DNA of 64,000 bases from Selaginella moellendorffii (lineage: Eukaryota; Plantae; Lycopodiophyta), in contig NW_003314323.1 in NCBI RefSeq assembly GCF_000143415.4, forward strand, positions 872,499-936,498, written 5' to 3'. The position numbers were made by a program, and so were the translations under genes. The notes beneath the pieces are model-generated. The model had not been told where the DNA came from. It saw nothing but the letters and a program-made list of their open reading frames with translations, and did not search any database. Of the stretch, positions 1 to 64,000 are shown one piece after another (within the stretch, counting starts at the first letter, position 1; each line of letters begins with the position of its first letter).

Positions 1-2154
1 AAATTTAATTCTTTATGCTCTATATTTTAATTTTAACATTCTAAAAAATCTGAAAGAAAATATTTCTTTATATTGTGTTTATATCAGTTTTGGACAAAAG
101 GAATTTAATTTCTAGAATATAAAATAATAGAAAATTATAGAAAAATATTTAAATTATTTTGGAGTAATTTTTTAAAGCACATAGGCAAAATTATTAGTAA
201 ATTTAGAAATGAATTTTCATTCGCCTTTTTTACTCTAAATAAAATAAATAAATATTTAATGGAATATGTATTTCTTTTAACTTATAAATAGATAATATAA
301 TTTGGATGTAAAGTGCAACTCTTTGTTTCTTTTATTCATTTTTTTGTTTTTGGTTTAACTCAAACATATTTTATAGAGTTTTAATTTATTTGTAATATTT
401 ATTTGAAATTTAAATTTTTTTAATTATAAATTAAGATTATTATAAAATATATAATTTAAATAGGGTATAATATGGCTTTATTCCTATATATTTTAAAGAG
501 TTTATATATGGGCATATTAATTTAAATTTTATATTTATTAAGAATGATAATTTAATTTAATTATCTATATTTAATATAAAAAGAGCTTAATAGGTATTTC
601 TGTACCTGAAGAATTTATTTCCTAACATATTAAGTTTAATAATATTTCTCATTAACCATTACAAATTAATATCCCGTAAAGCTTAAAACTAATTAAGTTT
701 TTGAATGTTATGACCATATATTTTTAAACTTAGAAAATTTAATTATTAAAGTAAATTTTCGTTAATTAACAGTTTCTATTTTAAACAATATGGGTTACAG
801 TTACAACTTTTAGAAAAACTTAAAAGCAATAGATATTTTTCTCTTTTTTAGTTTTTTTTACCTTCTCTAAAAAAATGAAAAGAGTAGATGGGAGGAAGGG
901 TTTAGGGAATCTAAAGTATTGACTTAACGAGCATAGTCAGGTAGAAAGGGGCTCCTAAAGCTCCTTCATCATTGCCCAGTAAAAAATGCTTTATAGTTAA
1001 TGGTTAATATAAAAGAAAGTGATTATTGTTTCAACATTGTCAAATTCTTCCTTTTATATTTATCAATGATTCTTCATTTACTCTAGGTACAACACAATAA
1101 GAACATGTAAAGAAAAAAAAAAAATTTCACAAAATGGCCTCTTCAACAACTAAGTGTTGTGTTATGCCTAAAAATGCCCTTCAACACATGTCACTTAAAG
1201 AGCCGCTCACTACTTCCCAATGTTAAACATTTAAACCATACAGTATTATCCAGAGTCACAATTAATTTTAGAGATGACTCATAACACCAAGACAAATGCC
1301 TTGAACTCACTTACTTGCATCACCAGGCTCATTCATGCACATGCTTATTGCCATGGCACTAGATCTAGAGGGAGAAGATACCCAAGCCACAAAAGCTAGA
1401 GCTCCAAAAATAAATTGCCATCATGTAAATTGTGTTCTGCACATATCTTAGGGTGCATCACCCACATCTATTGCCATGGTGCCATTCAACTCTAAAACTC
1501 ATCAATCTCCCAAACCGAGTATAGTTCTTCCTAACAATTTACAACCTTGCATTGGTGAAATTGTGGTTTGTGCTCTTGTCATGCTTGTAAGGCTATGTCC
1601 TATACTACTCTTGAAAAAGCACTCATTACTGCCTAATGCTAAACATTTAAACCATAGTTGACCACCTTACAATTAGAGTGCCAAAAAAAATATCTTGCAT
1701 TGCTATGGCTCATTTGTGCTTGGGCACCTTGCATTGCTAGGCTCATTCATGGCTGCTTGCTGCCAAGCTCATTCATGGCCATGCCTACTTCCATGGCACT
1801 AGACTGCAATCCTGTATACCACTAAGCAATGAAGCCCTAGAGAAATCTCTAATCAGGACATAGTGAAAGTCTTTGAGATGCTCATTGCTTCCCTACCATG
1901 ATATCATGGAGAGCAAGAAAACACCTAGTCTACAAAGCTAAATTGCATCACTACACTCTCTCACCAACCCCAATTATGGTGCTGCTTACATACCATGAGC
2001 ATGAAACCCTAGAATTGCATGTCAACACCCCCTCTTCCCTTCCTTGCCACATGTGCACATTGCCCATTGGCAGCCAAAACCTCTACCCAATTCTTCCTGA
2101 AAGCATGTCTTCCAAAGTTGCCCCATGCAATGGTTGTGAGAGGTTGGGCTCTTC

Positions 2155-2291
<137 letters not shown>

Positions 2292-3503
2292 TTTATGTCA
2301 AAAAAATTAAAAGACTGTTCTATAAACTTTATAACTTCATACTGTGCTTTACTCTAATACAATATGTGATTATAAATAGAAAATTTAATTAAAACATAAT
2401 TTTAATTCTTATACACTCCAATAGATTAGTAAGCTGTGCAGATAGGAAAATGACTAGTTGTATCCATATATATAAGGGATTTCTTTTTGTGGTTTGTATT
2501 GGTTTGGAAAATATACAATCATTTTGAGTATATTTTTCTTTATATAATTTCACTTACTACATTTATATATAAATTAAAAAACATATTATTACTTAACTTT
2601 AAGTATTTTATTCAAAAATCTCAAATAAAAACAAAATGATAATGAAAGAATAAAGTGAAAAAAGAAAAATATAAATAATGATATAAATATAATTATATGA
2701 CTAAGTTTTAATATATATTAAAAAATTTAACTAGATATAATTATAAGCAACTAATTTTTCTATCCTACTTTATTCATTTAACCACACCTTTGATCACTTG
2801 AAAGAGTCTCACTCACAATCTTCATAAGTCCTCTTCTAGATTTGAAGACTTGCTAGCTTTGTGAATGGCCTTTAGACCACTTTACTTTTGCACTTAGTCC
2901 AAGTGTTCTATATGTCCAATTTCATAATAAACACCCAAAGGTACTATTGACATATCAACATATTATGCTAAAGTCGTATTCATTCATCTTTATCTTATTA
3001 ATAGTCTAAAACCACCTGTACCATAGTCTCATCTCCCAAAACTGGGGCATAGATATCCATGAATGGTCATTCTATGACTGCATCTTACGATCCTTAGGAT
3101 GCCTAGGGACATGGGGAACACCCTTCCCTAATACCCTTTCTTCAATCCCTATTAAGTCCCTCTTCGTTCATACTTGTGCTCGCCAATATTGCCACTAGGT
3201 TAGGGCTTAACTACTAAATCCTATTGACCTTTGGGATTTTTTCATCACGTGACTGTCCTTGGTCACTATACAAAAGGACTATTTCTCTTCTTTTTCACAG
3301 TTTAGGATTTTGGGATGATATTTCGAAACACCACAGCCCAATGCAAGCCTCATAAATACTCCTTCCACCTTCTCCCTCTAAGTGTCCTAGCCATATGGCT
3401 AGAGTGAAGTTCTAGTGAGCCACACTAAGTGTCCAAATAGGTAATGCCACCTATACTTGGATTGGAAGCATTAACCCTTCAAACTCTTGGGGGAGTTAGC
3501 TTT

Positions 3504-3730
3504 TGTTAGGTGCCAGCTTTGACTATATGGTCAACGTTGGTCAAAGGGAAGCTCAAGGGTATATCAAGGCATGTTAGGGTAAGGGACTTAACTTACCCTA
3601 GGGCTCATAGTGGAGCAATGGTGCAATGGAGGTAGCTTAGAGGTGGTTGGGTGGTGAGGAACCTCAAGAGGAGGCATAGCGTAATCTAGGGCAACAAGCT
3701 CTTTGTCCTTTTTTGCGCCAGTTCATAACA
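3504..3730 (+). repeat. 5' LTR of old gypsy element
   Basis: TG...CA termini, alignable to 7278-7510, followed by a PBS. Confidence 0.88.
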
Positions 3731-6700
3731 TTGGTATTAGAGGAGTTGGTTGTGATGGTCAACCAAGTTGAATGTTGGAATCCTATTGTCGATGGTGGTG
3801 CCGATGATGGTGCCGACGGAGTTGTGGAGATTTGGACCATTCAAGTTGTGGTTCATGAGTTGCGAGCCCTTAATCGAAATCAGCAAGAGATGCAAGACGA
3901 AATGCATGGCATGATGGATACCATATATGGGCGAGTTGAGGCACTTGAGGTTGGACGTGTTAGTGCTCCAAGTAACCCATATTTGGTAGATCGACTCAAA
4001 ATTCCAACCTTTTTTGGTGACGGTGGTGTGGACGAGTGTCTCGTTTGGCTAGCTAATGTGAAGAAATTCTTGTCTGCTAGGGGAACTCTAAATGCAAAAG
4101 CTTTAGTGGCTATTCCAATGGTTTTGCGTGATGTAGGTTTATAGTGGTGAAATTGGCTTGAGGAGTTTTGTGTTGCGGATAAGAAATTATTAGTGTCTAC
4201 CATGGATGAGTTTGAGGTTACTTTCTGATTACATTTTGCCCCCTCACTACGATGTGGAAAATGCTTGTACAGAACTTTGACATTTCCAGCAAGGGAAAAT
4301 GACGCTCAGGAACTATATTGAGAAGTTTACTCGCTTGATTAACTGTGTTCTAATAAAGGATCCAGATTAGAACAAATCATACTTCATTGATGGCCTTCAT
4401 AGTGAGAGTATGCGGCAACACTTGCATCATTCTCAGCATACAAAGAGTTTGGAAGAGCTCTTTGATGCGGCTCGTTGACTTGACAATGACAAGCACAAGT
4501 CTTGCAAGCGTTTGCGGAGTCCTTCTGTCGAAAATCATCATGATAATCACTATGGACACAAAGATGGGAACAAATACCACAAGTTGAAGTCTGTGGTAAC
4601 TACTTCAGATGCAAAGGGGTCAAAGAAGCAAAAGTTCTTTATAAAGAATTATAGACAAGGCTGTCATCATTGCGGCGAGCTTGGACACTACAAGGTTGAT
4701 TGTCCACAGCTGAAGAACAAGTAGTAGAGCAAGAAGAATGGCCAATCTTTTACTGACGGTAAGTCAGATACTAAAAAGTTGCAAACTTTGCAGTGTAAAG
4801 ATGACAGGGACGACCATTCCGGTCGGAGGAAGAGGTTTTTGATTGTTGCTCATCAATTCAATTGTGTGTGGAACAAGATGAAGCTTGAGGATACTCGTGA
4901 ATCAGCTTTAATGCTGGAGGCATGTTCCGTGGTGGTCCAATGTGGATTTTACTAGATAGTGGGAGTGATGACAACTTTGTTTCGGCAAAGTTTGTTGCGG
5001 AGCATAGCCTGGTCACATGTGGAGTTCCTCCATACACGGTGGAAGGTGCAGCTACCTCTGCTCAACATATCAATGCTTGTGTAGAAGGGTTGAAAGTGTT
5101 GGTTGACAAGACCACACTTGTGGAGATTTTTTATCTTGCGGATATCCATCGTATGGATCTCATTCTTGGGATGTCATGGTTGGTGAAGGTGGATCCGGAG
5201 ATCAAGTGGAGCATTAATCGTGTTTTGTTAGAATATGGTGGTGTTAAAGATGTGTGGTTTGAAGAGGGAGTTCAACCTTTAATTGTTACACTCTCCACTA
5301 CATCTTTGAAGTGAGCTTGTCATAATGAAAAATCACTTTCAACTTACTTATTGTTTGTTTATGACTTGGGGGACCAAGACACGTGTGGGGGAGAAGCAGT
5401 AGTATGGGATGTACTTAATGAGCTTTCTAATATTTTTTCATTTGAACTTCCTCATGGGTTGCCTCCATTATGAGATGTGGAGCATGGGATTATATTGGAG
5501 CTGGAGACGCGGCCAATTTACTGGCATCCATTTCAGTTAAGTTATGTAGAGGAGTAAGAAGTTCAACGACACGTCAAGGAGTTACTTGAGTTAGGATTTA
5601 TTCAGCCAAGTAAGTCTCTATTTGGTGTTCTGGTCTTGCTTGTGAGGAAGAAGGACAGTTCAATGCAGATATGTATTGACTACCGTGCCTTGAACAAAAA
5701 GACAGTGAAGGATAAGATGCTGATGCCGCATGTGGATGATATCTTAGACAAGCTTGGTGAATCACGAATGTTTACCAAGATTGATATGAGGAGTGGATAT
5801 CATCAGATTGCAAACCAAGTAAATGTGACTAGTGCATTCGTCAAACCAAATGGCATAACTATAAACTCAAAATGTCTGAAGCTTGTGCTGAATGTTGTTT
5901 TGGAGATAAATGCATTAGAGGTATTTGGGTGTTATCTTCATGAGTTTGTGGAGATTTTCTTGGACAATATTCTTTTTTCAGCAAGAATATGGGAGTTTGG
6001 TGGATGGGATTCTCTACTACAATAGCCGTGTCTATTTGCCACAGGTGGATGCATTAATTACTCAAGTTTTATCCACTATCATAATCGTCTGGAGGCCAGT
6101 CATTTTGGGGGGAAGAAGATGTATGAGTTGATTAAGCACAATTTTTATTGGAGGAATATAAAGATTAATATCTTCGAGTATTGTAAATCATGTGAGCTTT
6201 GTTAGTGGGTTAAGGTGCCATGGGAGAAGTTGGGGGGACTTTTGCAACTTTTACCTATTCCTCAAAGCCATTAGTGTAGTATCTTTATGGACTTCATCAC
6301 TTGTTTGCCACAAATACAGAGGCAAAAGGAGTAAGTATGGGTCATAATGGATCGGTTGATGAAGTATATGTGGTTCTTGGCTCTTTGGAAGATTATCATT
6401 GCCTCAGACTTGGCTGTGGTCTACTTGGAGAAGGTTTTTCCAGATTTTGGTTTGCTGGAGGACATCATTAGTGATCTAGATTCAAAGTTCAAAAGTGGAT
6501 TTTGGAAGAGCTTTATGAATGTTATACATGTGACTTTGAAACTCTCAAGTGGTGATCATCCTCAGATGGATGGGCAAACTGAGTGTGTGAATCAGGTGGT
6601 GGAAGATATGTTACGTTGTAGCATTGGTCAAAGGCAAGGACAATGGGATCTTTATCTTCCGTTAATGCAATTTACTTACAACAATAGCCAACACAGTGGA

Positions 6701-7277
6701 ATCAAGCTAAATCCTTACCATGCCATGTTTGGAAAACATTGCCAAACAATGGTGAAGTTGGGATTGCATTTTAGTAAGGATGTTCAAGATAAGCTTGATT
6801 CTGAGGCAATTGATTTGGCTATAGAACTTGATGAGATTCTGGTGGTGTGCAAATGGAATTTGCAGGTAGCTAAGAATAAAGTGGAAAAGTTTGCTAATGA
6901 GCATCACCAATTCCGGGAATATAAGGTGGGTGATCTTGTCTTTGTGTGAGTGATCTTTCTGTCAAATGAGTGGCAGAACACCTTGGTGCCTTTACAGACA
7001 AGGAAGAGTGACAAACTTTCCCATCGATATGCTGGTTCATATAAAGTGCTGGAGCATATTGGTAAAGTGGCTTATCAGGTGCAGATGCCAGCTAGGGTGA
7101 AAATTCATCTAGTATTTTATGTCAACCAGTTGAAAGGTATATTATCTCGGAGTGACGGGCTTAATGCCTCCTTGATGTATACAGCTGTGGAAGATGGACC
7201 AAGAGCTTGAGCAAAGTTCCCTAGAAACCAGTACAACTCGTCCTTAGGACAAGGACTTTATTGGGGGGGGGAAGAAT

Positions 7278-7510
7278 TGTTAGGCACTAACTTTGACCAT
7301 GAAGTCAACATTGGTCAAAGGGAGGCTCAAGGGTATATCAAGGCATGTTAGAGTAAGGGACTTAACTTACCCTAGGGCTCACAACGGAGAGGCGGCGTAT
7401 TGGCTTTTGAGGTAGCTCGGGGGTGGTTGGGTGGTGAGGAATCTCAAGAGGAGGTGTAACATAATCTAGGGCAACTAGCTTTTTGTCTTTTCTTGTGCCG
7501 GTTAATAACA
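7278..7510 (+). repeat. 3' LTR of old gypsy element (itself followed by a PBS-like site)
   Basis: Preceded by a PPT, alignable to 3504-3730, followed by TGGTATTGGAGCC at 7512-7524. Confidence 0.88.
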
Positions 7511-8039
7511 TTGGTATTGGAGCCCTATTCGATTCTCATGGTTGACAAGTGGGGTAAGAATATTTTGAAGGAATATCCAATATGGTGGATCTAAAGAGAG
7601 AACCAAAGTTTGGTAGACCCTAAGAGAAGGACCATGGTGACTAGAGGGTAGCCTAAATATGATCATGGACAATCATTCCCTAACAAGGGGAGGATTATGA
7701 GGCACTAAGTTAGGATAATAGGATAAAGAAAGGGCCTTGCAATCAAGTGATCACCCCTTTAGTCAGTTGGCTTAGGGTGTAAGGGATAGGATCTTAATAG
7801 CTTTTGAACACTTCACCAAATTATCCCACTTATTAATTCATATTCATGATAGTCTTGAATTCCTCAATAGTTATATCATCACCCCCTATGTAATGTAGCC
7901 TTTCTTGACCAAAGTAGTTTCACTGGAGTCCAACCCCCACACTTTCTTTACTATACTTTTGGAAATCCCTCCCCACCTGCTCCCGGGGGACAATTGCTTT
8001 GGGTTTTCACCCCATGACTTGTATTAGTATTTAGACTTG

Positions 8040-9170
8040 TGTCGCGCATGTGACTTCAGGTATCGAAAGTTACCTGTTGGCTAGTCCTTACGGACACTCT
8101 TACCTTACTACCATGATGGCAGGAGGTCGGTATTGCTGGGCCCATTATCAGTCTCCGCCTAAGCTAGTTGAGAAACTGGTCTTCGCGTGTGCACTTGACC
8201 AAATGAGCATAAGGAAGGAATTCCTAAGTGTCTATTTAGTCAAACATACTTGACCTGGTTAGAGAAACTCATTCGTTGATTTGCACTTGCTAGTGTTGGG
8301 AACCCCCGCAATATTGAGATTGGTCCCTCAATATTGCTAGATGATAGCTTACCGTGTTTGCCAAACACCCTCGCTATCATGCCCTTTGTGTTGGTCTCAT
8401 TTCGGTCCCAAATGCTATTTATGGAAAGTGTCCAGATTTGCTCGTTTGGCATATCTTCGGAATGTAGAGATTGTCCTGAACACAATGGTGTTCGTCCCGT
8501 GCCCAAATTCGCACTCTAGGGACATTCCATATTTAGTAAGTTTCGAGCTTGTCCCAGAGACTAACTCCTGATACTAAAGGAGGCTTGGGGTGAAAGCCCA
8601 AAGCGTGTGTTCCTCAAGGGGGGGGGGCTGTGGGGGGTTCCAAATGTATAATAGGGATAGTGGGTAGGTTGGGCATGGCCGACCAACCTAAGGCATAGTC
8701 TAGCTCCCGCTTGCGTGCCTGTCCTTGTTCTGCGTCCGGCTTGGGTCTAAGCCCAAGTTCCATTCCATGCTAGTTGGTGGAGTACCCATATCCTCACGTT
8801 AGGCCACCGGTATGCCGAAATAGCGCCAGACTCCGTTTGGCTCCGTTTTGTGTGCTGGTCCTGGCATTGGGATGCTGGTTGCTCCAGGACTGTTCCAAGT
8901 CGCTCCGGGCTCCTGTCCCTACGCTCCTTGGGCTTTATGCTCGGGAGTTGCTCCGTGGTTCGGTTCTGTCACTCCTCGGCTCCATGCTTGGGAGTTTGGC
9001 ACCGTTCCTTCGTTCAGTGGCCCAAGGCCCTGAACCTCGGGTTCCTGTGGACACGTGGCATGGACACGTGGCATCTGTCACGTGGCACAAAGAGGGTTTA
9101 GGTTCCGCTTCGTGGTGTTATCCTATGGTAAATCACCATAGGATAAAGGGTCAAAACCACGTGCGCTACA
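8040..9170 (+). repeat. 5' LTR (1131 bp)
   Basis: Direct repeat of 14159-15277; TSD on the left, PBS on the right. Confidence 0.97.
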
Positions 9171-12100
9171 TTTGGTATCAGAGGATGAGTCTCAGCGAGT
9201 ACTATACAATGAGATTGGGCAACTAGTCTTGTTGCATACGCAGAGATGAAAACGATGATCCGAGTGGGTACACGTTTGGGTGCAAAGACTTCGCAAACGT
9301 TCCTTGGGTATGGTTTTGATTACCTTTTGTACCTAATAATGTGAGCTTGCTCTTGGGCTCATAGGATGGATTTGAGATGCTTCGTTAGCACAAGTTTACA
9401 CTTGGGCTCGTGTGTGAGGCACATTAGCAACTCGAGGTTACACTTTGAGTTGGCAGGATTAATGTTAGCCTATCGGTGGTTCCATAAATTGTTCCATGTA
9501 CCGTGGGTGAAAGCAAACCTCCTTGGGTTTGCTATGAGTGGCAAATAGGCTGGTCCGTAGCTGTTTAGCACGGCACTAGTAGATCCTTCCTAGGCATGAT
9601 TACAAGTGGATCAATAAAGACTATAGGGATTAGTCTATTGGTTCAAGTAATCATTGCCGTGCTCTCTTATAAACTTTTCTTGGATTGGACTGAAGGTAGT
9701 GCGAACGCAAGCTTGAAGTGTAGTCAAAGATGAGACCGAAAAGAGAGTTGTCGGGGACGAAGGATCAAACACATAAATCATCTTCTCTTTTGGAGAGATG
9801 GTTTGCAACGAGGGGTGATTCATTGCTCGTGTTCACATCATGCAATCAAAAGCCCCTACCTTGATGCATGTTGGAAATGATGGTCTTGTAAATGGTGAGT
9901 CATGGGATGGATAACGGTGAAGCGCTAAACCATTTTGTCTAGGCTTGCTATTGGAAGACTTGGGTTACAATGCTCAATTCTTTTCCGGGGAACCTAACTA
10001 TTGCTCCTGGAGTAGCTTGGTGTTGGGTTAAGTTTTGAGTTTGATCGGATAGTGAGTGGCATGAGCTTGTCTGTGTTGTGAACAAAAGTTAGTGGTGTTG
10101 GGTGTTGTAAATCTCTATCGGTAGAGTGTGGCATTTATGTTGCATTCTGTCAAGTTGAGTTGGCACTTGATATTCATGTAAACCTTTGAAGTAATGACAT
10201 TGGCATTGTTCGTGGTGTTGCTCAATTGATGATCAAATCATTGTGATACTTATATCATATCTATGTGATAATGAGCAATGTGTTTACGAAGTTGCCTGGT
10301 TAAATGATGATCAACCCCAAAGTGGTTGATGGTGAAGCTAGTCTACTTGCATAAAGTAGCATTGTAGTAGCTTTGACTGGATTCTCGTTGGTGGTCCATT
10401 ATGCTAAGCTTAAGTTGGTTCCTTGTTTCCTTGAGTTTGCCCACTAAGGTGTTGGAAAAGGGTTGTAGCATTTAGTTGCTATAGCTCATTAATTGATCCG
10501 TTAACACTTAGAGTAGATTGTTGGATGGAGAAGATGTGTAGTTGGGGCATTGACATCATTAGCACTTGTGTTAGTGGAAGTGGTATTGTTACTTCGAGTG
10601 ATAAGGAATTTTCCTTAGAGCTTGATTTTTCATGTTATTTTTCTTGTTAGTGTTTTAGCTTCACATTGGATCTTGAAGGTAATTGAAGAAAAGTGTTAGT
10701 GCAATGTGAATATCCGAAGATGTGGTCTTCGTGATCAAGCTTTAGATGTTCATTTTGCATTTTGCGGATGTCGGAGTTGGATGTCGAAAGTATGGGCAAA
10801 AAGATGTTCGAGGCTTAAGCATACTATGGGTCATGAGAATTTGTGTTGAGGTGAACCTATGTGAAGTTGTTAGTAGAAAGAAGTTGGTTGAGTCTTGAAA
10901 GTTTGTATCCCTGGACTGAGAGTCATTCTTTCTCTAGGATGGAAATTTTCCACAAAATTTTCTTAGACTTTTCCAATGGCTGATCTGTTGATCACTTTGC
11001 CGAAAACCATTCCATTTTCGTAAGCCAATACAAACTAGTGAAGGGGTTGGAGTTGACTTCGGTTGGCTTAAACCTTGGTAGGTAGTTTGTATGATGTGAC
11101 CCAGAAGGGATGTTAACTTTTAGGGCTAAGGCAATTGAGTTGGATAGAGTCTGGAGTTAGTGTAGAAAAGTGGCCGTTGCACTTTTCCAGAAAGGTGACC
11201 CTTGTGCCTTTCTTTTGTGGCGTTATGCTTGGTGGCAAGTTGCACTTTGCATTTTGTTAGACTCTATGAGAGTAGTGAGCTCTCACTGATCTTGACTTGG
11301 TCTTGGTGGCCCTGCACCTTGGCTGAGGATGGTGATGTTCAACTTAGTTGTTTGAGTTTGAGATGTTGGTACCCGTACTGTAGTTTTGTCTATGAGGAGG
11401 TTGTGTACCGATATGGATCCATCTCATGGTCTTCACTTTAGTTTCAGCTAAGTGTTAATCATGCATAGCTAGCCTCTTCAAGGCATGCTCAGAGCTATTG
11501 GCTAAATGCATTAGTGAGCTTATTGCAGTTGAGTTGGATTCGAGTGGTCATTTAGTTTGTGCTTGTCAATGAACTTTTATCTCATACCGAAGGTATCACG
11601 TTCATGTTGGACAAGTGTATGACTAAATGACGTGAGTTTAGTGTTTGGGTCTCATGAAAGCAAGTTGAAAAAAAGTAATGGTTAGTTGCTTGGCAACTAG
11701 TGATTGCTTGTAGACTTTGTCAAGGACTGTTGACACTTGCTTCACTCGATGAAGATTTATCAGTGATGGGCTGGCTTTACCGAATGGGGTTGCGGAGGAT
11801 CGTGTCGTTAGACTTACATGGGTTTTCCATGTTGGCATGTCGACTCTACCTCTGTTGATATCATTTGGTTGCATTTAGTTTGTGGTGTTGGATTTCATGG
11901 AGTCTTGGATGTGGAGATTCACTCCTTGAGGAAGTGTTATCTGTGACTGAGTATTGTTGAGAGATTGGTCTCGGATACTAAGTAAAGTATCTCTGACTTT
12001 GGTGAGCTTGGTTGCTAGAGAGCTTTGGGTGGTGATACACTCGTGCTTTCTTCTAGCTTTGTTCTAGTGTTGGTAGCACTAAAGTGATGCCTTGTCGTTG

Positions 12101-14158
12101 ACATTGTTGATGTTGAGATTTCAGTGAAATGAGATGTCTCTCCATAGAATTGATATTGAGTGTCATTAGTCTCGATGAAAATAGTGTTGATGATTTGGCT
12201 ATGACTTTGTGTTATTGGCATTCGTGCATTTACTAGTTAGCAACTGTCTTGACGTTCACATGAACTGAGTGGCAAGTTTGAGTTAGTTGTGTTCTAGACG
12301 AGATTATTTAGTAGGGGTTGAGATTTGAGCTTTTCCTTGAAAAGTGATTTAGTCATGGACTATACTAACTCTACAAGTGGGAGAGTTAGTGATCAATATT
12401 GGAATATTTGAATCCTTATTGGATTTGAGTTGAAATATATCGATCATTGATGATTCTTCTTGTGCTTGTTATGATGTGAGTTACATCTTGCTATAGATGG
12501 ATTCATGGAGGATCGTTTGATGATCACTTGTTGAGCATAGCTTTGTTATGCTTAGCTTTTGGATTGATGCAGACATGCTCTTCATTAGCTTTGCATTATG
12601 AAGTTTAGATTATAGATGTGTTGAGGAGGATATTGTGGGTTGTACCATGATTTCTTCTTTAGCATTGACGTTAGTCCATGCGAGACTCGTGATCATTATT
12701 AGGCAAGACTTGGCTATAGACTTCTTCGAGCTTTTGGTTATTTGAGTTTTCATGCTCATTGTTCCATTTGTTAGGAGTTGTTGGGGGAAGGCATTTTGGC
12801 TCATTAGCTTCGATGTTGACGTTAGTCTTTGCATCTAGCAATCATTGGTGATGATTGACTATCATCTAAGATAGTTGATTATCCTTGTCAAGAGTTTTGC
12901 TTGATTATTGTTGGTATAGAATGATTTGCTGTTCTTCGGGATAGTAGATTCTTTCTTCGATGATGATTATGCATTTCTCTATTGATAGGATGATTGATGA
13001 TCTTTTATGGTGGTTAGTTGTTCTCTTTGATGGCTTGTGGCTTTTCGCAATATCACATGTTCTTTGTGATTTGCTTTGGATTGGTCTCTTGGGTTTGAGA
13101 CATCAGTAGGATGTTGCTGACACTTGCTTAGGCAACTTCAGTTCTTTAGTATTGTTGACCGGGATCTATTTAGATTGGCTTTTGCGATAATTGGCATGAA
13201 CGAGTGTTTGTTGGTTTTACCATATTCATTCTGTTCTGTTGATCATTGCTTGAGTTAGTTCTGATAGATTGGGATGTTATTACCTTTGGGTGATACATTC
13301 GCAAGCATTGTGCTTGTTAGTCAATGATACTTTGTGTTCTTTGAGTTATCTCTTGAAAGTTGTTATCTTACTGTCTGCTATCTTCGGTAGTTAAATTTCA
13401 TCATTGAATTTCCTTAATGATATACTTGCTATTGAATTTTGTTGGATGGTGCATCCTGTGTTTACCACTTATGATGATCTTGGTGGTTCCTATCCTATAA
13501 TACTAGTTTATCAGATGATAACTTGCTTGGAATACTTTTGTGTCCTAATATAAGATATACTCACTGATAATTAAGACTCTAAGATATCATTGTTTCTGAC
13601 TTTGATATTGTTCATCTATTGATCTTTGAAGTTTGGGCCAGTAATAGGCAGATTGGCTTTGGCACTTTGTGTGCATGTTGAAATCTTTAGTCATGGGGTA
13701 GCTACTGTCGACTGGTCACATAACCCGCCTCTTTGTTGATGTTCCTTATTCCGTTGAAAGGGCGTGACCGTGTAAACAACTCTCACTGCCTGTTTACAGT
13801 AGTCTATCTAAACCTTACCGACGGGTTTGGTTTCTTTGCTTAGGAGGGTTGGGGCCTCTGGCTTCTCTCTCTATGTCCTTGCGGGCAGGGGCATATCACA
13901 CTTTTGTAGTTGGGTGACACCCAGAGCAGCAGGGGTGGTTGACTCCGTTGGTCATTTCCTTGTCGGCGACGGCCAGAAGGTGTCTGAGCTAGTAGCGCAT
14001 CCGCGTTAGACAAAGAGGTTGCCTCCTAACTCATTTAAGTTGGTGCATTTCTCACATAGTGTGAGTACCGTGAACTTTTTCTGGAGTTGTTTCCTTGGCG
14101 GTATTCTAGACTCGAGTATGCATCGACGAGGACGTCGATCTTCCCTAGCGGGGGAGAG

Positions 14159-15277
14159 TGTCGCGCATGTGACTTCAGGTATCGAAAGTTACCTGTCGGC
14201 TAGTCCTTACGGACACTCTTACCTTACTGCCACAATGGCAGGAGGTCGGTATTGCTGAGCCCATTATCAGTCTCCACCTAAGCTAGTTGAGAAACTGGTC
14301 TTCGCGTGTGCACTTGACCAGATGAGCATAAGGAAGGAATTCCTAAGTGTCTATTTAGTCAAACATACTTGACCTGGTTAGAGAAACTCATTCGTTGACT
14401 TGCACTTGCTAGTGTTGGGAACCCCCGCAATATTGAGATTGGTCCCTCAATATTGCTAGATGATAGCTTACCGTGTCTGCCAAACACCCTCGCTATCATG
14501 CCCTTTGTGTTGGTCTCATTTCGGTCCCAAATGCTATTTATGGAAAGTGTCCAGATTTGCTCGTTTGGCATATCTACGGAATGTAGAGATTGTCCTGAAC
14601 ACAATGGTGTTCGTCCCGTGCCCAAATTCGCAATCTAGGGACATTCCATATTTAGTAAGTTTCGAGCTTGTCCCAGAGACTAACTCCTGATACTAAAGGA
14701 GGCTTGGGGTGAAAGCCCAAAGCGTGTGTTCCTCAAGGGGGGGGGGGCTGTGGGGGGTTCCAAATGTATAATAGGGATAGTGGGTAGGTTGGGCATGGCC
14801 GACCAACCTAAGGCATAGTCTAGCTCCCGCTTGCGTGCCTGTCCTTGTTCTGCGTCCGGCTTGGGTCTAAGCCCAAGTTCCATTCCATGCTAGTTGGTGG
14901 AGTACCCATATCCTCACGTTAGGCCACCGGTATGCCGAAATAGCGCTAGACTCCGTTTGGCTCCGTTTTGTGTGCTGGTCTTGGCATTGGGATGCTGGTT
15001 GCTCCAGGACTGTTCCAAGTCGCTCCGGGCTCCTGTCCCTACGCTCCTTGGGCTTTATGCTCGGGAGTTGCTCCGTGGTTCGGTTCTGTCACTCCTCGGC
15101 TCCATGCTTGGGAGTTTGGCACCGTTCCTTCGTTCAGTGGCCCAAGGCCCTGAACCTCAGGTTCCTGTGGACACGTGGCATGTGACACGTGGCACAAAGA
15201 GTGTTTAGGTTCCGCTTCGTGGTGTTATCCTATGGTAAATCACCATAGGATAAAGGGTCAAAACCACGTGCGCTACA
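14159..15277 (+). repeat. 3' LTR (1119 bp)
   Basis: Direct repeat of 8040-9170; PPT on the left, TSD on the right. Confidence 0.97.
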
Positions 15278-15282
15278 ACTTG

Positions 15283-15555
15283 GTCTTAGACTTAGACTTA
15301 GACTTGGATGTAATCTCGGTCTTAGGTTTAGTCTTTGTCTTAATTTTGGTCTCGGTCTCGGATGCAATCTTGAACTCCATCCGGACTCTATCTCAAACTC
15401 CATTTTAGACTTCATCTTGGACTCCATCTCAAACTCTATCTCAATCTCCATCTTGGATTCCACTTCAAATCCATTTCGGACTCCATTTAAGATTCTATCT
15501 CAAACTCTTTCTCAAACTCTATCTTAGACTCCTTCTTAGACTCAATCTTGACACT
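15283..15555. repeat. Degenerate hexamer/12-mer low-complexity repeat (TTAGAC / GACTCCATCT-type)
   Basis: Repeated ttagac, actccatct and aaactc units; produces the spurious LDLDLD and MESKME ORFs. Confidence 0.8.
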
Positions 15556-17081
15556 TGTTATGTGTTAGTCCTTCTTGTATCCCTTTCTAGAGACTTATTC
15601 ATTGATTGCTTCATGTTGTTCTTTGAACACTTCATTGGGAATTCCACTCCCATTTTTTACTTTTCAAGTTGAAGCTTTTGGTCTAACATGTTATGCTTGT
15701 TAAACTCTTGCTTTAATCACTGCTATGTGGCACACTTTCAATTCCACTTTAGAGGCTTAGGGATTTGTGTTTCATAATAGTGTTTTTCATTTTCATTAGC
15801 AATCCTTGTTTGTGGACCTTGTAATGACATATAAATTCATGTTGAGTTTCACAACAATTTGGACTGCAACCAAGACATGTTTGTACAAATGTATTTTCAT
15901 TTTGTTTATGAGATTAAGTTGTTTATGCAGAAGCAAACATAATCTTTTCAAGGGATATAATTTACATGATCTTTACTTCTATTCTCCTTTCAACAATTTT
16001 AGGTTGATTCTTCCATGGCTTGCTAAATAAATTCCTCAATCTTGTGCCTACCTACCATGGCAAAAGATCAAGATACTGCAAGAAAGGTGGTGGAGGAGCA
16101 TCAAAGATTTTATAGCATAGGCTGGGAAAAGAACTTGAGCATCAAAGATTTTGTAGAATAGGCTGGTTTATGATGTTTTTTTGTATCAAAGTTGCATCAT
16201 CATTAATTGTTTTACTCTCCAAGTATTCATGTACTTATTAGAGGTTTGCTTATAGGAAAATCTGAAACTTTTAAAGATTGCTTCATTAGGAAAGTGGCAA
16301 AAAAGAATTCAAGTTCACCCTATTTGTCCTTAAGTTAATTGGAAAGGGGTAATTACTTCCTTATGATTATTTTATCTTTATTGATCCCCTAAAGTTTTTC
16401 AAAAATCCATCATAATAATATATCCAAATCTTATTTCATGATTACATACATTAAATGCTAGTTATCATATGCAAATCTTCATCTTAACAAAAACTAACTC
16501 CTCAACTCAAACCTGTTTCAAACTCTCAACTTATGCTGGGCAATTTCTAATTTAATATAGATATGAGAAATTATCACATTCACTTTGGTATGAAGTTTGC
16601 AGTAATCAAATTTCAAATATAAAATTGTATATTCCAAAAGGATATTGAAGCATGAGTGTCTTATATTATCAAGAAAATTACATAAATTCTAATGATTTAT
16701 TTCTAGCATAATATTGGCAATGGAATCCCACCTAATACTAGTGATCTAAATCACTCCACAGTAAACCAGACTTAAAACGTGATCTCAAAGAACAAACACT
16801 CCATACTTTTTCACACTCAATGAACGATGTGGCCTAACCATCTAGTCTAACTTCTTCTCCTCAAAGGCCCTATAATTTAACACTCTTTGAATCCTTCACA
16901 CTATTGTGTAGCAGAATTCCTTTTCCAGGCTCACATCCAAGCCCTCCCCAGAAAAAACAGGCACTCATACAAGCTCTATCATCCCAGCCAAGCAGTCCAT
17001 AGAACTTATCGCTAGCTGTAGAAGTAGTAAAACTTAAGAGCTTCGAATTTTCCATCTAGGAAGTATACAAAAAAGGCTTTC

Positions 17082-17560
17082 TCAGTCGAACAAGCTGAAT
17101 CCCATGTCCTGCAGTAAGAAAAAGAATAATAAGTGACCGAACACACAAACAAAAAGGAAAGCACTTACATCGTCCGATTCTTCCTTTTCTTCCTTCTTCT
17201 CTTCTTTCTTCTCTTCCTCGGCAGCTGGAGCAGCGCCACCAGTCGCTGCGGCACCGCCACCTCCCCCACCGGCGGCCATCACTGCTCCGCCACCGCCTCC
17301 ACCCCCGGAAGCAAATTTCTGGCTCCCCAGCTGGAGCAGCTCGTTCACGTCCTTGCCCTCCACCAGCTTGTAGAACAGGTCGAGCCTATCCTCCTCCACA
17401 TCCGCGCCCACTGAAAGAGGGATTTTCGCGTCTCTAAACACAACAAACTCGATCGATCTCCAGATCTCGTACCTGAGGCGAGGATTCCCTTGACATCGTC
17501 GGGCGATGGCGCGCCGTTTCCAGCGAGCATCGCCAGGAGGTACGCCGCGACTACCTTCAT
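17082..17560 (-). CDS. RPP2: 60S acidic ribosomal protein P2 (spliced, 3 exons)
   Basis: [15 protein letters not shown]... N-terminus, Ala/Gly hinge and C-terminal EESDD|DMGFSLFD motif; GT-AG introns. Confidence 0.97.
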
Positions 17561-17640
17561 GACGCGCCGCCGCAAAGAAACCAGAAACCTAGAACCCTTA
17601 AAGCCCTAATTTCTTCTCGCCCATAAACCCTAAATTCCTG
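17561..17640. promoter_or_regulatory. Bidirectional promoter with telo-box and site-II-like element
   Basis: AAACCCTAA at 17625-17633 and GCCCA at 17619-17623, between divergent ATGs at 17560 and 17641. Confidence 0.6.
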
Positions 17641-18440
17641 ATGCTGTTATCCCAGAGGCTCACGCTCGCCTATGCGGCAATCGTTGGAGGTAGGCAAGCG
17701 ATCGAGGGATGGATCGGTCGATCGCGTCGGCATTTGATCGGTTTTTCTTCTTGTTTCGCGCAGTGGGCGGCATTATCGGCTATTTGAAGAGGAGGAGCGC
17801 CATGTCCTTGGTGTCTGGAATAGTCTCGTCTTGTCTCTTGGTGTATGTACACACGCAGCTGCCTGTGAATCCAGTGGTGGCTTCGTCGCTCGGACTTGGT
17901 AAGAAGATCGAAGAACTCTCGTGATTTCCTGGCTATTATTCTCTCCACTTTCTGTTCCATGGAAGACTTGGGCTTCGACTTCGAAAGCTGGTTTTGTTTT
18001 GTCATCCTTGCTTACCTGGTTTGGCTGAAAGGTATAGATTTCTTGTTTGAATCTTCGTGCTCGTCACTCGCTCGCCACGATTTTGTGAGATCATTGTGTG
18101 AGACGACTGACTTTTTCTTTGATACTGTTCTTAAGACTTCCGATGATTTCGCAGCTTGAGTAGCATCGCTGGCGATTCCAAATTCCTGTTGGATGTGGAT
18201 GTGTGACTGACTGACTCGAGCACTTCTGCTCCTCCCTCTGACTTGACAATGGTTGCTTTTTTCTTTTTTTTGGTTTTCATCCCAGGAGTTTCAGCTCTTC
18301 TTCTAGTTGCCATGGGCAACCGCTTCCAGAAAACTGGCAAGCTTTTCCCCGCTGGGATCGTCGCGCTACTCTCATTTATCATGACCGGTGGCTATCTCCA
18401 CGGGATCATCCACACTCGGTCACACGCCACTTATACTTAA
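17641..18440 (+). CDS. TMEM14 / fatty acid export (FAX7-like) membrane protein (3 exons)
   Basis: Spliced reading MLLSQRLTLAYAAIVG|VGGIIGYLKRRSAMSLVSG...LPVNPVVASSLGL|GVSALLLVAMGNRFQKTGKLFPAGIVALLSFIMTGGYLHGII, which fits the Tmemb_14 pattern. Confidence 0.9.
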
Positions 18441-19527
18441 AAACTCCTTTCGGCTAGGCTTGAAACGTTCGGTGACGGATCTCTCGCGCTCGTTATAATT
18501 TAGTTTGCCATCGTTTTCTCGCATCTCTTTCTCCCTCACGCTATGTTGGAAGAGCAGGACTCTTCAAAGCTGGATTTGAGTGATTCTCTTTCCACCTTTA
18601 AAGCTAAAGTGTCTCTCTCTGTTCAGTCTCGACGTCGTGGTACTACTCCTTGCTGGATTTCTACGGTAAGCAAAGATAAGACGCAGGCAAACAAAACGTG
18701 GGCTCGCTTTGTTTACACTATTCCCTCCTAACTGCCACTAAACTTTGCGGCGTTTTTCACATTGCAGGTGGTCAGTCGGGCGGTGCACAGGTCGCCATTG
18801 CCGAGATTTTCGCCACGATGCCAGCTCGTGAGAAATCGCAAATAATCGCCGCAAAGCGCGAGGCGTTTCTTCTCTCTTTGAGAAGTTTATGTTTGTCGCT
18901 GCTGTGCATCAACCAGGGGGATACCAACTCGCCAGCCTCCGAGAGGCACTCATTTTCCTTCCTCGGAGGCACGCTTTCTTGACTTTGTAACCTCCCTTTG
19001 TTCTTTCTTTACCTCTTTTCACTGCGAGCCAGCACGAGATCAGAGTTGCAGCCGAGACAAAACTTCTCGAGAACAACTTGGTTGACAAACTCGCGATAGA
19101 AGCCCAGCGATCACATTCCCAGGAACATTCGAGGCAGCAGCTCCAAAGGTAGCGTAATCCGGATCGCAACCTTGCAGTTGGTCAATTTGCGTATGTGATC
19201 GTTTGCTCCTTTCCGGAAAGCGAACAGGAAAAACTGGGAGCGCGAGTTTCTTCTCGGCGCGAAGGAGACAGTGACGATGATGATGGTCGCTCGGTGGGGG
19301 TCAAGTCCTTACTCGAGTGATTGTGATTTCGTGCGCATCATCTTTCGGATTTCTCGATGATAATGGCCGGCACAAGACTTGAAACACGTTTTTTGGAGCG
19401 TCCGTGACACGCTAAAAAGCGGTGGCGCGTTTGTTCCAAGGCCCCTTTAGTTTACAGAAACAAACGTGGAAGTGTTTCACTGTCGCCGTTCTCTTTAGAG
19501 AAGAGACATTTTATTTCAGTGTCAAGA

Positions 19528-19649
19528 GTGTATTTATTGGCTTCGACCATCTTTTCTTTATTCCATGAAAAAATTGCGTATGCTAAGCGTGTGTTTATTG
19601 GTTTCGACCATCTTTTCTTTATTCCATGAAAGAATTGCGTATGCTAAGC
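19528..19649. repeat. Tandem duplication, 2 x 61 bp
   Basis: gtgtatttattggcttcgaccatc...tatgctaagc repeated with 3 mismatches. Confidence 0.9.
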
Positions 19650-19776
19650 GTATGTTTTGGTCATATTCACAATCACAAGTGTCAAACAGAAGAAGAGAAA
19701 AGAACAGAAAAAGAACGAATCAAAATTGTCTGTGATGGTCGATCGATCAATCGATCGAGAGCTTGGCCTCGATTTT

Positions 19777-20929
19777 TTAGTAGATTTGGAGAAAAGACGG
19801 CGGTTGAATCATCTCCCGACGAAGCTGGTGCTGCTTCCTCGGTGGCGAACGGGGCGGAGTTTTGGGCTTGGAAGACGAGACGCTCTCCTTGTCAGACTTC
19901 GCAAAGAGTCTGAGGATCCCAAGAAAAAAAACAGAAAACACTCAGCACTAGATCTGTGCGAATCCAAGTTGTCTACTCACATACCTGTCCTTTCGCTTCT
20001 CGAGGAATCTGTGAAGAGAAGCCTTCCTCGCCTGTGGAAGATCCGCCACTGTAAAAACACCACGGCCCAGTAAGAACGACAGCCAATGAAACGAAGAATC
20101 CAAAACTTACGAGTAAAGGAAGGTATGGAGACAGCGGGCTTGGCGTCCTTTCCGGCGCTCGCGAGGAACTTTTCGGTGTGGGAGGCCGACGAGCACGTCG
20201 CATTTCCTGCCAAGATCATAATCGCCTGGGCCATATCGTCCGTGACGTCGTCAAAGACATAGACCATCCCATTGTAAAAGAGTGTGAGAGGAGCCCCTTT
20301 TGCCACCTCGGCTCTGCAAAGAAGAACAAAAGATCCAAAGGGAAGATGTGAGTGGTGGTCTCTAAAACTCTCTTGATCGATCTTACCTCTCTTTTTCCGC
20401 GGCGAGATCGCTCTGGATTTCGTAAAAGATGGGCCTCACGTCGTCGGTCGCTGCTGCTGCCTGGACACCAATCCGCTGTCGCTTGATACCGACGTCCTGG
20501 ATCGAGCCCAACAAAGGCAGCGTCAACGCGTCCCCATTTTCGGCGGAGCGCGCGCTGTGACACGGCGCGGCTGCATTGAGACCAAAGAACAAATCAGCAA
20601 AGAATGATAGATGGAATGGAACTCTCTCTCTCTCTCTCTCTCTCTTTTGATATTTCACGCTTCCTACCTTTTCGCTTGAGACGCTGCTCATAAAGCTCCT
20701 TGAGATGCACGATGGCACTGGGCGGAAGCTTCTCGGAGAGTTGTATCTTGTCGGTGGAGGATTCCTCCAAGGAAGAACCGCCGCCGCCGCCACCGACCGA
20801 GAGCTTCTTTCCAAACAGCGTCACGGTGTCCGCGGCAGCCGACGATCGCCTCTGCTGCTTCAAGCCCCGCAGCTCGATGATCTGCTTGAGCGTGCGGACG
20901 AGGTCCGTCTCGTTGTGTCCCGCCGCCAT
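19777..20929 (-). CDS. JAZ: JAZ (TIFY/ZIM plus Jas domain) jasmonate-signalling repressor, multi-exon
   Basis: ZIM motif PLTLFYNGMVYVFDDV...AQAIMILAG (20210-20300). Jas motif DLPQARKASLHRFLEKRKDR (about 19985-20045) is split by the characteristic intron. Start and last exon are inferred. Confidence 0.9.
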
Positions 20930-21051
20930 TGCGCGATCGACTGCCAAGCTACCTCGGACAATAGACCAGAAACACGCGCTCTAGACGTCCCACCAGCACA
21001 TCGGCGCCCGAAATATCGCACAAGCCCCCTCGATCTCTCAAATGCAGCGAT

Positions 21052-21126
21052 CAAGATCGCCAAGAAGCCGCGATTCCTCTCAAGATCGCCAAGAAAAGCC
21101 GCGATTCCTCCCAAGATCGTCAAGAA
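21052..21126. repeat. About 30-bp tandem repeat (about 2.4 copies) in the JAZ 5' leader
   Basis: caagatcgccaagaa(aa)gccgcgattcctc starting at 21052, 21081 and 21112. Confidence 0.75.
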
Positions 21127-21997
21127 TCACACAAAGATCCCAGCCAAGAACTCGCTCTAGCCCTCTGGCGCTGGTCGACGGGCCTTAAATCGAGAAGAGG
21201 AGCACACAAGAAAAGGAGGAGAAAGAAGAGCGCCTCTTTTTTCGAAGCTGCACGCTTCCTTCCACACGCTTGCTAGCCTGTTTCCACGACTACTCCACCG
21301 CCCACACTACTAGGACCAGCCAAGATCCCTAATCCAAGCTTGCTTATACAACTAAACCCCTTGGCTATTTCTACCGTCCTTCTTCCGGACGGGAGACGAG
21401 GAATCACGACCTAGCCGCTATTCCACTCCACGGAGGGAAAGTTTTAAAAACCACGAGGTTCACTAAACAGCACGTGGAAAATGCGCTTACCTTACCCCCC
21501 CTTTATTTACATTTCACCCTTTACCTTTCACTTTACCCCAGAGCATATTCCCGACACGGGGGTCGGCTGTTCGACTCCTGTCCCAAGCAGGCACTTTTCC
21601 CACCTTTAAAAAAATATTGTACATTATATTAACTTTTAGAACTTCCCCACCCTCGGAAAAAATTTCTCAAGGTTCTTAACTCCCAAAGTCTACGAGCGAG
21701 CTCTTTTTTTCTTTCGTTTTTTCTTCTCTTTTCCTTCGCAAAAGAAGCTGGAAATCCAAATCTTCGAAAGAACGAACGAACATCACCTACCAGTCGGACC
21801 ACCCAACACTTTTCGCAGCTTCTTCAACCTGTAAAAGCAATCCTTGAGCTCTCTGAAGCTTTTACGTAGGTACCTCAACCAATCTTCCCGTTCCCTGCTT
21901 TGTATCAATCCCCAGCGACGAATCAAACGCCCCTCCAAACCTTCTCTTATTTTCGTAAGAGACCATCACCAGCGGCACCACCCACCGCTACCAAGAA

Positions 21998-23484
21998 TCA
22001 CTCGCAGGCCAGCTTCGTGTCAAAGCTGCTGAGGCAAATCCCGAATGCCTGGAAAGCCGACAGCGGATACCTGTAGTCCATGGTGAACATATCCTTTCCA
22101 ATCTTCCCAAACTGTAGGAGGACCTTGTCATGGTCCGCGTGAGCCTGTTGCCCCGGCTCCAGAGCGGCCACCAGCTGGAAGTTCTTCACAGAGGCCACTG
22201 TAACACGGCCCCGGAAATTGAGACACCAGCACTGGAGTTGATCGTGCCACCTGGGGGCCTTGTTCTTGAGCACAAGCGGGCCGTCTTTGCTCATCACGCC
22301 GCTGAAAGGGACCACGACTGGAGCTGTGCTGCAGTCCGAGACCTTGGATTTGGAGACCGGGAACGGAAGCTGGGCGTCTTCCAGCGGGTTTGCAAACACC
22401 GTTGGAGTGGGGGCGACGCCGCCTGGGTCCATGGCCGACGCCGGGATGGAGTGTATAGTAACTTGCATTCGCCTCGGCCCCCTCGTCCCGAGTACGTTTA
22501 GCTCGTAGGCGATGTGCGCCACGTTGTAACTCCCGGCGGGGACGCGCGGAGATATCTGTTTGGAGCCGAAGCGTCTCCCAACCCTGCTGTTGGAAGGCAT
22601 TGCGCCAACGTGTGGAGGTTGACTATCATAAATCGTAAACTTGGTACCGAGAAAGTTCGATCTGTTCACAGACACAAAGATCAGACACAATGACATCCAA
22701 AAAACAATGAAAACTTTACCGTAATTTCCCAACGTATGAAGTGCTTCCCCGCGAGAAATCTTCCGGATCGAGGGAAATAATGTAATCGGTGGTTGTCGCA
22801 CGCCTTACCTTCCGTGCTGCCAGGAGAAACTTCCCGTGCTCCTGCAAGCCTGCATCAAAGTCTTCCGTACGTAAGAAACCGCAAAAAAAAACATTAAAGA
22901 GTTGACTTTTCTTACTGGGAGAAAGCCCCAAGCACAAGTGATACGTCGACGTTGCCCTGTCTCGCTTGATGAAACACTGCATGGTAGCATCACGCGGCCC
23001 AGGCTGTGAAGAAAAAACAGAAAGAAAGAAAGCGAGATAAATCCATCAGAATCGTAGAGTAAAAGACCAAACAACACCACCTCACCTGTTTGAGCGATAT
23101 GGGGAAGGTCAGCTTCCCCGACTGCTCGGGCGTCTTGACGAGCTCCTTGGCGATGTCTCTCCACTGGCTGCAAACCTCCGCGCACACCACAACGTTCTTG
23201 CGGGCGGGCCAAGTGTGCTCGCTCGACTCCAGCCGCTGGATCACATCGCGCAGGAGCTCCGGGGGCATGCTCGCCCATCTGCTTTGCTGGAGCACCACCA
23301 CGTCCCTCACCGGCGGCTCGTCCAGCACCACGCTGTGCGACCTCGACCTGTGGTGGTAGGGGAGCCGGACCTCGAAGCTCCGCCTCGAGAGGCTGCCGAT
23401 GCCATCTCTGATGTCTTGAAACTCGCGGAGGATGCTCCTGAGCGGCAGGAGAGACGATGAGGACGACGACTTTTTGCCCGACAT
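21998..23484 (-). CDS. TLP: Tubby-like F-box protein (multi-exon)
   Basis: F-box [13 protein letters not shown]; Tub domain LKQ|[38 protein letters not shown]-terminus FDTKLACE. Confidence 0.97.
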
Positions 23485-25054
23485 TGGGAATCAACCAGCT
23501 GTCGCGCAGCGATTCCTCCACCTTCTTCTACAGTAGCAGCGGCAGCGCCCGGATCATTCCGACCAAAGTACACTGCCTCCGCCCACCTAGAAAATCCCCC
23601 ATTCCAGGGAGTGATTATTTCAGATGCGCTGCGGGCCGCGGCGGCAGATCCCTAGCTCCTTTCCAAGATTACCGCAGCCGCGAGCCAGGAATCGACTGAA
23701 TCGAAATTTCGATGCCACAAGGAGAATCTCACCGGCTTGGCGCTACGTGCTAGCGGCGGCGCGGGCCCGCGCCATCCATCGCTCTCTCGCCCTCCATTCT
23801 CTCTCTCTCTCAAACCCTAGCTCAAAGAGAAAAGGGGGAGGGAAAGAGAAGACCTACCCTCGCCCTAGTAGAGTTCTTCCCTAGTGGAGAGTGCAAAACA
23901 AAACCTGGCCACTGCTAAGATGAATGCGACTAAAACGCTCACAGAGGGGCAGTACACGCAATACGTGGGTTTTTGGGCGGGCATTTGGGCGGCCGGGTGT
24001 AATTGCTGGCGCCAGACGATTTCTCCGTGACGTGTCAGAATCCCGCCACGTGTACGCTACCCGTGTGCCGCAACGAATATGCCTTGCTTATATGTAACCT
24101 TTCAATCATCCACTCGAGACAGAATATGCTCTATTCGAAAATTTGAAAATGATCAATCGGCCGCTTCTGGACGATGCTCCTATGGTGGTGCTGAAAAACC
24201 TTAGAAATTGATGTATTTGAATAGGAAAGTACCATGATTTGTAAGAAAAATATGATATAGGACTTGGCACAAACACCACTATCTTCATTATATGCTCAAC
24301 CAAGCGTGACTTGATGATCTTGATGATGCATCTATAGACCTGGAAACACTCAATTCACCTCAGGCAGAACAATTGTGCCGCCAACAAGAGGCATTAGTTA
24401 CCCCAAAAACAAAAGTGAATAGCGCTCAAGCCGAGAGAAGGTAAGCTAGAGGCCTCGAAGAACAGTCCTTTCGAAGCATTCTTTATCCTGATAAAAGCGA
24501 AACCACACCGACGATTAATTTCAACAGCTTAGATGGATTAACGAAAACTTTCGTCCTCCACTTACCTCCACTGAATCGTGGCGAGTCGAGGACGATCCAC
24601 TTCAAAAGGCCCGAGCTCTGGAAGTCAAACTTAAAAAGCCACAAGGCAGAAAGAGGAGATAGAAGAAGAAAAAAGAAAAAAAAAAAAACCAGTGTGCATC
24701 AAAAAGAAGGGATATGAGCTCACGAGCCACGAGCCAAAGACCTCTTTTTACCGGATACTCTTCTATACACCTGAAGCCTTATGCGCGGCCTTTTTCGAAC
24801 TATAAGTTTTCATGAGGCTTCCATCTTCTGTCAAAAAAAAAAAAAAAGTAGATAAAGATCATGGTTAAAACAATGCACCAATGCCCCCCACACCCAGGTG
24901 CAAGTCTCTCTGCCTAACTCGCATATAAATACATACAGCATTAAGCTAGCAGCAGCACACAAATTGTTAGAAGGAACCTACAGCCTACGTCCTGAAAGAC
25001 TGAAAAACCTCACCACCAGGACTGCAAGCAGAAACCACGACTTACAGGCAGTTT

Positions 25055-27101
<2,047 letters not shown>

Positions 27102-27254
27102 TCCCTAAGTCCTCAGCATCGATAAAACCCTAGCCCTAAACCTAGCGCCATAGCCAGATAGTTTTTTGTCCACGTGGACGCCACTGAGCATATCCCTAAG
27201 AATATTCTATTTGGGGTTTAGGGCTCAGGGTTTCCTTATAATCGCGCTCGATCG

Positions 27255-28175
27255 ATGAAGAGCGGTGGTCTCGTCGCTGTGCCAAACCGCGGCGGCGATG
27301 GCGCGCCGATTCTGGACGAGGCCGAGGGCGAGAGCTTCGCGATGCTGCAGCCGTTCGTGGGAATCGTGCTTGGCGACTCGGATGCTCAAGAATCCGGGAC
27401 TCTCTACATCACGACGAGGTAAATCTTCGTGATCCCCCATTCTCTTTTGAAATTCTTTTGAAATATTTGATTCCAACAGGAGGCTCGTGTGGCTGAGTGA
27501 TCGCGACATTGGCAAAGGCTATGCTGTGGATTTTCTTTCCTTGTCTATGCACGCCATCTCCAGGGACCTGGAAGCTTATCCTTCGCCTTGCGTGTACTGC
27601 CAGGTATGTTTTCAGGGACTTTGCCTCCTTGGAGTAGAGTGATTTACCGTGTGAGTTTAGATCGAAAACGGTGACGACGAGTACTGCGAAGACGATGAAG
27701 AGGAAGAAGAGGATGAAGTTGCCAATGGCGACGCAAATCTGTCCAAAATACGAGAAATGCGGCTTGTGCCACAGGATCCAGCAGTGTGTATCCTTTTTTC
27801 TCCCAGTTGCTCGTAGATGAATGGTGGCCAGACTGGTTATCCTTGACGACGAACTGTAGTGGATAACATATTCCAGGTCCTCTGCGAGTGTGCTGCCTTG
27901 AATCCCGATCCTCAAGGAGGTATAGTTTTCCCTTCGTGTTATGCTCGTTGTTTTAGTTTCTGACTCGATGTTTCATAGAACGAGAAGGCGAGGGCGAGTG
28001 GTTCTTCAATGCTGAAGAAGTGATGGCAAGCGAAAATCTGGAGCGTGGAATGGAAGGGGTAAAAGTTTTCATCTATTTCCGTGCCTTTCTTGTCTAACAT
28101 GGTTCCTTCGCTTCACAGTTAGAAGTCCAGGACTCAAGGTTTGAGGATGCCGAAGAAGATCCCGAGGATGAGTAA
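27255..28175 (+). CDS. ICln: pICln / methylosome subunit (chloride conductance regulator ICln), multi-exon
   Basis: Spliced reading ...GTLYITTR|RLVWLSD...GYAVDFLSLSMHAISRD...PCVYCQ|...EMRLVPQD...LDNIFQVLCECAALNPDP...GEWFF...RFEDAEE. Confidence 0.93.
27788..27859 (+). other. U12-type (minor spliceosome) GT-AG intron
   Basis: 5' splice site GTATCCTTT; branch site TCCTTGAC at 27840-27847, 12 nt before the intron end. Removing the intron restores the frame DPAV-L-DNIF. Confidence 0.88.
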
Positions 28176-28300
28176 ACCATCTCCATTTTTAATTTCTCTT
28201 TCTTTTTCCTTGCTAAGCTAACGCTTTCTAATCGACCGATTCTGTACAACACTTTCTAGCTCAATGCTACACGTTTTGTATCAAATGGTATGCCCCGGTT

Positions 28301-30109
28301 CTAGAGGTACGTGTTTGCAAGCATCACGTAGGACGCAGGACTCTTTGGATTCAAGCTGACGAGACGGTCAGTAGCTTGTGCTGCTCGATCCGTGTCTTTG
28401 CAATTCCTGCAGGCACCGAGCAGATTCTTCCAGTCGAGCGCATCCGGCACGAAAGGCATGTTTTGCAGAAGGTCCTCCGCGTCCTTGAGATGACCCGTGC
28501 GAGCAAACAAGTCAAGCACACACCCGAAGTGCTGCTTGCTGGGTTTCAAGCGGTGGTCAACACTCATGGAAGCAAACGAAGAACAGGCCGCCCGAACGTC
28601 TCCCTTGTGGCCGCAGATCCGGAGGAAGTTTATGAGCGAGATCTCATCGACGAGGAGTCCATTGTTCTGGCAGGAATGGAAGAGCTCGACACCAAATTCC
28701 GTGAAGTTCTCGTGAGTGCAAGCCGACAGCATCGTGTTCCAGGCGACCAAGTTGTGATCCGGCATGCGCTCGAAGATCTTCTTAGCGATCTCCAAGTGAC
28801 CATTCTGGACGTAGGAAGCCAACAACGCGGTCCAAGTTATAACGTTCTGAACTGGCATTGCGTCGAATAAATCCCTCGCCTCTTGGAGGTATCCTTTCTG
28901 TCCAAACGCCGATAGCATCGTCGCCCAAGAGATTATATCCCACTCTCTCATTTGATCGAGAAGGCATTTTGCTTCCTCCAGATGCCCAGCTCGGGCATAT
29001 GCTGCGAGAAGAGTGTTCCACGATAAAATATTTGTTACGTGCATAGAATCTATAAGCTGCTGGGCCTGACGGTAATCCCCGTTATGGGAATATGCCGTCA
29101 ACATTGCGTTCCACGAGACGAGATTGTGCACGGGCATCGAGTGAAACAGCTTAGCAGAATCTTCTATATGCCCGTTGACGGCATATGCCGTCAGCATCGT
29201 TATCCATGATACCAAATCCCGCTGCTTCATCGTGCTAAAGATTCTCCTCGCGTCGGTTAACCTGTTGTTCTGCGCGTACGCCGCGAGCATTGAGTTCCAC
29301 GACACAATGTCCCAACACTTCATGCAAATAAAGATTCTCTCAGAAAAACACAGATGCCCATTTTGGGCATAAGCAGACAACAGAGAGTTCCACGAGATCA
29401 GATCCGTCTCTTGCATGGAATCAAACACCGCCTGGGCCTCTTTAAGGTTCCCATTCTGCGCATACGCGGAGAGAAGCGCGTTCCACGACGTCAAGTCTCT
29501 CTCCGGCATTAAATCAAACGTTTCCTTAGCCCTCTCTAGATACCCGTTTTGAGCATACGACACGACGACCATCGTCCACGATATTAAATCCCGCTCCACC
29601 ATCTCACAGAAAACTCTAGCCGCGTTCTTGGCACGCGCGTTCCTCGCATATGCCGAGAGAATCACCGTACAAGACACCAAGTCCTTCTCCGGCATGGATT
29701 CGAACACCCGCTCGGCTTCCTCCAGATGCCCGGTTTGGGCATTAGCGCTAAGCATGGTCGTCCACGACACTAGCGTCCTTGCGGGCATCCGGTCGAAGAG
29801 ATCTCTCGCGGAATCCATGGCTCCATTCTGGGAGTAGGCCGTGATCAACGCCACCCAGGTGTAGCAGTCCTTGGACGTTGTCTCGCGAAACACGCGGGCG
29901 GCGTGCTCGGGACTTCCACACCTGCCGTACAGTTGGATCACTAAGTTGGACACGAATGTATCATCTGCGAGTGACACGAGGCTGCTGATTTTGACGACAG
30001 CTTGAGTGGCGGCCGCGATGCTCTTGCTGCACGATCTGGCGAGCTCGATCGCGAAGCTTCGCTGGTCTCTAATTTGCTGGTGGTGGTGGTGGTGGCTTTC
30101 AGCTAGCAT
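28301..30109 (-). CDS. PLS-class pentatricopeptide repeat protein with E domain (organellar RNA-editing factor type)
   Basis: 602-aa intronless ORF; many short repeats ending D(L/I)(V/I)SW; E-domain MPFVPDALDWKNLLGAC...YVMLANTY; no DYW domain. Confidence 0.95.
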   Translation of the reverse strand: MLAESHHHHHQQIRDQRSFAIELARSCSKSIAAATQAVVKISSLVSLADDTFVSNLVIQLYGRCGSPEHAARVFRETTSKDCYTWVALITAYSQNGAMDSARDLFDRMPARTLVSWTTMLSANAQTGHLEEAERVFESMPEKDLVSCTVILSAYARNARAKNAARVFCEMVERDLISWTMVVVSYAQNGYLERAKETFDLMPERDLTSWNALLSAYAQNGNLKEAQAVFDSMQETDLISWNSLLSAYAQNGHLCFSERIFICMKCWDIVSWNSMLAAYAQNNRLTDARRIFSTMKQRDLVSWITMLTAYAVNGHIEDSAKLFHSMPVHNLVSWNAMLTAYSHNGDYRQAQQLIDSMHVTNILSWNTLLAAYARAGHLEEAKCLLDQMREWDIISWATMLSAFGQKGYLQEARDLFDAMPVQNVITWTALLASYVQNGHLEIAKKIFERMPDHNLVAWNTMLSACTHENFTEFGVELFHSCQNNGLLVDEISLINFLRICGHKGDVRAACSSFASMSVDHRLKPSKQHFGCVLDLFARTGHLKDAEDLLQNMPFVPDALDWKNLLGACRNCKDTDRAAQATDRLVSLNPKSPASYVMLANTYL

Positions 30110-30565
30110 CGCAACCTGGAACTCTCACGAGAAAAGCGAAAAGCTATCAGCAAGCCTGATGCCAGTCATCACTAAAGAGAGATTAGAAAACGCAAAAAGA
30201 ATCTCGCAGTGTACCTTTAAGGAACTATTTGATCTTTCTTTCCAGCGGGGCACCACCTAGAGGACGATGACATCACGAAACATTTAAGAATAAAGTACCT
30301 CCAGGAGGACGGAAAATGGATTGGCCGGTTGGTGCGACGAAACAATGCGTTTGACCCTCGCCAGAGATTTCAAAGATCTGCGCGTTCGTCAAAGTTCGAC
30401 AGCGAAAGCAGGACCAAACACAGCGGAGGAAAGTCATGACACCCAGCCAGGAAAGTTTGCCAGGAGGGGTAAAGAGCTTTACAGACCAAAATCCGAGGAC
30501 GCCCATGCGGGCGATTTGTCGCGCAGAGCGCCTGCGAGTAATAAGAGCTCTGAGAGTTATCTAGC

Positions 30566-31279
30566 TTACTTGGCCATCATCTTGACGAACTCGTCGTAGT
30601 TAACGTGACCGTCGCCGTCCATGTCAGCCTCGCGGATCATCTCCTCTACCTCCTCGTCGGTCAGCTTCTCGCCCAGATTGATCATCACGTCCCTCAACTG
30701 GGAAGAAATTCCAGTCAGTCAAAAAGGAAACGAAAAACAAGACCAAGAATCCATGTCTCTCACAGACCTCCGCGCACGAAATGAGTCCGTTGCGGTCTTT
30801 GTCGAAGACTTTGAAGGCTTCCTTGAGCTCCTCTTCCGTGTCCGTGTCCTGGAGTGATAGGAAGAGAACTTTTAAAACACTTGTTCTTTCCAGCACGCGA
30901 GGCGAGAGAATGCATAAAAAAGCATGCTATCACATCGAGGAGGAGGTAGAAAAGATTGGTACCTTCATCTTCCTCGCCATGAGATTGAGAAACTCCTGGA
31001 AATCGATGGTGCCGTTGCCATCCACATCGACCTCGTCGATCATCTCCCGGAGCTCCGCCTCCGAGGGATTCTGGCCCAGGGAGCGCATCACGACCGCGAG
31101 CTCGCTCGTTGTAATGCAACCTAGAGAGGCGACCAAGGAATGTAGCCCAGTGGAATCGATTGATTCGCAGGAAAATATTTCGCGTTACCATCACCGTCTT
31201 TGTCGAAGAGACTGAATGCTTCCTTGAATTCTTTATTCCGCTCCTCTTTCTCGCTGCTGATCACCCCCTCCTGCATCAT
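30566..31279 (-). CDS. Calmodulin / calmodulin-like protein (4 EF-hands, 3 coding introns)
   Basis: [15 protein letters not shown]|CITTSEL...[14 protein letters not shown]...|[21 protein letters not shown]...|[21 protein letters not shown]. Diverged from canonical CaM; an upstream exon is possible. Confidence 0.95.
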
Positions 31280-31673
31280 GCCCTGAGAGAATCGCGAGAC
31301 CGCCAAGAATGTCTGAGAGAGAGAGATCGGAGAGAGCAAAAACGAAAGCAAATGTTACCGGCACTGCTGCTGCCGCCAGCGCAAGACTAAAACACCGACA
31401 ATCCAAATGGATCGATCGCCAAGCGCCTACGATCGATCCAAGGCGCACAAGGGAAAATGCAAGAACACAGAGAATCAGGGCAAATGCGCTCTCGAAGAAC
31501 ACGAGTAGAAGAAAACACACAAGCTAGCTAGATCAACGGCCTCAATTTAACCACCTCCAACGGTCAAGATCTGCAGCGTAGCACCGTCCGATTCACGCAC
31601 TGCCAGACAAAGATACCAAATCCTGGGCCGTTGGATGACCCTCACGTGAAAGCTTGTTTGGACGATCCACGCG

Positions 31674-33105
31674 TTACGTGGACGCTCGGTTGGACCATCC
31701 AAACCGTTCATACTCCTCTCTTCGTTTCCGGAGCTTGGATTCCAGGCGCTTCTTCTTCATCCTGTGCCGGAGAAGGAACTCGCGGATGTGTTTCAACTCT
31801 TTCCTTTGCTTCTCGCCCTCGACGTAGAGATACTTTTGATCTTCCTCGCCGGAGAGAATCGCCCCTTCCTCGTCGTCCTCGTCGATCTCGTCCGACTCGG
31901 TCTCGGAGCAAGGATCGCTGTCGTCCTCGAAATCGTAGGCGTCTCCCACGGCCTTGAAGTATGGCTTAACTTTCCTCACGGGAACGCTTCGCACGGCCTC
32001 GTCCTTGTACTCGATCGCTTGCATCTTTCGCTTCTCCTCGTACTCTTTTTGCTCCCTGAGTTGCTTGAGGTTGCGCTCTAGAAAGTCGACGTATCTCAGC
32101 CGGGCAGCGATCGACTGCTCGAGCACTGCCTTCTTCAAAGCCTGGAAAAACCAGCAAACCAAGATGAACTTCAAACGAAAACGAGACAAAGAATGGAAAA
32201 AGAGTGAACTATACTTACGCACCGCTCGCTTGGTGAGAGTGTTCGGAGGGATGAGCTTCTTCGGCTGCTCGTAGTTCCTTCCTCGATACAAGATGATGGT
32301 CTTGTCCGGGAGGATGTCCACAACGATCCCTCCACTTAGTTTCGCCAGTTCTTCCGAGATTTCTTTCACTTCGTCCATGCTGAAAGTGTGGCAGTCCATT
32401 CTCACTGTCTGGTGTCTCTTCCAATGCATATGCATGTTTTCGACGGTACCACCGTAAACTCCACGCTTCCCGACAGGGACGTAGTTCTTCGACTTTTGGC
32501 CGATCTTCTTCAAGTAGTGAAGCTGCTCGGCAGTCAGGACTTCTGGATCGTGGATTGAGGCGGACAGCGGCGGTTCTTCCAGTTTGTACTTCCTAAGCTC
32601 CAATTGCTTGTAGCCAATGATCTTGTAGGCCTGGCACAAAGAAGGAATTCCTAAGACAAGACAGATGTGTAAAACGAAAACTTCAAGAGCTACTCACTCT
32701 TTTGATCTTAAGCTCGATTCTTTCCTCCTCGTTCTTGGGCTGCCTATCGTAGAACGCTTGCCGCTCCTTTTGAAGCCTGTTCTTGATCTTGGACTTTATC
32801 TGGTCTTTGATCATCGCTTTCATCTCTCGCCTCTGTGGTGAATCGCCCGGTGGAAGCATTGCGAAATCCCTCCCCAAGGCGGCCCGAGGCTTATCCTCTG
32901 GACTGAGGCTCCACGAATCGTCAGAGCCGCATTTGCGCCTCCCGCCAAAGAGCTCGGCCATCTTCTGCTCCTTCGTGATATAAGTCCGTCCGAATCCGCC
33001 AGAGGGCCTGGCGCCCATCGATTCGAAGTATCGCGCCTGGACATACCTGTGCCAAGATCGCGATCGCCGAGGAGGAAGCGCGAGAATGCGGGCAAATAAT
33101 CCCAT
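31674..33105 (-). CDS. Single CRM (CRS1/YhbY) domain organellar RNA-binding/splicing protein
   Basis: HDPEVLTAEQLHYLKKIG...NYVPVGKRGVYGGTVENMHMHWK...LAKLSGGIVV...IILYRGRNY. Arg/Ser-rich N-terminus resembles a targeting peptide; acidic tail; 2 introns. Confidence 0.9.
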
Positions 33106-33230
33106 CAAGCGCGGAAGAACCCTAACCCTTTCCAGAGGTTTAAGATTTTGATCCAACGGCCCGGAACAAATCATAGAATTGACGGCTGTGGGAGCTTCAA
33201 GGGCTGGGGAAGATTGAGAAAGCCCGGGCT

Positions 33231-35964
33231 ATGGAGGGAGAGAGCGAGGGCGAGGTCTCGATGTCGCAGAGGGAAGCAGGGATTTCGCCAGTGGTTTCTC
33301 CAGGTGATGAGAGCGGCACCAATGCGGGCTCGGCGCTAGCGAAGGAAGCGGCGGCTCTCTACGAGAAGAAATCCTACCAAGAATGCTTGAGCCTGCTCCA
33401 GCAAATTCTCGCCAAGAAGGAGAGTGATCCCAAGGTAGCGTGTGTGCGATTGATCTCTGGAAGCGCTCATCTCTCTTTGTTTCTAGGTTATTCACAATAT
33501 CGCATTGGCAGAGTTCTACCGGGATGGCTGCACAGATCCCTACAAGCTACTCGATGTTTTGGAACAGGTTAAGGTAAGAAGCAGTGCTTGTGAGAATTTA
33601 CTTCGATTTAGCTCCGAGAGATTTAGCAGAGGACATGCGAAGAGCTTGCTCGAGCTGCCGACGAGCAACTAGAAGGAATTGGGAACAACGTTACTAGTCC
33701 GAATGGTTCTACTACTGGGAATACCATCGTCAAGCCCTCCCCTCCAGAAGGATCCTACATTGAAGATTACGATCTCTCCATTCCCACCTTGAATACTGTA
33801 AGCTTTTTTTCATGTATGCTTTGGAGTTGCGTCTTACGTTTTCTTTTTTCACAGGCTATTGTTTACTACCATTTGAAGCAGTATGCTTCCGCTTTTCATG
33901 TGGTAGAGCCTCTTTTTGCGAACATAGAACCCGTCGATGAGGTGAAGTCCCAGTTGTTTAAATTGCTCTCGTTTGAGTTGGATTTCCAGAGCTGTGCACT
34001 ACAAATATGTCTCTTGATGCTGGATATTGCATTAGCCTCTCGAAAGGCTGAGAGTGCCGCGGTAAGTTAGTTTGTTTGATCTATCGCTTGTTTTTCAACG
34101 TTTTATTGTGCAGCTCGTACTGCACTATGTAGAAAAATCTTACGGACTAGGACAATCCGGCCTGGAGAACGCGGCAAATGTCCAGCAGTTGTCTGTGGTA
34201 CCTCCAACTTTAGCAGCGTCATCTGCTCTTGATGGGAAGTATCTGGGCATCACTTCATCCCCTGCACCTCCTCTCGTGACAAGCCCCATTGGCGAAGGCT
34301 CCTCCTTGACTCAGGGCTCTGGAGAAGAGACGTTCGAAGAGGATGCTCTTAGTATCGGGTTGGAAATCGATGGCTCTCACAGCGTTCGAAGCCTACCGAC
34401 TAGAGTACCGGCGATCGAGAAATCTCATCCGGCTCCCGGGACGGAGCTTAAGCTGCTGATGCATCTCTACAGGGTGCGGTTTCTACTTCTGACGCACTGT
34501 TTGAAGACTGTGAAACGGGAAGTCAAGTCAGCTCTGAACTTGTCGAAGGACAACATCACTGCGCTGCTTCTCAAGGCCCAGTTGGAGTATTTGCGTGGCA
34601 ACTATCGGAAAGCCATGAAGCTTTTGACGACCTGCATTGCTCGTGCCGAGAATGCCGTCGTTCCTATGATCCTCTCCAACCTCGGCTGCGTTTACCATTA
34701 TCTGAGGAAGGATCAAACGGCAGCGCTGTTCTTCGCCAAGGCCTTGCAAAGATACTCATCCATGAGCAAGGAAAGGCCTCTGAAACTCACGACGTTTTCG
34801 CAAGACAAGTCGCTATCAGTCTACTACAACTGTGGGGTGGTCCAGCTACTCAGTGGGAATCCCGTCATGGCTTCACGTTTGCTGCAAGAATCATACTCGA
34901 TGTTCTACACCAGGCCGCTATTCTGGCTTCGGCTCGCGGAGTGTTGTATATCAGCGCTGGAGAAGGGGCTGCTCACAGATGTTTCAGCCAGGAAGGAAGA
35001 AGTGAAAGTAGTGGTGGTCGGAAAGGGGAGGTTTCGAAGGCTGGTTCTTCCATCCGGCGGCTCAAATCCATCACTGGTGAGTGGCACTCAGCCAGACAAC
35101 GTGGACGGAGTTTTTCCTCAGGATGGCAAAGAAGGGAAGCCGATCACTCTCTCGATGGCGATAGCAAAGAGATTTTTGCAGTACGCGTTTCTTCTGCTGG
35201 AGCGTGATGGAAAACCGGAAGAGCTGGCTGCTGGTACTGAGACTGAGGCTCTGGTGATGGGAAACTCCGAAGTTTCACCAAGCAGCGGGGCACAGGAAGG
35301 AAGAGATGCTGCCTCGACGTTAGCTTCGTTTACTGCCGAAGAAAAGCTGGAGGCAGCGATGATCAGAGTTTGCGTGCTAGTGGACCTGGCCTTTGTGGAG
35401 CTTTGCCTGGAAAACCCGCTAGCGGCTCTAAGCAACGCCGAGGCAGCGCTCCAACAGCATCACGTCACGAAGGCTTACAGCTTTCTCGCGCACGTCTACG
35501 CCGCCGAGGCCCTCTGCCTGCTGGACCGGATCAAGGAAGCCGAGGGGCATTTGGAGAAGTGTATGATGGATTGGACGAGCAGCAGCGGTGATTTCCTAGA
35601 GGAGGACACAGCAGCGGCAACTCAGAAGAACGGTGATCACAACAATGGCGACGCGAGCAGTGGTGGCGAAGATGGAAGCTCCAGGAACCTGAAGGAACAG
35701 ATGAACTTCGCGAGGTTCACGGGAACCCAAGCTCGCGCGTCGCTCTACGTGAACTTCGCCGCGATTCATGCGATGCAAGGGGAGCTCCTCCAGGCCAGGC
35801 AATGCGCGCTCCAGGCTCTTGCCATCGCTCCCGGGAGTAGCATGGCTGTTCTAGCGATGGTTTACGTCGAGCTCTCGCAGGGAAGAACCAAAGAGGCCGT
35901 GACGATGCTCAAGCGCTGCCGGCGATTATCAGTATCGAGGCCGGGCGCTCGCGCTGGAATGTAA
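33231..35964 (+). CDS. CNOT10: CCR4-NOT complex subunit 10 (TPR), multi-exon
   Basis: LAKEAAALY...DPK|VIHNIALAEF, ALLLKAQLEYLRGNYRKAMKLL, PLFWLRLAECC, FLAHVYAAEALCLLDR. Confidence 0.9.
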
Positions 35965-36202
35965 GAATGGGAATTTTTTCTTCTTCTAGGGCGATTTCAG
36001 CTGAAAGAAAACGGTGGAGAGAAATGTGGGGTCATTTTCACGTGAATTTGTTTGTGCTTACACGTGTCCCATGGAATCTTTTGATCGGACGATGGATGGC
36101 AGCTGTGAAGGCTTTCACCTGTATGGGAATGGCTAGGGCTTTCAGGGAGGAGCGCCATGGGTAGTGAGGGAGTGGTCGCGTAGCTACAGTGACTCCGGCG
36201 AG

Positions 36203-38196
36203 ATGTCCTTGATCGCGCCGGTGTTGTCGTCGATCAATGCGGGGATCTCCGAGTGCTGCGCCAGGCGGCGGGAATGCCGCGGGGAATGGAAGATTTTCGG
36301 GGGATACAGGGCTGGGAGAGTGATCGGGCTTCACCATTGCGGTGATGCTTTCCATGGATTTCGAAGAAGAATCGTCGTTGTGCAAGCGACAGCGCAAGAA
36401 TCGTCGCCAGAGGGCCGAGCTGATGCCGATGCTCGATCCTATCTTAGCATGTGGAAGAATGCCAAGGAGCGGTACGAGCGAGAGCAACTCCAGCAGCACG
36501 CGTCTACCGTCCAGCAGGATCGTCAGCCGGATCAAGATAGGGAAATCCAGTCGCAAAGAGAGAAGGATTTTGCCAGGCTTCTAGATGTGCCTCAGGAAGA
36601 GCGCGATCGCGTTCATCGGCTCCAGGTGATAGACAGGGCCGCGGCGGCACTAGCGGCGGCGGAGGCTCTCTTGGCGAGCAGGCCGCAAGCTCCATCGACG
36701 ATTGCGGAGAAGAAATGGGAGGAGGCCGCTGCGCGGGGATGGGAAGGAACGAAAAAGCTCGGTAAACTACAAACCAACTTGTTCTAAGTTGACGATAGTT
36801 TTCTATTCCTCATCAAACTTTCATTCCAGGAGATTTGCCTCGTCGCTCTGTGGTTGCTTCCGCTGAGCCCGCGACGACTGTTGTGTCTCCAGGTCCAGAT
36901 TTTTGGACATGGTCGCCGCCACCACCACCATCGCCCGTGGAGGATCCATCGGAGAAAGCAGCATTGTCACCCAAGACTTCTCAGTCGGAAACACAGGTTA
37001 GTAACTCTGTTCTTGAGAAGGAACGGGAAGCGCAGACCCTAGAACTTCCTTTCGAGACCGAGAACGCAAGGTCAGTGCTTCCGCTAGTGTTTCAAAGCAG
37101 AGCAGCGCCGTCACTTCCACCTCTACAATCCTTGGTGGAGATCAAAGAAAATGTGGCGGCTACAAGAAAGAAACAGATCACGGAAGTTCCCACTGCTGTT
37201 CTAGAGAGAGACAAGCTTGCCGACTCGGTGGTGCACCAAGATCTCCAGACGAACAAAACTAAGTCTACGACGGGTGTTAATCCAGACGGCTCCAGGTGGT
37301 GGAAAGAAACCGGAGAGGAGGATCGAGGAAACGGCGTGGTTTGTAGCTGGAGCGTTACCAGAGGCGTGAGCAGCGAAGGTGTCGTGGAGTGGGAAGAAAA
37401 ATTCTGGGAGGCCTGTGACGACTTCGATTACAAGGAGCTTGGATCGGAGAAGTCTGGACGTGATGCTTCTGGGAACGTTTGGCGAGAGTTTTGGAAAGAG
37501 ACCATATGGCAGGTTTGTTCGCTTTGAGTTTGTATCGTCTCAAGTTTTCTAAGTATTGCAGGACGCCAAGAGTGGACTGCTTCATATGGAAAAGAGCGCG
37601 GAGAAGTGGGGAAAGAACGGCACTGGAGCTCAGTGGGACGAGAAGTGGTGGGAGCATTACGACGCTTCCGGGCGAGCGGAGAAGTGGGCCGACAAATGGA
37701 GTGTGATCGATCCCAATACACCTCTAGAACCGGGACACGGTCATGTTTGGCACGAGAGGTACGTAAACAAGTTCTACTTTGGCAGTGACAATCTTACATC
37801 AAAAACGTAATTCTCAGGTGGGGGGAAGAGTTCGATGGACAAGGTGGTGCGATGAAATACACAGATAAATGGGCCGAGCGATCAGAATTCGGTGGCTGGA
37901 CAAAGTGGGGTGATAAGTGGGACGAGCGCTTCGATAAGAATGGTATCGGCAAGAAGCAAGGCGAGACTTGGTGGGCGGGCACCAATGGTGACCGATGGAA
38001 CAGGACTTGGGGCGAGCAGCACAATGGGACCGGCTGGGTGCGCAAGTATGGATCGAGCAGCAGTGGAGAGTTTTGGGACACGCACGAAGAACAGGAAACT
38101 TGGTACGAGAAGTTCCCGCATTTTGGCTTCCATCACTGCATGGAGAACTCGCAAGAGCTCCACAAAGTGAGCAAGAAGAAGAAGAAGCGATTGTAG
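36203..38196 (+). CDS. LESV: LIKE EARLY STARVATION starch-granule protein, multi-exon
   Basis: N-terminal DFARLLDVPQEERDRVHRLQVIDRAAAALAAA, GPDFWTWSPP, and a Trp-rich C-domain (PDGSRWWKETG, WEEKFWEA, WDEKWWEHY, WGDKWDERF). Confidence 0.92.
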
Positions 38197-38403
38197 CGAG
38201 CGAACGATCGAAACAACACTCACCAGGTTTCTTTCGAGAGAGAAATTCTTGGTTCTTTGCTCATAAAGTTCTTTTGTCTCGCAGGTTTTATTTTCATGAA
38301 GAGCGTAAATTCCATGAAAACCAGCGTTAAACTCGGGACGAAGATCGGTTTGCGGTTCGATTCCCATCTCCCTGCGCGTGCGAATTTAATAAGTACCGTC
38401 CGA

Positions 38404-38430
38404 TCTAACGGCTACTCCACTCAACGGCTA
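38404..38430 (+). promoter_or_regulatory. Tandem MSA (mitosis-specific activator)-like elements upstream of CSLD
   Basis: TCTAACGGCTA (38404-38414) is a full match to YCYAACGGYYA; CTCAACGGCTA (38420-38430) is a near match. Confidence 0.6.
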
Positions 38431-38600
38431 GCTAGGGTAGAAAATATTTCGCAAATATTTCCTTCCATCGTCTTCTCGCTATCTCTCTCGATACAATGCG
38501 CCTCTGATCGGGGCCAATCGGCGCTCGAAATTTCGGTTTCCTAGCTTGCGATCGCTCCAATCCAGGTATTTCGCACAGGGATAGCGCATTAGATCGGGAA

Positions 38601-41600
38601 ATGGAGTCGCCGGCTTCATCCGTCTCGATCTCCAGCAGCCGCCGGCCATTCCGCGAGCTCCTCAGCCCCAGGAATCTCAACACCAGCATCGACAGCCCGC
38701 GATTCCTCCCTCCTCGCAGTCCTCGCTTCCTGAAATCCGGCACTCCATCGCCGACGGCGTGCTCTACTCCTCCCAGCCATCGATCGCCGGGCGGAAGCTA
38801 TGTGTTCATGCCCCGGGAGGGGAATGATCCCGGCCGGGAGGCGGTATCGACAGCGAAAAACTACACGGTGTTGATCCCTCCCACTCCGGATCCGGGGTTT
38901 CTCGCGGCGCCCAAGACGGGGGACATGGCCAGTGCGATGTTCACGGGCGGATTCCAGAGCGTTACCAGGGGCCACGTAATGGACCAGATGAAGGAGGCCA
39001 AGGTCGTGATGACGCTCAGCTGCGCTATCGCTGGGTGTGATGGCAAGGCCATGAAGGACGAGATGGGCGAAGATCTAAGCCCGTGCGAGTGCGCGTTCCG
39101 GATTTGCAGAGACTGCTACTTTGATGCTATCAACAATGGTGGGAAGTGCCCCGGTTGCAAGGAGATGTACAAGGTGCTCGATATCGAGGGTCCCAATGCC
39201 GAGACTTTGCCGCTCCCAGCTCCCAGGAGGCTGTCTCTTCTACGATCCAACCAGCCCGGGTCGATGAAGCAGGACTTCGATCACACGAGATGGCTTTACG
39301 AGACGAAAGGGACTTACGGGTATGGAAATGCGCTGTGGCCAAAGGATGATACGTACTTTGGCGATGGAATGCCATCGAGTTTCAAGGACAAGGCGAGACG
39401 TCCCCTGACGCGCAAGACGAACGTCTCAGCAGCTATCCTTAGTCCCTACAGGTACACGGACTTGGCTTTTTTTTTCTTTTTCTCGAGCTTTAGAGCTAAA
39501 CCCGTACGTTGTTCCATGCAGGCTCTTGGTTTTCGTCAGGCTAGCCGCACTGGGACTCTTCATCACGTGGAGGATCCGTCATCCAAACCCGGAGGCAATG
39601 TGGCTGTGGGGACTGTCAATCGTTTGCGAGTTGTGGTTCGCTTTCTCTTGGATTCTCGACCAGCTGCCGAAGTTGTGTCCAGTAAATCGCACCACCAACT
39701 TGGCGGTGCTCAAGGACGAGTTTGAGAGGCCGACAGCGAAAAATCCGAAGGGCAGGTCTGATCTTCCGGGGATAGACATTTTTGTGTCGACAGCTGATCC
39801 GGAAAAGGAGCCATCTCTGGTAACAGCAAACACCATCCTCTCGATTCTCGCAGCCGAGTATCCCGTGGAGAAGCTGTGTTGCTACCTTTCCGACGATGGT
39901 GGTTCACTGTTGACGTTCGAAGCATTGGCTGAAGCAGCAAGTTTCTCAAGAATCTGGGTGCCGTTCTGTCGGAAGCACAGCATCGAACCTCGGAACCCGG
40001 AGGCTTATTTCATGCTCAAGGGAGATCCGACTAAGAACAAAGTTCGCGCGGATTTCGTGAAGGACAGAAGACGAGTGAAACGTGAATACGACGAGTTCAA
40101 AGTTCGGATAAATGGCCTCGGGGATGCAATCCGGAGGAGGTCTGACGCTTACAATGCGCACGAAGAGATCAGAGCAAAGAGGATTCAGGTGGATAGCGGA
40201 TGTAACCCGGGAGAGCCGCTTAACGTTCCAAAGGCCACCTGGATGGCCGATGGTACGCACTGGCCGGGGACATGGCTTAGCTCAGGCAGTGAGCACGGAC
40301 GAGGAGATCACGCTGGAATAATTCAAGTAAGTTTTTCTTCTCGCGAATATGATCTTATTGACGTTTTGGTGTTTCAGGTGATGCTTGCGCCTCCAAGTAC
40401 CGAGCATCTCATGGGCTCAGCTGACAATGACAACAATCTTATCGATACGTCCGACTGCGACATTCGGCTACCAATGCTGGTATACGTATCCAGAGAGAAA
40501 CGAGCGGGGTATGACCACAACAAGAAGGCCGGGGCGATGAACGCGTTGGTACGAACAAGCGCGATCATGTCGAATGGAGCTTTTATCCTCAACCTCGACT
40601 GTGACCACTACGTCTACAACTCCCTCGCATTCAGAGAAGGGATGTGCTTCATGATGGATAATGGTGGTGATCGCATCGGCTTTGTCCAGTTCCCGCAGAG
40701 ATTCGAAGGCATCGATCACAATGACCGGTATGCCAACCACAACACTGTCTTCTTCGACGTGAACATGAGAGCACTCGATGGTATCCAGGGGCCCGTGTAT
40801 GTTGGAACGGGCTGCTTATTCCGGAGAGTTGCGCTCTACGGGTTCGATCCTCCTCGGTGTAAAACACGAAGCTGCTGGAACAGGAGAAAAACGAGGCTGA
40901 CGAAAAAGAATACCGGTATCAGTATGGAGGAAAACGAAGACGATTTGGAGGCCCAGACTTTGCTGCCAAAGCGTTACGGGACATCGACCAGCTTTGTAGC
41001 TTCCATCTCCAACGCTGAGTTCCAGGGCAGGCCTCTCTCGGGACAGGGGGTGATGCTCGGAAGACCAGCTGCTTCATTGATTTCTCCAAGAGAACCACTG
41101 GATGCTGCTACTGTTGCGGAGGCGATCAACGTCATCTCGTGCTGGTACGAGGACAAGACGGAGTGGGGACAGAACGTCGGCTGGACATACGGTTCAGTCA
41201 CCGAGGACGTGGTTACGGGATACACCATGCACAACAAAGGCTGGAAGTCCGTGTATTGCGTGACGAAGCGTGACGCTTTCAGAGGCACAGCACCAATCAA
41301 CTTAACGGACAGATTGCATCAGGTGTTGCGGTGGGCGACAGGCTCGGTTGAGATCTTCTACTCCCGAAACAATGCTCTCTTCGCCAGCACCAGAATGAAG
41401 TTCCTGCAGCGCATTGCCTACCTCAACGTCGGCATCTACCCGTTCACCTCGATTTTCCTCACGGTCTACTGCTTCCTGCCGGCGCTGTCGCTTCTCACGG
41501 GGAAGTTTATCGTCCAGACGCTCAACGTGACTTTCCTGGTTTACCTTTTGATCATCACGGTCACGATCTGCTTGCTGGCGGTGCTGGAGATCAGATGGTC

Positions 41601-42111
41601 GGGGATAACTCTGGACGAATGGTGGCGGAACGAGCAGTTTTGGGTGATTGGTGGAACCAGCGCTCATCTGGTGGCTGTGTTCCAGGGACTCTTGAAGGTC
41701 ATCGCCGGGATAGATATCTCCTTCACTCTGACGTCGAAGAATTCTGGTGACGAGGACGACGAGTTTGCCGAGTTGTACATGGTCAAGTGGAGCGCTCTGA
41801 TGATACCACCCCTGACTATCATGATGGTGAACTTGATCGCGATCGCGGTGGCTGTCTCGAGGACGGTCTACAGTCCTGTTCCTCAGTGGAGCAAGCTTCT
41901 CGGGGGAGTTTTCTTCAGTGTTTGGGTGCTGTTCCACCTCTACCCGTTCTCGAAGGGCCTCATGGGGAGGAGGAGGCGCACCCCGACTATTATCTTCGTC
42001 TGGTCTGGACTTTTGGCCATCGTCATATCTCTGCTGTGGGTCTCCCTCTCTTCTTCCTCTTTGACACCGGACAAAGGCATGGGTATCGGTGGTAGCTTCC
42101 AGTTTCCTTGA
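38601..42111 (+). CDS. CSLD: Cellulose synthase-like D glycosyltransferase
   Basis: N-terminal zinc-finger Cys pattern, [28 protein letters not shown] and QVLRW motifs, C-terminus GGSFQFP. Introns about 39452-39521 and 40327-40377. Confidence 0.98.
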
Positions 42112-42533
42112 GGTACGAAAGGTTGTTTATATCTTGCGAGCTGGACTGATACTTTGCTTATTTAGCTCCACGTCGTTGCGGGAGAATTCTTGTACTATAG
42201 AAGGTACTTGCTATGAACCACCATTGCCAGTTGCTGATTGAAATTTGCAGGGACTTGCTTAAGTAAGTAGCTCTGATCCTACTGGAGAGGGTTATTTGTA
42301 ACCAGAGATAGCTGTATACGCTGGGATGATGGCATTCCAAATACAGGTGTTTCCATCCAGCATTTCATGAATACGATTAAACTTTGCATTTTTCAGTCTT
42401 TTATTTAGCAAAACAGGTGTCACGCATGCAGACGAAATCTTCGTTTTATAATGGTCAGTAAGCACCTCATCGAGAACGGGCAAGTCGGTTTAGGATTTTT
42501 CTTTTGGTTCTAAATTCCTCTAGTCCCTGCAGG

Positions 42534-44110
42534 ATGATTAAGCTCTTGCTACTTGCACTTGCGGTCCTTGTAGCCGCATCGGCCTGCGAATTTGAGTATG
42601 AGGACTTCATCCTCGGTGAGCCTGTTGAATATGTCAAGAGTGATGCTGGAGAGATCCGAGCTTTGATGGGCTCTCACGAGGACCTGTCACTCAAGGAGCG
42701 TGATGTAGCTCTCGGCTTCATCACCATGGAACCTCGGGCGTTGCTGCTACCACATTACATGGACGCAAGCCTTGTTTTCTATGTCCAGAAAGGTACTAAA
42801 AAATGGTTCTCTTTAAGTTCGCTGGATCGTGATGTCACAAACTGATCAGGCGATGCTATGATTGGATCGATTCGTGGGGAGTCGACTGTCAAGAAGGATT
42901 TGAAACGAGGGGACGTTTATACTGTTCCTGCTGGAGCTGTTTTTTACGTGCTCAATGCGAACGAAGATGAGAAGCTCGAGCTGATCGGTATCTTCGACAC
43001 CTCCAGGGGGTCACGCAGTGGTAAACTTCAGGTAAGAGCGTAATCTTTGGTTGCTTGTCACAAGACTAAGTCATATATTTGTTTTGATGATTTGAAGTCG
43101 TTCTTCGTCGGCGGTGGACTCCATCCTAAACTTGCATTGGCTGGTTTCCGTTCGGGCCTTCTAGCAGCAGCTTTCAAGGTACTTCGTTTTGTACGGGGAT
43201 CTGCTCTCATCGGCTTGTCTGTGCAGGTATCGGAGGAGGAGATCAAGAACGTGTTTGGCTCCCAGGATGGAGGACCAATCATCCCCACGAGCGTTGGGAT
43301 GTTTGCACGATTAAAAGGCCAAGAGAACTATCTGGAAAGCGTGGTTTCCAACAAGAAGCACAAGAAGGACGAGGACAAGAAACACAAGGACGACAAGAAG
43401 CACAAGAAGGATGAGGACGACAAGAAACACAAGGACGATGACAAGAAGCACAAGGAGGACGAGGACAAGGAGAAGCGCAAAGACAAGATCTTCAACCTCT
43501 TTGAGAAGCGAGCATTCGAGAACCAACACGGCTGGATTGCCTCCACTCTCGGCGAAGACGTGCAAGCACTGGCATCAGGCCGGATTGGAGTTTCCATCGT
43601 CAAGTTGCAAGCGGTAAGTTCAAAGTCTCATAAAACTTGCTTGGTTCTCTAACACATCTCTGGCAGGGTAGCTTTTTGGCTCCGCACTGGAATAAGCAAG
43701 GAGCTGAGTTTGGAGTGGTGACAAATGGCACTGGAAGCCTCCAAGTCGCTCTTCCCAACGGCACGAATGGCGTCGATGCCAAGCTCAATGTAGGCACCAT
43801 CTTCCACGTACCGCAGTTTTTCCCGGCTTCCCAGATCGCTGCCACTCACGAGTGCTTGGAGTTCGTCAGCTTCACTGTCGCGGCGGATTCTCGCTCGGAG
43901 CTCACCGAGGGGATACAGTTTCTCGCAGGTAGGAAGGACGCTTTTGGTTAGAAGTTGTGATCGTGGATGGTTTTTGCAGGGAGAGGCTCCGTGCTCGAGA
44001 AGTTGGAGCTCGGCATTCTCGCGTTGTCGTTCAATCTGCCTGATCATCTGGTTTCAAGCTTCTTGGCTTCTCAGGACGATGCAGCAATCCTTGCCAACGA
44101 CGTCCAGTAA
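42534..44110 (+). CDS. Vicilin-like bicupin storage protein, multi-exon
   Basis: Signal peptide MIKLLLLALAVLVAASA; cupin 1 (GFITMEPRALLLPHYMDA, GDVYTVPAG); K/H/D linker; cupin 2 (GSFLAPHWN, IFHVPQFFPASQIA, QFLAG). Confidence 0.92.
43353..43488 (+). repeat. Coding tandem repeat (KKHKxD1-3) in the cupin linker
   Basis: aagaagcacaag(aag)gac... units translate to KKHKKDEDKKHKDDKKHKKDEDDKKHKDDDKKHKEDED. Confidence 0.9.
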
Positions 44111-44326
44111 TCTCGGGGTGGACATGGTGTTCCGCTAGATAGAATAAAGAAAGATGGGACACAAGATATTCGGGCCAAAACTATGAGAGCTTTCTCGAAT
44201 TTCAGCGAAAATTATCGTGTTGAATCCTCTACAGGTTATTGCTGGAGGAATCACCAAGCCAGAAGAAACAAAAGAGAGGGAGACTTAACAAGCGTTTCCA
44301 ATTATTTGGTGGTGGATCGACCACTC

Positions 44327-44631
44327 TCACTCGAATCCTCCGGTTCCCCGAAACTCTGTGGAAATGCCAGTGGTATGAGAAGCTACATTCTTCTTTCTGT
44401 GGCGAGAGGGAGGGATTTACCTGGCTTTTGGGCGACGCCGTCGACCCACTTGGTGATCTTGTAGTGGACTTGCTCCCTGGCGGCAGTCTGGGTCTTGTAG
44501 GGCTCCTTGAGGCACTTGCGGAGGTGCGTGGCGCAGGCGTTTGCGTAGGACATGTAGGTCATGCCCGCGACGCGCCAGTAGGCCGTGGCCGCCGGCCCTG
44601 TTGCCGCTGCTGCTGCTGCTGGCGACGCCAT
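44327..44631 (-). CDS. Mitochondrial ATP synthase epsilon subunit (2 exons)
   Basis: AYWRVAGMTYMSYANACATHLRKCLKEPYK...KWVDGVAQKP; intron about 44356-44420; last exon EFRGTGGFE* is inferred. Confidence 0.93.
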
Positions 44632-44729
44632 AGCCAAGAGCCCTAATGCTACTCTAGCTTTCTTAACATAATTTATTTTGGTTGTAGGTAAACCTTTTAA
44701 ATATAAAAGCCAGAGCCTGATTATTACAA

Positions 44730-44801
44730 ATCAGAGTGGCGCAGCGGAAGCGTGGTGGGCCCATAACCCACAGGTCGGAGGATCGAAACCTCCCTCTGAT
44801 A
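44730..44801 (+). tRNA. Initiator tRNA-Met (CAT), T-stem variant
   Basis: ATCAGAGTGGCGCAGCGGAAGCGTGGTGGGCCCATAACCCACAGGTCGGAGGATCGAAACCTCCCTCTGATA. A1-U72 pair and AUCGAAA T-loop. Upstream TATAAAA (44702) and CAA; T-run terminator at 44808-44812. Confidence 0.97.
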
Positions 44802-45205
44802 GCAAAGTTTTTTGAATTGTTTTATTTCGAAATACAAAGCTTTAACTTTCATGTTTACAAATTCAATTGCAGATCGTCTGGATCGTCGCCATTTATCGTA
44901 CGACGAGCTGCCACCCTTCCGCCATAGCCGTGACCTTGTCCCGAGCACATACTTGAGGAGGGAAGCCCTCAGAGGAAGAGATCCACTGAGGAGCCCAAGT
45001 CGAAGAGCCAGCTCCTTCCAGGCACAAGACCGTGACCTTGTGGTCTTTAGGTGGCGAGATTTGAAAGAAATTTCCTAAAAGATTGTCTTCTTGTTGCCGC
45101 TAAACGTTTGCTGCTGAAGGGAAGTTGTTTGATGCGCTATTAAAGAGGGCGACTTTGTTGTTCTTGTTGTTCTTAACTGGATTGCTGCTAGTGTTGGCCA
45201 AGGAA

Positions 45206-45545
45206 ACCATGCCATAGCCTTGCACAGCCGCCGTTGAGAAAATGGATTGATGCCCGCTGCATTTCTCGCAATATGGTAATCGCTTGGGCATTTTAAACAG
45301 AACAGGATTCCACATACCACTCCGAAGAGACCAGACAAGTATATCCATCATTTAGGAACAAGTCGCCTTCATACATATGCCACCATGTTTGGGCTTAAGC
45401 TTCACTGCGAAGCTATAGCTTTAGATCTTTGGCCCAGGAGAGGGCTCACACACAAAATGCGATGAGCGAAATTACTTAAGAATTATCAGAGGGAAATACC
45501 GGCAGCTTGATGATCTCGCCCTGACCATAGCTCCCATCTTCCAGA
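45206..45545 (-). pseudogene. Inverted, internally deleted chimeric relic of the sialidase-like 5' region fused to the DMI1 3' region
   Basis: Reverse complement of 45284-45315 matches 50646-50677 (31/32); 45272-45285 matches 48627-48640 (14/14); 45247-45268 matches 48699-48720 (21/22); about 45480-45545 matches about 49990-50066 with gaps. Confidence 0.85.
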
Positions 45546-45861
45546 TGCTCTCTAATCCGTGGAGTTCCTGGTCCCAGCAACGACGGAGCCGCATTTCTGG
45601 TGAAACGGCGCATCACTAGAACTCTCCTCTCCTTGTTTCCTCCTATGCCCCATTGTCTTCCTAAATTCTATCCTCTGCTACGAGCACACAAAAAAAGAAT
45701 TTTTCCTCCAACAATGCAAGGCAGTTGTGCTAGCAGCACTAGATAACTGACTGGGTCAAAACCATCCCTCTAACGAAATCTTGATTAAGCCCCATTTTAA
45801 TATTTGGCGGGAATAGTAGTATGAACCCTACACCCTAGGGTTCGATGAGCATGCGCGCACG

Positions 45862-48800
45862 ATGCGAGGCGGCAGCTGCCAGGAGCAAGGTTTGAGCATA
45901 TATTTCTGTCCTCTGTTTCTATAATCTCGGTGCATTTGCTTCTCAGGTGGGCGATCTCTGAGAAGATCGTCCTCGATTCCATCCAATCTCAAGGATGCCA
46001 CGAGCCCTGTTTTCTCAGGGCCGCCGCCGATCGTCAGGCGATTGAAGAGCGCTAGTGAGTCTCGGCGCTTGGCTGTCGAGAAATTCAGGAGTGAGGATTC
46101 CAGGCCAGATGATAGCTGGATCATTGTGGATAAGGAGGAGGCGGAGCCTGGATCAAAAGCGAGGGATGATCGGGATAACCTCCGGGTGAAAAAATCAAAG
46201 CCGATGAATTCTTTGGAGGAGTCTCATGGTACTCCATCGTCATCTAAAGGTCATGTCTCTCGAGTCGCGGATGGAGTTTCTAACTGGAACGCTACACAGT
46301 TCGTGAGACTTTTCATCTATGCGTCGCTCTCTCTTTTGGTAAAGCTCTAAACAATGTTTCTATCCTTTGCATCCATTCGTTTGTTTCCAGCTTATACTGT
46401 CCTACTTCGCGCTGATTGTGTACACCCTGGTTTTGCGAGCAGAGCGACAAAACGTCAAGGTAAAAAGAGTTCTTTGTTTGGTATTCTATCACGATTTTAT
46501 TTTAACATTTGCTATCCTATGGCAGGAATCTCTTGTCAAACTCCAAGCACAAATCGAGACATGCACAACGAGAATGAGCACTCTGGAAACAAATCTTGAC
46601 CAGAAACCGGCTAGGAGGCTTGCACTTTTTGTGACTGTCTTCTTTCTTGCTATGCCTTTTCTAATTCTGAGAGTTATGGATGACATACACAGCAAGCTAA
46701 CGAGAAACATCACAGACGAAGAAGTCCCTCCGAGCAAGAGGTTAGCGTATCTCGTGGACTTGATATTTTCGAACGCAATTGCAAAGCCGATTGCTCTACT
46801 TCTCGCAACAATGCTTCTAATAGCTTTCGGTGGGAATGCATTATATTCTGTTACTGACGATACTTTTGAAGATGCGCTATGGCGAACTTGGAGTTATGTA
46901 GCGGATTCTGGCAACCACGCTGACAGCGTCGGCTTGGGTTCCAGAATCGTATCAGTTTGTATCAGCCTTGGCGGGCTGCTTATTTTTGCTCTCATGCTCG
47001 GTCTTATTTCGGATGCCATTTCAGAGAAAGTAGACTCGCTTCGAAAGGGAAAGAGCGACGTCATTGAGAGCAACCACACTTTGATCCTTGGATGGAGCGA
47101 CAAACTTGTAAGTTATCTCTATTTTGTTAGCATTAAGGCTTCAAACCGCAGTGGCTGTTGTAGAACTCGCTGCTAAACCAGCTTGCAATTGCCAACCAAA
47201 GTCTAGGTGGTGGGGTGATCGTCATTCTTTCTGAAAGAGATAAGGAGGAAATGGAGGCTGACATTGGGAAGATGGAATTTGATTTTCTCGGAACTTATGT
47301 CATCTGTAGAAGTGGAAGTCCTCTCATCATGGCCGACCTTAAGAAGGTACGCGGAAATGTCTTCACGAATTTTTTAATTTTTTTCTTAAAACGACTTTCA
47401 GGTTTCAGTGTCTAAGGCTCGTGCCATTATAGTACTTGCAGAACCTGGGAACGCTGATCAGGTTTTTCCTACTTTCCATGCTCTGATCGTTTTGTAACTT
47501 ACTGAGTTTTCCTACTTACAGAGCGATGCTCGGGCCTTGAGAGTGGTTTTAAGTTTGACAGCAGTGAAAGAAGGATTGAAAGGTCACGTCGTGGTCGAAC
47601 TCAGTGACATAGATAACGAACCACTGGTGAAACTTGTTGGAGGTGATCTGGTAGAAACGGTCGTGGCACATGATGTTATTGGTCGACTTATGATTCAATG
47701 CGCTCGTCAACCGGGGCTTGCACAGGTTTTTTCTTGTTTCTCTACGTAATCTCTGTTAACAGCCCTTCTTCCAGATATGGGAGGATATACTTGGATTTGA
47801 TAACGCGGAATTCTATCTTAAACGATGGCCACAGCTTGTTGGGATGACATTTGAAGACGTTCTTGTGTCATTCCCTGATGCGATACCTTGCGGGGTTAAG
47901 GTAGCAGCTAACGCAGGCAAAATTGCCTTGAATCCAGATGATGACTACATCATATGCGAGGATGATGAAATTCTAGTGATTGCAGAAGATGACGACAGTT
48001 ACTTTCCAAGTTCGCTACCGAAGGTACTGTTGTTTCACTGTCTCACTGCAACTTACTTGGCTTGTTTTGGCCAGGTGAAGAAAGCTGCACTACCGAAGAT
48101 TGTAATTCCTCGAAAATATCCCGAGAAAATGTTGTTTTGTGGTTGGCGGCGAGATATAGATGACATGATTGTTGTAGGTCCTCTTCTCAGTTTTTCTTTG
48201 CCGTGTGGAACTTATCCCAGCTTTCAGGTTTTAGAGGCTTCTCTTGCACAAGGATCGGAGCTATGGATGTTCAGCGGCGTGCCAGAGCATGAAAGAGAAA
48301 AGAAGCTTATCGACGGTGGCCTTGATCCCAAGCGGCTTGAGAACGTCCATCTGGTGCATCGTGAGGGAAACCCTGTTATCCGAAGACACCTCGAAAGCTT
48401 GCCGCTGGAAACATTTGACTCGGTAAAGTTTCGTTTCATGTAATAAAAATCCATAACTTTCTTTCCTTCTTGTAGATATTGATTCTGGCAGATGAGGAGC
48501 TTGAAGATTCGGTAATCCACGCAGACTCGCGCTCTTTAGCTACTCTACTACTGATACGTGACATCCAGGTACGTCGAGTTTTTAACCCCCCGGACGCCAA
48601 CTTAATCTCGTGTCATTCTCCAGTCAAAGCGATTACCATACCGAGATCTAAGAGCTGTCCAAGTCCGGCAGGCTGGATCCTTGCAAACCTCCTGGATACG
48701 AGAAATGCAGCAGGCATCAAACCAGTCAATAATCATCAGCGAGATCCTCGACTCGAGAACAAAACACCTGGTCTCGGTGTCCAAGATCACCGACTGCGTC

Positions 48801-49161
48801 CTCTCCAACGAGCTCGTGAGCATGGCTCTGGCAATGGTAGCGGAAGACAAGCAAATCAACCGCGTTCTGGAGGAGCTATTCGCTGAAGAAGTAAGCCCAT
48901 GGCTCGCAAGCTTTCAAATTGATACACAAGTTTTACTGACAGGGGAATGAGATCTACATTCGGTCGGGCGAGCTCTACTTATACGACCAGGAAGTGCTGA
49001 GCTTCTTTGAGCTGATGATGCGCGCGAGAAAGCGGCAAGAGATATTGATCGGATATCAAGCAGCTTGTGCCGATCGTCCTTCCATCAATCCCGCCAAGAA
49101 ACACGCTGCAAGGAAATGGTCTACTAGCGATGTTTTCATTGTTCTTGCGTACAATGAGTGA
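45862..49161 (+). CDS. DMI1: CASTOR/POLLUX/DMI1 nuclear-envelope cation channel, multi-exon
   Basis: TM segments, pore filter YVADSGNHAD, EKVDSLRKGKS.V.ESNHTLILGWSDKL, RCK domains (CRSGSPL, VAHDVIGRLMIQCARQPGLAQ, SRSLATLLLIRDIQ, NELVSMALAMVAED). Start inferred. Confidence 0.96.
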
Positions 49162-49369
49162 GGAAGGAGGAATAGTGTATATCAACATTGATTTTACATT
49201 CTTTGGACACACGTAAAAAGACGCTCTTAGATTCGCTCTAAACAAAATCGAGCTGTCTCTTCTTTTATTCCGAATTTCGGATATCATCACTCTCTTCTTC
49301 TTCCTCGTCTTCGCAGAGGCAGCAACGGCATCTCCAGCAGCTCCATCGGCGTCCTCCTCCTTGATTTGG

Positions 49370-49460
49370 CGAGGATCGAGAATGGAGCGCCAGTGATGAC
49401 TCCCAGGGGTTGCTTGTTTTTGGATTGATTTTCTTTGTCCGCAGATTGCAAAGCCGAGAG
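49370..49460 (+). pseudogene. Deleted fragment paralogous to the orphan gene at 58304-59702
   Basis: gatcgagaatggagcgccagtgatgactcccaggggttgcttg resembles 59230-59272, joined directly to ttggattgattttctttgtccgcagattgca, which resembles the intron/exon junction at 59435-59465. Confidence 0.8.
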
Positions 49461-49996
49461 TGTCACTAAGGTAATATATATCTTATTTTGTACGTATCCC
49501 AAAGTTCTTGCACCGTTTCTGAGCAGCACTGTGTCGGATGTTTGTTTCAGACATTGTAATGTTTTTCGACTATAAGTCTTTCTATATTTTAGGTATCGAG
49601 CTCTTCTTCCAGATAGAAGAGACATCCTTCGTTAGCCAGATGCAAACTGGCATCACGAATTGTAGAAATTTTTTCCAAGAAATACGTGCTATCGGGGAGA
49701 CGAACACTTCAATTGAAAGAGCGTAAAAAGAATCTCCCACCCACCTGAGAAACAAATCCTCAAACCCTAGGGAGTAGGGTTTATACTACCAAATATCAAA
49801 ACACAGAGGAAGAGATTCCAGGGTCGATTCTCACAAGGAAAGGCCCAAGAGATATATTTGTTTCTCTGGCGATGGAGGCTCTGGCGCTGATGGCGATGGC
49901 GGAGCGTCCTGGCAGGTCGGTCCCATTTCTATCTCCTCTTTCCTCTCGCCGAATGTCGCTGTCTCGCAGTTCTACATCCGATTTGTTACCTGGAAG

Positions 49997-51667
49997 ATGG
50001 GAGCGATCGTCAGGGCGAGGCGCTGCGTAGATCATCGAGCCGCCGGTATTTCCCTCTGATAATTCCAGGATAGTCTAACTCCGGGTGTTCTTCTCTTCTA
50101 GCGTCGGCAGCGCTGGCCGGGATTGTGGTCTTGTACATCAATTTCGCGCATTCCACGCATTTTGTGCCGAGCTTGGAGCGTGCCCTCTCCTCGGCGGAAG
50201 ATCTAAAGCTGTGGCTTCGCAGTGAGAAGTACGATTTCTTTAGCTCTTTTCTATGGTTCCTGGAAGTTTTCTTTTTCTTTTTTTTGATCCAGCACGAAAA
50301 TGAGTAGATTGCTGTCTGGGAGAATCGGCATTGTCAAGGAGGAGTTTTTATTCGAGAAAGGTCTTGCACCGTTCAACAGCTGCCATGCATCGACGATTGT
50401 CGAGGTAAGTTATACGTCCATTCTCGGAATTAAATGAGGGAACTTCACAGCTTGAGCCCGAGCATTTTATGGTGGCATACTTTGGAGGAACGTATGAAGG
50501 CGACAGTGATGTCGTGATCTGGACACAGCGCTTCAAGGTATAGTTTTGTTTCTCCTTGTTCATGATGTATACATTTTTTTCTTTGGTATTTCAGCATGGT
50601 GTCTGGTCTGATCCTCAAGTAGCTGATTCCGAGTTGGGTGTCCCCATGTGGAATCCCGTTCTGTTTAAAATGCCCAAAGGCGAAGTGTTGCTGTTTTACA
50701 AAATTGGTCCAGAAGTTCAGAAGTACGCATCATCTCTTTGAACCGCTTTAGCTGATTTCCGTTCGTGGTGTTTTGCAGATGGAGCGGGTTTATGAAGAGA
50801 TCATTTGACAACGGAGTAACCTGGTCTGCGAGGCAAGCTCTTCCTCCTGGAATTCTTGGTCCTATAAAGAACAAGGTAAAACAGGATCTCTGTGTTTTCA
50901 ATCTTCAACATGGTTTGCTTTTCTTCTTCGTTTACAGCCTTTACTCCTGAGAGATGGAAGACTTCTTTGTGGATCGTCTGTTGAAAGCTGGGATGCATGG
51001 GGTGCGTGGATGGAGGTAAGCACTTTCTTCTGCTTGTTCTGTCTTTGCGATTGCAAACACAGTACTGCAGGTTACCGAAGATTCAGGCTATACGTGGAGA
51101 AAGCATGGTCCGATTTACGTCCAACATACTCCAATGGGTGTCATTCAACCTGTTCCATATCTCACAGACAATGGCACAATCCGAGTGCTTCTAAGAGCAA
51201 CACAGGAGATTGGGAAAATATGCATGGCCTCATCGTCCGATGGAGGACGCTCGTGGACCTACGCTACTCCGACTCAGCTCCCAAATCCAAACTGCGGTAA
51301 ACTCGTACGTTTGTTTCTTCACGCCAGTCTCACAAAATCAACGCAGGATTCGATGGCGTTAAGCTGCGCGATGGCACGCTTCTGCTTGTTTACAACACCG
51401 ACTCTCGTGGTATACTCAAGGTGGGGGTCTCTGGCGACGACGGAGACACTTGGACAGAGGAGATTACTCTGGAAGAGCAGGAAGGCGGCGAATTCTCGTA
51501 CGCCGCAGTGATCCAGTCTTTCACCGGTCTCGTTCACGTCACATACACTTATAATCGAGTCCAGATAAAGGTACAACGCTGCTTTCTAGTCATTGGTTTC
51601 TATGAACATTTTCTTCGTACAGCACGTAGTTTTGAGAATCGAGACATTGAGGAAGACAAGAGATTGA
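49997..51667 (+). CDS. BNR/Asp-box repeat (sialidase/neuraminidase-fold) protein, multi-exon
   Basis: Spliced N-terminal TM anchor ([14 protein letters not shown]), [27 protein letters not shown]; Asp boxes [32 protein letters not shown]; EFSYAAVIQ...[13 protein letters not shown]. Confidence 0.9.
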
Positions 51668-52175
51668 GTAAGTTGACGTCCATTTCAGCCATCGTGCCCC
51701 ACTCACATATAGGACACCAACCATTTTCTTTTGGTGGACTCGTGACACTCCAAGATCTTTCCCAAGTCTACAGGTTCGTGTTTCTTATAACTAGATCGTC
51801 TATTCTTTATTTTTCTTTCTCAGGCCAAATGATTCCATCAGTGTTGGTGATTGTTTAATTTATACACATCTAACATGAATTAAGACATAATTAAGAAGAC
51901 AATTCATATAAAATGGTACGAAAGATAGCTTGTTGACAAAATTTTAAAAAATCCCGCGGTTTTTCAATTCAAAAAAACAAAAAAGTAGGAAAGGTGTAAC
52001 ATATATACAAGCGCGGATGGATGGAATCAAAACAAAAAGCTCTTGTTTTGAGCCCCCCTGCCTCGTCTCTTGCTCCAAATCCATAGTCCTTGCTATCACG
52101 AGCAAGTGTAGTAGTAGTAGCGAATGGATCCAATCCATCCAACAGTGATCCAAAACTTTCTCGCGGGATTCATCA

Positions 52176-53282
52176 TCAATCCGAGGCGTTTGGGCCGTGG
52201 CAAGCGCTGAGAACCGGATCCCAGATCCACTGCACCAGGAACCTCCGCCCATTCACCCCATGCATGTTATAATTCACGCCGCTCCGGGCGTCGGTCAGCA
52301 CGGCACCCGCGTAGCCGCCGCCGGCACCGGTTCCGTACATGCCCTCGCACAGGTCCGCGATCTCGGTGGGCGCCGTCGGATCCTCCCCGGCGTACCACGC
52401 GTTGATCAACGGGTTGGATGAGATCTCCGCCAGCTCGTGCGCGACCACGCTCACCATGCCGTCCACCGCGGGGCTGGCGTTGGGCGGCCTCATGGGCGTG
52501 GTGTGCGTCATGTAGGACGGCACCGCGAACGGGTAGGCGCACACCTCGGGGCACTGCTTCTCGGAGTGGCCCACCCACGCGTACGGAAGCGTGTAGCCGA
52601 CGATGGACGGGAAGGAGAAGTAGTGGAAGCCGCATACCGCGCGGCAGAAGTCCTGGACCACGACGTCGCCGGCGGTAAGGATGAGGTATATTCCGCGGCG
52701 CGGGTTGACGGGCAGCGTACCGTTGTTCTCGGCCAGCGCACCCTTGAGGACCTCCTGCATGGTGAGCCGCGTGAGGCTGTGGCCGTGGGAGTAGTCGACG
52801 TTGTGCTCGCCCGCCACCACCAGCTGGCTGGTGATGTTCTGGAGCGTTTGATCCGTGTAGAGGCGGACGGTGCTCCACCAGCGCTGGACGGATGGCTGCG
52901 GCACCGCGGCGGATTGCGGGGATGAGACCGAGGCCAGGAAGTCGCGGATGATGGATTTGTCCGAGGATTTCCAGCGGCCATACCAGACGATGTAGATGTG
53001 CATTTGCTGGGAGAGCACTGGCCCCATATGGTAGCGCATCTTGACGTACTCGGAGGAGCCCTCGAACGCCTTGGAAGCCCCAAATATGCCGCCGCCGCCG
53101 CCTTGGATCTTGGAGATTATCGCTTCCTTGTCCTTCCAGTAGGGGCGGAAGGGCTTGTATCGCGCCGCTGGAAGATCCAATGGAGCTGCATTGGATAGAG
53201 AAGAGGGGGATGAGGAGAGCAGCGATCTTGCCGCTGCTTGAGAGAGGAGAAGAGCGTAGAGGATGAGCATTGCCAGCGCCAT
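52176..53282 (-). CDS. EXORDIUM-like / Phosphate-induced-1 secreted protein
   Basis: Signal peptide, MRYHMGPVL, FCRAVCGFH, QCPEVCAYPFAVP, AHELAEISSNPLINAWY, EIADLCEGMYG, FLVQWIWDP; intronless. Confidence 0.96.
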   Translation of the reverse strand: MALAMLILYALLLSQAAARSLLSSSPSSLSNAAPLDLPAARYKPFRPYWKDKEAIISKIQGGGGGIFGASKAFEGSSEYVKMRYHMGPVLSQQMHIYIVWYGRWKSSDKSIIRDFLASVSSPQSAAVPQPSVQRWWSTVRLYTDQTLQNITSQLVVAGEHNVDYSHGHSLTRLTMQEVLKGALAENNGTLPVNPRRGIYLILTAGDVVVQDFCRAVCGFHYFSFPSIVGYTLPYAWVGHSEKQCPEVCAYPFAVPSYMTHTTPMRPPNASPAVDGMVSVVAHELAEISSNPLINAWYAGEDPTAPTEIADLCEGMYGTGAGGGYAGAVLTDARSGVNYNMHGVNGRRFLVQWIWDPVLSACHGPNASD

Positions 53283-56049
53283 AATCTTGATTCGCAGCTC
53301 GCAATGCCGATCTTTCTATCTCTATCCCGATCGATCGATCGATCCAACTAGCTATCTCAAATATCGATGGATCTATTTTCAATCGCTAGCTAGATAAATA
53401 GGAAAGGGAGAAGCTCAATGACGGCATCTTACATAGGCCCTCTTTCGTTTATATATTCTTCGATGGAGGGCTCTTGTGTAAGTAGTCACGCTCAAGTGAA
53501 AGCCTTGAAAGGTCATTACACATTTCCACCTGTATTACAACTGGCGCTAGCCGAGCGCAGACACATGGCACGCGCTGGGTGGACGACGTACAAAGCTAGC
53601 CGAGTGGAGGCCCATGCCATGCCAGGGCTAGAGAATTTACAGTCATACCAGTCCACGCTAGTCAACTCAGTCTACTCGTGTTCATAAATACTGGTTCAGG
53701 TAACTTTGGTCCAATAGTAAATGGAACACTGGTCAATAGTGGTCCACGGTAGTCCATCTGTAAAGAATCCAGACATTAAATCCATTCTAACAATGGATGC
53801 CAATTTTTAATGTTGCATTTTATGCATTTTTGGAGGAGAGTATTTATCAATATATGTATATATATGTGTGTGTATTTAGACATAAGTTAGTGTTCACTGT
53901 ATAATGGTACATTTGGAATTTCTTATATAAACTCCTAAATTTAAACTTCTTAAAAAGATAGTCATTCAACCTAATACTATTTAAATTCAAGTACATTTAA
54001 CCAAAGGAATGCACTTTTATTCATAGGCTTTTTCCTTTTATTATCTCTCAAATTATTTATTTATTGTTGCTTATATTCAAATAATTATTAGTTTGAGTAA
54101 AGCATCTACATATGCTTTGTTCAATGGGGGTAATGTAATAATAAACCCTACCAAATCTCATCCAATGCATTCACATTCAAAAAACACAATGAAAAGGTTT
54201 TGGACATGATGCAAGCATGGAGCATTTATCTTTCTAAGCCTTATATATTTGTAACAATCCTTCCTTTTTCTATGTCATTCTTCTCATTTCAATTTAGTAC
54301 TTTATTTGGATAAGAAACACCACTCCCACTCTTATGCAAGGTTTGGTCTTGTCTAGGATTTTGTTTACTTATTAGGTGCTTCATGTAAGCAAATTGTCCA
54401 CCTACTATCATACATTTATTTATATCTAGGATGGTACATATTCACTAGCAACAACTCTCTACCATTATAAGTATTTGGTTTGTTCTTGGTTTGTCTAATA
54501 AGCTTACTTTTTGTGCAATATGGAGGGCCCATAGCTACTGCTTGTGACACTGCAGCAATTTCCTTCAAAAGCCACTATCATACAAGTGGTTATAAACTTT
54601 ACCTCTAATGACTCAATTCTGTGAGTCAAGAGCTAGGTCAAGTTCCAAAATATAACAAGCTAGAATTGCAGAGGCAAGTTTCACTTGGGACAACAAGAAT
54701 AGTACCTTGTTGTGGATGAAAATGAAAGGTAATTCATCCCATTCTTCTGTCATTAACTAGAAATGTTGTCTTCAGGTGGTACATGTTGTAGGATTTTTGG
54801 AAAGATGTTCCTTATTTAAGTTTGAGGGGGTTTTGGCATGGCTAAATATTCACTACTCACAACTTTGTGACTAGTGAACATAGTACATTTACAATTGGAA
54901 AATCCTCCTAGAACAGTCAAATTTCTGCCACTACATAAACAGGCAATACTTTTATCAACTACAATTCATAGTATCTTTTCAAAAACACTACAATCTCTTC
55001 AATAAAGTACTGATAGAGTTTGATTGAACAATGATTTTCTAAAGTATTATACATAAGATACCCCAAGTATAAACAAACTTTATATTAATATATTTTTAGA
55101 AGTATATTGATTTTTATTATATTTTATTTTCTGGAATATAGTTTTTTATTATTTATTTCAATTATGATATAGTATTTGTTATCTATATAGTATATGAGAT
55201 AGTTTTTTTAAAAAAAATTATAGTTTAATTCCATATATGGTAAATGTCATTGATATAAAAAAATAACAACTTTGCCAGAACTATAGCCCATCTTTATTAA
55301 AAAAGAATTTAGACTTCATTAAATATAATTTAGAAAAGGTAGCACTGCTGAAAATCTAATAATTGATTTCACAAGCCAACACTTGTTTGTAGGTAGGGCA
55401 TCTTAACTTTTCACTTGCTGCTTGGCTATAGCAACTCTCTGAGGTTCTTTTGAAGAAGTAATATAGTCTAGGGAGACTAAATTTTTATCTTTTCACACTG
55501 AATCATAACATTCTCATAGTCAATAGATCTTAGTTGGCAACAATGGCCATAGCAATGTGTTCTACACGCCTCCAACACGATCCCCATCCTTAGAACGCCA
55601 GTGTTAAGGCACTGTCATAAGGCAACGGTATTCACCTTGTTTGCTTCGTGTTTGTTTGCCTGTGCTTGCCGGATTTCTCGAGCTCGACCAGGCTGCCGAG
55701 GCTCGTTTGATCCGGACTACGCCCATGCACTCGCGGTATCTCCTGATCACTCGTAGAAGCGGTTGGAAGCCTTAGGTTTGCTGCGCCCGATAGCAGCAGA
55801 ACCGAATGGTGGCAAATGAACGAAGTAGGTTGTGTGGTGGCCTCGGGTGTTGGATCGCCATGGAACCATTCAGGTTTGAGTCTTTCTTGATAAGCCGACT
55901 GATCATGTGAGGTTTCTTACAATTGTCATTGTCTTCTACAGGGCCAAACGACTTTGTTTGACGATGAAACTACTGAGTTCTCTGAGAGACGTTTCTCTTG
56001 AGTTTAGAGCCTTTAAAAGGAAAAATTCTTGTGATAGATTTTCAGCAAC

Positions 56050-56725
56050 ACGAATATGTCGATTCCTGAAACACATGCGGAATACAAAGAGCTCCTTCTC
56101 TTCTTGCTCTTGGGCAATGGCATCGCTAAAATTGTTTAGGGTTCTTCGAGCAATGCAGAGCTTTCTAGCATTTGCCCCCGCAAAGATCCAGCCGCCAGAT
56201 TTCTCTCGAAATCAGGTAAGCGAGCTTCCGCAAGAGGATTCCAATAATTTCTTCCCAGTATCGATCTAGTGACGTTTTTGTCAGAAACACGTTGGTGGAT
56301 ATGTACACTAAGATGTTTGCAGAGCTTTTGAGAAGATCATGGCTCCAAACACGGTCTCCTGGAACGCTCTAGCGCTGGGATATGCAACGAACCTCGAAGA
56401 AGTGGCCTTTGAGGTTTTCTCTCGATTTCTCTCGACTCGGCTCCAACCGGATCATTTGTGGCAGTTCTCAAGGCTTGCAGTAGAAAGAAGTGGCTGCTCC
56501 ACTGGATGACAGGCTCGTCAAAGCTTTTTCTTTGGAGAAAGGCATGGCTGTTCATGCCTCGGCGGCGAGAAGAGGACTTGACACCAGCCTGTTCGTGGCC
56601 AGCATGCGTACTCCAACTGTGGGAGCCCAGAGGATCTACGACAAACTGGAGTCATGCAGCGTCGTTCTTTGGCGGTCTTAGCTCTGTAAACAGCTTCCGT
56701 TCCAGATCTTCTTCGCGCGTACTAT
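56050..56725 (+). pseudogene. Degenerate PLS-PPR pseudogene
   Basis: Frameshifted remnants: NTLVDMYTK (about 56285), AFEKIMAPNTVSWNALALGYA (about 56320-56385), FVAVLKACS, LEKGMAVHA. Confidence 0.7.
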
Positions 56726-56749
56726 AAAGAAAATTTTGGTGATTGGCAA

Positions 56750-57860
56750 AGCTCAAGAACATGCCCTGCAATTGCTATACCACTCCCCATATGATGATTA
56801 AGAGAAGATTCTTAACTGCTTTTATAGCTTTACATTATTCTTTTTTTTTCTTCTAGAAAGAGAACCTAAAACTCCACAATGGAAATTATTTGCCCAACCT
56901 ATTGAAAATCACTTAATACCCAAGCACAATGCATCTCTTCACTTGTATTCTTAGCTCCATCATTAGTTTTAGAAGTGAGAGAGTGAAAATTTCAAACATC
57001 TAGTTGGAACTATAGAGGTACCTCTATCATTAAGTACATTATTCTCCTCAAGCTTAGCAAAAGAAATCCCTATAGAATGAACATTTGTTACATAAAAAGC
57101 TAGTCCATCATAAGTAAGCTAAATAGAAAGATAAACCTTCTAAGCCAAGATCTAGGGATGTGGCCATTTAATCCATTGCTCACATTGGTGTAAATTTCTG
57201 AATTTAAATTTTCTGGGATGTCATTTATTATTCAAACATAAGGACTTAACTTTTAAGAAATTTTTAATCAATAGGTGCATTTTTATTTATGGCCCTTTCT
57301 TTTTATATTTGAACCCCATGAATCATTTCTTAAGTGGTTTTTTTTTATTGTTTACAATCCATTATGCTTCTATGAAGTTTACACCCTTGTGAATAGAAAT
57401 TGAGAGTTACAACTCTCCCGAGAGCCCACTCTCTCGACACCCTTGGGTTAAGCCTAATTGAATCAAACTAGACTTACCAAATGTTAATATTAATATGTGG
57501 TGTAATTCTCTTAATTAACTAATAGAGTTGGATCTAAAATCATTCTGATACCAAATGTAAACTTCTAAATTTAAACTTCCCAATATATATTTAAACCCAA
57601 TGATATTTAACTTTAAATATCCCAATACTTTTAACCATTTATTTGTGGGTCATTTCCCTCTATATTAGACTTTATGCATCATTTCTAAAGTTATTCCTTT
57701 TAGTTGCTTAGGAATCTCATTAAATATTTTAAATTTCTTAGCAGCCTTAATATGCTTCAAGTTGAAATCCACCACAACCCTGCTAGAGCACTTGTTATAC
57801 CTCTATGCTCAAAAACATCTAGCCATGGCTGTAGTAGTGCTCAATGGCTTGCTATCAACT
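56750..57860 (-). mobile_element. Probable decayed LTR-retroelement remnant
   Basis: Reverse-strand PBS (TCTGATACCA at 57544-57553) 2 nt from a TGTAA LTR-like edge at 57556, in AT-rich non-coding DNA. Boundaries approximate. Confidence 0.45.
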
Positions 57861-58303
57861 AGCAATTGGCGTCCGAGTTTATCCAAGACAAAGATCACAA
57901 CAAATGTATGCTGGTCAGTTTCTTTCCATTGGTGGAGATGGCAAATGGCATGACAATATCATCCATGGGAAGGTACCGTTTAAATCGTCAAGCGAATGAC
58001 TCGTCCGGCTCGTTTTCGAGATTCTCCCTATCCATCCTTGATCGCGTGATTCTTCCTTCTTTCTAGCCTCCACCGCCATCGACGCGCAACGCCCTCGGCC
58101 CTGGAGCGAACTAGTTTCTGATGTGCCAGCATTCAGGGTGGATATTTGGGCGCGGCCGAGCGACTGTTCTTTGGAGCGCCAGATGGCGGATCTCCAATCC
58201 GAGGAGAGATTCCCTGGACGTGGAAGGAAGAGCATTGAAAGGTGACAGAGATCTAAACAACCTGGAATTTTCTAGCATAGAAAGGTTAGCCTAGGGTATT
58301 AGA

Positions 58304-59702
58304 ATGGGCCTGTGGTTGAAGCATGGCGAGCAGGAGGCGAGACGTTTTGGCCTCGTGGGCGATGGAACCAAGCTGCCGGTAAGGGCTATCGCTGCGTTTT
58401 GGAAGCTGGATCCCGCGACTCTGTGTATTGGCGACGATGTGCTGCTCGCGGATGCAACTGGAACCTCCATCTTCGACGTGGAATCCATCCGGCAGACGGC
58501 AGTCAGGAGTGGCCTGGGCGATGGCAGCTCCAAAGACGCAGCCATGCCCATCACTGGGACGATCATCATCGCTCAAGAAGAAGAAGAAATACAAATACCA
58601 AATTGGGCAGAGATGAGCCGCAAGCGGCTCGAGGCATCGCGGCAGCTGGACGAAGAGTTCCGCCAGGTGTTCTTCAAGGCCGAGGGAGCTATCCACGCTT
58701 ACCACAACCGGGTAAGGGAAGCAGCCGACGATATCCGGGTGCTCGAGGCCGAGGCGAGCAAGTTCATTGGCTGGTTCTATCGCGTGGGTCGCCAGGATGA
58801 CGAGGAGCTCGACGCCACAAACAGGTGTGGAATGGTGACGCTGGTGAGGCCGGATGGAACTTGCGTCACGAGCTACGCTTGCATGAAGAAGAAGGCGGAG
58901 GAGGAATCCGATGGCAAGCGCTACGTTGTGTGCGTGGACGGGAGGCGATACGAGTGCGTAGCAGAGGTGGCGGGCGGAGTGGGAGTTTTAACTCCCGCGC
59001 AAGGATGCTCCCAGAGCTTCTCGGCCTGCGCGGTGGTGGCGCCGGTGCCAGGGCCGTGGGTGACGGTGGTGTCGGCGTCGTGGGACCATGACGGGAACAA
59101 GAAGCCGCTGCTCGTGGCCGGAACATCGGTGGGAGGCGATGGCGGACGATTTGACGATCTCTTGGAGTACGAGACGAGCTGTCAATTCCCTCCTTACCGT
59201 CATATCATGCTGCCATGCGACGGGGCCAGGATCGAGTGTGGAGCGCCAGTGATGACTCCCAGGGGTAGCTTGACGGGCGTGGTGGTGGGATTTGGGAAGC
59301 TCAGGAATGACAAGAGGAGGTCCAAGAGACTGAAGCTGCCATACAAGTTTCCCATCACCAAGGGAGACTTTGGGCCCTTCTTGGAAGGAGTGCCGGAATC
59401 CATCGCCAAAGGTAAACAAGCTTGTTGAGGCATTTGGAGTGATTTTGTTTGTCAGCAGATTGCAGGGCCGGGGTAGAGGTGAATTGCTTGGTGTACTACA
59501 ATACCGTCGAAGGCAAGATTAGCTTCCCAGCAATTGAATGGAGGGTATGTTCCTTCTATTATGATCCTTGTCAGTCAACTTACACACTTACGTGCAGCAC
59601 AAGAACTACTTCAAAGCAGATGGTACAATTGTTCGGTTAAGCTGCGTGGAACCCCGTGATCGAATCCTTCGCCCTCGCGGGATTGGTAGACGCGCTCAAT
59701 AG
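58304..59702 (+). CDS. Uncharacterised protein, possible trypsin/3C-like protease fold in the C-terminal half
   Basis: 374-codon GC-rich ORF; likely introns 59411-59457 and 59545-59597 extend it to about 59702. Motif resemblances are given in the findings. Confidence 0.7.
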
Positions 59703-59932
59703 GGATCAAGCCCGATGGATCCACGCTTTGGGACTCAATTCTTCCTGGAAAGAACACTATAGCTGCCTGGCGGGAGAATGTGGTGCCCTAATTTAGGTTT
59801 TTAAAAGTAAAAAAACGACTGCATTTTAGGGTTCCTTGGCCTCACTGAAGCAGCCTCGCCGCCGCCACCGGCGAGGCTGTTCAAACCGAGGCCAAAATCC
59901 AACCACGGGTCCGCAAAAGCAAGCGCGTCAGA

Positions 59933-61876
59933 TCACACTGGTGCAGCTCTCATTGCAGATCCAACACGCTCATCACAGCCGAAGAGATTCGAGAGAAGAA
60001 CATAAGGCACAGAGGAGGCAGCAAAATCATCATCCTGACCCGCGATCCCTGCGATCCTGGCAGCCGTGCTCCGATCGCTGTGAACCCCACAAGCGCCCAG
60101 GATGCTGGAGCACGCAATATCGTCCGGCTCAAACGGCATGCTGTGGAGGAGCTCCTCCGCGCGGCAAAGCTGCCCGGCTCGTCCCAGCGCATCCATCACA
60201 CACATGTAGTGGTAGTGCGCCGGCTCCACTCCAAAATCGCCGACCATGATCGCGAAGTTCTCGCACGCCCGCCGCAAATCCCCGACGTGGCCGCACGCCG
60301 AGAGCACGCTCACGTAAGTGATCTCGTTTGGAGCGAACCCCTCCACCACCATCTGCTTGAGCAACTCCAGCGCTCGCAAGGGATGCCCGTTCTGCGCATA
60401 CGTCGTGATCATCGCGGTCCACGACGTGGTGCTGCGCTCCCGGAGATTTGCGAAGACTTCCCAGGCCTCCGCGACGCAGCCACACTTGCCGTGGAGATTG
60501 AGCAGCGCGTTCGCAACCACGGTATCCATCCTATCGCCATAGCCGGCGATCTCGGAGTAGACCATCTTTCCCTCAGCCAGAGCCGCAACGTCGGAACAAG
60601 CCTCGATCACGCAGACGAGCGTCACTCGGTTGGGCTGGACGCCTTCCACATCCATCCTTCGCAGCATTTGGAGCGCCTCTCGGGGATAGCCCGCTTGGGC
60701 ATAGCCGGTGATCATCGTCGTCCAGGAAACAACGTTCTTGCTCGGTGCTTCCTCGAAGAGCTCTCTTGCCTGGGTGATATACCCGTTTTGGGCATACGCC
60801 GTGATCATGGTCGTCCACAGCACCACGTCCCTGCTGCTCGATCCGTTGAAGAGCTCCTGGGCCTCGCCGGGGAGTCCACACCGACCATACGCGTTGGTGA
60901 GAGCTGTGACCACTCGTAAGTCGTCCAAGAGGTTGCTGGATTCGGAGATGAGTGAGTGTAGGCGTCGGGCTCGGCTTGCTGTCGTGCACGCTTCCAAGAC
61001 GCTGGCGATGGTGACGGAGCTCGGCTTCACGCCACCGTCGAGGAGCATGGCGTGGAAGAACCGGAGAGCCTCCGCGGAATGCCCGTTCTGGGCATAGCCG
61101 GCCACCATGGCATTCCACGACACCAAGCTTCTCTCCTCCATCTCGTCGAAAACTCTTCTTGCTTCGTCGACATGGCCGTTCTGGGCATACCCGCTCAGCA
61201 TCGCGTTTCTCACTTCCACGACCTTGGCTTCGTCTGGGATCTCGCGATAAACCTCCACGGCAAGCTCCAAACTCCCACACTTAGCGTACATGTTTACCAG
61301 CGCTGTCTGGATCTTCACTTCTGCCGCAAGCCCAAGCCTCGCGATCTTGTCGTGAATTCTCCTCCCTGTCTCCAGCAACCCGGGAGCCGAGCAAGCTTCC
61401 AAAGCTGCCAGGAACGTCACCCCAGTCGGCCTGATACCACTATCCAGGAACCTCTCAAAGAGTTCCACTGTCACGTCGCTATATCCCTGTTGAGCATACC
61501 CTGTCATGACCGTGTTCCAAGTTACTACGTTCCTGGCCGGCGCTGCTTCGAAGATTTGCCTTGCCTCGGCCATATGCCCAGCCTGGGCATACGCCGCTAC
61601 TAAAATGTTCCATGAGTAAACGTTCGTCTCCTCGATCCGATCAAACGCTGCTTGGGCATCGGAGACGCTGCCACAGCTACCATACATGTTGACGAGGAGA
61701 TTTCCAAGGTAAGTGCTGGTATCGGCCTCGAAAGTTCCTAAGTGAGCGTGGAGTTGCTTGCCTCTGGCTAAGTTCTTGCAAGATCTTAGGAGTGACGCGT
61801 AGTTTTCGATGTCTGGAAGATCCCGCGAGGCGGAGCTGATGGATCTTAGCACAGAGTGGCAGTGACGAGCGAGCAT
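59933..61876 (-). CDS. PLS-class PPR protein with E domain
   Basis: 647-aa intronless ORF; NLLVNMYGSCG, VSWN/GYAQNGH repeats, MPFEPDDIACSSILGAC...YVLLSN. Confidence 0.96.
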   Translation of the reverse strand: MLARHCHSVLRSISSASRDLPDIENYASLLRSCKNLARGKQLHAHLGTFEADTSTYLGNLLVNMYGSCGSVSDAQAAFDRIEETNVYSWNILVAAYAQAGHMAEARQIFEAAPARNVVTWNTVMTGYAQQGYSDVTVELFERFLDSGIRPTGVTFLAALEACSAPGLLETGRRIHDKIARLGLAAEVKIQTALVNMYAKCGSLELAVEVYREIPDEAKVVEVRNAMLSGYAQNGHVDEARRVFDEMEERSLVSWNAMVAGYAQNGHSAEALRFFHAMLLDGGVKPSSVTIASVLEACTTASRARRLHSLISESSNLLDDLRVVTALTNAYGRCGLPGEAQELFNGSSSRDVVLWTTMITAYAQNGYITQARELFEEAPSKNVVSWTTMITGYAQAGYPREALQMLRRMDVEGVQPNRVTLVCVIEACSDVAALAEGKMVYSEIAGYGDRMDTVVANALLNLHGKCGCVAEAWEVFANLRERSTTSWTAMITTYAQNGHPLRALELLKQMVVEGFAPNEITYVSVLSACGHVGDLRRACENFAIMVGDFGVEPAHYHYMCVMDALGRAGQLCRAEELLHSMPFEPDDIACSSILGACGVHSDRSTAARIAGIAGQDDDFAASSVPYVLLSNLFGCDERVGSAMRAAPV

Positions 61877-61882
61877 CTGTCC

Positions 61883-63631
61883 ATGAGAAGGATCTTACGA
61901 TCACTGTCGACAGTGCCGAATGGAGCTGGCTGTGATCCGCACTTGAGTTTGAGCCGCTACGTCGAGGTACTGACGAAGAGAGAGTTCGAGGACAGGGCCG
62001 AGAGGCAGGCTGCTAGTGAGTCACGGAGGTTGTCGAGGAGATCCATCTATAGAGATCAAGACGGTCCCAGGAGCAGCGGCACCAGTGTGGAAGTGAATCA
62101 AGAGCTCAAGAAAGAGCTGGATCGTCTGGAAGAACTGCAGCAGCAACAACGATTAGGAAGGACTGAGAGAGATGAGATCAAAACTTACGAAACGCTTCTT
62201 CGGCAGTGTACAGCAACCAAAGCACTCGAAGGAGGCAAACGCTTGCACCACCTTCTGCTGGAAACCAGGCTGATTGAGAGCGTATTCCTCGCCAATCTTC
62301 TCATCCAAATGTATGGAACCTGCGGCCAGCACCAGGAAGCTTTGGCAGTCTTCCAGGGCCTCAAATCGCCCAACGTCTTTTCTTGGAACATCATCATCTC
62401 GGCATACACCCAGAACGGGCACCTGCAGGAAGCCAGGGAACTTTTCAGCCGCATGCCAAAGAAAAACGTCGTTACCTGGAACACCATGATCGCAGCGTTT
62501 GTTCACAGCGGCCAAAGCCAGGAAGCACTGGACCTGTTTGATGAAATGGGCGAGGAGCTGAACAAGATCACTTTGATCCACGCTCTCCAAGCCTGTGAGA
62601 GCCTCGGAGCTCTAGAAAAAGCCCAAGAGATCCACTCCAGAATCATCAAGCTGGGATGGGAGTCGCACACCATCCTGTCCACTGCTCTCTTCAACGTCTT
62701 CGCCAAGCACGGCAGCATGCTTCAAGCTCGAGCCATCTTCGAGAAAATGCCACACCGCGACGTTGTCTGCTGGAACTCGATGGTCGCTGGCTATGCCCGA
62801 CGAGGACATATCGAAGAAGCCATGAAGCTCTTCCTCTCCATGACCGTCCGGAACGCCTCGTCTTGGAACTCCATCATCACGGCCTACGTCCAGTCGGGCC
62901 ACAGCAAGGAAGCCTTCGGTCTCTTCAAAGCGATGGACCTGGAGGGCGTTGAGGCCACGAAGATCACCTTCCTAGCGGTTCTCGGCGCTTGCACTGGCAC
63001 GAACTCTCTGGCACACGGAAAACTCGTCCACACTTTGATGGTGGACGCCGGCTTCGCGGTCGACATCACTGCCGCCACTGCTCTGATCACCATGTACGCA
63101 AACTGTGGAGCTCCAGAGGCCTCCAAGGCTGTCTTCCTCCAAATCTCTCATCACAACTGCATCACCTGGGCTTCCCTGGTTGCTGCTTACGCTCACAACG
63201 GCCGTGGAAAGGCCGCTGTGGATTTCTTCCGTCTGATGTGCCTGGAAGCTTTCAAGCCAAACCAGATTGCGTTCGTCAACGTCCTTCACGCTTGTAGCCA
63301 TGGCGGGCTGCTCGAATGCGGGACGAGCTTCTTCCAGTCCATGGTTAGTGACTACGGCCTGGAGCCGATCTTCGAGCACTACGTCTGCATGGTTGATGTT
63401 TTAGGCCGAAGTGGTAGAACAGACATCGCAGAGAACCTGATACTGGAAATGCCGTTTGAGCCTGACGGACTGCCGTGGACGGTGCTGCTGGCAGCTTGCA
63501 AAATCCATCACGACGTGAAACGGGGAGCGAGAGCTGCCGAGAAGATTGTGGAGCTGGATCCAAAGCGATGCGTTGCGTACACGTTGCTCGCAAACGCGTA
63601 CTCGGGATCTGGAAACAAGTTGTTAAAGTAG
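61883..63631 (+). CDS. PLS-class PPR protein with E domain
   Basis: First ATG at 61883 (MRRILRSLST..., targeting-like); NLLIQMYGTCG, VFSWN repeats, MPFEPDGLPWTVLLAAC...YTLLANAY. Confidence 0.95.
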   Translation: MRRILRSLSTVPNGAGCDPHLSLSRYVEVLTKREFEDRAERQAASESRRLSRRSIYRDQDGPRSSGTSVEVNQELKKELDRLEELQQQQRLGRTERDEIKTYETLLRQCTATKALEGGKRLHHLLLETRLIESVFLANLLIQMYGTCGQHQEALAVFQGLKSPNVFSWNIIISAYTQNGHLQEARELFSRMPKKNVVTWNTMIAAFVHSGQSQEALDLFDEMGEELNKITLIHALQACESLGALEKAQEIHSRIIKLGWESHTILSTALFNVFAKHGSMLQARAIFEKMPHRDVVCWNSMVAGYARRGHIEEAMKLFLSMTVRNASSWNSIITAYVQSGHSKEAFGLFKAMDLEGVEATKITFLAVLGACTGTNSLAHGKLVHTLMVDAGFAVDITAATALITMYANCGAPEASKAVFLQISHHNCITWASLVAAYAHNGRGKAAVDFFRLMCLEAFKPNQIAFVNVLHACSHGGLLECGTSFFQSMVSDYGLEPIFEHYVCMVDVLGRSGRTDIAENLILEMPFEPDGLPWTVLLAACKIHHDVKRGARAAEKIVELDPKRCVAYTLLANAYSGSGNKLLK

Positions 63632-63900
63632 ACAAAATCGAAAAGAGCGTCATTGCATACCTGTATCGAACAAGCTCCGCACGAGAGACAAACTATAAAG
63701 AAACAAAACCAGAGCCGGAGAATCCAGAACAAAAAGCTTAACTTTTCTTATTCTGAAAAATCTGTCAGACAAGGATATTGATTTCTTCTAAGCTTCGCTA
63801 GACCTGCACAACCCGCTTCAGTCCCACATAGAATGAAACTCGAACTGTTACCACTTTACTTCCTTTGCTTCTTCTCTCCTCCCCGAAATGGATCGGTCTC

Positions 63901-64000
63901 TCACTCCGGCATCAACTGTGAGATTTTCCCTTCCTCCGCTGCAAGCCTTTGCTCGGACAGCCGCAGCCATATGCACACAGCCGTGAAGCTCACTATCAAG
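63901..64000 (-). CDS. Possible 3' end of a membrane-protein gene running off the window
   Basis: Open frame ...LIVSFTAVCIWLRLSEQRLAAEEGKISQLMPE*; no family recognised. Confidence 0.35.
   Translation of the reverse strand, partial: LIVSFTAVCIWLRLSEQRLAAEEGKISQLMPE

Follow-up and report, generated by a model that had tools for sequence, protein, structure and literature searches.

The stretch of DNA analyzed here, hereafter the window, comprises 64,000 nucleotides (64 kb) of the Selaginella moellendorffii genome, and all positions given below are window positions. The haplotype of the window corresponds to scaffold GL377627.1 (GCA_000143415.2); positions 42176-63282 are the exact reverse complement of the scaffold piece that we fetched. 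Gene coordinates were taken from the gene table of the scaffold record and converted to window positions. Protein identities were assigned by searching the exons singly, with no spliced model joined. The part of the window that concerns us holds the following genes:

42534-44110, plus strand, cupin gene (gene table)
44327-44631, minus strand, mitochondrial ATP synthase epsilon gene (gene table)
44730-44801, plus strand, tRNA-Met (CAT) (ARAGORN; Rfam tRNA, 55.6 bits)
45862-49161, plus strand, DMI1/POLLUX-type channel, 879 aa (gene table, Castor_Poll_mid; Pfam on exon ORF)
CDS 49997-51667, plus strand, BNR/sialidase-like gene, 390 aa (gene table, BNR_2; Pfam BNR_2 on exon ORFs)
52176-53282, minus strand, EXORDIUM-like gene, single-exon ORF (gene table)

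Pfam matches on the exon ORFs were consistent with the names in the gene table. The DMI1 exon at 48624-48890 found its best match in PDB entry 7vm8, 'Ion channel DMI1' (E = 9.5e-37), ahead of CASTOR (2.9e-28). Because this exon scores DMI1 above CASTOR, the gene names proposed in an earlier reading of the letters alone (the sequence-only reading) are acceptable. In the cupin gene, the ORF at 43047-43652 encodes a long repeat rich in lysine, aspartate and histidine (KKHKDDEDKK-like) that resembles the charged low-complexity insert of a vicilin-type protein. The EXORDIUM-like gene has a paralogue on GL377744.1 that is 67% identical; a PPR gene follows both copies, and their other neighbors differ.

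Upstream of DMI1 lies a relic of the two genes to its right. The minus strand of 45545-45284 is collinear with 49990-50677 of the sialidase-like gene, as seen by repeat finding, by BLASTN with a word size of 7, which recovered the inverted collinear blocks, and by gap-tolerant alignment. The blocks, all of them inverted with respect to their donors, are as follows:

Relic 45544-45517, donor 49990-50017, inverted
Relic 45516-45480, donor 50029-50065, inverted
Relic 45473-45451, donor 50140-50165, inverted
Relic 45451-45402, donor 50176-50225, inverted
Relic 45401-45363, donor 50449-50503, inverted
Relic 45351-45328, donor 50562-50609, inverted
Relic 45315-45284, donor 50646-50677, inverted

Together they make up one part of a segment that we call D':

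45284-45545, minus strand, segment D', sialidase part: copy from the sialidase-like ATG through exon 5 (z = 31.7, four-way alignment)

The blocks are 10-50 nt long and 81-100% identical to their donors, and they are separated by clean deletions of 11 to about 223 nt, through which a donor of about 690 bp was reduced to a relic of about 260 bp. The chained score of this part was 151, compared with 44 ± 3.4 for dinucleotide shuffles, which gives the z value listed above, and with 41 for the same-strand control. The counterpart of the annotated sialidase-like ATG is at 45537-45535. Exons 1, 2, 4 and 5 are partly kept, one coding exon (exon 3, 50301-50406) is missing, and intron bases survive from intron 1 (50044-50065) and from a later intron (about 50555-50575). 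A shortened minus-strand copy of 49990-50677 that includes intron-derived bases had been described in the sequence-only reading, and our alignments bear out that description. The retained intron bases indicate that the relic is a copy of DNA and not of spliced RNA, and they rule out a processed retrocopy. A tblastx comparison of 44000-46000 with 46000-52200 detected nothing of the further downstream sialidase exons to the left of 45283. The right end of the relic, position 45545, and the annotated ATG of DMI1 downstream of it (45862) are 317 bp apart, in agreement with the earlier estimate of about 320 bp. We also considered transposon capture of the Pack-MULE or Helitron type; it was rejected, as 44700-46100 contains no terminal inverted repeats or target duplication. 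No further copies of the relic were found elsewhere in the 64-kb window.

To the left of the sialidase-derived sequence, the relic continues with a shorter piece of DMI1, followed by a spacer:

45243-45285, minus strand, segment B: the beginning of a DMI1 exon in inverted copy, donor 48627-48724, minus a 58-nt internal deletion
48627-48724, plus strand, segment B', detectable part: functional DMI1 exon sequence, the donor of B
44802-45242, no strand, spacer: unique sequence, a candidate for the decayed rest of the DMI1 3' duplicate (B) or for the original flank (A)

Segment B begins 3 nt within the DMI1 exon that starts at 48624. Relic positions 45285-45272 match 48627-48640 at 14 of 14 positions and 45268-45243 match 48699-48724 at 24 of 26; the chained alignment of this part had a z value of 10.5, and its score was reached by none of 200 shuffles. 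The jump back to DMI1 that had been proposed for the minus strand is therefore real from 48627 to 48724. The proposal had continued it to about 48838, and this extension fell away, since homology past 48724 (relic 45242-45206) was not significant by alignment. The spacer at 44802-45242 had no homology to 48725-49738 (chained z = 1.2), no blastn or tblastx match within the 64-kb window and no Pfam match on its ORFs. The left flank, segment A, contains the tRNA-Met gene, which has the ATP synthase epsilon gene on one side and the relic on the other and stands about 440 bp away from what we argue below is probably a breakpoint scar.

At the junction between the two parts, sialidase position 50677 is joined to DMI1 position 48627. 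Both donors carry CAAAG at this point, as the sequence-only reading had noted for this permuted join, and the relic reads ..CCCAAGCG... Here the relic is one A short of the donors, such that the shared bases amount to 2 nt (AA, 45284-45285) unless a base was lost later. Sialidase exon 5 is joined to the DMI1 exon in frame (..MPK followed by RLPY..), and the frame is lost five codons on. An ORF of 83 aa on the minus strand (45100-45351) crosses the junction and has no Pfam match. At its birth, the join of B to D' could have specified a chimeric protein, sialidase at the N-terminus and DMI1 at the C-terminus.

Beyond 45545 the inverted homology resumes: we found that it runs on to about 45952 and reaches the promoter of the sialidase-like gene at 49739-49803, which is new here. 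It consists of three blocks:

45793-45806, donor 49790-49803, 11 of 12 identical
45816-45848, donor 49757-49789, 29 of 33 identical, telobox-like and palindromic
45934-45952, donor 49739-49757, 17 of 18 identical

These blocks and the sequence around them define three further segments:

45793-45952, minus strand, segment D', promoter part: inverted copy of 49739-49803, upstream of the sialidase-like gene
45546-45792, no strand, segment D', middle: positional equivalent of 49804-49989
49739-50677, plus strand, segment D: sialidase-like promoter and first five exons, the partner of D'

The three promoter blocks are collinear, with a joint z value of 9.2 and a divergence of about 7-9%. The middle of D' (45546-45792) could not be aligned with 49804-49989 (z = 0.1, chained alignment). 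The extent given for the relic in the sequence-only reading, 45206-45545, thus corresponds to a real region but fell short on the right, where 45793-45848 and 45934-45952 are homologous as well. Between the last two promoter blocks, the DMI1 side holds 84 nt (45849-45933) that are absent from the sialidase side. This stretch consists of annotated DMI1 exon 1 (45862-45889, 28 nt) and most of the 57-nt intron 1 (45890-45946); the 28-nt first coding exon is annotation-based and is identical in both haplotypes. The block at 45934-45952 comprises the acceptor of DMI1 intron 1 and the first bases of exon 2, so that D' ends about 5 nt into exon 2. On the sialidase side, the left edge of D retains about 19 nt of the same sequence, the intron-1 acceptor and the start of exon 2, on the minus strand. 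A short direct repeat, more complete in the second haplotype, bounds the stretch missing from D, as expected from a deletion in the sialidase-side copy. The promoter-block homologies indicate that D carried, on opposite strands, the sialidase promoter with its 5' exons and the 5' end of DMI1.

Directly upstream of both DMI1 and the sialidase-like gene (45793-45848 and 49757-49803) is a telobox-like near-palindrome with two opposed AAACCCTA-type motifs. It is the best-preserved non-coding portion of the duplication and probably represents the core of a former shared promoter.

The S. moellendorffii assembly contains both haplotypes, and we reached the second through the allelic EXORDIUM-like protein (90% cluster), which led to GL377571.1. 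Gene order, relic, junction and nearly all deletions are the same there as in the window. An assembly error or chimera, which the sequence-only reading had named as a way in which its account could fail, is ruled out by the presence of the relic on both haplotypes. Fixed differences between relic and donor numbered 20 of 197 columns in the sialidase part, 5 of 42 in the DMI1 part and about 4-6 of 58-65 in the promoter blocks. The sialidase and DMI1 parts are equally diverged, indicating that they are of the same age and arose in a single event, and the divergence of the promoter blocks is similar. By comparison, polymorphism between the haplotypes in relic/donor columns was 4-5 of 197 (about 2%), against about 10-12% fixed differences between relic and donor, which places the event at an age several-fold greater than the haplotype split. 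The haplotypes also differ in length. The second lacks about 150 bp of 45613-45782 through two deletions that flank a retained stretch of about 20 nt, has an additional 10 nt following 45848 on the DMI1 side and, in the donor, lacks 16 nt at 49742-49757; inside the relic, indels of 9 nt and 6 nt distinguish the two haplotypes. These local indels show the deletion-prone decay by which the copy shrank. Intergenic DNA at this locus turns over chiefly through deletions.

The homologies themselves, how they are ordered and oriented, the equal divergence of the parts and the occurrence of the relic on both haplotypes are observations. In our judgment they are rather probably the product of an old inversion, about 4.5 kb in length, in which the entire DMI1 gene was turned around and both breakpoints were duplicated; the relic would be one of the two breakpoint scars. 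Two different breakpoint segments occur in two copies, inverted relative to each other: D and D' (z = 31.7 and 9.2) and B and B' (z = 10.5). The present order would read A - B - D' - C' - B' - D - E, in which B is 45243-45285, D' runs from 45284 to about 45952 as the inverted copy of 49739-50677, C' is 45953-48626 and B' extends from 48627 onward; C' and B' would make up the body of DMI1, and D and E the sialidase-like gene. In the sequence, B meets D' at 45284/45285, D' runs directly into DMI1 exon 2 (C'), and B' lies downstream in DMI1 and is followed by D. Before the inversion, DMI1 and the sialidase-like gene would have stood head-to-head, DMI1 being on the minus strand, and the two would have shared a telobox-containing promoter with their start codons about 150-330 bp apart. 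We infer this head-to-head order from the scar alone, and the ancestral orientation of DMI1 and the mechanism of the breaks are inferred likewise. Duplication of D in the course of the inversion would have left a promoter copy with each gene. Subsequently, deletions would have removed about 60% of the useless sialidase exons from the D' copy, in which DMI1 exon 1 and intron 1 were kept; in the D copy, the sialidase exons would have been kept and DMI1 exon 1 lost.

The only new joins in such an inversion would be that of B to D' and that of B' to D (about 49738/49739), and the seemingly permuted junction 50677/48627 would be the former, the left end-joining junction. For this junction one would expect the far end of D to be joined to the near end of B', as is observed. 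The ancestral adjacencies B-C and C-D would be preserved as C'-B' and D'-C', such that both genes stay intact, and since D is duplicated each gene would keep a copy of the former shared promoter. Both genes are intact at present, and decay by substitutions and deletions is confined to the redundant copies. The inversion model explains in one step why the relic is inverted, why its order is rotated, why it lies directly against DMI1 and why exon 1 is found inside the copy. DMI1 exon 1 and intron 1 within D', and D' lying against exon 2, are predicted by an inversion with duplication and not by an insertion.

Two observations weigh against the model: the middle of D' (45546-45792) does not align with its counterpart at 49804-49989, and the DMI1-derived piece is short. 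B' can be traced only to 48724, short of the D boundary at 49738, and because B is detectable for only 98 donor bases, either large deletions or a filler variant is required. The short piece could be the remnant of a break staggered by about 1.1 kb (48627-49738); against such a 1.1-kb duplicate of B, DMI1 exons in 48725-49161 left no trace in 44802-45242 (z = 1.2). Alternatively, it could be a short filler copied from nearby DNA in the course of end joining, in which case the left break would have been unstaggered. Plant end joining is known to make short templated fillers.

Replication template switching of the FoSTeS/MMBIR type, acting on the same head-to-head ancestor, would yield the same product, of the class known in human genomes as dupINVdup. 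It is a mechanistic variant of the inversion that differs in enzymology and is not another history. The short microhomology at the junction would suit it, as would the short DMI1 piece, which would then perhaps never have been 1.1 kb long, and human paired-duplication inversions have reportedly been ascribed to replication-based mechanisms. However, the sequence does not separate template switching from break-and-fill-in, the second junction (about 49738/49739) being too decayed, and we regard this variant as unlikely.

The sequence-only reading had offered, as its second choice, a collapsed tandem duplication that was afterwards inverted. On our coordinates the duplication would comprise 48627-50677, and an inversion or transposition would have followed, with the tandem copy collapsing. 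The involvement of an inversion is the part of this suggestion that stood, and a tandem duplication would leave the same end-to-start signature with microhomology. It would, however, require a duplication, a relocation or inversion and a loss, three events at the minimum; the copy would still have to be placed where it supplies the DMI1 5' end, and 49161-49739 and the sequence after 50677 carry no trace of a second copy. This history is decidedly improbable.

The first choice of the sequence-only reading was a circle of about 2 kb that was closed by microhomology, reopened and inserted in inverted orientation upstream of DMI1. On our coordinates it would span 48627-50677, with closure at CAAAG and reopening near 49739. 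The end-to-start junction with microhomology on which it was founded is real, and the two parts of the relic are of the same age, as they would be in a circle. But a tandem duplication and a dupINVdup also give this signature, and the one-step inversion model produces the very same junction. Part of the evidence against a circle lies to the right of the region in which the relic was first recognized. Both DMI1 exon 1 and intron 1 lie within the copy, whose end is about 5 nt into exon 2. As the copy includes the DMI1 5' end, it cannot be a simple insertion upstream of a complete DMI1, and no empty target can be drawn; the points at which the circle opened and inserted would need to have rebuilt the DMI1 5' end by chance. 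In addition, the ends of the copy map to 48724 and 49739, and the 1 kb between them (48725-49738) is unrepresented in the copy, where it is undetectable and was possibly deleted later. Finally, with the relic on both haplotypes there is no empty-site allele. A reinserted circle is therefore unneeded and, in our view, very unlikely. We give as little credence to the corollary that the relic is the inverted footprint of such a circle and that the promoter-block homology at 45793-45952 is an older, unrelated similarity. If the circle reading were true, re-integration would have shuffled gene fragments in a plant, upstream of a symbiosis-pathway channel gene.

That the relic is a functional inverted-repeat locus, kept as a source of antisense RNA or siRNA directed at either DMI1 or its sialidase-like neighbor, as the sequence-only reading had envisaged, is extremely improbable: the relic is indeed an inverted partial copy of two expressed neighbors and is retained on both haplotypes, but it has only two exact matches of at least 20 nt (24 nt at 45480-45503, mostly intronic, and 20 nt at 45284-45303), its arms are 4.4-5.3 kb apart with the whole of DMI1 between them, it folds no better than shuffled sequence (z = +1.4 and +2.0) and matches no Rfam family, its decay takes the form of random deletions and about 10% substitutions, its haplotype polymorphism (5 of 197) is like that of its surroundings, and the copied promoter would drive a minus-strand transcript in sense orientation to both genes. 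The lack of a hairpin together with the scarcity of matches of at least 20 nt makes a small-RNA role weak. Most likely, the relic has no function of its own, apart from belonging to the DNA upstream of DMI1.

We also searched for outgroups. With the EXORDIUM-like gene as anchor, the locus of its paralogue on GL377744.1 and two Diphasiastrum loci were non-syntenic and contained neither DMI1 nor the BNR gene. A search of Logan with DMI1 exon 4 returned best contigs with 73% and 65% amino-acid identity; these extended only 0.5 and 1.5 kb upstream, and in that sequence they had no sialidase-like sequence or tRNA, which is too weak to count against the inversion. A search with sialidase exon 5 led to one 1.2-kb metagenome fragment.

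An inversion with duplicated breakpoints would have turned a head-to-head gene pair into a tandem pair without damage to either gene and, in the same step, duplicated their shared promoter. It makes the ancestral orientation of DMI1 predictable from the scar alone. For the biology of DMI1 the consequence is modest: its upstream region would be a decayed copy of its neighbor's promoter and 5' exons, and the sequence gives no sign of regulation by RNA. More generally, such an inversion leaves, at its B-D' junction, a nearby inverted duplicate that appears circularly permuted, and the geometry should be tested before circles are invoked.

The mechanism of rearrangement is already known, and the locus described here would be a gene-scale lycophyte example of it. 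Inverted duplications were found at the breakpoints of 17 of 29 Drosophila inversions and explained by a staggered-break model (Ranz et al. 2007, PLoS Biol, PMC1885836); those duplicates are about 88% identical and decay by substitutions and small deletions (PMC1885836). The same class is called dupINVdup in human genomes (Collins et al. 2017, PMC5338099), and on chromosome 16 of Chlamydomonas CC-503 it has flanks of 2.3 and 3.7 kb in which genes are partly duplicated (PMC9940879). The class is best documented in these three settings, flies, humans and Chlamydomonas; the lycophyte case would be a clean, gene-scale one.

Comparison with other systems helps to place the locus. Like the inverted duplications that give rise to plant hairpin RNAs and MIRNA genes, the relic is an inverted copy of expressed gene sequence. 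Unlike those founders, its arms are non-adjacent, are not near-perfect and could not fold as one transcript. With a re-inserted circle it shares an end-to-start microhomology junction and an inverted, rotated order. However, insertion of a circle would be expected to leave a contiguous target and the whole of the circle, whereas here the copy forms the DMI1 5' end and is without about 1 kb; moreover, unlike in a circle insertion, the copy abuts a segment whose other end meets the donor.

With dupINVdup in human and Chlamydomonas genomes the locus has in common the order A-B-D'-C'-B'-D-E, the partial duplication of the flanking genes and the possible fusion at a junction. Those cases are young, with junctions defined to the base. 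The event described here is old: its copies have diverged by about 10%, it is fixed in both haplotypes, and the second junction can no longer be read sharply. The Drosophila inversions (Ranz et al. 2007) range in size from hundreds of kb to Mb; here, only about 4.5 kb with a single gene would have been flipped, in a lycophyte host. Relative to so short a segment the duplicated flanks are long, at about 0.95 kb and up to 1.1 kb. B is detectable for only 98 donor bases. As in Drosophila, the inverted pairs consist of non-repetitive genic sequence, with the two members of a pair at either end of the flipped segment; the partial gene copies that became redundant have decayed, through substitutions and small deletions, to about 88-90% identity; and the polarity of the rearrangement would be readable without an outgroup.
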